Positions 1-45,433 are shown, counted from the first letter of the stretch. The stretch: 45,433 nucleotides of DNA from an uncultured Candidatus Saccharibacteria bacterium (GCA_964360335.1 CAYHVH010000001.1:89426-134858); one strand, 5' to 3'. Made by a program: numbers and translations. Notes: generated from the sequence alone by a model not told the origin.

Positions 1-143
1 TGATGCACCAGGATTTGCGAATGGATGATGTTGCTCTCGAGGGCAAATTTTCTAGTTTGGGAATCTCCCCGGAGCACCGCCGCACTAGTTTCATCCGCCG
101 AAGTTTCGATAGCGAGAATTTGCACGCGCTTGTCCTTTGCCAT
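1..143 (-). CDS. tsaD: tRNA t6A37 threonylcarbamoyltransferase TsaD, N-terminal part (runs off window)
   Basis: Manual translation from ATG at 143: MAKDKRVQILAIETSADETSAAVL...SNIIHSQILVH, matching the TsaD ILxIETSCDET...SQ..H N-terminus. Confidence 0.88.
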   Translation of the reverse strand, partial: MAKDKRVQILAIETSADETSAAVLRGDSQTRKFALESNIIHSQILVH

Positions 144-275
144 GGTTAAATTATAGCATTTTCTTTCCGTGTTGTTTCTGCTATGCTTAGCTTAAGCGAT
201 CCTATTTCACTAATTCATCCGAATGTTCCGAATAATTCGGATGTGCGCATTCGTAGTGCGCTATTCGGATACAAA

Positions 276-1232
276 ATGCTCAAAACAAAAGTTTTGCACA
301 ACGATGAGGTAATCGCGGGGAGTTTTGCAGACCTTGGCAAGCGGCACACCACGGTCTGGGTGGACATTGCCGATCCTGACCTTTCTGACCTTGAAATGGT
401 CGCCGCCCATATCGGGGTGCAGGGCGAGGAGCTGTTTGAACTTTTGCATCCCAATCAGCGGCCGGTGCTGCAGGACATCGGGAAATTTACGGCGGTCGTC
501 TTTCACGCCCCGGAAATTCAAAAGGGCACGATCATTCAGCGACCGCACCTCCTTTTGGCTTCCAAGGAGCAGCAGGATTTTATTTCCGTCCACCAGGGAT
601 TCTCCCAGGCGGTGGAGAAAATCGCGGCTTACCCCATGAGGCGGCAGGTCGGGATCTTTCAAAGAGGCTCCACGGCCCTGTTGTTGGCGATTTTGAGCGA
701 GATTATGGCCGACGGTTTTGCCCTCCTGGACTACATTGGCGAGGAGATTGGTAAACTGGAGGAGCAAGTCTTTGTGCCGAAGTTATCGGCGCAGGTGATG
801 AAGCGGACTTTTGATTTGAAAAAAATCCTCATCTATTTTCAGCGCTCCCTGACGGCGGACCGGGAGGTGGTTTCGGAGATCGAAAAGGCCTATGGCCAGT
901 TTTTGGACATCAAGCAGCTTTCTAATTTCCGTTCGCTTTATTCCGACGTCACGCAGCTCATTGAGCTCTCGACGACTTACCGGGACATCATTATTTCGGC
1001 GATCGAGGTTCACCTCTCGGCCATTTCCAACAATCTGAACGTGGTGATGAAAAAATTGACCGCCTGGGCCGCCATCATTCTCGTTCCTTCCCTGATCGCC
1101 GGGGTGTATGGCATGAACTTTGCGTTTTTGCCCCTGGCGCAGCACCCGGCTGGTTTTTGGTACATGGCGGGAGCGATGCTCCTTTCGGTGTGGCTTCTTT
1201 ACAGCTACTTTCGGCATAACGACTGGCTCTAA
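276..1232 (+). CDS. corA: CorA family Mg2+/Co2+ transporter
   Basis: C-terminal two TM helices with YGMNF signature; start taken at ATG 276 because the upstream extension is a repeat hairpin. Confidence 0.92.
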   Translation: MLKTKVLHNDEVIAGSFADLGKRHTTVWVDIADPDLSDLEMVAAHIGVQGEELFELLHPNQRPVLQDIGKFTAVVFHAPEIQKGTIIQRPHLLLASKEQQDFISVHQGFSQAVEKIAAYPMRRQVGIFQRGSTALLLAILSEIMADGFALLDYIGEEIGKLEEQVFVPKLSAQVMKRTFDLKKILIYFQRSLTADREVVSEIEKAYGQFLDIKQLSNFRSLYSDVTQLIELSTTYRDIIISAIEVHLSAISNNLNVVMKKLTAWAAIILVPSLIAGVYGMNFAFLPLAQHPAGFWYMAGAMLLSVWLLYSYFRHNDWL

Positions 1233-1234
1233 AC

Positions 1235-1270
1235 AAAAAAAACCGCAAAACCCGGATTTGGGTCTGCGGT
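1235..1270 (-). terminator. Intrinsic terminator for a minus-strand transcript
   Basis: ACCGCAGACCC/GGGTTTTGCGGT stem followed by T8 on the minus strand. Confidence 0.7.
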
Positions 1271-1589
1271 GAGGGGGAGGAATGGTTGACCACGAGGCCT
1301 CGCTTCACCGGGCTAATGAGGCCTTGGAAGGTGCCTAAAACATTGGCAAAAGCTCACACCCCAGCAGGGGAAGGGACCCAAAAGCCCGCCAGGCGTGACT
1401 GCCGCTGTCGTGGTAAATTCATCATTCCTCCTTCCCCTCACCTCGCACTCCACACGACACGCACCACCAGAAGTGTGGAGTGGGGGCAAGATCGCCGCCG
1501 AGCGCTGGTTGCCTCGCAGAATCAGCCAGCGCTTCTAGGCTGGCCGCCTGTCAGATCTCGCCCCGATATCAAATCAAGATTGTTTCAGG
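1268..1589 (-). ncRNA. Candidate structured ncRNA or structured small-ORF transcript, family unknown
   Basis: Lies between a sigma70-like promoter (1596-1624) and a terminator (1235-1270); three consecutive stem domains; no credible long ORF. Confidence 0.4.
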
Positions 1590-1595
1590 GTTTTT

Positions 1596-1624
1596 ATATT
1601 ATCCGAAAGACGCTCTGCCGTCAA
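1596..1624 (-). promoter_or_regulatory. Sigma70-type promoter
   Basis: TTGACG-17 bp-TAATAT on the minus strand. Confidence 0.6.
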
Positions 1625-1639
1625 ATGTCTGTCTCGGAG

Positions 1640-1897
1640 CTAACGTTTTGGCAGGGAGTTTAAGGTATTGGAGATTTTATTAAACGATTCCCAGAGTTTG
1701 CCAAACGTTTCATCTAGGCCGGAGAGTTTGAAAAGGTAGAATAACACCGCCAGAAGCAGGAGAAAGCCCACAAGGTTGCCGATGCCGCGGCCCAAGCCGT
1801 AGAGAAACCCGCGCCAGAACATTTTGCCGGCCGAATTGTAGGCGGCATCCATGGCTTTGGCGAGGCGCTCCAGAGTCTGGTTTTGTTGTGGGTCCAT
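1640..1897 (-). CDS. Small membrane protein, DUF5665-like
   Basis: 85 aa; FWRGFLYGLGRGIG motif followed by a TM helix. Confidence 0.7.
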   Translation of the reverse strand: MDPQQNQTLERLAKAMDAAYNSAGKMFWRGFLYGLGRGIGNLVGFLLLLAVLFYLFKLSGLDETFGKLWESFNKISNTLNSLPKR

Positions 1898-1928
1898 GAG
1901 CCTAGTTTATCACGATTTTTTGAAAACT

Positions 1929-2001
1929 AAAACGCCTCAATCCTTCGACCCGCCCCGCCATCGGCGGGGCAAGCTCAGGGCATACCGGGTTGAGGCGTTT
2001 T
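1929..2001. repeat. Terminator-like hairpin with a REP-like element nested in its loop
   Basis: AAAACGCCTCAA...TTGAGGCGTTTT encloses CCTTCGAC[...]AAGCTCAGGG, which itself encloses GCCCCGCC-ATC-GGCGGGGC. Confidence 0.65.
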
Positions 2002-2024
2002 TCGCGGTCTTTGTCTTTATAAAG

Positions 2025-2255
2025 TTATTGGGCAGCGCCTATTTGCTGCTTGCCGCACAGTTTGCAGTATTGGCGGTGGTCATAGGCCACTTGGTAAAGA
2101 GCGGCGAGGCCAACCAAAATGTAGATGAGTTTTGAAATCCCGGCGTCCATACCGCCGAACAGCTGCCCGACTTCCCAGCCAGTCAGGGCAAAAATCCCCC
2201 AGTTCAGGCCGCCGATCACGAGCACGATGAAGCTGATCTGATGTAAAAGTTTCAC
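2025..2255 (-). CDS. DUF378 family small membrane protein
   Basis: LVIGGLNWG...LFG...IYILVGLAALY signature; GTG start. Confidence 0.88.
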   Translation of the reverse strand: MKLLHQISFIVLVIGGLNWGIFALTGWEVGQLFGGMDAGISKLIYILVGLAALYQVAYDHRQYCKLCGKQQIGAAQ

Positions 2256-2460
2256 AAAGCATCACCCCCTTTCCCAGGCTTCATCATAGCAGGATCGCCG
2301 GTTTTGGGGAGAAAGATATCAACAGATCAAAAGCGAATTCGGGCCGGCCACGGCCGCCGGAGTCTTTGAGGACCTGCTCACGATTGCCAAAAAGCTGTAA
2401 TGCCAAAATCAATAACGGCCGAAGACACCTGTCCTCGGCTGTTATCTTTTTTATGAACAC

Positions 2461-2493
2461 AAGAAAAGCACGGAGATTTTCCGTGCTTTTCTT
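2461..2493. terminator. Bidirectional intrinsic terminator
   Basis: AAGAAAAGCACGGA-loop-TCCGTGCTTTTCTT. Confidence 0.7.
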
Positions 2494-2551
2494 GTTGGTA
2501 CTAGTGCAAAGTTTTTCTGACCCTTCTGGGCCTTCCTGAACTTTGAGCCAG

Positions 2552-2626
2552 TGGCAGCCCCATCGGGATTTGAACCCCAAAGTAGTCCAGCTTAGGTGGA
2601 CATTTCGAGGCAGGTTGTTGACGGCC
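2552..2626 (-). pseudogene. Degenerate tRNA copy (tRNA-Glu-like 3' end)
   Basis: 75 nt; ends GGGGTTCAAATCCCGATGGGGCTGCCA; GTCCA/TGGAC stem at the anticodon position; D-arm and acceptor stem broken. Confidence 0.6.
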
Positions 2627-2628
2627 AT

Positions 2629-3099
2629 TTATTTAAATTTGTAGGTGAACTCATCGGCTTCAGTTCCCGCTGACGTAGCTGTAACTAGCAATATAGCGTT
2701 TTTAGTTGTGGAAACCACTACATGCGCTATCCGGGAAGGGATGAATATCATCTTGTCGTCCTTGGCCCTCAAGCTAATTTGTTCTTTCTTTTTTGTTTCT
2801 ATATCTTCAAGGGTGATCAGAAAGTCTCCGTTTACTGCAAAAAATAGTTCTTGTTTTCGTTTATGATAATGATTTCCGGCCAAACTGCCTCTTTTTTCAA
2901 ATTTGACCAAATAGGAATACCGATTAACAATCCCCTTTATTAAAGGTCTTCTTGCGTCCCAAACTACCGTCAGTGTCCGACCTGGCTTTTCTGATTTTTT
3001 TCTAATCTTAATTTGGAAGATTTTTGTTATTCCCGTTCTTTCTTCGGCTATAGGAACGGAGTATTGATCCATCGGATCACGACCGAATTTTATTTTCAT
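2629..3099 (-). CDS. Cupin, WxcM/FdtA-like sugar 3,4-ketoisomerase family
   Basis: AGNHYH..KQELF and IPSRIAH cupin motifs; AT-rich. Confidence 0.7.
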   Translation of the reverse strand: MKIKFGRDPMDQYSVPIAEERTGITKIFQIKIRKKSEKPGRTLTVVWDARRPLIKGIVNRYSYLVKFEKRGSLAGNHYHKRKQELFFAVNGDFLITLEDIETKKKEQISLRAKDDKMIFIPSRIAHVVVSTTKNAILLVTATSAGTEADEFTYKFK

Positions 3100-3126
3100 C
3101 AGAAAGAATTAGAAATAAACTTTATT

Positions 3127-3176
3127 TGGTACTGGTACCGGGATTTGAACCGGCGTTCCATGGCTGACCCAGTACT
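3127..3176 (-). pseudogene. tRNA 3'-half remnant
   Basis: CCGGTTCAAATCCCGGTACCAGTACCA: T-loop plus CCA end, without D or anticodon arms. Confidence 0.5.
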
Positions 3177-3190
3177 AGACATTTCCTATT

Positions 3191-3265
3191 TGGTAGCCCC
3201 ACGGGGAATCGAACCCCGATTCGCAGCTTGAAAAGCTGCTGTCCTAACCATTAGACGATGGGGCC
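3191..3265 (-). tRNA. tRNA-Glu (TTC)
   Basis: Full cloverleaf; anticodon arm GCAGC-TTTTCAA-GCTGC; T-loop TTCGATT; encoded CCA. Confidence 0.96.
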
Positions 3266-3344
3266 ACAAAGGCTCAATTAATTTAGCAAAAAAAAACAAA
3301 AAAATCAATTAACAACGAGGCGGCAAAGCTGCTATACTTTATAT

Positions 3345-3818
3345 ATGACCGCAATAGAGTTGCAAGCAAAAGCGGAAGCGATAATTTCCAAAATCATCTA
3401 TCTCACTCTCGCCACCGTTTCTGCCGACGGCCGGCCGTGGAACACGCCCGTTTATACGGCCTTTGACGCGCGCTACAATTTTTACTGGACCTCAAGCCCG
3501 GCAGCGCAGCATTCGAAAAACATTAAAGTCAACCCCGAGGTCGCGATTGTGATTTACGATTCTTCCGCGACCGAAGGGACAGGCGAGGGAGTATATATTC
3601 AGGCCGTCGCCTCGGAGGTTACCGATCCCGCGGAAATTCGCAAAGCCATCGAGTTCATGTATTCGCGCAAAAACAAACCGCCGCGGGCAGTTAAAGATTT
3701 TTTGGGTGAAAGTCCCCGTCGGATTTACAAGGCAGCTCCCAAAAAGTTCTGGATGAACCGCCTCGAGAAAATCAGCGGGTTTCTGGTAGATTCCCGCGAG
3801 GAAATAGAACTGCCTTAA
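3345..3818 (+). CDS. Pyridoxamine 5'-phosphate oxidase-like FMN-binding protein
   Basis: LTLATVSADGRPWNTPV...SQHSKNI-like...NPEVAIVI pattern. Confidence 0.85.
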   Translation: MTAIELQAKAEAIISKIIYLTLATVSADGRPWNTPVYTAFDARYNFYWTSSPAAQHSKNIKVNPEVAIVIYDSSATEGTGEGVYIQAVASEVTDPAEIRKAIEFMYSRKNKPPRAVKDFLGESPRRIYKAAPKKFWMNRLEKISGFLVDSREEIELP

Positions 3819-3830
3819 ACCGACCAAACT

Positions 3831-3861
3831 AAAAAAGAGCCCCTTGATGGAGCTCTTTTTT
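3831..3861. terminator. Bidirectional intrinsic terminator
   Basis: AAAAAAGAGC...GCTCTTTTTT between convergent ORFs. Confidence 0.7.
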
Positions 3862-3874
3862 GTTCGCACACCTC

Positions 3875-3979
3875 CTATTTGATGGGTTCAGTTTTCGGGT
3901 CGTGTTGCTTCGGCTGGTCAGAAGTAGGAGTAATCGGAGCAGAGGTGCTCGGCGTGTTCGGGGTCGGTTGATCAGACAT
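3875..3979 (-). CDS. Putative 34-aa Pro/Thr-rich small protein
   Basis: MSDQPTPNTPSTSAPITPTSDQPKQHDPKTEPIK; purine-rich RBS, upstream TGnTATAGT -10 and downstream terminator. Confidence 0.45.
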   Translation of the reverse strand: MSDQPTPNTPSTSAPITPTSDQPKQHDPKTEPIK

Positions 3980-4121
3980 AATATTTTTTTCCTTCCCTGC
4001 AATACCTATACCTGAAGCACCGCAGTATTAAATTGTTAACGGCTTCATAGATATAAAGCCCGGGTTTACTATAGCACTGATTTGCCCTTTAAACAAACAG
4101 AAGAGAAGCCAAAGATTTTCA

Positions 4122-4622
4122 TCAGTGCGGCTTAATATATAGGTAGACGCCCGCTTCTTTTTTCTCCTCCTGCCAGCCGGGGAGCGGGAACGCAAAGGAG
4201 ACGACCCGCGCCCCTGGTTTGAGTTCGCGCTTCAGCTTCTGCCCAAGTTTTTTCATGATGTAGCCGATGCCATAGACTACCACGACATCAAATGCGGCCA
4301 AATCTTTGCCCCAAAAACTTTTCAGGTGGATAAAAGCTCGGCGCTGCAGCCCCGCCTGACTAATGTTGCGGCGCGACCACCAGACGAGAAGCGGGTTGAT
4401 TTCGTAGCCGTGGGCGATTGCTCCCGCCTCGGCCAGGGCGATGACGATTCGGCCGTCGCCCGAGCCCAAATCAGCAGCCAGCTCCCCGGATTTCACCGCC
4501 AGAAGTTTAATCATGAATTCCACTTTGGCAGGCGCGCTGGGGACAAATGTCGCCCCTTGGGCAAACGAATAAATCAAAGCCAGCACCAGGATCAGGAACA
4601 GCAAGCCAAGGGCAATTTCCAT
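4122..4622 (-). CDS. Class I SAM-dependent methyltransferase with N-terminal TM helix
   Basis: GATFVPS, DLGSGDGRIV, GYEINP and LKPGARVVS motifs. Confidence 0.9.
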   Translation of the reverse strand: MEIALGLLFLILVLALIYSFAQGATFVPSAPAKVEFMIKLLAVKSGELAADLGSGDGRIVIALAEAGAIAHGYEINPLLVWWSRRNISQAGLQRRAFIHLKSFWGKDLAAFDVVVVYGIGYIMKKLGQKLKRELKPGARVVSFAFPLPGWQEEKKEAGVYLYIKPH

Positions 4623-4714
4623 AAGCAGATTATAATCGAGCGCTTGATTTCGAGCGAGTTTTTCAAGAGGGTGCTTTGCTTGCAGGCTGCTTTTTTGTGA
4701 TATAATCGGACTGT

Positions 4715-5374
4715 ATGCTTGATAGCCATTGGCGGAAATTATTTTTTCTGATACTTCTGGTTCTGCTCTTGGCGTTGCTGTTTTGGTATTCTGCTTCCTT
4801 TCAGGAGGTTTTTTTTGGCTCCGTGGATTTTTTGGAGGGTTATGCCAATCGCCACATCCTCCTGGCCGAGGGGATTTTTGTGGGAGCGGCCGCTCTTTCC
4901 GCCATGTTTTCGCCCTTTAGCAGCGTTCCCCTGGTGCCGGCCGCCCTTGTCATCTGGGACAGTGGTTTGACCTTGAGTTTGCTTTTGCTGGGATGGCTTT
5001 TGGGAGGAATCGGAGCTTATCTCGTTGGCCGCTACGCTCTGTATCAACTCTTGCGCCGCGTCCTGGATATTGACGGAAAAGTTGATTACTATCGAAAAAA
5101 AATTTCCCCTCGGGCGGAGTTTGGACTGGTGTTGCTGTTCCGTTTTGCCATGCCGGCGGAAATTCCCGGTTATGTTCTCGGCGCTATTCGTTATCACTTC
5201 GGGAAGTATTTTTTGGCGACTTTTTTAGCTGAATTCCCATTCGCCGTCATAACCGTCTACGCCAGCGAAGCCTTGATATTCAAAGAGCCGGTTCTGCTCG
5301 GGGCTTTGGGTTTATTGGTGACTCTGATTTTGGGCGGCGCGCTTTATTTTTTCCGCAAAAAACTCCGGGATTGA
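4715..5374 (+). CDS. VTT/TVP38 (DedA superfamily) membrane protein
   Basis: Multi-TM; AYLVGRY, LLFRFAMP and YFLATFL motifs. Confidence 0.8.
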   Translation: MLDSHWRKLFFLILLVLLLALLFWYSASFQEVFFGSVDFLEGYANRHILLAEGIFVGAAALSAMFSPFSSVPLVPAALVIWDSGLTLSLLLLGWLLGGIGAYLVGRYALYQLLRRVLDIDGKVDYYRKKISPRAEFGLVLLFRFAMPAEIPGYVLGAIRYHFGKYFLATFLAEFPFAVITVYASEALIFKEPVLLGALGLLVTLILGGALYFFRKKLRD

Positions 5375-5452
5375 TTTTCGCTTAGCGAAAAGCGGGCACG
5401 GTGCTTCTCCGCCAGGAGGAAATGATGCTATACTGACAGGGATAGGATTTTT

Positions 5453-6055
5453 ATGATAAAGAAACAAATCCGGGCAATTGTTTTTGATTTGGGCGGGGTG
5501 GTGGTGCATGGCGGCTACCTCGATTTTCTTAAACATTTTTGTACCACCTGCATGACCCCGGAAGGAAAAAAGCAAGTCGCTCGGCTGGAGCGCCAGGCAA
5601 ATCTCGGAAATCTTACGGAGCGGGAATTTTTGAGAAAATTGCGATGGATTTTTGGCTTGCACCTCTCGGTTTCCCGGATGCACGACCTGATTGTGGACCA
5701 TATGCAAACTGATAAGCGGTTGGCGCATCTGATTCCGAAACTTAAAAAGACCAGAATTGCCTTGTTTAGCAATTCTATCGGCAATATGGCGGTGGAAGTT
5801 TTACATAAAAGGCATCTTAATTCCCATCGGCTTTTCGGGCGAGTGTTTATTTCCTCCAGATTGCATTTAGTGAAGCCAGATCAGAAAGCTTATCATTATA
5901 TTTTGAGAGCGTTAAAGGTTAAACCCCGAGAAGCCCTGATGGTTGACGATCGGTTAGTTAACATCCAGGGCGCTAGAAAAGCAGGAATGGAAGGAATTGT
6001 CTACAAAAATTCCGCTCAGTTTCGCAGAGCGATTCGCAAATATGAGTTTGTCTAA
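5453..6055 (+). CDS. HAD superfamily hydrolase
   Basis: FDLGGV, SN, KPD and MVDD...NIQGA motifs. Confidence 0.88.
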   Translation: MIKKQIRAIVFDLGGVVVHGGYLDFLKHFCTTCMTPEGKKQVARLERQANLGNLTEREFLRKLRWIFGLHLSVSRMHDLIVDHMQTDKRLAHLIPKLKKTRIALFSNSIGNMAVEVLHKRHLNSHRLFGRVFISSRLHLVKPDQKAYHYILRALKVKPREALMVDDRLVNIQGARKAGMEGIVYKNSAQFRRAIRKYEFV

Positions 6056-6965
6056 AGTCATCATCATCGGTTCGGGCCCGGCCGGGCTTACTGCTGCGAT
6101 TTATGCCGCCCGGGCGGAGCTTAACCCCCTTTTGATTGCCGGTTCGGTTTACGGCGGGCAGTTGATGCTCACTACCGAGGTCGGCAATTTTCCGGGGTTT
6201 CCCCAGGACGTCCAGGGCCCCGCGCTTATCCAACAAATGCTCGACCAAGCTAAGCGGTTCGGCACAGAAGTAATTTTTGAGGATGTCACCAGAGTGGATT
6301 TTTCCAAAAGGCCATTTCGGCTCTGGACTGATGGGCAGGAGTATCAGACGGCGGCGGTAATTGTCGCCACCGGCGCTTCGGCGAAATGGCTCGGTTTGCC
6401 CTCGGAGCAACGTTTGCGCGGGCACGGGGTCAGCAGTTGTGCCACTTGCGACGGCTTTTTCTTCAAAGGGAAGAGAGTGGTCGTAGTCGGGGGGGGAGAC
6501 GTGGCGATGGAGGATTCCAACTTTTTGACGAGATTTGCGTCGGAAGTGACCGTCGTTCACCGGCGGGATACGCTGCGCGCTTCGAAAATTCTCCAGAAGA
6601 GAGCGCTCGAGAATCCGAAAATCAAGTTCATTTGGGACACGGCCCTGGAGGAAGTTTTGGGCGGGGAGCAGGTTACCGGAGTGCGGATTAAAAATTTGAA
6701 AACCGAGGCGGTGCAGGAGCTGGCGGTTGACGGAGTGTTCGTGGCGATCGGGCACGAACCGAACACCAAATTCCTCAAAGGTTCAGGGATTGAATTGGAC
6801 CAAAAAGGCTATATTCTGATGCGGGAACACAGCCGGAGCAATATTGACGGGGTGTTTGTCGCCGGCGATGTTCAGGATTTTTATTATCGGCAGGCGATTA
6901 CCGCCGCCGGCGACGGCTGCCGCGCCGCCATGGATGCGGAAAAGTGGCTAGCCGCCCGGGACTGA
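6042..6965 (+). CDS. trxB: Thioredoxin-disulfide reductase
   Basis: GSGPAG, CATCDG, GGGD, HRRD and AGDV motifs. Confidence 0.97.
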   Translation: MSLSKVIIIGSGPAGLTAAIYAARAELNPLLIAGSVYGGQLMLTTEVGNFPGFPQDVQGPALIQQMLDQAKRFGTEVIFEDVTRVDFSKRPFRLWTDGQEYQTAAVIVATGASAKWLGLPSEQRLRGHGVSSCATCDGFFFKGKRVVVVGGGDVAMEDSNFLTRFASEVTVVHRRDTLRASKILQKRALENPKIKFIWDTALEEVLGGEQVTGVRIKNLKTEAVQELAVDGVFVAIGHEPNTKFLKGSGIELDQKGYILMREHSRSNIDGVFVAGDVQDFYYRQAITAAGDGCRAAMDAEKWLAARD

Positions 6966-7675
6966 TAATTTTAGCAGTCATCTTTCTGGCTGTCTCGTGC
7001 AACGCCAAGAACGGGCAGGAAGGAGCAACTGACATGAATCAAAAGGTTGAGTTTATCACTACCGATCAAGTCAAAATCGTGGCGGACTATTATGCTCCGA
7101 AAGCCGCGTCCCGAAAAGGTGTCGTTTTGGTGCACATGATGCCGGCGACTCGTAATTCCTGGGAGGAATTTGCCGGGAAACTGCAAGCAGTCGGCTATCA
7201 CGCTTTGACTATTGATTTAAGAGGTCATGGCGAGTCAGGCGGCGGAAACTTTCAAAGATTTTCTGATGCCGAGCATCAGGCTTCAATTCGGGATCTAGAG
7301 GCCGCCGCGAAGTTTCTGGGGGAAAAGGGCGCGGCAGAATTGGCGGTTGCGGGAGCGAGCATTGGCGCGAATTTGGCGTTGCAGTATCTGGCGGAAAATC
7401 CCGAAACCAAGGCGGCGGTCTTGCTCTCTCCCGGTTTGGATTATCGGGGGATTCAAACTCCTCCGCTCGCGGCTCGGGTTTCCGATAAAAGCAAGATTTT
7501 ATTTGTGGGGGCCGAGGATGATGCGGCCAGCATGGGAGGGAGCTGTGAAGAACTGGTTTCCGAGTTGGGAATTACGGCAAAAATTTGTTTTGCGGCGGGC
7601 GGCCACGGCACGAATTTATTCCAAACCCATCCCGAGCTTCCAGAAGCCCTCCTCGATTTTTTGAAACAAAAATAA
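6944..7675 (+). CDS. Alpha/beta hydrolase, probably a lipoprotein (alternative start 7034)
   Basis: DLRGHGES, GASIG nucleophile elbow, C-terminal GHGT; LAVSC lipobox-like N-terminus. Confidence 0.85.
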   Translation: MASRPGLIILAVIFLAVSCNAKNGQEGATDMNQKVEFITTDQVKIVADYYAPKAASRKGVVLVHMMPATRNSWEEFAGKLQAVGYHALTIDLRGHGESGGGNFQRFSDAEHQASIRDLEAAAKFLGEKGAAELAVAGASIGANLALQYLAENPETKAAVLLSPGLDYRGIQTPPLAARVSDKSKILFVGAEDDAASMGGSCEELVSELGITAKICFAAGGHGTNLFQTHPELPEALLDFLKQK

Positions 7676-7751
7676 AAAAAGAGAGCGCCGGTCGTAAAAC
7701 CCGACGCTCTTTTGCTTCACTCGTAGGGCAGAAATCGAAGCGGATGGCGGT

Positions 7752-15790: not shown

Positions 15791-17617
15791 TTAGACTTCA
15801 ATAACCACGGGTAGTATCATTGGCCTTCGCTCCGTCCTTTGAAATAGAAACTCCCCAACTTGGTCGCGGATTTGGTTTCTAATATAGGCCCAGTTCGGTT
15901 CGTGCGGTTTGTGGTTTTGCGTCTCCACGACCTTCCGGACTTCGTGTTTGACCTCGCGAATTAAATCCTCCGAGCCTTTCATATAGATAAACCCGCGCGA
16001 GATGATATCCGGGGAATTGACAATTCTGCCGCTGCGTCGGTCAATGGTGAGGATTACGACCACCATCCCGTCCTGGGCCATGACCTGGCGGTCCCGGAGG
16101 ACGACCTCGCCAATGTCTCCCACCCCTAAGCCATCCACGAAGATTTGAGAGAGCGGTAGCTTTTCCTGGGAGATTTTGGCACCGCGCTGGCTGACCTCCA
16201 ACACGCCGCCGTTATCCATCACAAAAATGTTTTCGTTTTTCATGCCGATGGATTGCGCGAGCTCCGCGTGGGCGACCAGAAGATAGTGTTCGCCGTGAAT
16301 CGGCAGGAAATATTTTGGCTTGGTCAGGGCAATCATCAATTTCAAATCTTCCTGACGGCCGTGGCCGGAGGAGTGGATGTCCAAGATTTTTTGGTACAGC
16401 ACGTGAGCGCCTTGGCGGGTCAAATCGTTCATGATCGCGGCAATCGCCCGTTCGTTGCCCGGGATGGGCGAGGCCGAAACCACGACTGTGTCGCCCGGCT
16501 TGATGACAATGGTTTTGTGTTCCTGGCGGGCAATCCGGGCGAGGGCCGCCGCTTCCTCGCCTTGGGAACCAGTGGTGAGAATCAGGACTTTGTTATCGGG
16601 TAAGCGCTTGGAACTATCGGCCGTAATGACGGTTTTTTTGGGGATGTGCAGGTATCCCAGATTGTGGGCAATCTCCACGGTGTCCACCATGCTCCGGCCG
16701 GTTACGACGACTTTCCGGTCGTGTTTGACAGCGGCGTCAATCGCTTGTTGGAGGCGGGAGATCAGGCTGCTGAAAGTGGCAAAAATTATCCGTCCCTGGG
16801 CGGCCTTGACTACGGTATCAATCGTTTCGCCCAGATCTTTTTCGGAGAGAGAATAGCCCGGTTCATCGGCATTGGTCGAATCGGAGAGCAAGAGATCCAC
16901 TCCTTCCCCACCAAAATTGGCGATTTTGTGGAATTCCGCCGGCTTTTCGTCCACCGGGGTATGGTCAAATTTCCAGTCCGTGGCGTAGATGACGTGCTCG
17001 GTCGGAGTTTTGATGGAAAAGCCGATGCAGTCCGGAATGTTATGGTTGAGGCGGAACACTCGGATGGTGAACGCCCCGAGTCGCAGAACGTCGTCTTTGT
17101 TGAGGATATGAATTTGACTGCGGCCTTTGAGGTGAAATTCTTCCAGCCGCTTTTCGAGAAGCGCCGCCGTGAGGCGCATGGTATAGATCGGCGGGTCGCC
17201 GAGCTTCGGAAGAATGTAGGGGGACGCGCCAATGTGGTCCAAATGGCCGTGGGTGAACAAAATACCCCGGATATTCCGCCGCCTTTCCTGGAGGTACTTG
17301 GTGTCAGGAATGACATAATCAATGCCCGGCATGGTTTCGTCGGGGAACGCCAGCCCTACGTCGATGATAATGATATCGTCCCCGTATTCGAGGACGGTCA
17401 TATTTTTGCCGACTTCCTCGACTCCCCCCATGGGAATTACGCGGAGATGGGGATCGGTTCTTTTGAACTGGGGCTGCATCGCCGCCCGCATTGCCTCCTG
17501 ACCCCGGAGGCCGGGGGTCGGTCTTGGCGCGTGGCTAGAAGCGCTGCCACGAAAACGCGGCGAGCGTAACACTCGCCTTTTTTGTCTCCCTTCGGGAGAC
17601 CTGCTGTCGGTAGACAT
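15791..17617 (-). CDS. rnj: Ribonuclease J
   Basis: GGVEEVGKNM, THGHLDHIG, DSTNA, HSSGH, PIHGE and RRPMILPVVIEV motifs. Confidence 0.97.
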   Translation of the reverse strand: MSTDSRSPEGRQKRRVLRSPRFRGSASSHAPRPTPGLRGQEAMRAAMQPQFKRTDPHLRVIPMGGVEEVGKNMTVLEYGDDIIIIDVGLAFPDETMPGIDYVIPDTKYLQERRRNIRGILFTHGHLDHIGASPYILPKLGDPPIYTMRLTAALLEKRLEEFHLKGRSQIHILNKDDVLRLGAFTIRVFRLNHNIPDCIGFSIKTPTEHVIYATDWKFDHTPVDEKPAEFHKIANFGGEGVDLLLSDSTNADEPGYSLSEKDLGETIDTVVKAAQGRIIFATFSSLISRLQQAIDAAVKHDRKVVVTGRSMVDTVEIAHNLGYLHIPKKTVITADSSKRLPDNKVLILTTGSQGEEAAALARIARQEHKTIVIKPGDTVVVSASPIPGNERAIAAIMNDLTRQGAHVLYQKILDIHSSGHGRQEDLKLMIALTKPKYFLPIHGEHYLLVAHAELAQSIGMKNENIFVMDNGGVLEVSQRGAKISQEKLPLSQIFVDGLGVGDIGEVVLRDRQVMAQDGMVVVILTIDRRSGRIVNSPDIISRGFIYMKGSEDLIREVKHEVRKVVETQNHKPHEPNWAYIRNQIRDQVGEFLFQRTERRPMILPVVIEV

Positions 17618-17916
17618 GAATAAAATAATCCTTAGTCATTCCGAATGGGCCTATAAGCCACGATCCGCAAAATGACTTTTAATAAGTAAACTTCTGGACA
17701 CAAGATTTTTATGCCCAACGTATCTACTTACTAATTCCTAAAGTTTGGCTTAGCTTTCACGATTTCGAACCTTGATAGGGTAATGGTATCAGAAAAGATG
17801 AGGGGTGTCAAGCCTCGATCGTTAGCAGCAGAAGTGTTGAGAACTGGATTGCGTTTTTGGATTTTCTGTGTTAGCATTTTTCCGTAAGTCGTAAATTTAA
17901 GAAGTTAGACAACGAA

Positions 17917-18975
17917 ATGAAAAAAAATCTGGCGGAAAAAGTTTCGGCCATAACGGTTGAGCCCGACAAATCGGTTTCCAAACTTCTGGAGGACATGGCC
18001 CGCACCGGCTTTCAGGGCCGGAAGCTGGCGGAGGTGGTCGAGGTTTGGGAAAAGATGATCAGGGCGAAGGACGTAACCATTCTTTTGGGTTATACCGGTT
18101 CGCTTTCCACGACCGGGCAGTGGAAAATTATCAATTGGCTTTTGGAGAATCACTATATTGATATTTTGGTCGCAACCGGAGCCAATCTTTCCGAAGACAT
18201 TGTTGAGGCAATGGGCCGGAGTTACTATCAAGGCAGTCATATGGTGGACAATGAATCAGTCTTTAAAGCGGGCTATAATCGCTACTATGACGTCTTTGGC
18301 AAAGAGTCAGACTATTTGGTGATGACAGAGCTTATCGCCGAGTTTATTTTGACCCTGAAGCCCAATACTCCCTATTCCTCCCGCGAGTTTTTGTACCTGT
18401 TCGGTTTGTGGCTCGGCAAAAAGGGGATTAAAAGTATTATTGCGTCAGCGGCAGAGCATAATGTCCCCGTATTTTGTCCGGCGATTATTGATAGCCCTTA
18501 TGGGGACGCGGCCTTGATCGCGAAAAGCAAAGAGTTTGATTTGATTTTGGACGGGGTCAAAGATTATGTGGAGTTTATGCGGATGAGCGAGCAGGTGAAA
18601 GATACGGGAGTGGTTTACATCGGCGGCGGGGTGCCCAAAGACTTCATCCAGCTTTTCGCGGTGACCGCGGATTTGATGTATCCGGATCGCAAAGTTCCGG
18701 GCCGCGCTCACAGCTTAAACCGTGAGGGTACCAACGAAAGCTACTATCCACACAAGTATGCCGTGCAAATTACGACTGACTCGCCGCAATGGGGAGGACT
18801 GTCGGGCTGCACCTTTGAGGAGGCCGTGACCTGGGGGAAAGAAACCTTCGCTGGCGAATTTGTGCAGTGTTATTGTGATGCGACCATTGCTCTGCCGATT
18901 GTGACCCAGGCCTTGGCTGAAAGGGTCAAGGGCAAACGGCAAGGCACGGATTTTTCCAAGTTTTTCAAGACCTGA
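17917..18975 (+). CDS. Deoxyhypusine synthase family protein (possibly homospermidine synthase)
   Basis: TGFQG, TGAN, FCPAIIDS, GGGVPKDF, GGLSGC..EAVTWGK and DATIALP motifs. Confidence 0.9.
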   Translation: MKKNLAEKVSAITVEPDKSVSKLLEDMARTGFQGRKLAEVVEVWEKMIRAKDVTILLGYTGSLSTTGQWKIINWLLENHYIDILVATGANLSEDIVEAMGRSYYQGSHMVDNESVFKAGYNRYYDVFGKESDYLVMTELIAEFILTLKPNTPYSSREFLYLFGLWLGKKGIKSIIASAAEHNVPVFCPAIIDSPYGDAALIAKSKEFDLILDGVKDYVEFMRMSEQVKDTGVVYIGGGVPKDFIQLFAVTADLMYPDRKVPGRAHSLNREGTNESYYPHKYAVQITTDSPQWGGLSGCTFEEAVTWGKETFAGEFVQCYCDATIALPIVTQALAERVKGKRQGTDFSKFFKT

Positions 18976-18998
18976 AGTTAAGACATTTTTGGACAAAC

Positions 18999-19028
18999 AA
19001 AAAGCGGCGGCTTCGGCCGCCGTTTTTT
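18999..19028. terminator. Bidirectional intrinsic terminator
   Basis: AAAAAGCGGCGG-CTTCGG-CCGCCGTTTTTT. Confidence 0.75.
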
Positions 19029-19044
19029 GGCTGGGTGGTTGATT

Positions 19045-19350
19045 TTAATCTTTCGTTTCGAACCTGGCCTCTATTTCCAAAATGTTTTCGCTTACGAGTT
19101 TGGCGCTAAATCCCATATCTTGTAATTCTGCAGAAGCAGTTTCGGCTTCCTTCTTGGTTTCAAACTCAACTCTAAAAGTGTAGGTGACAATTCCGTCTTT
19201 ACGGGTTGCGGGTCCAGACTGTTGATAAGCTTTGGCGTTTTCCCTGAAGAAAGGGATTAGCTCATTCAGGAGTGCGCTTTGGTCCTTGGCCTTAAACATC
19301 GCGGGATCAATTTCGGGAGACTGTTCCAGTGTTTGTCCGTCAAGAGGCAT
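19045..19350 (-). CDS. Hypothetical 101-aa protein
   Basis: ORF with protein-like composition ending at a terminator. Confidence 0.55.
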   Translation of the reverse strand: MPLDGQTLEQSPEIDPAMFKAKDQSALLNELIPFFRENAKAYQQSGPATRKDGIVTYTFRVEFETKKEAETASAELQDMGFSAKLVSENILEIEARFETKD

Positions 19351-19558
19351 ATTTTTTTAAGATTAGCTTTTAGCGAATTTCGGTGGACCTCGCTAAGCGT
19401 GGTGGGATATTCTAAACGTAGCACGAACGCATTTTGAAGGGAATTCTGACCGCCTCCTTCACCAACTGGCGGATCCGGCGGAACGCTCGGGCGCGGCGGA
19501 ATTTTTACCCCGTAGCGAGCTTGCTCTGCTTCGGGGCGCCCCACACCCCCTTTCCGCC

Positions 19559-19602
19559 GCGCCCTCGCATCGGCAAAATTCGCGCAACATTTCTCCGCCG
19601 AA
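19559..19602 (+). repeat. Left arm of ~45-bp imperfect inverted repeat bounding the symporter
   Basis: GCGCCCTCGCATCGGCAAAATTCGCGCAACATTTCTCCGCCGAA, similar to the reverse complement of 21022-21066. Confidence 0.7.
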
Positions 19603-19614
19603 AGTTCTTTAAAA

Positions 19615-21006
19615 CTACAACGATGAAGAGAGTGTCGTCAACCTTCGCGAAGCGAAAAAATTGACGACGAAAAATGTAATAAAGCTCACAATCAAGCCGG
19701 GAATAAACGCTTGAACAGGGTCAATGAACAAAAACGCGACAATGGTAAGAAATCCTAAAATGATGCTCCAAAGAGCCGCTGTGCTTGTCGCCTTCTTCCA
19801 GTAAAAGCCGAACACAATAGCAGGAAGAAGTGCGACATAAAAACTAACTGCCTCAATAGACAAATGAACAATATTGAAAACAATAAGAGCAACAGAAAGT
19901 CCGACAACGCCGAGTACCAAAGTGACCCAGCGACTCATTTGGAGCACTTTTTCTGGCGGGAGTTCTTTGCGGAAAGTTTTGTGATAAATGTCATGGACGA
20001 CCGTCATACTCGTAACGAGCAACACCGTATCGGCAGACGACATAATCGCCGCAAAGAATCCCGCAAGAACAATTCCGAGCAGTCCGGCGGGCAAAAGAGT
20101 TGTGATAAGGTCCGCGACAATAAGATTAGAGTGAGCGTCAGGCAAAAGAATTTTGCCGAAAATTCCGAAAAGCGTCGCCATAGTGAGAAACAAAAGAACA
20201 AGGATACTGGATATTTTCATTGCCCACCGGACATTTTTTGTGGTGTCGGCGGCGTAAGCGCGTTGCCACATATCGGCGCTTGTGAGTGCGCCGGCTCCAA
20301 GAAAGAAGAAAGCAAGAATCATCACGTAGAGCGGCGCGAAATCAGTGCCAATAAGAAAAGATTGCGGGAGCGAAGCAATCGCGCCAAAGCCGCCACCCTT
20401 CATTATCACCAACGGGAGAAAAACAACTAACAAAAATAACATGACAATGAATTGAAAAACATCTGTGCGAATGTCGGCGCGCAGACCACCGACCGCAGTA
20501 TATAAAATCACGATTGCACCGCCAACGATTGTTGCAAGCGTGGGGTCAAATCCAGTAAGCGCGCCGACAAAAACTCCAATCGCCAACATTTGGAGAGCAA
20601 GAAATAAAGACCAACTGACAAGGTTAGTTATTGCGCCGGCAAGTCGGACTTTATTTGAATATCTCGCCTCAAAAAAATCCGGTAAAGTGTACGCTTTATT
20701 TACATCGCCAAACTCTTTAATTTTCGGAGCAAAAAACTTTGCAAAAATTAGAAAATATAAAAAATATGAACCAGCAATTACAAATGTTGCAAGTCCTGCA
20801 CCAGAAAAAGCTACTCCTGCATTTCCTAAAATTGCACCCGCACCGATGAAAGTGGAAAGAGTTGTGGCGACGAGTACAAATTTGTTCGTCTTTCTGCTAT
20901 TAACCCAATAGTCCTCAATCGTGAGCTTTTTCTTTTCAAAAAATCCGACCGCTAAAGTTATGAGAAAGAAAGTACCGACTATCCAAAGATCAAGTGTTGA
21001 TGTCAT
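19615..21006 (-). CDS. Sodium:solute symporter (SSS) family protein
   Basis: TLPDFFEARY, YTAVGGLRADIRTDVFQ, WQRAYAA and AAIMSSAD motifs; start ATG 21006. Confidence 0.92.
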   Translation of the reverse strand: MTSTLDLWIVGTFFLITLAVGFFEKKKLTIEDYWVNSRKTNKFVLVATTLSTFIGAGAILGNAGVAFSGAGLATFVIAGSYFLYFLIFAKFFAPKIKEFGDVNKAYTLPDFFEARYSNKVRLAGAITNLVSWSLFLALQMLAIGVFVGALTGFDPTLATIVGGAIVILYTAVGGLRADIRTDVFQFIVMLFLLVVFLPLVIMKGGGFGAIASLPQSFLIGTDFAPLYVMILAFFFLGAGALTSADMWQRAYAADTTKNVRWAMKISSILVLLFLTMATLFGIFGKILLPDAHSNLIVADLITTLLPAGLLGIVLAGFFAAIMSSADTVLLVTSMTVVHDIYHKTFRKELPPEKVLQMSRWVTLVLGVVGLSVALIVFNIVHLSIEAVSFYVALLPAIVFGFYWKKATSTAALWSIILGFLTIVAFLFIDPVQAFIPGLIVSFITFFVVNFFASRRLTTLSSSL

Positions 21007-21021
21007 AAATGTCTTTTTAGA

Positions 21022-21066
21022 TTCGGCTGGGAAGTTTTTGCGCCAATTTCCGCAAAGCGAGGGCGC
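21022..21066 (-). repeat. Right arm of inverted repeat bounding the symporter
   Basis: Minus strand GCGCCCTCGCTTTGCGGAAATTGGCGCAAAAACTTCCCAGCCGAA. Confidence 0.7.
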
Positions 21067-21081
21067 ATCAGAAGGAGGGCG

Positions 21082-21168
21082 TGGTGGGCACGGAGGGATT
21101 TGAACCCTCACGGACTAAAGTCCATACGCTCCTGAAGCGTACGCGTATACCAGTTCCGCCACGTGCCC
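21082..21168 (-). tRNA. tRNA-Leu (CAG)
   Basis: GGGCACG acceptor; TACGC-TTCAGGA-GCGTA anticodon arm; long variable arm; CCA. Confidence 0.96.
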
Positions 21169-21190
21169 TCGTCGTAGCCACCACCTAATT

Positions 21191-22888
21191 TTACTTCCTC
21201 ACCCGTTTGGTTTCAACATACCACAGGTTGATATCGGCGAACCGTTCGGCTGGTACCAGCACCGTGTTGAGCTCCGCTCCTTTGAGGCTTTGGGGCAGAT
21301 TGTAGACAAAGACACTGCGGGTCAGAAAAATGGCCGGCACGTCACCCACAAAAATTTCCTGGAACTGCCGGTATTTTTGCGCCCGTTCCGTGGCCGGCAG
21401 ATTTGTTCTGGCTTCCAGCAAAAGTCGATCCGCGGTCTTGTTGGAGAAAGTCGAAAAATTCAGGCCCGGGTCCCGCAGCTGGGAGGAGTGCCAATAGGGA
21501 TAAGGGTCGGGATCGGCGCCGACGTTTTCGATATAGAGAAGCAATTCGTAGTTTCTGGGACGGATAAATTTTTCTTCGAGATCAGCCAGGGTTTCGATAT
21601 TGAGCGAGATTTGGATGCCAATCCCTTCCCACATCTTTTTCAGGGCCTGGGCTGCCAGGACGTTCGGCGGATAATTATTATTGGTCGCCAGATTGAGAGC
21701 CAGGGTCCGGCCGAGTTTGTCCTGCCGAAAGCCAGAAGCCGGATCCAGCATCCACCCGGCTTCGTCCAAGAGAGCTTTGGCCCGGGAAATGTCAAAAAGG
21801 TTCATGTCCGCTCCCGGAATCTCCGGGTGATAGCCCAGATATCCCTCGGGGATCGGTCCGTAAGCTTCGGACCCCTGTCCGACATAGATTTCATCAATAA
21901 TTTTCTTTTTGTCCACGGCTTTCGCGAGGGCCAGCCGGACTCGCCTATCCTCCAGGGGCGCGGGATTTTTCACCCGGTTGATGAACACCGCTTGGTATTG
22001 GGGCAGCGGCAAGAAGATTTGCTGGAGAGAGGCTTTTGGTTGGATGAACAAACTTTGGTCAAAGGGAACGTAACCGAGGCCCATAATTTCTCGCGCGTGG
22101 TAGGCGTTTATGAGTTCGTCCGTGGTTTCGTAGAATTTGAAGGTCAGGGTCCGAAGGTACGGTCCCTCGCCGGAATAGCGCTCAAAAGCCCGCAACAGCA
22201 GGGAACGAATTTCCCCGCCCCGCCCCCGCTTGATTTCCGCCACCCGAAACGGCCCCGCGCCCACCGGCTCGAGATTGAACTTCGAGAGGGCAAAGGCCTC
22301 CGCGGGTACCGTTTCCCAGATATGCTTCGGCAAAATTCCCAGAGTCAGATTGGCAATGAAAGTTGTGGACGATTCTCGGATTTTCAGTTTGACAGTAAGG
22401 TGGTCGAGCTTTTCAACCTCCACTTTGGTCCAGGAGCGGCGCAAGGGGCTCCGGAGGTCAGGGTTTTGCACGGCCTGGAAGGTAAAAACCAGATCGTCGG
22501 CGGTTAAACTTAAGCCGTCGTGCCAAAACAGTCCTTCCTTGAGTTTGATCGTGTATTCCTTGCCGTCGGGGGAAACCTCTGGCAGGTTTTGGGCCAAGTC
22601 GGGGACGAGATTGAGACGATTGTCGAATTTCAAAAGCCCGGCATAGACAATCCGGGAAAGATCGAGGTCGACGTCATTGGCCGGCGCCAGCAGGGGATTC
22701 AAATTTTGGGGCTGGCCGACCAGCCCTTCCGAATAACCGCCGCCGATTTTTGGGATTTCCACCCGGCCCCGCTGATTTTGAACGAGGAGAGTCGCCGCGC
22801 TCGCAAGAAGAATTAAAATGAAAAGCAGGAGTAGTTTTTTTTCTACTCCCGAAAATAGCGACCAGAAATTTTTAAGACGAGAGAGCAA
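21191..22888 (-). CDS. Peptide ABC transporter substrate-binding protein (OppA/DppA family)
   Basis: LNPL, PDLA, WHDG..LTADD, PVGAGPF, RVRLAL and AKALLDEAGW motifs; N-terminal TM. Confidence 0.9.
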   Translation of the reverse strand: MLSRLKNFWSLFSGVEKKLLLLFILILLASAATLLVQNQRGRVEIPKIGGGYSEGLVGQPQNLNPLLAPANDVDLDLSRIVYAGLLKFDNRLNLVPDLAQNLPEVSPDGKEYTIKLKEGLFWHDGLSLTADDLVFTFQAVQNPDLRSPLRRSWTKVEVEKLDHLTVKLKIRESSTTFIANLTLGILPKHIWETVPAEAFALSKFNLEPVGAGPFRVAEIKRGRGGEIRSLLLRAFERYSGEGPYLRTLTFKFYETTDELINAYHAREIMGLGYVPFDQSLFIQPKASLQQIFLPLPQYQAVFINRVKNPAPLEDRRVRLALAKAVDKKKIIDEIYVGQGSEAYGPIPEGYLGYHPEIPGADMNLFDISRAKALLDEAGWMLDPASGFRQDKLGRTLALNLATNNNYPPNVLAAQALKKMWEGIGIQISLNIETLADLEEKFIRPRNYELLLYIENVGADPDPYPYWHSSQLRDPGLNFSTFSNKTADRLLLEARTNLPATERAQKYRQFQEIFVGDVPAIFLTRSVFVYNLPQSLKGAELNTVLVPAERFADINLWYVETKRVRK

Positions 22889-23093
22889 GGCTTACCACCC
22901 CGATAGCGACAAACAAAATGACTAGGAAGATCGTCAGGACAAACAGTCCTTTTTCCAGCCCTCGCTTGGTGCGGTAGACGTTGCCGCCGCCCCCGAATAC
23001 GGCCGAGAGTCCGGCCCCCCGATGCTGCAAGAGAATGGCCCCGACCAGCAGGACCGAAACAACAATTTGGGCGATAAAAATGGCTTTCTGCAT
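22872..23093 (-). CDS. secG: Preprotein translocase subunit SecG
   Basis: ILLQHRGAGLSAVFGG...TKRGLEK between two TMs. Confidence 0.92.
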   Translation of the reverse strand: MQKAIFIAQIVVSVLLVGAILLQHRGAGLSAVFGGGGNVYRTKRGLEKGLFVLTIFLVILFVAIGVVSLALSS

Positions 23094-23136
23094 GTAAGAT
23101 TAAGCTTAACGAAGATGAAGCTTATGGTCAACCCCG

Positions 23137-24921
23137 TTAAAGCGCTTCTTTGATTTTTTTTGCCAGGGCCGGTCCGATTTCTTTCGCTAACGCCTCAAGC
23201 GAAGTATTACGGATGGTTGATAGGGTGCCAAATCTTTGCAACAGTTTTTTCTTGGTGACCGACCCAACGCCGGAAATTTCATCTAGTCGCGAGCGAGCTC
23301 CCTCGCGGCGGTGCCGAACCCGGTAAAAGGTAATGGCAAAACGGTGGGCTTCGTCCCGGATTCGTTGCAAAAGGTGCAACATGGGGGAGTCAGGAGAAAG
23401 TCGAATGCCGTCTTTTTTCCCCGGCAGGAAAATTTCTTCCAGCCGTTTAGCCAGACCAATGACGGGAAGTTGTAAGTGGTAAGTGGAAAGTACTGAAAGC
23501 GCAGCATTCAGCTGGCCTTTGCCCCCGTCAATGATGATGAGGTCGGGCAGGGGCCAAGATTGCAACCCCTCCCTGACCCTCCCCTCATGAGGAGAGGGAG
23601 AGGAATGACTAAATCTTCTTAAAAGCATTTCTTTCATCATCCCGACGTCATCAGGTTTTTCTTTGAGCCTGATTTTGAATTTGCGGTAGTCAGTTTTTTT
23701 GGGCAGTCCCTGTTCAAAGACCACCAGCGAGCCGACTGGCAAAAATCCCTGGATATTGGAAACGTCATAAGCTTCAATCCGCCCCGGCGGCCGGGGGAGA
23801 TGGAGAAGGTTTTGGAGGTCGGTAAGAACCCGCTCGAAGGAGGCGATGGTTCGCCCGTAATAGTCCTCGGCATTTTCCTCGGCGAGCGCCAAGAGTTTGA
23901 GTTTATTACCCCTTTTGGGATTTATAATTTTTACCCAAAGCCATTTTTGCAAAGCATCGCGGTCCGGCAGCCGATACCGCGTGATTAATTCCTTCGGGAG
24001 ATTGCTGGCTTCGGAGTAGTACTGCTTGAGCCAGGATTCTAAAATTTCTTCCGGCGGCGAGCCTTCCGTTTGGGCAAGTTCAAAGGTTTCCTGGTGAATA
24101 AGCTTCCCGTCTCGGACCAGGAATAAATTAACGATTGCCCGGGGCCCGGCGACAAACAGGCCGAAATAGTCCTGGGAGAGTTTCCGGGCCGAGACGATTT
24201 TTTGTTTTTCCCAAAGGCTCTCCAGACTTTTGATTTTGTCGCGCAGGGCGGCGGCTTTTTCAAATTTGTGGTGCTCGGCGGCCGAGCGCATCTCCCGTTT
24301 CAGGGTCTTGATGAGTTCGATTTGTTTGTGATTCAGAAATTTTTCCGCCTCCATAAGGGATTTCCGGTAATCTAAAAGACTCACCCGTCCAAGACAGACG
24401 CCGGGACACCGGCCCAGGTGGTACTGAAAGCAGGCGCGGCGCGAAACTTTTTTGTTGCCGCAGAGATTAAAAAGCCGGCGCAGAAGCTTCAGGGTTTGTT
24501 TGACGGCTCCCCCCGAGGTGTAGGGGCCGAAGTATTTATTTTTAGTACTAGTTTTGTCGACTTTCCGGACCGGATAGATTTGGGGGATTTCCTGTTCATA
24601 ATCAATTTTGAGGAATTGGTAATTTTTGTCGTCGCGCAAGCGGACATTGAAGCGCGGCTGATACTGTTTGATGAGGTTATTTTCCAGCATCAAGCTTTCC
24701 AGCTCGGAGGAAACGATGATGTAGTCGAGGTCGACAAGCTCTGCCACTAGGAGCGCCGTGCGCGGCGCTTGCCCCTCCGGGCTTTTGGCAAAGTAACTGC
24801 GGATCCGGTTTTTGAGGTTTTTGGCCTTGCCGACGTACAAAACTTCGCCCCGAGCATCTTTGAACAGGTAGACTCCCGGTTTTTGCGGCAAGCGATTTAG
24901 GTTTTCCGCGGTGAGCGCCAT
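23137..24921 (-). CDS. uvrC: Excinuclease ABC subunit C
   Basis: GVY...YVGKA GIY-YIG domain, UVR domain, IEAYDVSN, IDGGKGQ and RDEAHRFA motifs. Confidence 0.97.
   Translation of the reverse strand: MALTAENLNRLPQKPGVYLFKDARGEVLYVGKAKNLKNRIRSYFAKSPEGQAPRTALLVAELVDLDYIIVSSELESLMLENNLIKQYQPRFNVRLRDDKNYQFLKIDYEQEIPQIYPVRKVDKTSTKNKYFGPYTSGGAVKQTLKLLRRLFNLCGNKKVSRRACFQYHLGRCPGVCLGRVSLLDYRKSLMEAEKFLNHKQIELIKTLKREMRSAAEHHKFEKAAALRDKIKSLESLWEKQKIVSARKLSQDYFGLFVAGPRAIVNLFLVRDGKLIHQETFELAQTEGSPPEEILESWLKQYYSEASNLPKELITRYRLPDRDALQKWLWVKIINPKRGNKLKLLALAEENAEDYYGRTIASFERVLTDLQNLLHLPRPPGRIEAYDVSNIQGFLPVGSLVVFEQGLPKKTDYRKFKIRLKEKPDDVGMMKEMLLRRFSHSSPSPHEGRVREGLQSWPLPDLIIIDGGKGQLNAALSVLSTYHLQLPVIGLAKRLEEIFLPGKKDGIRLSPDSPMLHLLQRIRDEAHRFAITFYRVRHRREGARSRLDEISGVGSVTKKKLLQRFGTLSTIRNTSLEALAKEIGPALAKKIKEAL
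23563..23603. repeat. CCCTCCCC-family palindrome, in frame in uvrC
   Basis: CAACCCCTCCCTGACCCTCCCCTCATGAGGAGAGGG; encodes SPSPHEGRVREGL. Confidence 0.7.
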
Positions 24922-24951
24922 GGCTTTTGGTCGCTAACATTATACCGACTC

Positions 24952-24980
24952 TTGACGCTTCTTGACAGCCGTGCTAAAAT
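24952..24980 (+). promoter_or_regulatory. Sigma70 promoter of uvrA
   Basis: TTGACG-17 bp-TAAAAT with TGn extension. Confidence 0.6.
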
Positions 24981-25057
24981 GGCAGTTAGTTTGTTTCCGC
25001 CCTCCCCGAGGGTCTACTCGGTTATGGGCAAAAGTCAGCTTTTAAACCAGTGTCTTT

Positions 25058-27901
25058 ATGGTAAAAAAGAAGACAAGCTTGGAAAGCTTGGGTGCTGCCG
25101 GTCTCATCAAGATCCGGGGAGCCAAGGTTCACAACCTCAAAAATCTTGACCTAGATTTGCCGCGCAACAAACTCATTGTTTTTACCGGCCTGTCCGGCTC
25201 AGGCAAGTCCTCCTTGGCGTTTGACACGATTTATGCCGAGGGCCAGCGCCGATATGTGGAGAGCCTTTCGGCTTACGCGCGGCAATTTTTGGGATTGATG
25301 GACAAGCCAGACGTGGAGCAGATCGAAGGCCTAAGCCCGGCGATTTCCATAGACCAAAAATCCGCCTCGCACAACCCCCGATCCACGGTCGGCACGGTGA
25401 CCGAAATTTATGACTATTTGCGCTTGCTGTTCGCCCGGGTTGGGCGCCCCCATTGCCCGGTTTGCGGCCAAAAGATTGCGGGGCAAACGGTGACCCAAAT
25501 GGTGGATCAGATTTTGGCGTATCCGGAAAATACGAAACTTATGATTCTCGCCCCTTTCGTTGCTGACCGGAAAGGCGAGCACAAGCATGCTTTGGAAGAA
25601 ATCAAAAAAGCCGGCTACGCGCGCATCCGCCTGGACGGGACGTTCCTGGATTTGGACGAGGCCCTGGCTTTAACGCTCGATAAAAAAAAGAAGCATTCTC
25701 TGGACGTGGTCGTGGATCGGCTGGTTTTGGGGGTGGAGCGCTCCCGGCTTTCGGATTCTTTGGAAACGGCTCTGGATTTGGGGGCCGAGACCGCGGTTTT
25801 GCATTTTGTGGACGAGCGGAAAGACATCATTCTTTCGCAAAAATTTGCCTGTCCAGAGGGGCACGTGGCCTTGCCGGAGCTCAATCCCCGGAATTTTTCT
25901 TTCAACTCCCCGCACGGGGCCTGCCCGGATTGCACTGGTTTGGGCACGAAGCTGGAGGTTGATCCGGCGCTGGTCATTCCCAACCGGCGGTTGTCCCTGG
26001 CAGAAGGAGCGATTCGGCCGTGGAGCAAAACCACGGCGCGCTTGTCCTGGTATGACCGGATTTTGGCGGCGGTCGGCGAGGCCTACGGTTTTTCCGTGCA
26101 TCTACCGGTGAAGGAGTTGCCGCAAAAATTCATTGATTTGGTGCTGTACGGCTCGGGGAGCAAGGCCATCGAGATGGACGGCGGTCCAGCGCCCTTTGAG
26201 GGAGTGATCCCCAATCTCCTGCGCCGCTACCGGGAAACGGATTCTGATTATATGCGCTCGGAAATCGAACAGTATATGCGGTTGCAAATTTGTCCAACTT
26301 GTCAGGGTAAACGGTTGCGTCCGGAAGTCCTGGCGGTCACGATTGAGGACAAATCGATTATGGACGTTGCGGAAATGAACGTCGGGCTGTTGCAGGGATT
26401 TTTTGGAGTTTTGGAAAAACGGCTTTCCGAAAAAGACCGGAAAATTGCCCGGCAGATCCTCAAAGAAATCCGGGCGCGCCTCCGGTTTTTGGAAAATGTG
26501 GGGCTAGAGTATCTGACGCTGAACCGCGCCGCGAGTACGCTTTCCGGCGGGGAGGCGCAACGCATCCGGCTTGCTACCCAGATTGGCTCTGGGCTCACCG
26601 GGGTGCTGTATATTTTGGACGAACCTTCGATCGGGTTGCATCAACGGGATAACGCGCGGCTTTTGGCGACCTTGAAGAGCCTCCGGGATTTGGGCAATAC
26701 CGTGATTGTCGTGGAGCATGACGAGGAAACGATTCTTGCGGCCGATTGGGTCGTGGATATCGGTCCGGGCGCCGGCAAACACGGCGGTCAAATCGTAGCC
26801 GCTGCTACCCCCCAGGAGCTCAAGAACAATCCCGCTTCTTTGACCGGCCGCTACCTTCTAGGGCTTGAGACCATTCCGGTACCGCCGCGGCGCCGGGCCG
26901 GCAGCGGCCGGCGGCTGTCGATCGTCGGGGCCAGGGAGCATAATTTGCAAAACCTCGATGTGGAAATTCCGCTGGGTAAGTTCATCTGCATTACCGGGGT
27001 TTCCGGTTCGGGCAAATCCACCCTCCTGAATGATATTTTGGCCAAAGCCCTGGCCTCCTATTTCTACAACGCCAAAGAGCTCCCCGGGGAGCATAAAAAA
27101 ATTCTCGGCCTCGATCACATAGATAAAGTCATCAACATTGACCAGTCGCCCATCGGCCGCACGCCCCGCAGCAACCCCGCGACCTATACCGGGGTGTTTA
27201 CCTACATTCGCGACCTCTTCGCTTCGACCCCCGAGGCGAAGATGCGCGGTTACCAATCCGGCCGGTTTTCTTTCAATGTCAAAGGCGGCCGGTGCGAGGT
27301 TTGCTCCGGCGACGGCGTGATTCAGATTGAAATGCATTTTTTGCCTGATGTTTACGTGACCTGCGAGGAGTGCAAAGGCAAGCGTTACAACAAGGAAGCT
27401 CTCGCCATACACTACAAGGGCAAAAACATTGCCGACATTTTGGAGATGACCGTGGATGAAGCCCGGATATTTTTTCGCAACCTGCCGGCCATCTTCCGTA
27501 AACTGGACGTCCTGTCTTTGGTCGGGCTGGGCTACATGCACTTGGGCCAGCCGGCCACCACCCTCTCCGGCGGAGAAGCGCAGCGAATCAAACTCTCGAC
27601 CGAACTCTCCCGCACCCAAACCGGCAAGACTTTGTACATTTTGGACGAGCCGACCACTGGCCTGCATTTTGACGATGTCAAGAGACTTTTAGACGTCCTG
27701 ACCAAGCTCGTGGAAAAAGGGAATACCGTAATCGTGATTGAACATAATATGCACGTCATCAAATGCGCGGATTGGATTGTTGACCTGGGTCCCGAGGGGG
27801 GTGATCGGGGCGGGCGGCTGGTGGCGGAAGGCACGCCCGAGGAAGTCGCCCGGGTCAAAAAGTCCTACACCGGGCAGTATTTGAAGAAAATTTTGAAATA
27901 A
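25058..27901 (+). CDS. uvrA: Excinuclease ABC subunit A
   Basis: Two ABC ATPase modules ([24 protein letters not shown]) and Zn fingers. Confidence 0.98.
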
Positions 27902-27985
27902 AAAAAGGGGGTCGCGCGACGAACTTTGTCAAACGCGATCCCCGCGGATATGTTTACCTCTCGGCTCCTGCGCGGCGCCTGGGGC

Positions 27986-28264
27986 TTACTTAAATAGTCC
28001 GAAGCTTTCAAGCGCCGGCCAGCTCACTACGATTGCACCGAGCAGAAGGACCAGAATCGCAGCGATAACAACGATTTTGTGCCACCAGAGGCGCGACTCC
28101 CGTAACCGGGTTTTGCGCTCGCGCTCCTCATCGGACAGGCCCCGGTTGCCAGTGAGGTTCTGATCCAGCTCCCGGTCGAGTTTTGCGATCCTGAAGTTCA
28201 GAAGTACAAATCCTGCGAAAAGTCCGGCAAGGGTAATCCCGATAACAATCAGCCACTCGTTCAT
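27986..28264 (-). CDS. Hypothetical two-TM membrane protein
   Basis: AAGGAGG RBS before ATG 28264; two hydrophobic helices. Confidence 0.6.
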   Translation of the reverse strand: MNEWLIVIGITLAGLFAGFVLLNFRIAKLDRELDQNLTGNRGLSDEERERKTRLRESRLWWHKIVVIAAILVLLLGAIVVSWPALESFGLFK

Positions 28265-28329
28265 TGGTTTTCCTCCTTCTAGACCAGCTTTCGAGTTTAG
28301 CATATAATTTAGGGAATTGGCAAATCACT

Positions 28330-28905
28330 ATGAGAAACTTGGGGCGAAGAGTGCTGTGGTCGGTCGGGATAGCGGGGGTGGCTTTTGTGCTCCTCAATGC
28401 CCAGTTTTTCTGGGTCAATTTTCAATATACTTTTTCCCAGCCCCCAAGCCCGGGACCAGAGCCTCTCAAGATGGCACCGAATACCTTGCTCGTTGCCAGT
28501 TTGCGGATTAAAGCGCCGGTTCATTATGTTGCAGAGGACGCAGAGGCAGTTTTTCAGCAAGCTTTGCAGAACGGGGTCGTGCATTATCCGGGGACGGCCC
28601 AGCCGGGGGAGCCGGGCAATGTCTATATTTTCGGCCATTCTTCTGATAACGCCTGGGCCAAAGGCCAGTACAAGACAGTCTTTGCGCTCCTGCCCCGCAT
28701 TGAAAAAGGAGCGCCGATTCTCCTCTCTGACGCAGAAGGACGAATTTTTACTTATCTCGTCAGGGACAACTTTTCGATTAGTGTCCGCGATCGACGATGG
28801 CTAAGTCAGGAAAATTCCGAAAGGCGGCTTTTGACTTTGCAAACCAGTTATCCGGTGGGGACTTCCCTGGGCCGCTATATCGTGGTGGCGGAGCTAACTG
28901 AATAA
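28330..28905 (+). CDS. Sortase family protein with Ser in place of the catalytic Cys
   Basis: GVVHYPGTAQPGEPGNVYIFGHSS, LTLQTSYP and RYIVVAEL motifs; N-terminal TM. Confidence 0.85.
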   Translation: MRNLGRRVLWSVGIAGVAFVLLNAQFFWVNFQYTFSQPPSPGPEPLKMAPNTLLVASLRIKAPVHYVAEDAEAVFQQALQNGVVHYPGTAQPGEPGNVYIFGHSSDNAWAKGQYKTVFALLPRIEKGAPILLSDAEGRIFTYLVRDNFSISVRDRRWLSQENSERRLLTLQTSYPVGTSLGRYIVVAELTE

Positions 28906-28999
28906 CCCTGTAAGCCTTGGCGGATTCGGCGGGCGAGAGTCGGATTAATTTTTTACGAGCGGGTTCCTAGACACGCTAAGATTAATCAAAACCCTTCTC

Positions 29000-29035
29000 T
29001 TAGCACTTGACACTGTTGAGTGCTAAAATTATACT
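29000..29035 (+). promoter_or_regulatory. CIRCE operator overlapping the hrcA promoter
   Basis: TTAGCACTT-N9-GAGTGCTAA (29000-29026); TTGACA (29007)-17 bp-TATACT (29030). Confidence 0.93.
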
Positions 29036-29046
29036 ATAGGGTAGTT

Positions 29047-29796
29047 ATGGAAAACCTTACCCCTCGTCAAGCGCAAATTTTGGCCGCGGTGGTCCGCGAA
29101 TACAGCAAGCACGGCGAGCCGGTCGGCTCGGAAGATTTGGCCCAAAAGTACCGGCTGGGAGTGAGTTCGGCCACCGTCCGCAACGAAATGCAGGCTTTGG
29201 AGAAGTCTGGCTTGATCACCCAGCCGCATACCTCGGCCGGGCGTGTCCCCACCGACCGCGGCTACCGCTACTTTGTCAGCAAGCTCATGCACCATCTCGC
29301 GCTGTCGACCGTTGAGCAGAATCGTCTGAAACAGGAATTGGCCCAACTGCAGCGGCAGTATCTCGAGTTGGGACGAGGACTCAGCAAGTTACTGGCGCAG
29401 CACGCGGAGGGGGCGACATTTACCTTGCTCCCCGAGAGTGTGACGACAAGCGGCTTGGCAAAGGTTCTGCAAGAGGACGTGCGTCGCGAAGAACTTCGGG
29501 AATTAGCCGAGTTTCTGGAAGAACTGCAAGATCACAGCCAGGCTCTTCTGAAGAGGGATTTTCGAGCGGTCCAGACTTTCATCGGCAAGGAAGCGCCCAT
29601 TCCCTTGGCCTCGGATTTTAGCTTGGTGGTCACGAACGTTCTGCTGCCCAGCGGGGAAAAGGGCTTAATCGGCATCGTGGGCCTGAAACGGATGAAATAC
29701 GCCAGGAATATTTCGCTCCTGGAGTACATTTCCAAGTTGCTCTCCTCCGGTCTAGCTTTATTTTTGATAATATTCTTAAACGGCCGGCCGGTCTAA
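29047..29796 (+). CDS. hrcA: Heat-inducible transcription repressor HrcA
   Basis: EPVGS, SSATVRNEM, QPHTSAGRVPTDRGYRYFV motifs; CIRCE upstream. Confidence 0.95.
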   Translation: MENLTPRQAQILAAVVREYSKHGEPVGSEDLAQKYRLGVSSATVRNEMQALEKSGLITQPHTSAGRVPTDRGYRYFVSKLMHHLALSTVEQNRLKQELAQLQRQYLELGRGLSKLLAQHAEGATFTLLPESVTTSGLAKVLQEDVRREELRELAEFLEELQDHSQALLKRDFRAVQTFIGKEAPIPLASDFSLVVTNVLLPSGEKGLIGIVGLKRMKYARNISLLEYISKLLSSGLALFLIIFLNGRPV

Positions 29797-29799
29797 ACC

Positions 29800-30288
29800 A
29801 TGCCGAATGACCAAATAACGAAGTCAGACGTCGGCAAGCTTACCCAAGAGCTTGAGGAGTATAAAAAGAAGGCCGAGGAATACTTAAACTCTTGGAAGCG
29901 CACGGCCGCCGATTTTGAAAATTACCAGAAGCGCCGGACGAAAGAGGATCGGGAATTATTGCAGTTTGCCCAGGAAGTGACCGTGGTAAAAATCTTACCG
30001 ACTTTGGAAAGTTTGGAGCAGGCTGTAAGACATGCCCCGGCCGACGAGCGGTTTCAAACTTGGTCCGAAGGAGTGGTAAAAATTGTGCAGCAGTTGGAGA
30101 AGAGTTTGCTGGAGATGGGCATTGCGAAAATTAAAAGCCTGGGAGAGCAGTTTGACCCCCGCCTGCACGAGGCAGTGGAGCAGGTCGAGTCAGACCAAGC
30201 CCGGGGGACGATTGTGGAGGAAATCCAGACCGGCTATAAATTAAACGATAAAGTCATCAGGCCCGCGAAAGTGAAAGTTGCAAAATAA
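29800..30288 (+). CDS. grpE: Nucleotide exchange factor GrpE
   Basis: ADFENYQKR, FDPRLHEAV and GY...VIRPAKVKV motifs. Confidence 0.96.
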   Translation: MPNDQITKSDVGKLTQELEEYKKKAEEYLNSWKRTAADFENYQKRRTKEDRELLQFAQEVTVVKILPTLESLEQAVRHAPADERFQTWSEGVVKIVQQLEKSLLEMGIAKIKSLGEQFDPRLHEAVEQVESDQARGTIVEEIQTGYKLNDKVIRPAKVKVAK

Positions 30289-30359
30289 ACTACGAAAGTA
30301 CGAAACAGTACGAAAATACGAACTTTCGCACTTTCGTAAAAGATTCGTAAGTTCGTAGT
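30289..30359. repeat. TACGAA/TTCGTA repeat hairpin in the grpE-dnaK spacer
   Basis: Four TACGAA units followed by complementary TTCG(C/T)A units. Confidence 0.7.
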
Positions 30360-30376
30360 AAGAAAGGAGAATTATT

Positions 30377-32209
30377 ATGCCAAAAATCATCGGAATCGAT
30401 CTCGGAACTTCCAATTCCGCCGCCGCCGTCCTCGAAGGCGGTAAGCCAATAATTATTCCTTCGGCCGAGGGCACTACGGTAGGCGGGGGGAAGGCGTTTC
30501 CTTCCTACGTGGCCTTTACCCGAGATGGTGAACTCTTGGTTGGCGAACCGGCCCGCCGGCAAGCGGTTACCAACCCGGAGGGCACGGCTTTTGCCGTGAA
30601 GCGGAAGATGGGCACGAAAGAGAAGATTCAGCTTTACGGCAAGGAATACACGCCGGAGCAGATGTCAGCTTTCATTTTGCAGAAAATCAAAAAAGACTCC
30701 GAGGCGTATTTGGGCGAACCTCTGCAAAAGGCCGTTATCACCGTGCCCGCGTATTTTGACGATGCCGAGCGGCAGGCCACCAAAAACGCCGGAGAGATCG
30801 CGGGACTCGAGGTCATTCGGATTATTAACGAACCCACGGCCGCCGCTCTGGCGTATGGTCTGGATAAGGGCAAAGGGGAGCAGAAGATTCTGGTTTTTGA
30901 TTTCGGCGGCGGGACCCTGGATGTAACGATTATGGATTTCGGTCAAGGGGTGTTTGAGGTTATTTCCACCTCGGGCGATACTCATCTGGGCGGCACGGAT
31001 ATGGACAGCGTGGTCATGGATTACATTGCCGCGGAGTTTCAGAAGGGATCGGGGATTGACATCCGCAAGGACAAGATGGCTTTCAACCGGCTGAAGGAGG
31101 CGGCGGAGAAAGCGAAGATCGAGCTCTCCACTACTCTGGAAACGGAGATTAATTTGCCGTTTATCACAGCCGATGCTTCGGGTCCAAAGCATTTGACGAT
31201 GAAGATGACGCGAGCCAAACTTGAGGAGTTGGTGCGCCCGATTGTTGAACGAACCCGCCATTCCCTGGAGCAGGCCCTCTCGGATGCGAAGCTTTCCCCT
31301 CCGGACATCGACAAGGTCCTGATGGTCGGCGGGCCGACCCGGATGCCGATCGTCCAAAAGTTTATTGAGGATTTTCTGGGCAAGAAGGTCGAGCGGGGGG
31401 TGGACCCCATGGAGGCGGTAGCCAAGGGAGCGGCCATCCAGGCTGGTGTTCTGGGCGGGGAGGTAAAAGACGTTTTGCTCTTAGACGTGACGCCTTTGAC
31501 TTTGGGGATTGAAACTTTGGGAGGGGTGGCGACTCCTTTGATCGAACGGAATACTACTATCCCCACGGCCAAGTCCCAAGTTTTTTCGACCGCTGCGGAT
31601 AGCCAGACCTCGGTGGAAATCCATATTTTGCAAGGGGAACGGCCTCTGGCGGCGGACAACAAATCCCTGGGGCGATTTATTTTGGACGGTATTCCGTCAG
31701 CCCCTCGGGGTATCCCGCAAATCGAGGTGACCTTTGATATTGATGCAAACGGGATTTTGACGGTCACCGCCAAGGACAAAGCGACTAACAAAGCCCAGCA
31801 CATTACGATTTCCGGCTCTTCTAACTTATCGAAAGAGGAGATAGAACGGATGAGGAAAGAGGCCGAAGCCCACGCCGTCGAAGACCGGAAACGGCGGGAG
31901 CTCATTGAGGTCCGCAATCAAGCCGATCAGCTGATTCACGTCGTGGAAAAAACTCTCAAAGACGCCGGGAACAAAGTTGACAGTAAAGTTCGGGCAGACC
32001 TGGAGAGCAAGGTTCAGGAGCTTCGGAAAATTAAGGACGGGAGTGACGCCGAAGCCATTCGGAAACAAATGGAGCTTATCAGTCAGGAAATCCAAAAAGT
32101 GGGCGCTCAAATGTACTCGGCCTCGGGCAAAACAGACAAGCCGGGCGGTGAGGACAAGAACAAGGACAAGGGCAAACCCGAGGACGCCCAGTTTGAAGAG
32201 AAAAAATAA
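30377..32209 (+). CDS. dnaK: Molecular chaperone DnaK
   Basis: [28 protein letters not shown] and [10 protein letters not shown] motifs. Confidence 0.98.
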
Positions 32210-32215
32210 GGCAGG

Positions 32216-32280
32216 CGACCTCTCCTGGCCTCCGGCCACCCTCCCCAGGCCTGGGGAGGGATTAAGGGAGAGGTCGAACC
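32216..32280. repeat. CCCTCCCC-family palindrome, intergenic copy
   Basis: CGACCTCTCC...CCCTCCCCAGGCCTGGGGAGGG...GGAGAGGTCG. Confidence 0.8.
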
Positions 32281-32283
32281 GTG

Positions 32284-33447
32284 ATGGATAGAGATTACTA
32301 TCAAATTTTAGGAGTGGGACGCAGTGCCTCCAAGGACGAAATCAAACGGGCCTATCGTCGGCTGGCGCACGAGCATCACCCCGACAAGGGCAGTGGAGAG
32401 GCGGCGAAGTTCAAAGAAATCAACGAAGCCTACGAGGTTCTCTCCGATGAGGGAAAACGCGCCCAATACGATCAGTTCGGGGAGACGTTTGAGCAGGCCC
32501 GGGCGCGGGGCGGGGCGGGCTTTGGCGGGTTTGGGGGGTTTGCCGATTTTTCGGACTTTGTGCGGGGATTTGGCGAGAATTACTCCCGGGGGCCGTTTTC
32601 CGGTATGGAGTTTGATTTCGGCGACGTCTTCTCTGATATCTTTGGTGCTCCGCGGCAGGCCAGACGCCAACAGGGCATTGATTTGGAGATGGAACTGACG
32701 GTTGATTTTTTGGACGGCGTTTTCGGCACGGAGCAGGAAATCAGTCTGGAAAAAAATGCTCACTGCCCGGCCTGTCAGGGCAGCGGCGCGGCGGCCGGAA
32801 GCAAAGTCGTATCTTGTCCCAAATGCCACGGCACGGGACAGCTGACTGAACACCGGCGAACGATTCTGGGGAGTTTCCAGCAAGTGCGGGTTTGCGACAA
32901 ATGCGAGGGTTTGGGGAAGGTGCCGGAGGAGCTGTGCCAGACCTGTCGCGGTCGGGGGATAAAGAAAATGACCAAGCGGGTCAAAGTCATTGTGCCGCCG
33001 GGCATTGACGATGGCCAGCGGCTGAAGCTCACGGGCGAGGGAGAGGTTGGCTATCGGGGAAGCCACCCGGGCGATTTGTATCTGGTGATTCATGTCCGAA
33101 CCCATCCGGAATTTCGGCGACAGGAGTTTGAAATTTTCTCGGAAGTTCCGGTAGGGATTTATCAAGCAACCTTGGGGGCAAAGGTGGAGATCAACACCGT
33201 GGACGGCAAAGTTTGGCTCAAGATTCCCGCCGGTACGCAATCCGGGAATGTCTTGCGGCTTAAGGGCAAGGGCGTACCATATCTGGAAAGCACGAAGCGC
33301 GGGGATCACCTGGTGACCATTCGGGTCGTCACCCCCACGAAACTTACGAAAAAAGAAAAAGAACTTTTCCAAAAACTGGCCGAGGAGCGGGGGGAGAGTC
33401 TCGATGTCGATGATGGCTTGTGGAGCAAGATCAAAGATAATCTATGA
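32284..33447 (+). CDS. dnaJ: Molecular chaperone DnaJ
   Basis: HPD J-domain, G/F region, four CxxCxGxG repeats. Confidence 0.97.
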
Positions 33448-33533
33448 AGAATTTTTAATTAAACTAATTTCTAAAATTTTGGTCATTAGAATTTGTTTAG
33501 GATTTAGGAATTAGAAATTAGGAATTTGCAAAC

Positions 33534-34031
33534 GTGTTAGGGCAATTTGCGAATATTTTTAATTTCTCCTCCTGGGATTTCTTCCTGCTTGTTTTTCTTG
33601 TCGTTGTTACCCTCGGCTATACTTTTCTTTTTGTGGTGCGCGGTAAAATCCTGCCGCTTTTGGTTTCAACCAGCCTGTCGTTTTTTCTCCTTAAGTATGT
33701 GCCGTTTGCGGTGTTTCAAGCTTTTCCTTCGCAACTTGTTGCCTTTGTGGTAGTGCTTTTGGTCATGGTGTTTATCCTCTCGCGCGTGATTTTTCAATCC
33801 CCGGTCGGTTCGGAAACTTTCGGGATTTTTCCGTCTTTGGTTTTGGCTTTGACCCAGACTGGATTCTTGCTCGCGGTCGCCGCAAGTTTTTTCCCGCCAG
33901 AAATCGTTCGGGAGTTCGGGGAGTTGGGCCAGAGAGTTTTTGTGGGCGATCAGGCGATTTTTTATTGGGCTTTGGTTTCGGTGGTGTTGCTGCTTTTGAT
34001 CGGCCGCAAGGCAAATTTGGAAGTGGGCTAA
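33534..34031 (+). CDS. Hypothetical multi-TM membrane protein
   Basis: 165 aa, about 5 hydrophobic helices; GTG start. Confidence 0.65.
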   Translation: MLGQFANIFNFSSWDFFLLVFLVVVTLGYTFLFVVRGKILPLLVSTSLSFFLLKYVPFAVFQAFPSQLVAFVVVLLVMVFILSRVIFQSPVGSETFGIFPSLVLALTQTGFLLAVAASFFPPEIVREFGELGQRVFVGDQAIFYWALVSVVLLLLIGRKANLEVG

Positions 34032-34079
34032 AAAAAATCGGCAGAAGGAGGGGACTTTCCTTCTGCCGCGGGCCGCGCG

Positions 34080-34451
34080 TCAGGCGGGGAACAAAACCCG
34101 GAATTTTTTGTGGCAGTGCCAACAAGTCCTAATTATCCGTTGGGACTCGGTGGCTGGATTCCCGCAGTGCGGGCACAGAATTATTTGGTGGCCGTCCATC
34201 TCGGCTAACCGGAGCGCTTGCTTCCGAGTCGGGTGCTGACCCGGCGCTGGGGATTTTTTGGCGGAATCTGCTACCATGACCTCCCGGTGTTTGGGCCAGA
34301 CTCGCTTTCGAAGCTCGGCGGCTTGGCTGCTAGTAAGATGACCAAGTCCGAGGGATTGATTGCAAACGAGTCGATTGCGACCCCTTGGCTGAAAGGTTAG
34401 CCGGTTACTTTCTCTGATGCTCAAGACGTCGAAGGGAATACCGCGTTTCAT
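34080..34451 (-). CDS. Hypothetical protein with C-terminal Zn ribbon
   Basis: CPHC...CWHC; GGAGG RBS; downstream terminator. Confidence 0.6.
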   Translation of the reverse strand: MKRGIPFDVLSIRESNRLTFQPRGRNRLVCNQSLGLGHLTSSQAAELRKRVWPKHREVMVADSAKKSPAPGQHPTRKQALRLAEMDGHQIILCPHCGNPATESQRIIRTCWHCHKKFRVLFPA

Positions 34452-34638
34452 AAGACCCTCCAGTTTTGCTTTGGGATGACTTCAAAGGATAGTGGAAAAA
34501 GCAGATAAAGTCAAGGGCAGAAGAAAATAAAATCCGCCGGAATTAAGCGAAGCGCCGGTGAAGTTTAATGATCATACTACCTACGCTTACGGCTCGCAAA
34601 GCCACATAATCAAGTAAGCGAAACGAAGTGAAGTTTAC

Positions 34639-34715
34639 TGGTGGGTCGGGTGGGAATCGAACCCACGACCGTTGGCTTAAAAGGCCACTGCTCTACCAGG
34701 CTGAGCTACCGACCC
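34639..34715 (-). tRNA. tRNA-Lys (TTT)
   Basis: GGGTCGG acceptor; TGGC-CTTTTAA-GCCA anticodon arm; TTCGATT T-loop; CCA. Confidence 0.96.
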
Positions 34716-34804
34716 GATGGAACTTAAGTAATTATAGAGAAAGTCGGGAGAGATTTCAATCTCTAGTCGCCATCGAGGCGGTTTTTTGTTAGGATTCAGT
34801 TGAT

Positions 34805-35491
34805 ATGAAGGACTTTTTGCGTTATGCTCTCGCCCCAATAATTTTGCTGATTATTTTTTCGGCGTTTATTGTGCTGTATAATCTTTTTAGGCTGCCTCCC
34901 CCGTCCGAACTTATCGAAATCGTCAAGCGGTATTACTTGGAACATAATCCTTACCTGGTGGTTTTTCTGGGTGCGTTGGTGGAAGGCCTGTTATTTATCA
35001 ACTGGTATTTACCAGGATCGATTATTATCGTCTTGGGAGTAATTTTTGCTCGGGATTCCGGCTTTAGCGTACTCGTAGTTGTCTTCCTTATCATCCTCGG
35101 TTTTTTGCTGACTTCTATTGCCAATTATTTTTTAGGCAAATACGGTTGGTATCGCTTGTTTTTAAAGCTGGGCCTCCGGGAGCCTTTGGAAAAAGCCAAA
35201 GCTCGAACCGAGAGATATGGGCTGCCCATTGTTTTCAGTACTTACTTTCATCCAAATGTTGGGGCCCTGACCGCCACGAGTGCGGGGATTTTGGGTTTAC
35301 CATTTGCAAAATTCCTTCGGTACTCGACTTTCGCTTTGATTGTGTGGAACGTTCTTTGGGGACTGCTAGTATATTTTATTGGACCAGCAGCGCTGAAGCT
35401 GATGAGCACCTGGGTCATTATTTTGGTTTTAGCTGTCTGGCTGACGTGGTTATCACTGAAGTACTACAAAAATCGAACCCGAGTTAGGTAA
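34805..35491 (+). CDS. DedA family membrane protein
   Basis: LVEG...LPGS, NYFLGKYG and AG...LPFAKFL...W motifs. Confidence 0.85.
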   Translation: MKDFLRYALAPIILLIIFSAFIVLYNLFRLPPPSELIEIVKRYYLEHNPYLVVFLGALVEGLLFINWYLPGSIIIVLGVIFARDSGFSVLVVVFLIILGFLLTSIANYFLGKYGWYRLFLKLGLREPLEKAKARTERYGLPIVFSTYFHPNVGALTATSAGILGLPFAKFLRYSTFALIVWNVLWGLLVYFIGPAALKLMSTWVIILVLAVWLTWLSLKYYKNRTRVR

Positions 35492-35504
35492 AGCTTTGCT
35501 CCTG

Positions 35505-35537
35505 TGAACCATTCCTGCCCGGGGCAGGAATGGTTCA
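35505..35537. repeat. Near-perfect 33-bp palindrome
   Basis: TGAACCATTCCTGCCC-G-GGGCAGGAATGGTTCA. Confidence 0.75.
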
Positions 35538-35614
35538 GCAGCTTTTTGAAGATAAAAAATCAGGCGAGTCTATGGTGGCAGACTCGCCCGGTGATTCCGA
35601 CTCTCGTTCAAGTC

Positions 35615-36103
35615 CTACTCGCAGAAAAGAAACAAGGACAATAAACCACAGAGTATGGTTAACAAGCTGATTGCGGGAGTTAGAAAGTTCCCCCAGTTTC
35701 TCTCCGGATGCGCCATGAGCTTCTGCCCGTCGTACTCCAGCCGGCCAACAGTTGCATATTCAGGCCAGTCGAGCCTGGTCCGCCATTCAGAGCGATAGAA
35801 GACGCCGCTTTCGTCCCGCGGGAGCCAGTAGGTTGTACTGACGAAATGGAACGAAGCGTTGTACGAGACGATCGACCTTGAGCGACTGCTGTGCGCGAGC
35901 TCCAAGAACTCGGAGATACCGTGGTCAATCGTAAATGTGCCGGGTTTCACCTGCGAGCCGGGCAGAACTTCCGCCCCAGTCACCACGGGAAACTCCACCA
36001 CAGCCGGAGCGGGAAGCGGCAGTCGCAGAGCGACGGTTGTCGCCCCTATGCACACGAGCGTGACGAGACCAATTCTCAAAGCTATAGCTTTATGGCTCTT
36101 CAT
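35615..36103 (-). CDS. Hypothetical protein with N- and C-terminal TM helices
   Basis: AGGAGG RBS before ATG 36103. Confidence 0.6.
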   Translation of the reverse strand: MKSHKAIALRIGLVTLVCIGATTVALRLPLPAPAVVEFPVVTGAEVLPGSQVKPGTFTIDHGISEFLELAHSSRSRSIVSYNASFHFVSTTYWLPRDESGVFYRSEWRTRLDWPEYATVGRLEYDGQKLMAHPERNWGNFLTPAISLLTILCGLLSLFLFCE

Positions 36104-36284
36104 GTTTTCCTCCTGACAAGAACGTTGAAACAGTTCATCATAGCAACTGGAAAAACCCAGGTCAAGTCGATGTACAGGTCGGCTGGCGGGGGAATAATGA
36201 TGAGCGTTTGACACCAGCCCGCTGTGTTGTTACCTTTACTCGCGGTATACACTCGAAATCAAAAGGAGGAGTTAGACGAGAGAA

Positions 36285-36653
36285 ATGCCAGTACAAACGC
36301 TAGAGGCTCTCCGCTACAGGTTTTTGCAACCCTTGGGCCAAACCGTGCAACAACTCGTGGACGGCCGATTCAAAAGTACGGCACCTCTTGACCGCCCCCT
36401 GAAATGGTTCGGAGCGGTTCTCCCGGAAGAGATCGAGATAATCATGACCATCAGACCCGGGTTTGTTGCGAGCGTAGTGTTTCGGTCTGACCGAACCGCC
36501 ATACTGGATCATTCCGGATTCAGATTCCATAGCTCTTGGTCGGTCATTGCCCGCCAGATTGCAACCTTGATCGACCAGAACGGTCTCTGCCGTAACCCTC
36601 ATTATGGCCTCGGTGAGATCTTTAGATTAAAGGATGCCGCGGCGAAGCTCTAG
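36285..36653 (+). CDS. Hypothetical 122-aa protein
   Basis: AAGGAGGAG upstream; downstream hairpin plus T-tract. Confidence 0.55.
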   Translation: MPVQTLEALRYRFLQPLGQTVQQLVDGRFKSTAPLDRPLKWFGAVLPEEIEIIMTIRPGFVASVVFRSDRTAILDHSGFRFHSSWSVIARQIATLIDQNGLCRNPHYGLGEIFRLKDAAAKL

Positions 36654-36756
36654 CTCCAGGTTCCTCCATCAGGGTCGGCTCAAATCCCGACCCGTGCTTT
36701 TTGTTGGCAAGCCTTAACTTGACAGTTTTCTGTCTGTTTTCTATCATAAGTCTGTC

Positions 36757-36837
36757 ATGAAGAATCATCTGAATAACTGGTTTGCTTGGTATGTTGCTGG
36801 CCTGGTTGCGGGTTCAGGTGATTTTACGTTTGCCTAA
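36757..36837 (+). pseudogene. 26-codon ORF resembling a LAGLIDADG motif remnant
   Basis: MKNHLNNWFAWYVAGLVAGSGDFTFA directly after TTGACA-17 bp-TATCAT (36719-36747). Confidence 0.35.
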
Positions 36838-36991
36838 GGGGATAGCCTAGAAGCAAAAAACAAAACGTAAACCTGGCCCGCCAAAGGGCCAGGTTTTTAG
36901 TTGCACCTTGAAAACCTTTTTGGTTTGCTTCTGGAATGAAGTTTCGGGTTGATTCCAGATTGAACCCAAAAAGAAGAAGGAGGAATCAAAG

Positions 36992-37225
36992 ATGCAAGCG
37001 CATGAGCTGACAGCCCTGAGGCAAATGTTTCCGTGGTTCGATATCGAGAAAACGGAGCGTTGTAGCTGTGGGTGGAGCGGCACGCTTAGAGAATTGGGAG
37101 TTTCGCACATGTTTCCAGGAGAGTTTCCACGAGCTTTGGAATGCCCTTCGTGTCACGCAATTTTGGTGGACTGTCTTACCCTTTTGTTTTTGCAAAAGCA
37201 GATTTCCAGCCATCAACGGAATTAA
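36992..37225 (+). CDS. Small Zn-ribbon-like protein
   Basis: CSCGW...CPSC; AAGGAGG RBS. Confidence 0.6.
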   Translation: MQAHELTALRQMFPWFDIEKTERCSCGWSGTLRELGVSHMFPGEFPRALECPSCHAILVDCLTLLFLQKQISSHQRN

Positions 37226-37281
37226 TCTATTCCGGATTGATTCCAGATCAAGCCCAAAAACGAGAAAAGGAGGACAACCAA

Positions 37282-37455
37282 ATGTGTGGTGGATTCCATG
37301 AAGCACGGCCCGCAGTAAAGGGGGAGGGGAAGTCCGAGGTCGGATCAAATACGGACGGCCCTGGCCGATTCGTTAATCCGTTTGACCAGCCAGATAATAT
37401 TTCTCATGATCCTGATCCGGCCGGGAGCCCCAAAGAGCAGGGAGGTGAAATGTGA
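37282..37455 (+). CDS. Hypothetical 57-aa protein
   Basis: AAGGAGG RBS; stop overlaps the next start (GTGA). Confidence 0.5.
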   Translation: MCGGFHEARPAVKGEGKSEVGSNTDGPGRFVNPFDQPDNISHDPDPAGSPKEQGGEM

Positions 37456-37691
37456 GCAGACTAAGAACTCGTCATCCCGATGTTACCGCCGTTTTCCAAA
37501 AATGGGGACTAACCTTGGTTTGTAAATGCGGAGGCGTTGTGGATAGGACGACTTGGATACCAGAGGATGAAAGGATGTCCCAGCATGTCTGCCGGAAGTG
37601 TGGTGCGGTTTACTACGGCAACGAGATTTTTCCCTTGGAGCTGGAGCCAACTCCCTCGGTTTCCGGGGCCCTGTCATCCGTCGGACCCTAG
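37452..37691 (+). CDS. Small Zn-ribbon-like protein
   Basis: CKCGG...CRKC; GGAGGTG RBS. Confidence 0.55.
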   Translation: MSRLRTRHPDVTAVFQKWGLTLVCKCGGVVDRTTWIPEDERMSQHVCRKCGAVYYGNEIFPLELEPTPSVSGALSSVGP

Positions 37692-37726
37692 AGGTTTTGT
37701 CCACACGTATCTCCTCCATCTACCTC

Positions 37727-37763
37727 GGGCGAGGACCAGTCACTGGTTCTCGCCCTCTTTTTT
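37727..37763 (+). terminator. Intrinsic terminator
   Basis: GGGCGAGGACCAG-TCA-CTGGTTCTCGCCC plus T-tract. Confidence 0.75.
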
Positions 37764-37811
37764 ATTTGTTATAATAAAAATATCCATTTTGAAAGCATAA
37801 AGGGGGAGATA

Positions 37812-39221
37812 ATGTGCGGATTGGTTGGAGTGGTCGGAGACTCGCAAGATGGCGCAGGCGCGGCTATTGACATGCTCTTAAGCCTACTCAATCGTGGGCC
37901 CGAGTCGTTGGGTTTTGTGGTATCGGGAAGAACGGGTGTCAGCCACGTGCCTGCTAATGACTTGTTGAGCAACAAAGACATGGAAGTGAGCGCAGTCCAG
38001 CAGCAGCTGCACGGAGGTTCTATCATCAGCGGTCATGGCCGTTACTCAACCTCTGGTAGCAAAGATTTAATTCCCACCCCGCTTGTTTGGGGTACCGCAG
38101 CCAGTGGGAGGTTTGCCCTGGCGCATAACGGCACCCTTGAAAACTGGGAGGAACTGAATCACAGGTATGGTATTTCAACCATACTTGACTCTCAAACGGC
38201 GCTTGAGATAATCGCTCACAAATGGCAATCCGGCTTGTCGTTCGAGCAAGCTTTACTAGAGGCACTGCCGGAGTTTGTGGGGGCTTATTCCTTTCTTATT
38301 CAGACTCGAGATGCGCTTTATGCGGTTCGCGATCCACGGGGTTTTCGTCCCCTCTGTTTGGGAAAGCGCAATGGGGCATGGTTGTTTGCCTCGGAGACCA
38401 TTGCGCTTGAAAAGGTGGGAGCCCAAATTGAGAGAAATATCGAGCGGGGCGAGGTTCTGCGCTGTACCACGAATGGGCTGGAAACTATCGCCACTTTGCC
38501 TAGGGGAGAGGGTGAGCATTACTGTATCTTCGAGCATGTTTACTTCTCTCGCCCTGATTCTTTGGTTTTAGGGACGGCAAGGAGAGACGACGGTCTTTCA
38601 AAGCAGGTGGCAAACTACCGGATTGCTATGGGAGAAAGGCTCGCCCAAGAACATCCAGTGATTACTGCGTACCCAAGGGACCGAATAGTTATCGTACCTG
38701 TGCCAGACTCTGGGAATTACGCCGCTGAAGGGTTTGCTCGTGAATCAGGACTTCCGCTGAGCAGAGGGCTGGTCAGGGATATCAATATCGGGCGGACCTT
38801 CATGCAGAAATGCGACCACGCCCGAGCTATCGGTGTCCGACGGAAACTGAGTGTTATCACAAGGCTGATAACCGGCATGGTAGTCGTCTTGGTTGACGAT
38901 TCCATTATGCGCGGTTTCACCAGTCATAAAATCGTGCACATGGTGCGGGCAGCTGGTGCGGCTGAAGTACATATGCGCATTTCCTGTCCGCCGACCAGGT
39001 GGCCGTGCCGTTATGGTGTGGACTTTCCGACTCGCGAAGAGCTTGTGGCCGCGCGGCTCTCGGTCGAAGAAATCCGGGAGTCCATCAATGCTGATTCGCT
39101 CGGCTATCTCTCCCTCGAAGACCTCAGGGCAGCCTGTGAAGAAGGACCCTTACCGAGATACTGTACGGCCTGCTATACGGGAGAGTACCCGACGAGCCAG
39201 GAGCACCTCGTCCAACTTTGA
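37812..39221 (+). CDS. purF: Amidophosphoribosyltransferase
   Basis: N-terminal MCG, GHGRYSTSG, AHNG, RDPRGFRPL, CIFEHVYFSRPDS, VDDSIMRG and CTAC motifs. Confidence 0.93.
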   Translation: MCGLVGVVGDSQDGAGAAIDMLLSLLNRGPESLGFVVSGRTGVSHVPANDLLSNKDMEVSAVQQQLHGGSIISGHGRYSTSGSKDLIPTPLVWGTAASGRFALAHNGTLENWEELNHRYGISTILDSQTALEIIAHKWQSGLSFEQALLEALPEFVGAYSFLIQTRDALYAVRDPRGFRPLCLGKRNGAWLFASETIALEKVGAQIERNIERGEVLRCTTNGLETIATLPRGEGEHYCIFEHVYFSRPDSLVLGTARRDDGLSKQVANYRIAMGERLAQEHPVITAYPRDRIVIVPVPDSGNYAAEGFARESGLPLSRGLVRDINIGRTFMQKCDHARAIGVRRKLSVITRLITGMVVVLVDDSIMRGFTSHKIVHMVRAAGAAEVHMRISCPPTRWPCRYGVDFPTREELVAARLSVEEIRESINADSLGYLSLEDLRAACEEGPLPRYCTACYTGEYPTSQEHLVQL

Positions 39222-39267
39222 TCTTTGACCGCCAGTTTGGGAGTGGCGTGGCAGAAAGTTTGCCGCG

Positions 39268-41559
39268 TCACTCCTTTTCTTTTTCTTTTGTTTCTCCGGC
39301 CTGCCCGCTCTGCCCTGGATACTTCCAAGTCGCGTAGTCGCATTTCGGATAGCGGTTGCAGCCCCAGAAAGTTCGGCCTTTTCTGGTGCGCTTTTCAACG
39401 AGTTGTCCTTCGCCGCACTGGGAACAAGCCACTCCAGTGTTTTTTTCAATTTTTTCAACGTGTTTGCATTCCGGGTAGCGGGAGCAACCCAAGAAATAGC
39501 CGAATTTGCCGCGGCGGACCAGAAGTTCGCCTTGAGCGCAGGTGGGGCACTTCTTGCCGCCGTTCTCGGCCTGCAGCTTTTTCTGTATCGCTTCGTCTTC
39601 CGGCAGAGGCTTGGTCCCTTTGCAGTTGGGGTAGTCAGAGCAGGCCAGAAACTGGCCGAAGCGCCCGAATTTTTTAAGCATGGGCTTGCCGCAAATCGGG
39701 CAGGGAATATCCGTTTGTTCCTGATGCTTTTCCACTGTAATTTTCTTTTCTTCCAGGTGCGATTTGAAGGGTTTGTAAAATTCGTGAATCACGGGCTGCC
39801 ATTTGAGCTTTCCTGCGGCAATGTCATCAAGCTCTTCTTCCATGTGGGCCGTAAATTGAAAATCCACAATCTCGGGAAAGTGTTCTACCAAGAGGTCGTT
39901 TACAATAGTGCCGATTTCGGTGGGGAAAAACTTTCGCTCTTTCCGGGTTACATAGTCACGTTCAATAATGGTGGAAATTGTCGGCGCATAAGTTGACGGC
40001 CGGCCGATGCCATATTCCTCGAGCGTTTTGACTAAGCTGGCGTCGGTGTAGCGTGGCGGCGGTTCCGTGAAGTGCTGTTTACCCTCCACGCCGAGACTCG
40101 TGAGAGACTCATGGGCTTTAAGCTTTGGCAGCTGCCCTTCCGGAAGCTCTTCCGTACTTTCTGTTTCATCCCGCCCCTCGGTGTAGATTTTGATGAAACC
40201 GTCAAATTTCAGGACTTGCCCGGTGGCGCGGAAAAGGTATTTACCGTTTTTACCCTCTCCCCTGGCGAGGGGAGAGTAGGAGAGAGGTTGCCGGCTTGGC
40301 GATGGTTCGACCTCTCCCTTCATCCCTCCCCACGCCTGGGGAGGGAGATCAGCCATAATATCCACAGTCGTTTGGTCAAAAACTGCCTCCGGCATTTGGG
40401 AAGCGAGCGTGCGCTTGAAGATGAGGTCGTAAAGTTTGGCTGATGGTACCTCCAGCGTGCCCTCCAGAAGTTCCGGGTCTTTCATGAGGTCGGTGGGGCG
40501 GATGGCTTCGTGCGCTTCCTGCGCGCCTTTGCTTTTGGTTTTATAGCGGCGCGGGGAGGGGAGCGCGTAGGCCTGGCCAAACTTTTTAGAAATCACTTCC
40601 TGGGCCTGCCGCAGAGCGCTTTCGGCGAGATTGACCGAGTCCGTGCGCATGTAGGTGATATAACCCGTTTCGTAGAGTTCCTGGGCGAACATCATGGTTT
40701 GTTTGGCCGTGAATCCCAGTTTGCGCGCCGCTTCTTGCTGGAGCGTGGAGGTCGTAAACGGAGCGGCCGGGAAGCGGCGGGCTTCTTTTTCTTTAACCTC
40801 TATAATTTGGTATTTTGCTCCTTGCAGCTCGCCGACAATCTTGTCGGCTTTGGCCTTTGTACCAATATCAAACTTTTTCAAAGTTACCCCGTTCACTTCG
40901 TGGAGTTTGGCCAGAAACGCCTGATTGTCCGGTTCGCCGCCCTTTTTCAGCTTCGCCTCAATCGTCCAGTATTCTTGCGCCTTGAATTTCTCAATTTCCC
41001 TTTCCCGCTCGACAATCAGCCGGAGTGCCACAGACTGGACCCGGCCGGCGGAAAGACCGCGCCGCACTTTTTTCCATAAGAAGGGTGAGAGTTCGTAGCC
41101 TACGAGCCGATCCAGGATGCGGCGGGCCTGTTGGGCATCTACCAGTTTGAGGTCAATCTCGCGGGGATGTTTCAGCGCTTCTTCGATGGCTGGCTTGGTG
41201 ATTTCATGAAACACAATCCTTTGTACTAATTTTGATTTTTGATTTTTGATTTTTGATTTCGCAAGCTCCAGGGCTTGCGTGAGGTGCCAGGCGATCGCCT
41301 CGCCCTCCCGGTCCTCGTCAGTGGCGAGAATCACTTCCGGGGCTTTGCTGGCGAGTTTTTTGAGAGCGGACACGCGTTTTTGGGCCGTTTTCGGTACCAC
41401 ATATTCCGGCTCGAAATTATTCTTGAGGTCAACTCCCATTTTACTTTTCGGCAGATCGCGAATGTGGCCAAAAGAGGATTCGATTCGGTAGTCCTTGCCC
41501 AAAAATTTACTTATCGTCTTTGCTTTAGTCGGTGATTCAACGATGATTAATTTTGTCAT
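39268..41559 (-). CDS. topA: DNA topoisomerase I (type IA) with three C-terminal Zn ribbons
   Basis: IVESPTK, ATDEDREGE, SAGRVQS, ITYMRTDS and GIGRPSTY motifs. Confidence 0.98.
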   Translation of the reverse strand: MTKLIIVESPTKAKTISKFLGKDYRIESSFGHIRDLPKSKMGVDLKNNFEPEYVVPKTAQKRVSALKKLASKAPEVILATDEDREGEAIAWHLTQALELAKSKIKNQKSKLVQRIVFHEITKPAIEEALKHPREIDLKLVDAQQARRILDRLVGYELSPFLWKKVRRGLSAGRVQSVALRLIVEREREIEKFKAQEYWTIEAKLKKGGEPDNQAFLAKLHEVNGVTLKKFDIGTKAKADKIVGELQGAKYQIIEVKEKEARRFPAAPFTTSTLQQEAARKLGFTAKQTMMFAQELYETGYITYMRTDSVNLAESALRQAQEVISKKFGQAYALPSPRRYKTKSKGAQEAHEAIRPTDLMKDPELLEGTLEVPSAKLYDLIFKRTLASQMPEAVFDQTTVDIMADLPPQAWGGMKGEVEPSPSRQPLSYSPLARGEGKNGKYLFRATGQVLKFDGFIKIYTEGRDETESTEELPEGQLPKLKAHESLTSLGVEGKQHFTEPPPRYTDASLVKTLEEYGIGRPSTYAPTISTIIERDYVTRKERKFFPTEIGTIVNDLLVEHFPEIVDFQFTAHMEEELDDIAAGKLKWQPVIHEFYKPFKSHLEEKKITVEKHQEQTDIPCPICGKPMLKKFGRFGQFLACSDYPNCKGTKPLPEDEAIQKKLQAENGGKKCPTCAQGELLVRRGKFGYFLGCSRYPECKHVEKIEKNTGVACSQCGEGQLVEKRTRKGRTFWGCNRYPKCDYATWKYPGQSGQAGETKEKEKE
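40253..40347. repeat. CCCTCCCC-family palindromes (two, inverted), in frame in topA
   Basis: Encodes LPPQAWGGMKGEVEPSPSRQPLSYSPLARGEG; 40304-40345 matches the reverse complement of 32239-32280 at 40/42. Confidence 0.85.
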
Positions 41560-41909
41560 TGTTTTTGTCCCGATCCCGACACTAAGTGTCGCGGATCGAG
41601 GATCCTCGATTTTGTTCTAAATTTAAATAGTCTTTCAATAGCTTTGCGACTTTTCCACTTTTTTATTTGTAATTCTCTCTTTCTTGCATCCTTCAAGCTT
41701 GCAAAGCTTTCGTAGCAAACAATTCTCCACGGTATATCAAATTTTGTCGATTTTACAACCCCAGAATTATGTTGTTTTAATCGTTGAACATAATCGTTCG
41801 CGCATCCAACGTAATACTTTCCAGACTTGAGCGATTTTAATATGTAGCAATAAAATTTAGACAAAATCGGGACCTTGGTTGGTGATTCGACAATCACGAG
41901 TTTGCTCAC
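41556..41909 (-). CDS. Small GIY-YIG nuclease fused to a copy of the TopA N-terminus
   Basis: CYIL...YYVG, RLKQHN, STK and RELQIK motifs; begins MSKLVIVESPTK. Confidence 0.9.
   Translation of the reverse strand: MSKLVIVESPTKVPILSKFYCYILKSLKSGKYYVGCANDYVQRLKQHNSGVVKSTKFDIPWRIVCYESFASLKDARKRELQIKKWKSRKAIERLFKFRTKSRILDPRHLVSGSGQKQ
41567..41873. mobile_element. AT-rich GIY-YIG cassette bounded by GTCCCGAT/ATCGGGAC inverted repeats
   Basis: 8-bp IR at 41567-41574 and 41866-41873; lies between two topA 5' ends. Confidence 0.6.
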
Positions 41910-41993
41910 CCCGTTAGAAATCCTGGAAGTTTATAGAGTAAAAAATGCATTTTTTAGTTTTAGCTCGTTAGATAAGAAAAGATTTCTAACAGG
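41909..41993. mobile_element. MITE-like 85-bp element
   Basis: CCCGTTAGAAATC/GATTTCTAACAGG ends flanked by GCTCA direct repeats (41904-41908, 41994-41998). Confidence 0.55.
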
Positions 41994-42010
41994 GCTCATA
42001 GCCCTAAGTT

Positions 42011-42763
42011 TTATTTGGTTTTGTGTTTCTTGTCAAGGGTTTTGCGAAAAACTTTGAGGAGCGGAGCGTATAAATCTTCGGTTTCAGGTACGAGCCAGTC
42101 GCGGTACGAGTCCTTGCTCGAAAATTTTGCTTCTTGGCACCCACGGATTAGAGCCAGCGGGGTTTGCTCGTTGCTTTCGCCAATCACCAGGGGCGCGGCG
42201 GCCGCTAACGAATCAATGAGATTAACCTGCGTATGTCTCAGTGCGGCGCCAAAAATACTGCGTTTTCCCGTGTAATCTAAAAGCGGTTCAATACCATAAA
42301 ATCCCAGCGCCACTCCCACGGTCCCGCGCCGCAGCGGTACTGTATGGCTGTCGGTTATAATCACCCCAAGATTTATGAGTTTAAATTTATGTCTCAAATA
42401 CCGCCAGATCGCTTTTGCGGCTTTTACAGGATTTTTGGGCCAGAGGATGTAGTAGCCACGACCATTGCTGGAATCAATGCCGGAAGAGGAGATGAGGGTA
42501 TGGGTTTTGATGGTGAGGAGCGCTAACCTTCCCGGCACTCGACGGCGTGGTATGTATTTTTCGGCTTCGTTGAGGATTAATTTATCTTTGTTGAGACCTT
42601 TTGTGATTTTGACGCACCGTCCCTGGTGTACGCTTACCACTTTTGAGGTTACCAGCAAAATATCGCCTTCGCGAAGTTTGGGAAGTGATTCGTCGAGCAC
42701 GGCGAACAGATCATCTTTGGGCGGCCGCATCGCCCGGGTTTTGACAGGAATAAACCGCATCAT
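42011..42763 (-). CDS. CofE-like gamma-glutamyl ligase (F420-0:L-glutamate ligase family)
   Basis: TSKVVS..QG, SGIDSSN, GVIITDSH..PLRRG and GESNEQTP motifs. Confidence 0.85.
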   Translation of the reverse strand: MMRFIPVKTRAMRPPKDDLFAVLDESLPKLREGDILLVTSKVVSVHQGRCVKITKGLNKDKLILNEAEKYIPRRRVPGRLALLTIKTHTLISSSGIDSSNGRGYYILWPKNPVKAAKAIWRYLRHKFKLINLGVIITDSHTVPLRRGTVGVALGFYGIEPLLDYTGKRSIFGAALRHTQVNLIDSLAAAAPLVIGESNEQTPLALIRGCQEAKFSSKDSYRDWLVPETEDLYAPLLKVFRKTLDKKHKTK

Positions 42764-42908
42764 TTTACGAATTACCTATCCGCCAACGCAGGGCGGGAGG
42801 TTTATAATTAAGCGCCAGTTTATACATATTTGGCATCAGCAGAGAGAGAAGCGCTGGCAGGCGGGCAAATCGTTACCTGCCTGCGGCAGGCAGGCGAATA
42901 TACGTATA

Positions 42909-43979
42909 CTAAAATACTATAATATCAGAATCAAGGTTGATTTTTCTTAGGATGTTTGGTTTTTCCTGGTCGTTCGCCAACCTCGGACAGCAGTAATTTT
43001 CGATAATCACTGGCAGGAGTTCGGCTGATTTTAGCTCTTGATTTTCAAAATTCAGTTTTACCATCAACCCTTCCCGCGTTTCCTGGCTCCACATCTGGTC
43101 AAAGACAAAATTGCCAAGGGAGTAAAAGATTATTCCTTGTCGTTTGGTTTCGACCTCTCCCCAGCCCTCCCCATCTCCTGGGGAGGAGGGTTGAGGAGAG
43201 TATATCTCCACTGGCTGTATCCAATGGGGGTGATGCCCAATTACGATATTAGCTCCCGCATCTATGGCGGCGTGGGCAAAGTCAATTTGGTTTTGGTTCG
43301 GAGCTCGTGTGTACTCCGTGCCGGCGTGCATGCTTACGACGACAACGTCGGAGCGGGTTTTTAGGGTCGCGATGTCTGTTTGCAGCTTCTGAAGGTCATA
43401 GGCTGAGGCGATTTGCGGATGAGTGCTTTTACCGCCGTCGTTTTTGGCTGTGTAACTGTAACCCAGAAATCCGATCTTGACTCCGTCTCTTTCAATTACC
43501 GGCCAATCGTTGGTGTCTAATTCCATAGAATCGGATAGTACAGTGCCCACCGGCAAGATATTTTGGGACAGGAGATGATTGATAGTAAACTCCAACCCCT
43601 CGATTCCTTGATCGAGCATATGGTTATTAGCTGTCGATAATACGTCAAAGCCAGCATTAATTAGCCCCGCCAGATATTTGGTCGGACAGCGAAAAATCAG
43701 ACCTTCGCGGATGGGGTTTGGGTTCTCGGATAGCGGGCATTCGAGATTACCAAAAGTAATGTCAGCGTCTTTGAGGAGCGTTTGCAGATTGTTAAAGGGG
43801 AGATTCGAGTCGCCATTTTTTTCGATTTGGGCGGCGACCTGCCTGGTTAATAAAATGTCGCCTACCGCCAGGAGCGATGTTTTAGTCGGCAATTGGGGAG
43901 CTTCCGGTGCCGTAACCTGGTGAGGCAGGAGGAAGAACAGGACCAAAAACAGTATTAGTATAATTGGTATCATTCGCAT
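42909..43979 (-). CDS. CapA family metallophosphatase-fold protein
   Basis: VGDI, GNLE, ANNH..D, HAGTEY, GHHPH and YSLGNFVFDQ motifs. Confidence 0.9.
   Translation of the reverse strand: MRMIPIILILFLVLFFLLPHQVTAPEAPQLPTKTSLLAVGDILLTRQVAAQIEKNGDSNLPFNNLQTLLKDADITFGNLECPLSENPNPIREGLIFRCPTKYLAGLINAGFDVLSTANNHMLDQGIEGLEFTINHLLSQNILPVGTVLSDSMELDTNDWPVIERDGVKIGFLGYSYTAKNDGGKSTHPQIASAYDLQKLQTDIATLKTRSDVVVVSMHAGTEYTRAPNQNQIDFAHAAIDAGANIVIGHHPHWIQPVEIYSPQPSSPGDGEGWGEVETKRQGIIFYSLGNFVFDQMWSQETREGLMVKLNFENQELKSAELLPVIIENYCCPRLANDQEKPNILRKINLDSDIIVF
43149..43200. repeat. CCCTCCCC-family palindrome, in frame in capA
   Basis: TTCGACCTCTCCCCAGCCCTCCCC...; encodes SPQPSSPGDGEGWGEVE. Confidence 0.75.
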
Positions 43980-44002
43980 GCATTCGTATATTGGTACCGC
44001 AT

Positions 44003-45094
44003 TTACCTGCTTTTAACATATTGAATACCGCCAGCGTTTCTGACTTTGCCTTTCATCTCCATAATCGTCAGGGCGGCGGCCAGGGAGGCCGCGGGCAGCT
44101 CAAGCTCTCGAGCGATTTGGTCGAAATGCTTGGGTTGGCGCGTCAGACAGGCGAGGATTTTCTGTTCTCCCTCATTCTCGGCCGTAATTTCGGGAACCGC
44201 CATCTCTTCCTGCAAGTCGCCGAGGTTTAAATCCTCGAGAATGTCGGCGGCAGTAGTCACGGGTTTTGCTCCCATTTTCAAGAGATTGTTGGGTCCTGCC
44301 GAACCCGGGTTGTAGATCGAGCCGGGCACCGCAAAGACCTGTCGGTTTTGTTCCAAGGCGTGAGTAGCGGTGATGAGCGCCCCCGAATCAGTAGCCGCCT
44401 CGATGACCACAGTTCCCCAGGCCAAACCAGAGATAATCCGGTTGCGGTGCGGAAAGTGGTGCTTCAAAGGCGGGGTGCCCAAGGGCAGCTCGGACAGAAT
44501 CGCTCCGTGACCGGATAAAATTTTCTCGGCGATGATCCGGTTGTTGGCCGGATAAATACTGTCCAAGCCGCAGGCCAGGACGGCAACGGTTCGGCCGTCG
44601 AACTCCACCGCCGTTCGGTGGGCCAGGGCGTCTATGCCCAAGGCCAGCCCGGAGACTACGGTGAGATTGGCCCGCACCAAATCGCGCACCAAATCGTAGA
44701 CGACTTGTTCTCCGTAGGGGCTCGTTTTCCGGCTGCCGACAACGGCGATGGCCTGCTGGTCGCGGGCCAGGAGTTCTCCCAGCAGATACAAAACCATGGG
44801 CGGATTGGGAATTTCTTTGAGAAGGGGCGGATAGTTCTGGTCGAGAAAGGTCAAAAGCTTGATATTTTTGCTTTCCAATTTGGCGAATTCCGCTTCCGGA
44901 TCAATCTCCCGGCGGCGCAGCAGGAGCTCTTGGATAATCGGTTCCTCTAGCCCGGTTTGCAACAGTTCCGAGGCTGTGGCCTGCCAGGCGGTTTTGAGCT
45001 CCGGGAAGAAATTCAAGAGCCGGCGGAGCCGGACCGAGCCGATTTGGCTCATTTGGTTGAAAGCGTTGAAGTAAATTTGGTTTTGGTTTGGCAT
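44003..45094 (-). CDS. dprA: DNA-processing protein DprA
   Basis: AVVGSRK, VSGLALGID, FPHRNRIISGL, SGALITA and VFAVPG motifs. Confidence 0.96.
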   Translation of the reverse strand: MPNQNQIYFNAFNQMSQIGSVRLRRLLNFFPELKTAWQATASELLQTGLEEPIIQELLLRRREIDPEAEFAKLESKNIKLLTFLDQNYPPLLKEIPNPPMVLYLLGELLARDQQAIAVVGSRKTSPYGEQVVYDLVRDLVRANLTVVSGLALGIDALAHRTAVEFDGRTVAVLACGLDSIYPANNRIIAEKILSGHGAILSELPLGTPPLKHHFPHRNRIISGLAWGTVVIEAATDSGALITATHALEQNRQVFAVPGSIYNPGSAGPNNLLKMGAKPVTTAADILEDLNLGDLQEEMAVPEITAENEGEQKILACLTRQPKHFDQIARELELPAASLAAALTIMEMKGKVRNAGGIQYVKSR

Positions 45095-45136
45095 TCTGAT
45101 TCCAGACCTTCTTGTTATTGATTGGTAAGGGAGAGT

Positions 45137-45165
45137 TGACAGCCGGCCAGGAATTTGCTAAAATT
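45137..45165 (+). promoter_or_regulatory. Sigma70 promoter facing a non-coding structured region
   Basis: TTGACA-17 bp-TAAAAT with TGn extension. Confidence 0.7.
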
Positions 45166-45171
45166 CTTCTC

Positions 45172-45433: not shown

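Follow-up and report, generated by a model that had tools for sequence, protein, structure and literature searches.

A GIY-YIG nuclease cassette in the 5' end of topA of a Candidatus Saccharibacteria bacterium: a candidate homing element with relatives in tRNA genes

In an ultra-small groundwater bacterium of the Patescibacteria type, an uncultured Candidatus Saccharibacteria bacterium with a genome of 824 kb, a small cassette carrying a GIY-YIG nuclease gene was found inserted after codon 12 of topA, upstream of a second copy of codons 1-12. Because this second copy brings its own ATG, full-length TopA remains encoded, and it is through this copy that topA survives the insert. The whole stretch of DNA analyzed, here called the window, comprised 45,433 nucleotides (GCA_964360335.1 CAYHVH010000001.1:89426-134858). 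The reading that we favor, with a confidence slightly above even, is that of a small selfish cassette in the 5' end of an essential single-copy gene (topA had one match in its own genome), spread by homing-type copying together with a spare gene segment; homing itself we infer from sequence comparisons.

Every part listed in a preliminary description of the window was recovered at its place on the minus strand (Table 1). The GC content was 0.32 to 0.39 over positions 41550-41950 and 0.45 to 0.63 in the flanks. Copy 1 of the topA start reads GTG AGC AAA CTC GTG ATT GTC GAA TCA CCA ACC AAG, and copy 2 reads ATG ACA AAA TTA ATC ATC GTT GAA TCA CCG ACT AAA; as had been noted, the two are identical in 10/12 residues and differ at many bases, with 25/36 matching (71% over 34 nt, at a spacing of 350). 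No short duplication flanked the cassette, the junctions of which read ...CCAAG/ and /AAAAACA.

Table 1. Features of the interrupted topA locus, in window coordinates
Feature	Position	Strand	Remarks
topA, intact	39268..41559	minus	763 aa; Toprim, Topoisom_bac (E 3.5e-128), three zinc ribbons (Pfam)
Copy 2 of topA start, MTKLIIVESPTK	41559-41524	minus	Continuous with remainder of topA
Nuclease ORF	41556..41909	minus	117 aa; topA codons 1-12 plus GIY-YIG, C-terminal run-on through 3' hairpins
Spacer AAAAACA	41560..41566	minus	Ahead of functional topA ATG
Cassette proper, GTCCCGAT through ATCGGGAC	41873-41567	minus	307 bp, AT-rich
ATCGGGAC, 3' terminal 8-mer	41567..41574	minus	Complement of 5' GTCCCGAT
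Variable hairpin, CCGCGACAC-TTA-GTGTCGGG (CGACAC-TTA-GTGTCG)	41575..41594	minus	
Perfect palindrome, ATCGAGGATCCTCGAT	41610-41595	minus	16 bp
3' inverted repeat, AAATTTAGAACAAAA	41624-41610	minus	Contains ancestral TAG stop
5' inverted repeat, GTCCCGAT plus TTTTGTCTAAATTT	41853..41873	minus	
GTCCCGAT, 5' terminal 8-mer	41873-41866	minus	
Copy 1 of topA start, MSKLVIVESPTK	41909-41874	minus	12 codons, now N-terminus of nuclease ORF
Inverted-repeat (MITE-like) element	41909..41994	minus	86 nt; not related to cassette
Remnant of original topA start, ATGAG	41995..41999	minus	Cut from remaining codons by repeat element

The GTG that opens copy 1 was present as described, but it was not the native topA start. 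It was made by the unrelated repeat element, the arms of which were 14 nt long and 93% complementary and which had counterparts throughout its own genome (31 such inverted pairs, with a median of 82 nt). The junctions of this element read ...CT ATGAG/CCCTGTTAGAAATC...GATTTCTAACGGGG/TGAGCAAACTC with TGAG duplicated, so that the last G of the element and the duplicated TGAG together gave GTG AGC; at the homologous position of the syntenic relative L036, ATG GGT AAA CTC runs without interruption. The overlap of the nuclease stop with the topA start as ATGA (ORF end 41556, topA start 41559) was likewise present, but it could not be upheld as a design feature of the element. It resulted from a lineage-specific 1-nt deletion, shared by the window and contig L035, that lengthened the nuclease frame, and it was absent from L036 and six metagenome homologues, all of which kept the ancestral ORF end, ...KI followed by TAG, about 60 nt upstream.

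The nuclease ORF matched PF01541 (GIY-YIG; E 4.7e-15; score of 56.1 bits, cut-off 22.6) over ORF residues 18-88 and profile positions 1-74 of 78, and it carried the GIY and YIG motifs with the conserved Arg and Glu of the superfamily; Y20/Y22, Y32/Y33/G35, R43, H47, N48, and E79 were invariant in 7/7 topA-resident sequences. In a profile search of PDB sequences, the nearest relatives were UPF0213 (1zg2, 8.9e-8; 1ywl, 1.2e-6) and SLX1 (7cq2, 1.6e-6); neither an I-TevI nor a UvrC chain was among the hits at E <= 0.01, and no second Pfam domain or NCBIfam model was matched in the ORF. These matches place the predicted product in the Slx1/UPF0213 (YhbQ-like) clade as a minimal GIY-YIG nuclease without an auxiliary domain. 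The homologues were 97-104 aa long, with the C-terminus a few residues past the catalytic domain, and the ORF lacked the kind of DNA-binding module with which I-TevI and the Seg proteins read a long asymmetric site. Because the nuclease consists of the catalytic domain alone, long-site recognition as in I-TevI is unlikely, and recognition of the ESPTK codons by the nuclease, as proposed earlier, is putative. The comparison of the window with L036 gave a dN/dS of 0.10 (pN 0.115, pS 0.62), a value that indicates purifying selection on the nuclease. The proposal that the ORF borrows the topA start was borne out, since an ATG of its own was missing from each of the 7 topA-resident ORFs, all of them fused to the topA start, and present in the tRNA-resident relatives. 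An in-frame TTG was located at 41864, inside the 5' inverted repeat. A group I or group II intron and an intein were rejected as identities for the insert, with no Rfam intron family and no Hint domain (Rfam and Pfam) around the nuclease ORF, as is the case for free-standing homing genes.

The insertion into topA recurred in other sequences. The same junction, ...VESPTK/VPIL..., started six other metagenome proteins (61-77% identical), which represent 6 of the 16 homologues examined among 44 found; their starts followed the pattern x-x-L[VI][IV]VESPTK/VPIL[SP]KFYCY, with differing first residues. A second search limited to residues 1-40 yielded no further junction carriers, and only 7 junction-bearing sequences were retrieved from a library of 5.8 billion clusters. 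In L036, copy 1, the cassette, an identical GGGATCGGGACAAAAACAATG, copy 2, and topA followed one another as in the window, and the same was true of L037 and L038. The topA loci of 29/29 relatives examined were empty and uninterrupted, and the junction was found in 1/146 genomes of the order and 1/401 of a sample of the phylum, its own genome both times, and in 0/8 other genera of the same family. Occupation of one site in seven distinct sequences, with the site empty in close relatives, is the distribution expected of a free-standing homing gene, and these comparisons support a site-specific insertion rather than a one-off event. The topA of L073 was uninterrupted and was preceded, at a distance of about 150 nt, by a different GIY-YIG ORF.

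Synteny between the window and L036 extended over about 8 kb at 67-73% nucleotide identity, and in this pair, the sole carriers whose DNA was compared, the cassette was 78% and topA 72% identical. Similar divergence together with synteny is consistent with a single old insertion inherited vertically. The topA insertion thus looks old, predating the split between the window and L036, and inheritance between them appears to have been vertical; no recent movement at topA was seen in this comparison.

The ends of the cassette were conserved as structures. Twenty complementary bases enclosed the ORF of the window (z 7.4 against 200 shuffles), inverted repeats of 20-30 nt were present in 6/6 ORF-bearing elements (z 7.4-14.7), and the whole cassette unit recurred in L036, L039, L040, L041, and L042. 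The terminal 8-mer pair alone was within chance, with 2 matches in the window against 1.49 expected and at least 2 in 45/100 shuffles. Nine terminal pairs were kept in 6/6 elements, with one compensatory change (CG in 5, UA in 1), and the second stems were clade-specific yet complementary among sister elements. Within the genome, the palindrome pattern occurred only at the topA cassette and three times at a tRNA locus, C21. The stem of the variable hairpin was kept in L036, with another loop and indels, and the homologous stem in tRNA-resident relatives encloses a spare tRNA (read in L041 and C21).

Parallel cases of the kind that the preliminary description had envisaged were found in tRNA genes: sister cassettes that shared the GTCCCGAT/ATCGGGAC ends and the palindrome split these genes and carried an intact spare tRNA. 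In the cases read, a broken outer copy was always accompanied by an intact copy, and several of the intact copies differed in sequence and lay inside the element. The insertion fell between anticodon positions 35 and 36 in three tRNA species. In L041, the outer tRNA-Ala(CGC) was split as TTCG/.../CAT around an intact inner tRNA-Ala at 3220-3291, and the arrangement in L042 was roughly reciprocal: the outer 5' pieces of L041 matched the inner copy of L042 at 14/18 and 16/16 positions, and the outer 5' piece of L042 matched the inner copy of L041 at 19/20. In the genome of the window itself, C21:4900-5420 contained three ORF-less mini-elements (CTCCGAT...palindrome...ATCGGGA, with ends and palindrome as in the cassette) around the only tRNA-Thr(TGT), together with three 5' and two 3' tRNA-Thr fragments. 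The outer tRNAs of L040 and L041 also had small copies in their D loops, and tRNA segments were repeated on both flanks in L053, L046, L045, L009, and L008. Most members of the family resided within tRNA genes or immediately upstream of them; a tRNA gene was located within 150 nt of 12/32 distinct GIY-YIG ORFs from relatives and 12/27 from metagenomes, on the same strand in 24/24 cases. Terminal inverted repeats common to ORF-bearing and ORF-less copies are a mark of MITE-type relationships, but neither a known transposase nor a short fixed-length target duplication was found, the only ORF being the GIY-YIG nuclease. To our knowledge, GIY-YIG nucleases constitute no known bacterial transposase family. 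The analogy between topA and the tRNA genes is imperfect, because the spare tRNA lies within the last hairpin, inside the terminal repeat, and copy 2 lies outside ATCGGGAC.

The two topA starts were compared with each other and with those of relatives. Third positions were alike at 3/10 sites between the copies of the window and at 2/10 between those of L036, as against 41/100 over topA between the window and L036, where a topA pS of 0.855 indicated saturated synonymous sites. Measured by these values, the divergence of the two copies is no greater than saturation would predict. The starts of relatives were equally close to copy 1 and copy 2 (means of 20.8 and 20.9 of 30), and these comparisons revealed nothing to suggest that copy 2 had undergone directed recoding, as the earlier view had it. 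The divergence still speaks against a fresh duplication, as had been argued, but at saturation level it is compatible with an old one; 36-nt repeats matching at 25/36 positions and present as a single copy in 29/29 relatives are what a long target duplication would leave. Copy 1 was identical at 27/30 nt between the window and L036, an only marginally unusual value (P 0.022 at p 0.73). Ahead of it lies the native upstream sequence of topA, AAACTTAG..., common to empty-site relatives in in-frame translations. The spacer and ATG ahead of copy 2, GGGATCGGGACAAAAACAATG, were identical at 21/21 positions in the window, L035, and L036, compared with 22/30 over the next codons, and no similarity was found upstream of the two ATGs (...ACTTAGGGCT and ...GGGACAAAAACA). 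On these three grounds copy 2 may be regarded as cargo, and it somewhat more probably came with the element than from a target duplication.

Under the favored reading, the nuclease would break unoccupied target genes or element ends, or would resolve a structure there, and the cassette would be copied in with its spare gene segment (spacer, ATG, and 11 codons). The spare segment would keep the essential gene alive and would itself be a poor target. The topA event would be ancient and later inheritance mainly vertical, with the cassette easily lost when the two starts recombined and perhaps re-spread by homing. No published description of such an element was found.

A target duplication is a possible but rather unlikely alternative to this homing-type copying. 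A staggered break or its repair would have duplicated the first 36 bases of the host gene, survivors would have been those left intact, and the copies would have drifted, with no replacement brought in. Sister loci in which the ORF lies between two copies of a 5' or 3' gene segment, near-identical in some of them (about 100 nt, z 43, in L053; also L045, L009, and L008), are consistent with this account, an insertion older than the split between the window and L036 would have allowed time for the 11/36 differences, the third positions of the copies are at saturation level, and nuclease-gene inserts with duplications of >30 bp are among the bacterial cases described in PMC2853133. The duplication would, however, need the ATG as its exact starting point, since the two copies are unlike upstream of it, and the spacer and ATG behave as a conserved part of the cassette. 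In the nested loci C21, L041, and L042, moreover, a complete inner tRNA of other sequence lies inside the outer anticodon loop; because target duplication is unable to make nested inner tRNAs, the family does carry spare genes. It is improbable that the cassette is a domesticated or immobile relic, derived from one insertion, with a nuclease that serves the host (for example, in Slx1-like repair or resolution, co-expressed with topoisomerase I) or acts in trans as the enzyme of the mini-elements. The low dN/dS despite easy, precise loss by recombination between the starts would suit such a relic, as would the vertical-looking descent between the window and L036, an ORF that needs the host start, the separate GIY-YIG ORF near topA in L073, and the mostly vertical inheritance of the minimal-domain prokaryotic Slx1-family members treated in PMC1564403. 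Purifying selection is nonetheless equally expected for an active selfish nuclease, the distribution is patchy across the order and the other genera of the family, the conserved inverted ends and palindrome are needless for a host enzyme gene, and miniature derivatives and nested tRNA invasions are hallmarks of mobility.

There is only a slim chance that the cassette is an RNA-level element whose paired ends allow it to be cut from the transcript, in an intron-like manner or by RNase III processing similar to that of intervening sequences in CPR rRNA genes, with the second start incidental. The predicted transcript fold does pair the two ends and contains a strong 3' hairpin (z -3.4 and -4.6), and the GIY-YIG ORFs of CPR rRNA genes lie in insertions unlike group I/II introns in the account of PMC11270868. 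Complementary ends are, however, equally expected for terminal inverted repeats recognized as DNA. No Rfam family matched the cassette in the window, L036, L040, L041, or L042, the only matches being to tRNAs, and the roughly 40-50 nt outside the ORF are too few for a ribozyme core. The second start also makes splicing unnecessary, and every tRNA case read has an intact spare, the outer copy bearing further disabling insertions. A chimeric contig joined through the repeated start is hardly credible, even though the source is a metagenome-assembled genome of 36 contigs and, among the runs examined, the 5' junction was spanned only by a contig from X1, possibly the source sample. That 910-nt contig covered 41300-42100 with 0 differences, and run X5, which belongs to a second study, contributed a 334-nt contig that crossed the cassette/copy-2 (3') junction at 41380-41713, also with 0 differences. 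The junctions of the preliminary description thus agree with other assemblies, including contig L035 (98% identical protein), which contains both; homologous junctions were present in the metagenome records L036, L037, L038, and L065 (76% protein identity), and the six database proteins bear the same fusion.

Among known systems, T-even phages have the GIY-YIG gene segB in a tRNA gene cluster and mobA with a 50-nt bypass cassette in the topoisomerase gene 39/60 (cf. PMC13096335 and 10.1101/2022.08.31.505936). The topA cassette resembles these in its nuclease ORF outside any intron or intein, its position in or beside a presumed essential target (tRNA or topoisomerase), the accompanying sequence that preserves the function of the product, and its patchy occurrence; it differs in residing in a bacterial chromosome and in its bare Slx1/UPF0213-type nuclease, the phage enzymes being larger and equipped with DNA-binding domains. 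The T-even cassettes are not known to have inverted-repeat ends, a palindrome, or miniature derivatives, and they replace their flanks by homologous co-conversion, leaving no broken outer copy. In fungal mitochondria, free-standing GIY-YIG and LAGLIDADG ORFs are fused in frame to an upstream gene with duplication of the gene end. They share with the topA cassette a diverged duplicate segment, one intact gene, and an old piece that persists as a remnant. The fungal ORFs replace the 3' end of the host gene, whereas in topA the 5' end is replaced, and the element must therefore also supply a start codon; in addition, the fungal ORFs are organellar, belong to another GIY-YIG clade, and are not known to have inverted-repeat ends.

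Restriction-modification inserts in Helicobacter, Haemophilus, and others, as covered in PMC2853133, are flanked without any transposase or integrase by direct repeats of >30 bp that are single copy in empty genomes. Those repeats are near-identical (e.g., 44/46) compared with 25/36 for the topA copies, and the inserts as characterized there show neither conserved inverted ends nor a recurrent site across lineages (PMC2853133). Nested spare genes are left unexplained by such a mechanism. The GIY-YIG ORFs of CPR/Patescibacteria rRNA genes, all in insertions unlike group I and group II introns, come from the same phylum and are likewise small ORFs inside essential RNA genes (PMC11270868). That source covers rRNA genes only, with no mention of tRNA in a search of its text, and its passages on these insertions say nothing of end structures, spare gene copies, or targets in protein genes (PMC11270868). 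Integrative elements in tRNA genes, which bring along a substitute for the 3' tRNA segment, are also mentioned in PMC2853133. As in those elements, an element-borne sequence restores the gene and the displaced fragment is found at the other end. In REPIN/RAYT systems, inverted palindromic repeats lie on both sides of one enzyme gene, and ORF-less derivatives are present elsewhere in the genome. The topA cassette differs from both in having a GIY-YIG nuclease and no integrase or tyrosine transposase, and its family inserts in the anticodon (35/36) or at codon 12/13 rather than at the recombinase core site used by integrative elements.

On the minus strand, a complete topA gene is preceded by a second, displaced topA start that runs in frame into a GIY-YIG ORF. 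The layout given in the preliminary description, with its starts, ORF, hairpin, ends, and second start, was borne out in full by the minus-strand sequence; its interpretation of that layout was, as a whole, supported in part and is considerably extended here. Copy 2 continues into a 763-aa topoisomerase I with Toprim and Topoisom_bac (E 3.5e-128) domains and three zinc ribbons (Pfam), and in the 117-aa ORF the Pfam GIY-YIG domain covers residues 18-88 (E 4.7e-15). The GC fraction drops to 0.32-0.39 across the insert, and a promoter/terminator scan gave 3 promoter-like sites against 1.3 expected; the promoter-like site upstream of copy 2 is a bare consensus match. Inside topA, in-frame repeats encode ...AKSKIKNQKSKLVQ... 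in the Toprim region, and the aligned TopA of the related metagenome locus L036 differs from the window at this stretch.

Features of the topA locus, listed in the order of the minus strand
Feature	Position	Strand	Basis
...CT ATGAG, then 86-nt inverted-repeat element	41994-41909	minus	sequence read
Copy 1, GTG AGC AAA CTC GTG ATT GTC GAA TCA CCA ACC AAG	41909-41874	minus	
GTCCCGAT, then AT-rich ORF in the copy-1 frame	41873-41866	minus	
In-frame TTG, possible internal start of the nuclease	41864		
Promoter-like TTGAAA-18-CAAAAT	41638-41609	minus	
Palindrome ATCGAGGATCCTCGAT	41610-41595	minus	
Hairpin CCGCGACAC-TTA-GTGTCGGG	41594-41575	minus	
ATCGGGAC, then spacer AAAAACA	41574-41567	minus	
Copy 2, ATG ACA AAA TTA ATC ATC GTT GAA TCA CCG ACT AAA	41559-41524	minus	
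AAATCAA-type in-frame repeats inside topA	about 41225-41260	minus	

The assembly check that had been proposed upheld the locus: a contig of sequencing run X1, which is possibly the source sample, covered 41300-42100 with 0 differences, and a contig from a second study (run X5) crossed the cassette/copy-2 junction, again with 0 differences. Both junctions were also present in the metagenome contig L035 (protein 98% identical), and a homologous layout was found in L036, L037, L038, and L065, which come from other metagenome records (protein identity 76%). For practical purposes, an assembly artefact is ruled out at the topA locus; runs X4, X5, and X6 each left some of the stretch uncovered. The runs containing window DNA are groundwater metagenomes. 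The host genome comprises 824 kb in 36 contigs (94.7% complete, GC 51.5%), with relatives' genomes spanning 0.5-1.6 Mb; topA is single-copy in it, as is each isoacceptor save Met among its 43 tRNAs.

A seven-sequence profile of the nuclease, compared with solved structures, matched only UPF0213 proteins (1zg2, 8.9e-8; 1ywl, 1.2e-6) and SLX1 (1.6e-6 and weaker); zero NCBIfam models matched the nuclease, and Pfam gave zero second domains. These matches place it in the Slx1/UPF0213 clade of the GIY-YIG superfamily. To our knowledge, prokaryotic Slx1-family proteins have no assigned role. A 2006 survey of the GIY-YIG superfamily treats the prokaryotic Slx1 family as the minimal stand-alone form and explicitly poses the question of whether molecular parasites exist among the further members (PMC1564403). 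Branched DNA is cut by Slx1 enzymes. For a nuclease with only a catalytic domain, recognition of 15-30 bp of topA, in the way that I-TevI-type enzymes recognize their sites, is improbable; the hairpin-forming conserved ends and the placement of the tRNA insertions in loops, described below, suggest structure-guided action.

The junction recurs. A protein-cluster search covering 5.8 billion clusters returned 44 homologues, and in 6 of the 16 that were fetched (61-77% identical, 97-104 aa) a topA-type start was joined at the identical point, with the junction marked here by a slash: MGKLVIVESPTK/VPILPKFYCY, MNKSLVIVESPTK/VPIL..., MAKTLVIVESPTK/VPIL..., ...TTLIVVESPTK/VPIL..., MNLIIVESPTK/VPIL..., and MNLVIVESPTK/VPIL.... 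A search with residues 1-40 recovered five of these six again and no additional ones. Uninterrupted relatives, which the preliminary description had proposed to look for, were found at all 29 fetched topA loci, spread over 8 additional genera within the family and over other families of the order (...VESPTK, then A/G-K/R-T-I). The companion proposal, that the relatives' starts would reveal which copy they resemble, was carried out, and the likeness to copy 1 and copy 2 was equal (20.8 vs 20.9 of 30). Among 146 genomes of the order, and again among 401 in a phylum sample, a single one carried a degenerate junction pattern, and both times it was the host genome; the class-level scan comprised the same 146 genomes as the order-level scan.

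A contig scan with the pattern L[VI][IV]VESPTK yielded L073 as the sole locus among the matches listed; that pattern fits ordinary topA starts, and L073 falls outside the junction class. At L073:3900-4450, in another Patescibacteria genome, an uninterrupted topA has a GIY-YIG ORF from a different subfamily ~150 nt upstream of it, a proximity that may be coincidental; copies of a ~40-nt hairpin repeat (CTGTCGTTCCTGCGCAGGCAGGAAC...) flank this ORF.

The window and L036 are syntenic over about 8 kb at 67-73% nucleotide identity, through DprA-like, CapA-like, and F420-ligase-family genes, the cassette, topA, and purF, and vertical descent appears the simplest reading of the pair. Between the two, the cassette ORF was 78% identical in nucleotides, with a pS of 0.62 and a pN of 0.115, and the first 100 topA codons were 72% identical, with a pS of 0.855 (saturated) and a pN of 0.108. 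The dN/dS of the cassette ORF was about 0.10, so the nuclease has been under purifying selection since before the split of the window and L036. Cassette identity peaked at the ends (28/30 in the first and 27/30 in the second-to-last 30-nt window), and GGGATCGGGACAAAAACAATG was identical at 21/21 positions. Copy 1 was identical at 27/30 positions vs 22/30 for copy 2, a marginally unusual excess (P 0.022).

The 8-mer pair GTCCCGAT/ATCGGGAC was rejected as stand-alone evidence, being at chance level within the window, whereas the full inverted repeat of the cassette is beyond chance. In six elements (those of the window, L036, and the tRNA-resident sister loci L039, L040, L041, and L042), the first 20-30 bases are complementary to those directly ahead of the palindrome, and a bulge of one base is conserved in the pairing of all six. 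RNAalifold recovered the terminal stem alone, with nine terminal pairs in 6/6 elements; at one of these pairs L042 has UA where the other five have CG, a compensatory change. Because it misaligned the second stem between clades, complementarity was measured element by element, giving a z of 7.4-14.7 against 200 shuffles for each. The inner part of the end repeat is clade-specific (TTTTGTCTAAATTT vs TTATAAAACTTTGAAATG), and each version is matched by its own complement. Beyond the 3' repeat lie the palindrome (in the form ATCGAGGATCCTCGAT or one close to it), a variable hairpin, and ATCGGGA(C), likewise a complement of the 5' end. The 5' end thus has two potential partners, the 3' terminus and the palindrome's left half; whichever it leaves free could pair with the palindrome's right half, so that either a four-way junction or two alternative folds are predicted. 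In RNA folds of whole elements the ends were paired, with z values of -3.4 and -4.6; complementary ends fit RNA structure and DNA inverted repeats alike, and an Rfam search of the cassette elements gave zero family matches.

Other copies of the end motifs were seen elsewhere. In run X6, a second-study metagenome, one contig carried the 21-nt 5' end of the cassette (41853-41873) and then a different flank, and another joined 41614 to 41853, skipping 238 nt, with just 20 nt to one side of the joint. Both are too short to serve as evidence; they give a hint of additional insertion sites in the community and of copies that lack the ORF. At the related locus L008 (1445-1500), a closed TCCCGAT-GCAC-ATCGGGA hairpin stands in place of the anticodon arm of a tRNA-Val fragment, and in loci L047-L051, near 4365, a GTCCCGAT-ATCGA-ATCGGGA hairpin lies beside tRNA-His. 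Such hairpins, consisting of the end motifs only, may be excision footprints or minimal elements.

Parallel cases, which the preliminary description had anticipated, were found as same-ended cassettes that split tRNA genes and are accompanied by an intact spare (L040, L041, L042, and contig C21 of the host genome). In L041, the outer tRNA-Ala(CGC) is broken within the anticodon (...CGTCA TTCG/TCCCGAT ... ATCGGGA/CAT TGACG...), its D loop is occupied by a second insert, a mini-element that shares the ends but lacks an ORF, and the last hairpin of the element encloses an intact tRNA-Ala(CGC) that differs in sequence; the layout of L040 is similar. L042 is roughly reciprocal, its inner copy being of the L041 outer type and its outer 5' piece of the L041 inner type (14/18 and 16/16 vs 4 and 8/9; 19/20 vs 16/20), and the outer 3' half of L041 is mixed in type. 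Within the host genome, the palindrome pattern occurred in the topA cassette and three times at C21:4900-5420, and nowhere else. There, three ORF-less mini-elements surround the sole tRNA-Thr(TGT) of the genome (5206-5278) in the order CTCCGAT, small hairpin, palindrome, stem, tRNA, stem, and ATCGGGA, and three 5' and two 3' tRNA-Thr fragments, broken at TTTTG/TAAAC, surround the mini-elements in turn. The nest is imperfectly concentric; one 5' and one 3' fragment are mismatched, indicating rearrangement. In tRNA-Ala, tRNA-Thr, and tRNA-Ser (L009), the break falls between anticodon positions 35 and 36, after G, and the topA insertion point likewise follows a G.

In simpler loci there was just a gene segment repeated on both sides of the ORF: L053 and L046 (some 100 nt, which take in the 5' part of the tRNA), L045 (the 3' part of tRNA-Pro), and L008 (the 5' three-quarters of tRNA-Val). 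A scan for flanking direct repeats scored z > 5 in 14 of 53 ORF contexts, five of which read as tRNA segments and others as hairpin repeats; the topA loci scored low (L035, z 1.6; L038, z 2.7), so diverged repeats were missed and the count is a lower bound. Among distinct GIY-YIG ORFs at fetched loci, a tRNA lay within 150 nt for 12/32 from relatives and 12/27 from metagenomes, on the same strand in 24/24 pairs and mostly 10-97 nt downstream. An exhaustive family search yielded 5793 clusters (50% identity) at E <= 0.001 and 454 at E <= 1e-10. Among 40 cluster representatives chosen for a late match start in the protein, many had N-terminal extensions that, judged by eye, we take to resemble translated tRNA genes (...VVGSNPT..., ...AEVVSSNL..., ...GVRVPAAPP..., and ...PLAHLVER...). 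The four other GIY-YIG ORFs of the host genome (contigs C30, C13, and C14; loci L002-L005) are 26-41% identical to the topA-resident one and differ from it in their ends; three are closely followed on the same strand by a tRNA gene (tRNA-Gln after 24 nt, tRNA-Ser after 256 nt, and a tRNA-Val that overlaps the end of the ORF), and the fourth is at a contig end.

The reading signals of the cassette differ between lineages. In L036 and all six homologues, the ORF ends in ...KI at a TAG inside the 3' inverted repeat; the window and L035 are one base short there, and the frame passes through the hairpins to a TGA overlapping the topA ATG. The ATGA stop/start overlap is therefore present as described, but its proposed role in coupling does not hold up, given the 1-base loss in the window and L035 and its absence from L036 and the homologues; judged from these sequences, it is a recent accident of the window/L035 lineage. 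Nor is GTG the native topA start: L036 reads an uninterrupted ATG GGT AAA, and in the window an 86-nt inverted-repeat element with a TGAG duplication (ATGAG/CCCTGTTAGAAATC ... GATTTCTAACGGGG/TGAGC) follows the fifth base of ATG AGC AAA. The host genome contains 31 inverted pairs of this CCCCGTTAGA ... TCTAACGGGG element, with a median length of 82 nt. Its commonest flanking triplet is TGA (10/31 and 8/31), so many genes start with GTG from the last G of the repeat. Elements of this kind, including the window copy, often abut gene starts in the host genome.

In the tRNA-resident elements L039-L042, the 5' repeat is followed by a stop and the ORF's own ATG (...AAATTTTAA ATG TTC TAT TGT... and ...TTTGAA ATG TTT TAT TGC...). 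In the topA-resident clade, the nine bases in question are missing, and the ORF continues the frame of copy 1 in 7/7 sequences. The proposal that the nuclease borrows the topA start is thus supported by the missing ATG and the copy-1 fusion in all seven, and the borrowed start is a derived character shared by the topA clade.

The layout, its recurrence, the empty sites, a nuclease under selection, miniatures that share the ends, and intact spares in sister elements are observations; the most likely mechanism is proposed as follows. The nuclease would cut unoccupied targets, or work on structures formed by the element ends, and during repair the cassette would be copied in together with a spare portion of the gene. 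This spare would sustain the cell and would itself be a poor target, and the displaced topA start would supply translation of the nuclease. Recombination between the two starts could remove the element precisely, which would account for its patchy distribution.

As to the origin of copy 2, we lean towards its having been carried in by the element, because the spacer and ATG are conserved as part of the cassette, the sequences upstream of the two ATGs are dissimilar, and copy 1 follows the native upstream sequence common to empty-site relatives. The low GC of copy 2 (31% in the window and 33% in L036, vs 47% and 44% for copy 1) was rejected as proof of element origin; it is weak, since AT-rich start codons beside a strong hairpin are selectable. 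An old, long target duplication is the somewhat less favored explanation. It matches several sister loci and follows a route documented for nuclease genes (PMC2853133). Moreover, copy 2 lies outside the terminal repeat, whereas the spare tRNAs lie inside, and the divergence of the two copies is no greater than saturation predicts; both points tell against a copy 2 borne by the element.

Taken more broadly, and with rather less than even confidence, the cassettes may represent an unreported class of mobile element, in which inverted-repeat cassettes with a minimal Slx1-like, probably structure-guided GIY-YIG nuclease enter single-copy essential genes, provide diverged spares, and mobilize miniatures in trans. 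It would target tRNA genes in the anticodon loop, at the 35/36 boundary, and topA at the boundary of codons 12 and 13. Reinvaded spares would produce the Russian-doll nests, the reciprocal inner and outer alleles would reflect an arms race between spare gene and nuclease, and the ORF-less miniatures would be moved in trans, with the topA-resident nuclease perhaps their sole source in the host genome. On this tentative reading, such elements would be a major overlooked shaper of Patescibacteria tRNA genes. If the proposal is true, the topA locus would offer a clean case of a selfish nuclease in a bacterial chromosome, inside an essential single-copy gene and without an intron or intein, that persists by carrying or creating a spare of the part that it displaces. 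It would also tie together the many small GIY-YIG genes of Patescibacteria, their strong association with tRNAs, and the puzzling non-intron GIY-YIG insertions in CPR rRNA genes (PMC11270868). The nests yield fragments of tRNAs and gene starts that gene callers may render as false N-termini, and the two topA starts, the end structures, and the inner vs outer tRNA alleles make a concrete set of substrates on which the idea of a molecular parasite can be tested.

In the main texts of the papers searched, no description of the element was found, nor any report of its end structure, its tRNA and topA targets, or its spare copies; Table S3 and Fig. S3 of PMC11270868 are possibly relevant to the sites of GIY-YIG insertion. 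The element would work like an intron-less homing cassette and is a putative member of that class, from which it departs in having no DNA-binding module. T-even phages reportedly harbor free-standing homing endonucleases, SegB at tRNA genes and the mobA/bypass cassette at a topoisomerase gene, and endonuclease ORFs of fungal mitochondria become joined to a host gene, for which they carry a duplicate of one end. The topA and tRNA cassettes resemble both of these systems in their logic, as they do integrative elements that restore a tRNA gene and REPIN/RAYT pairs.
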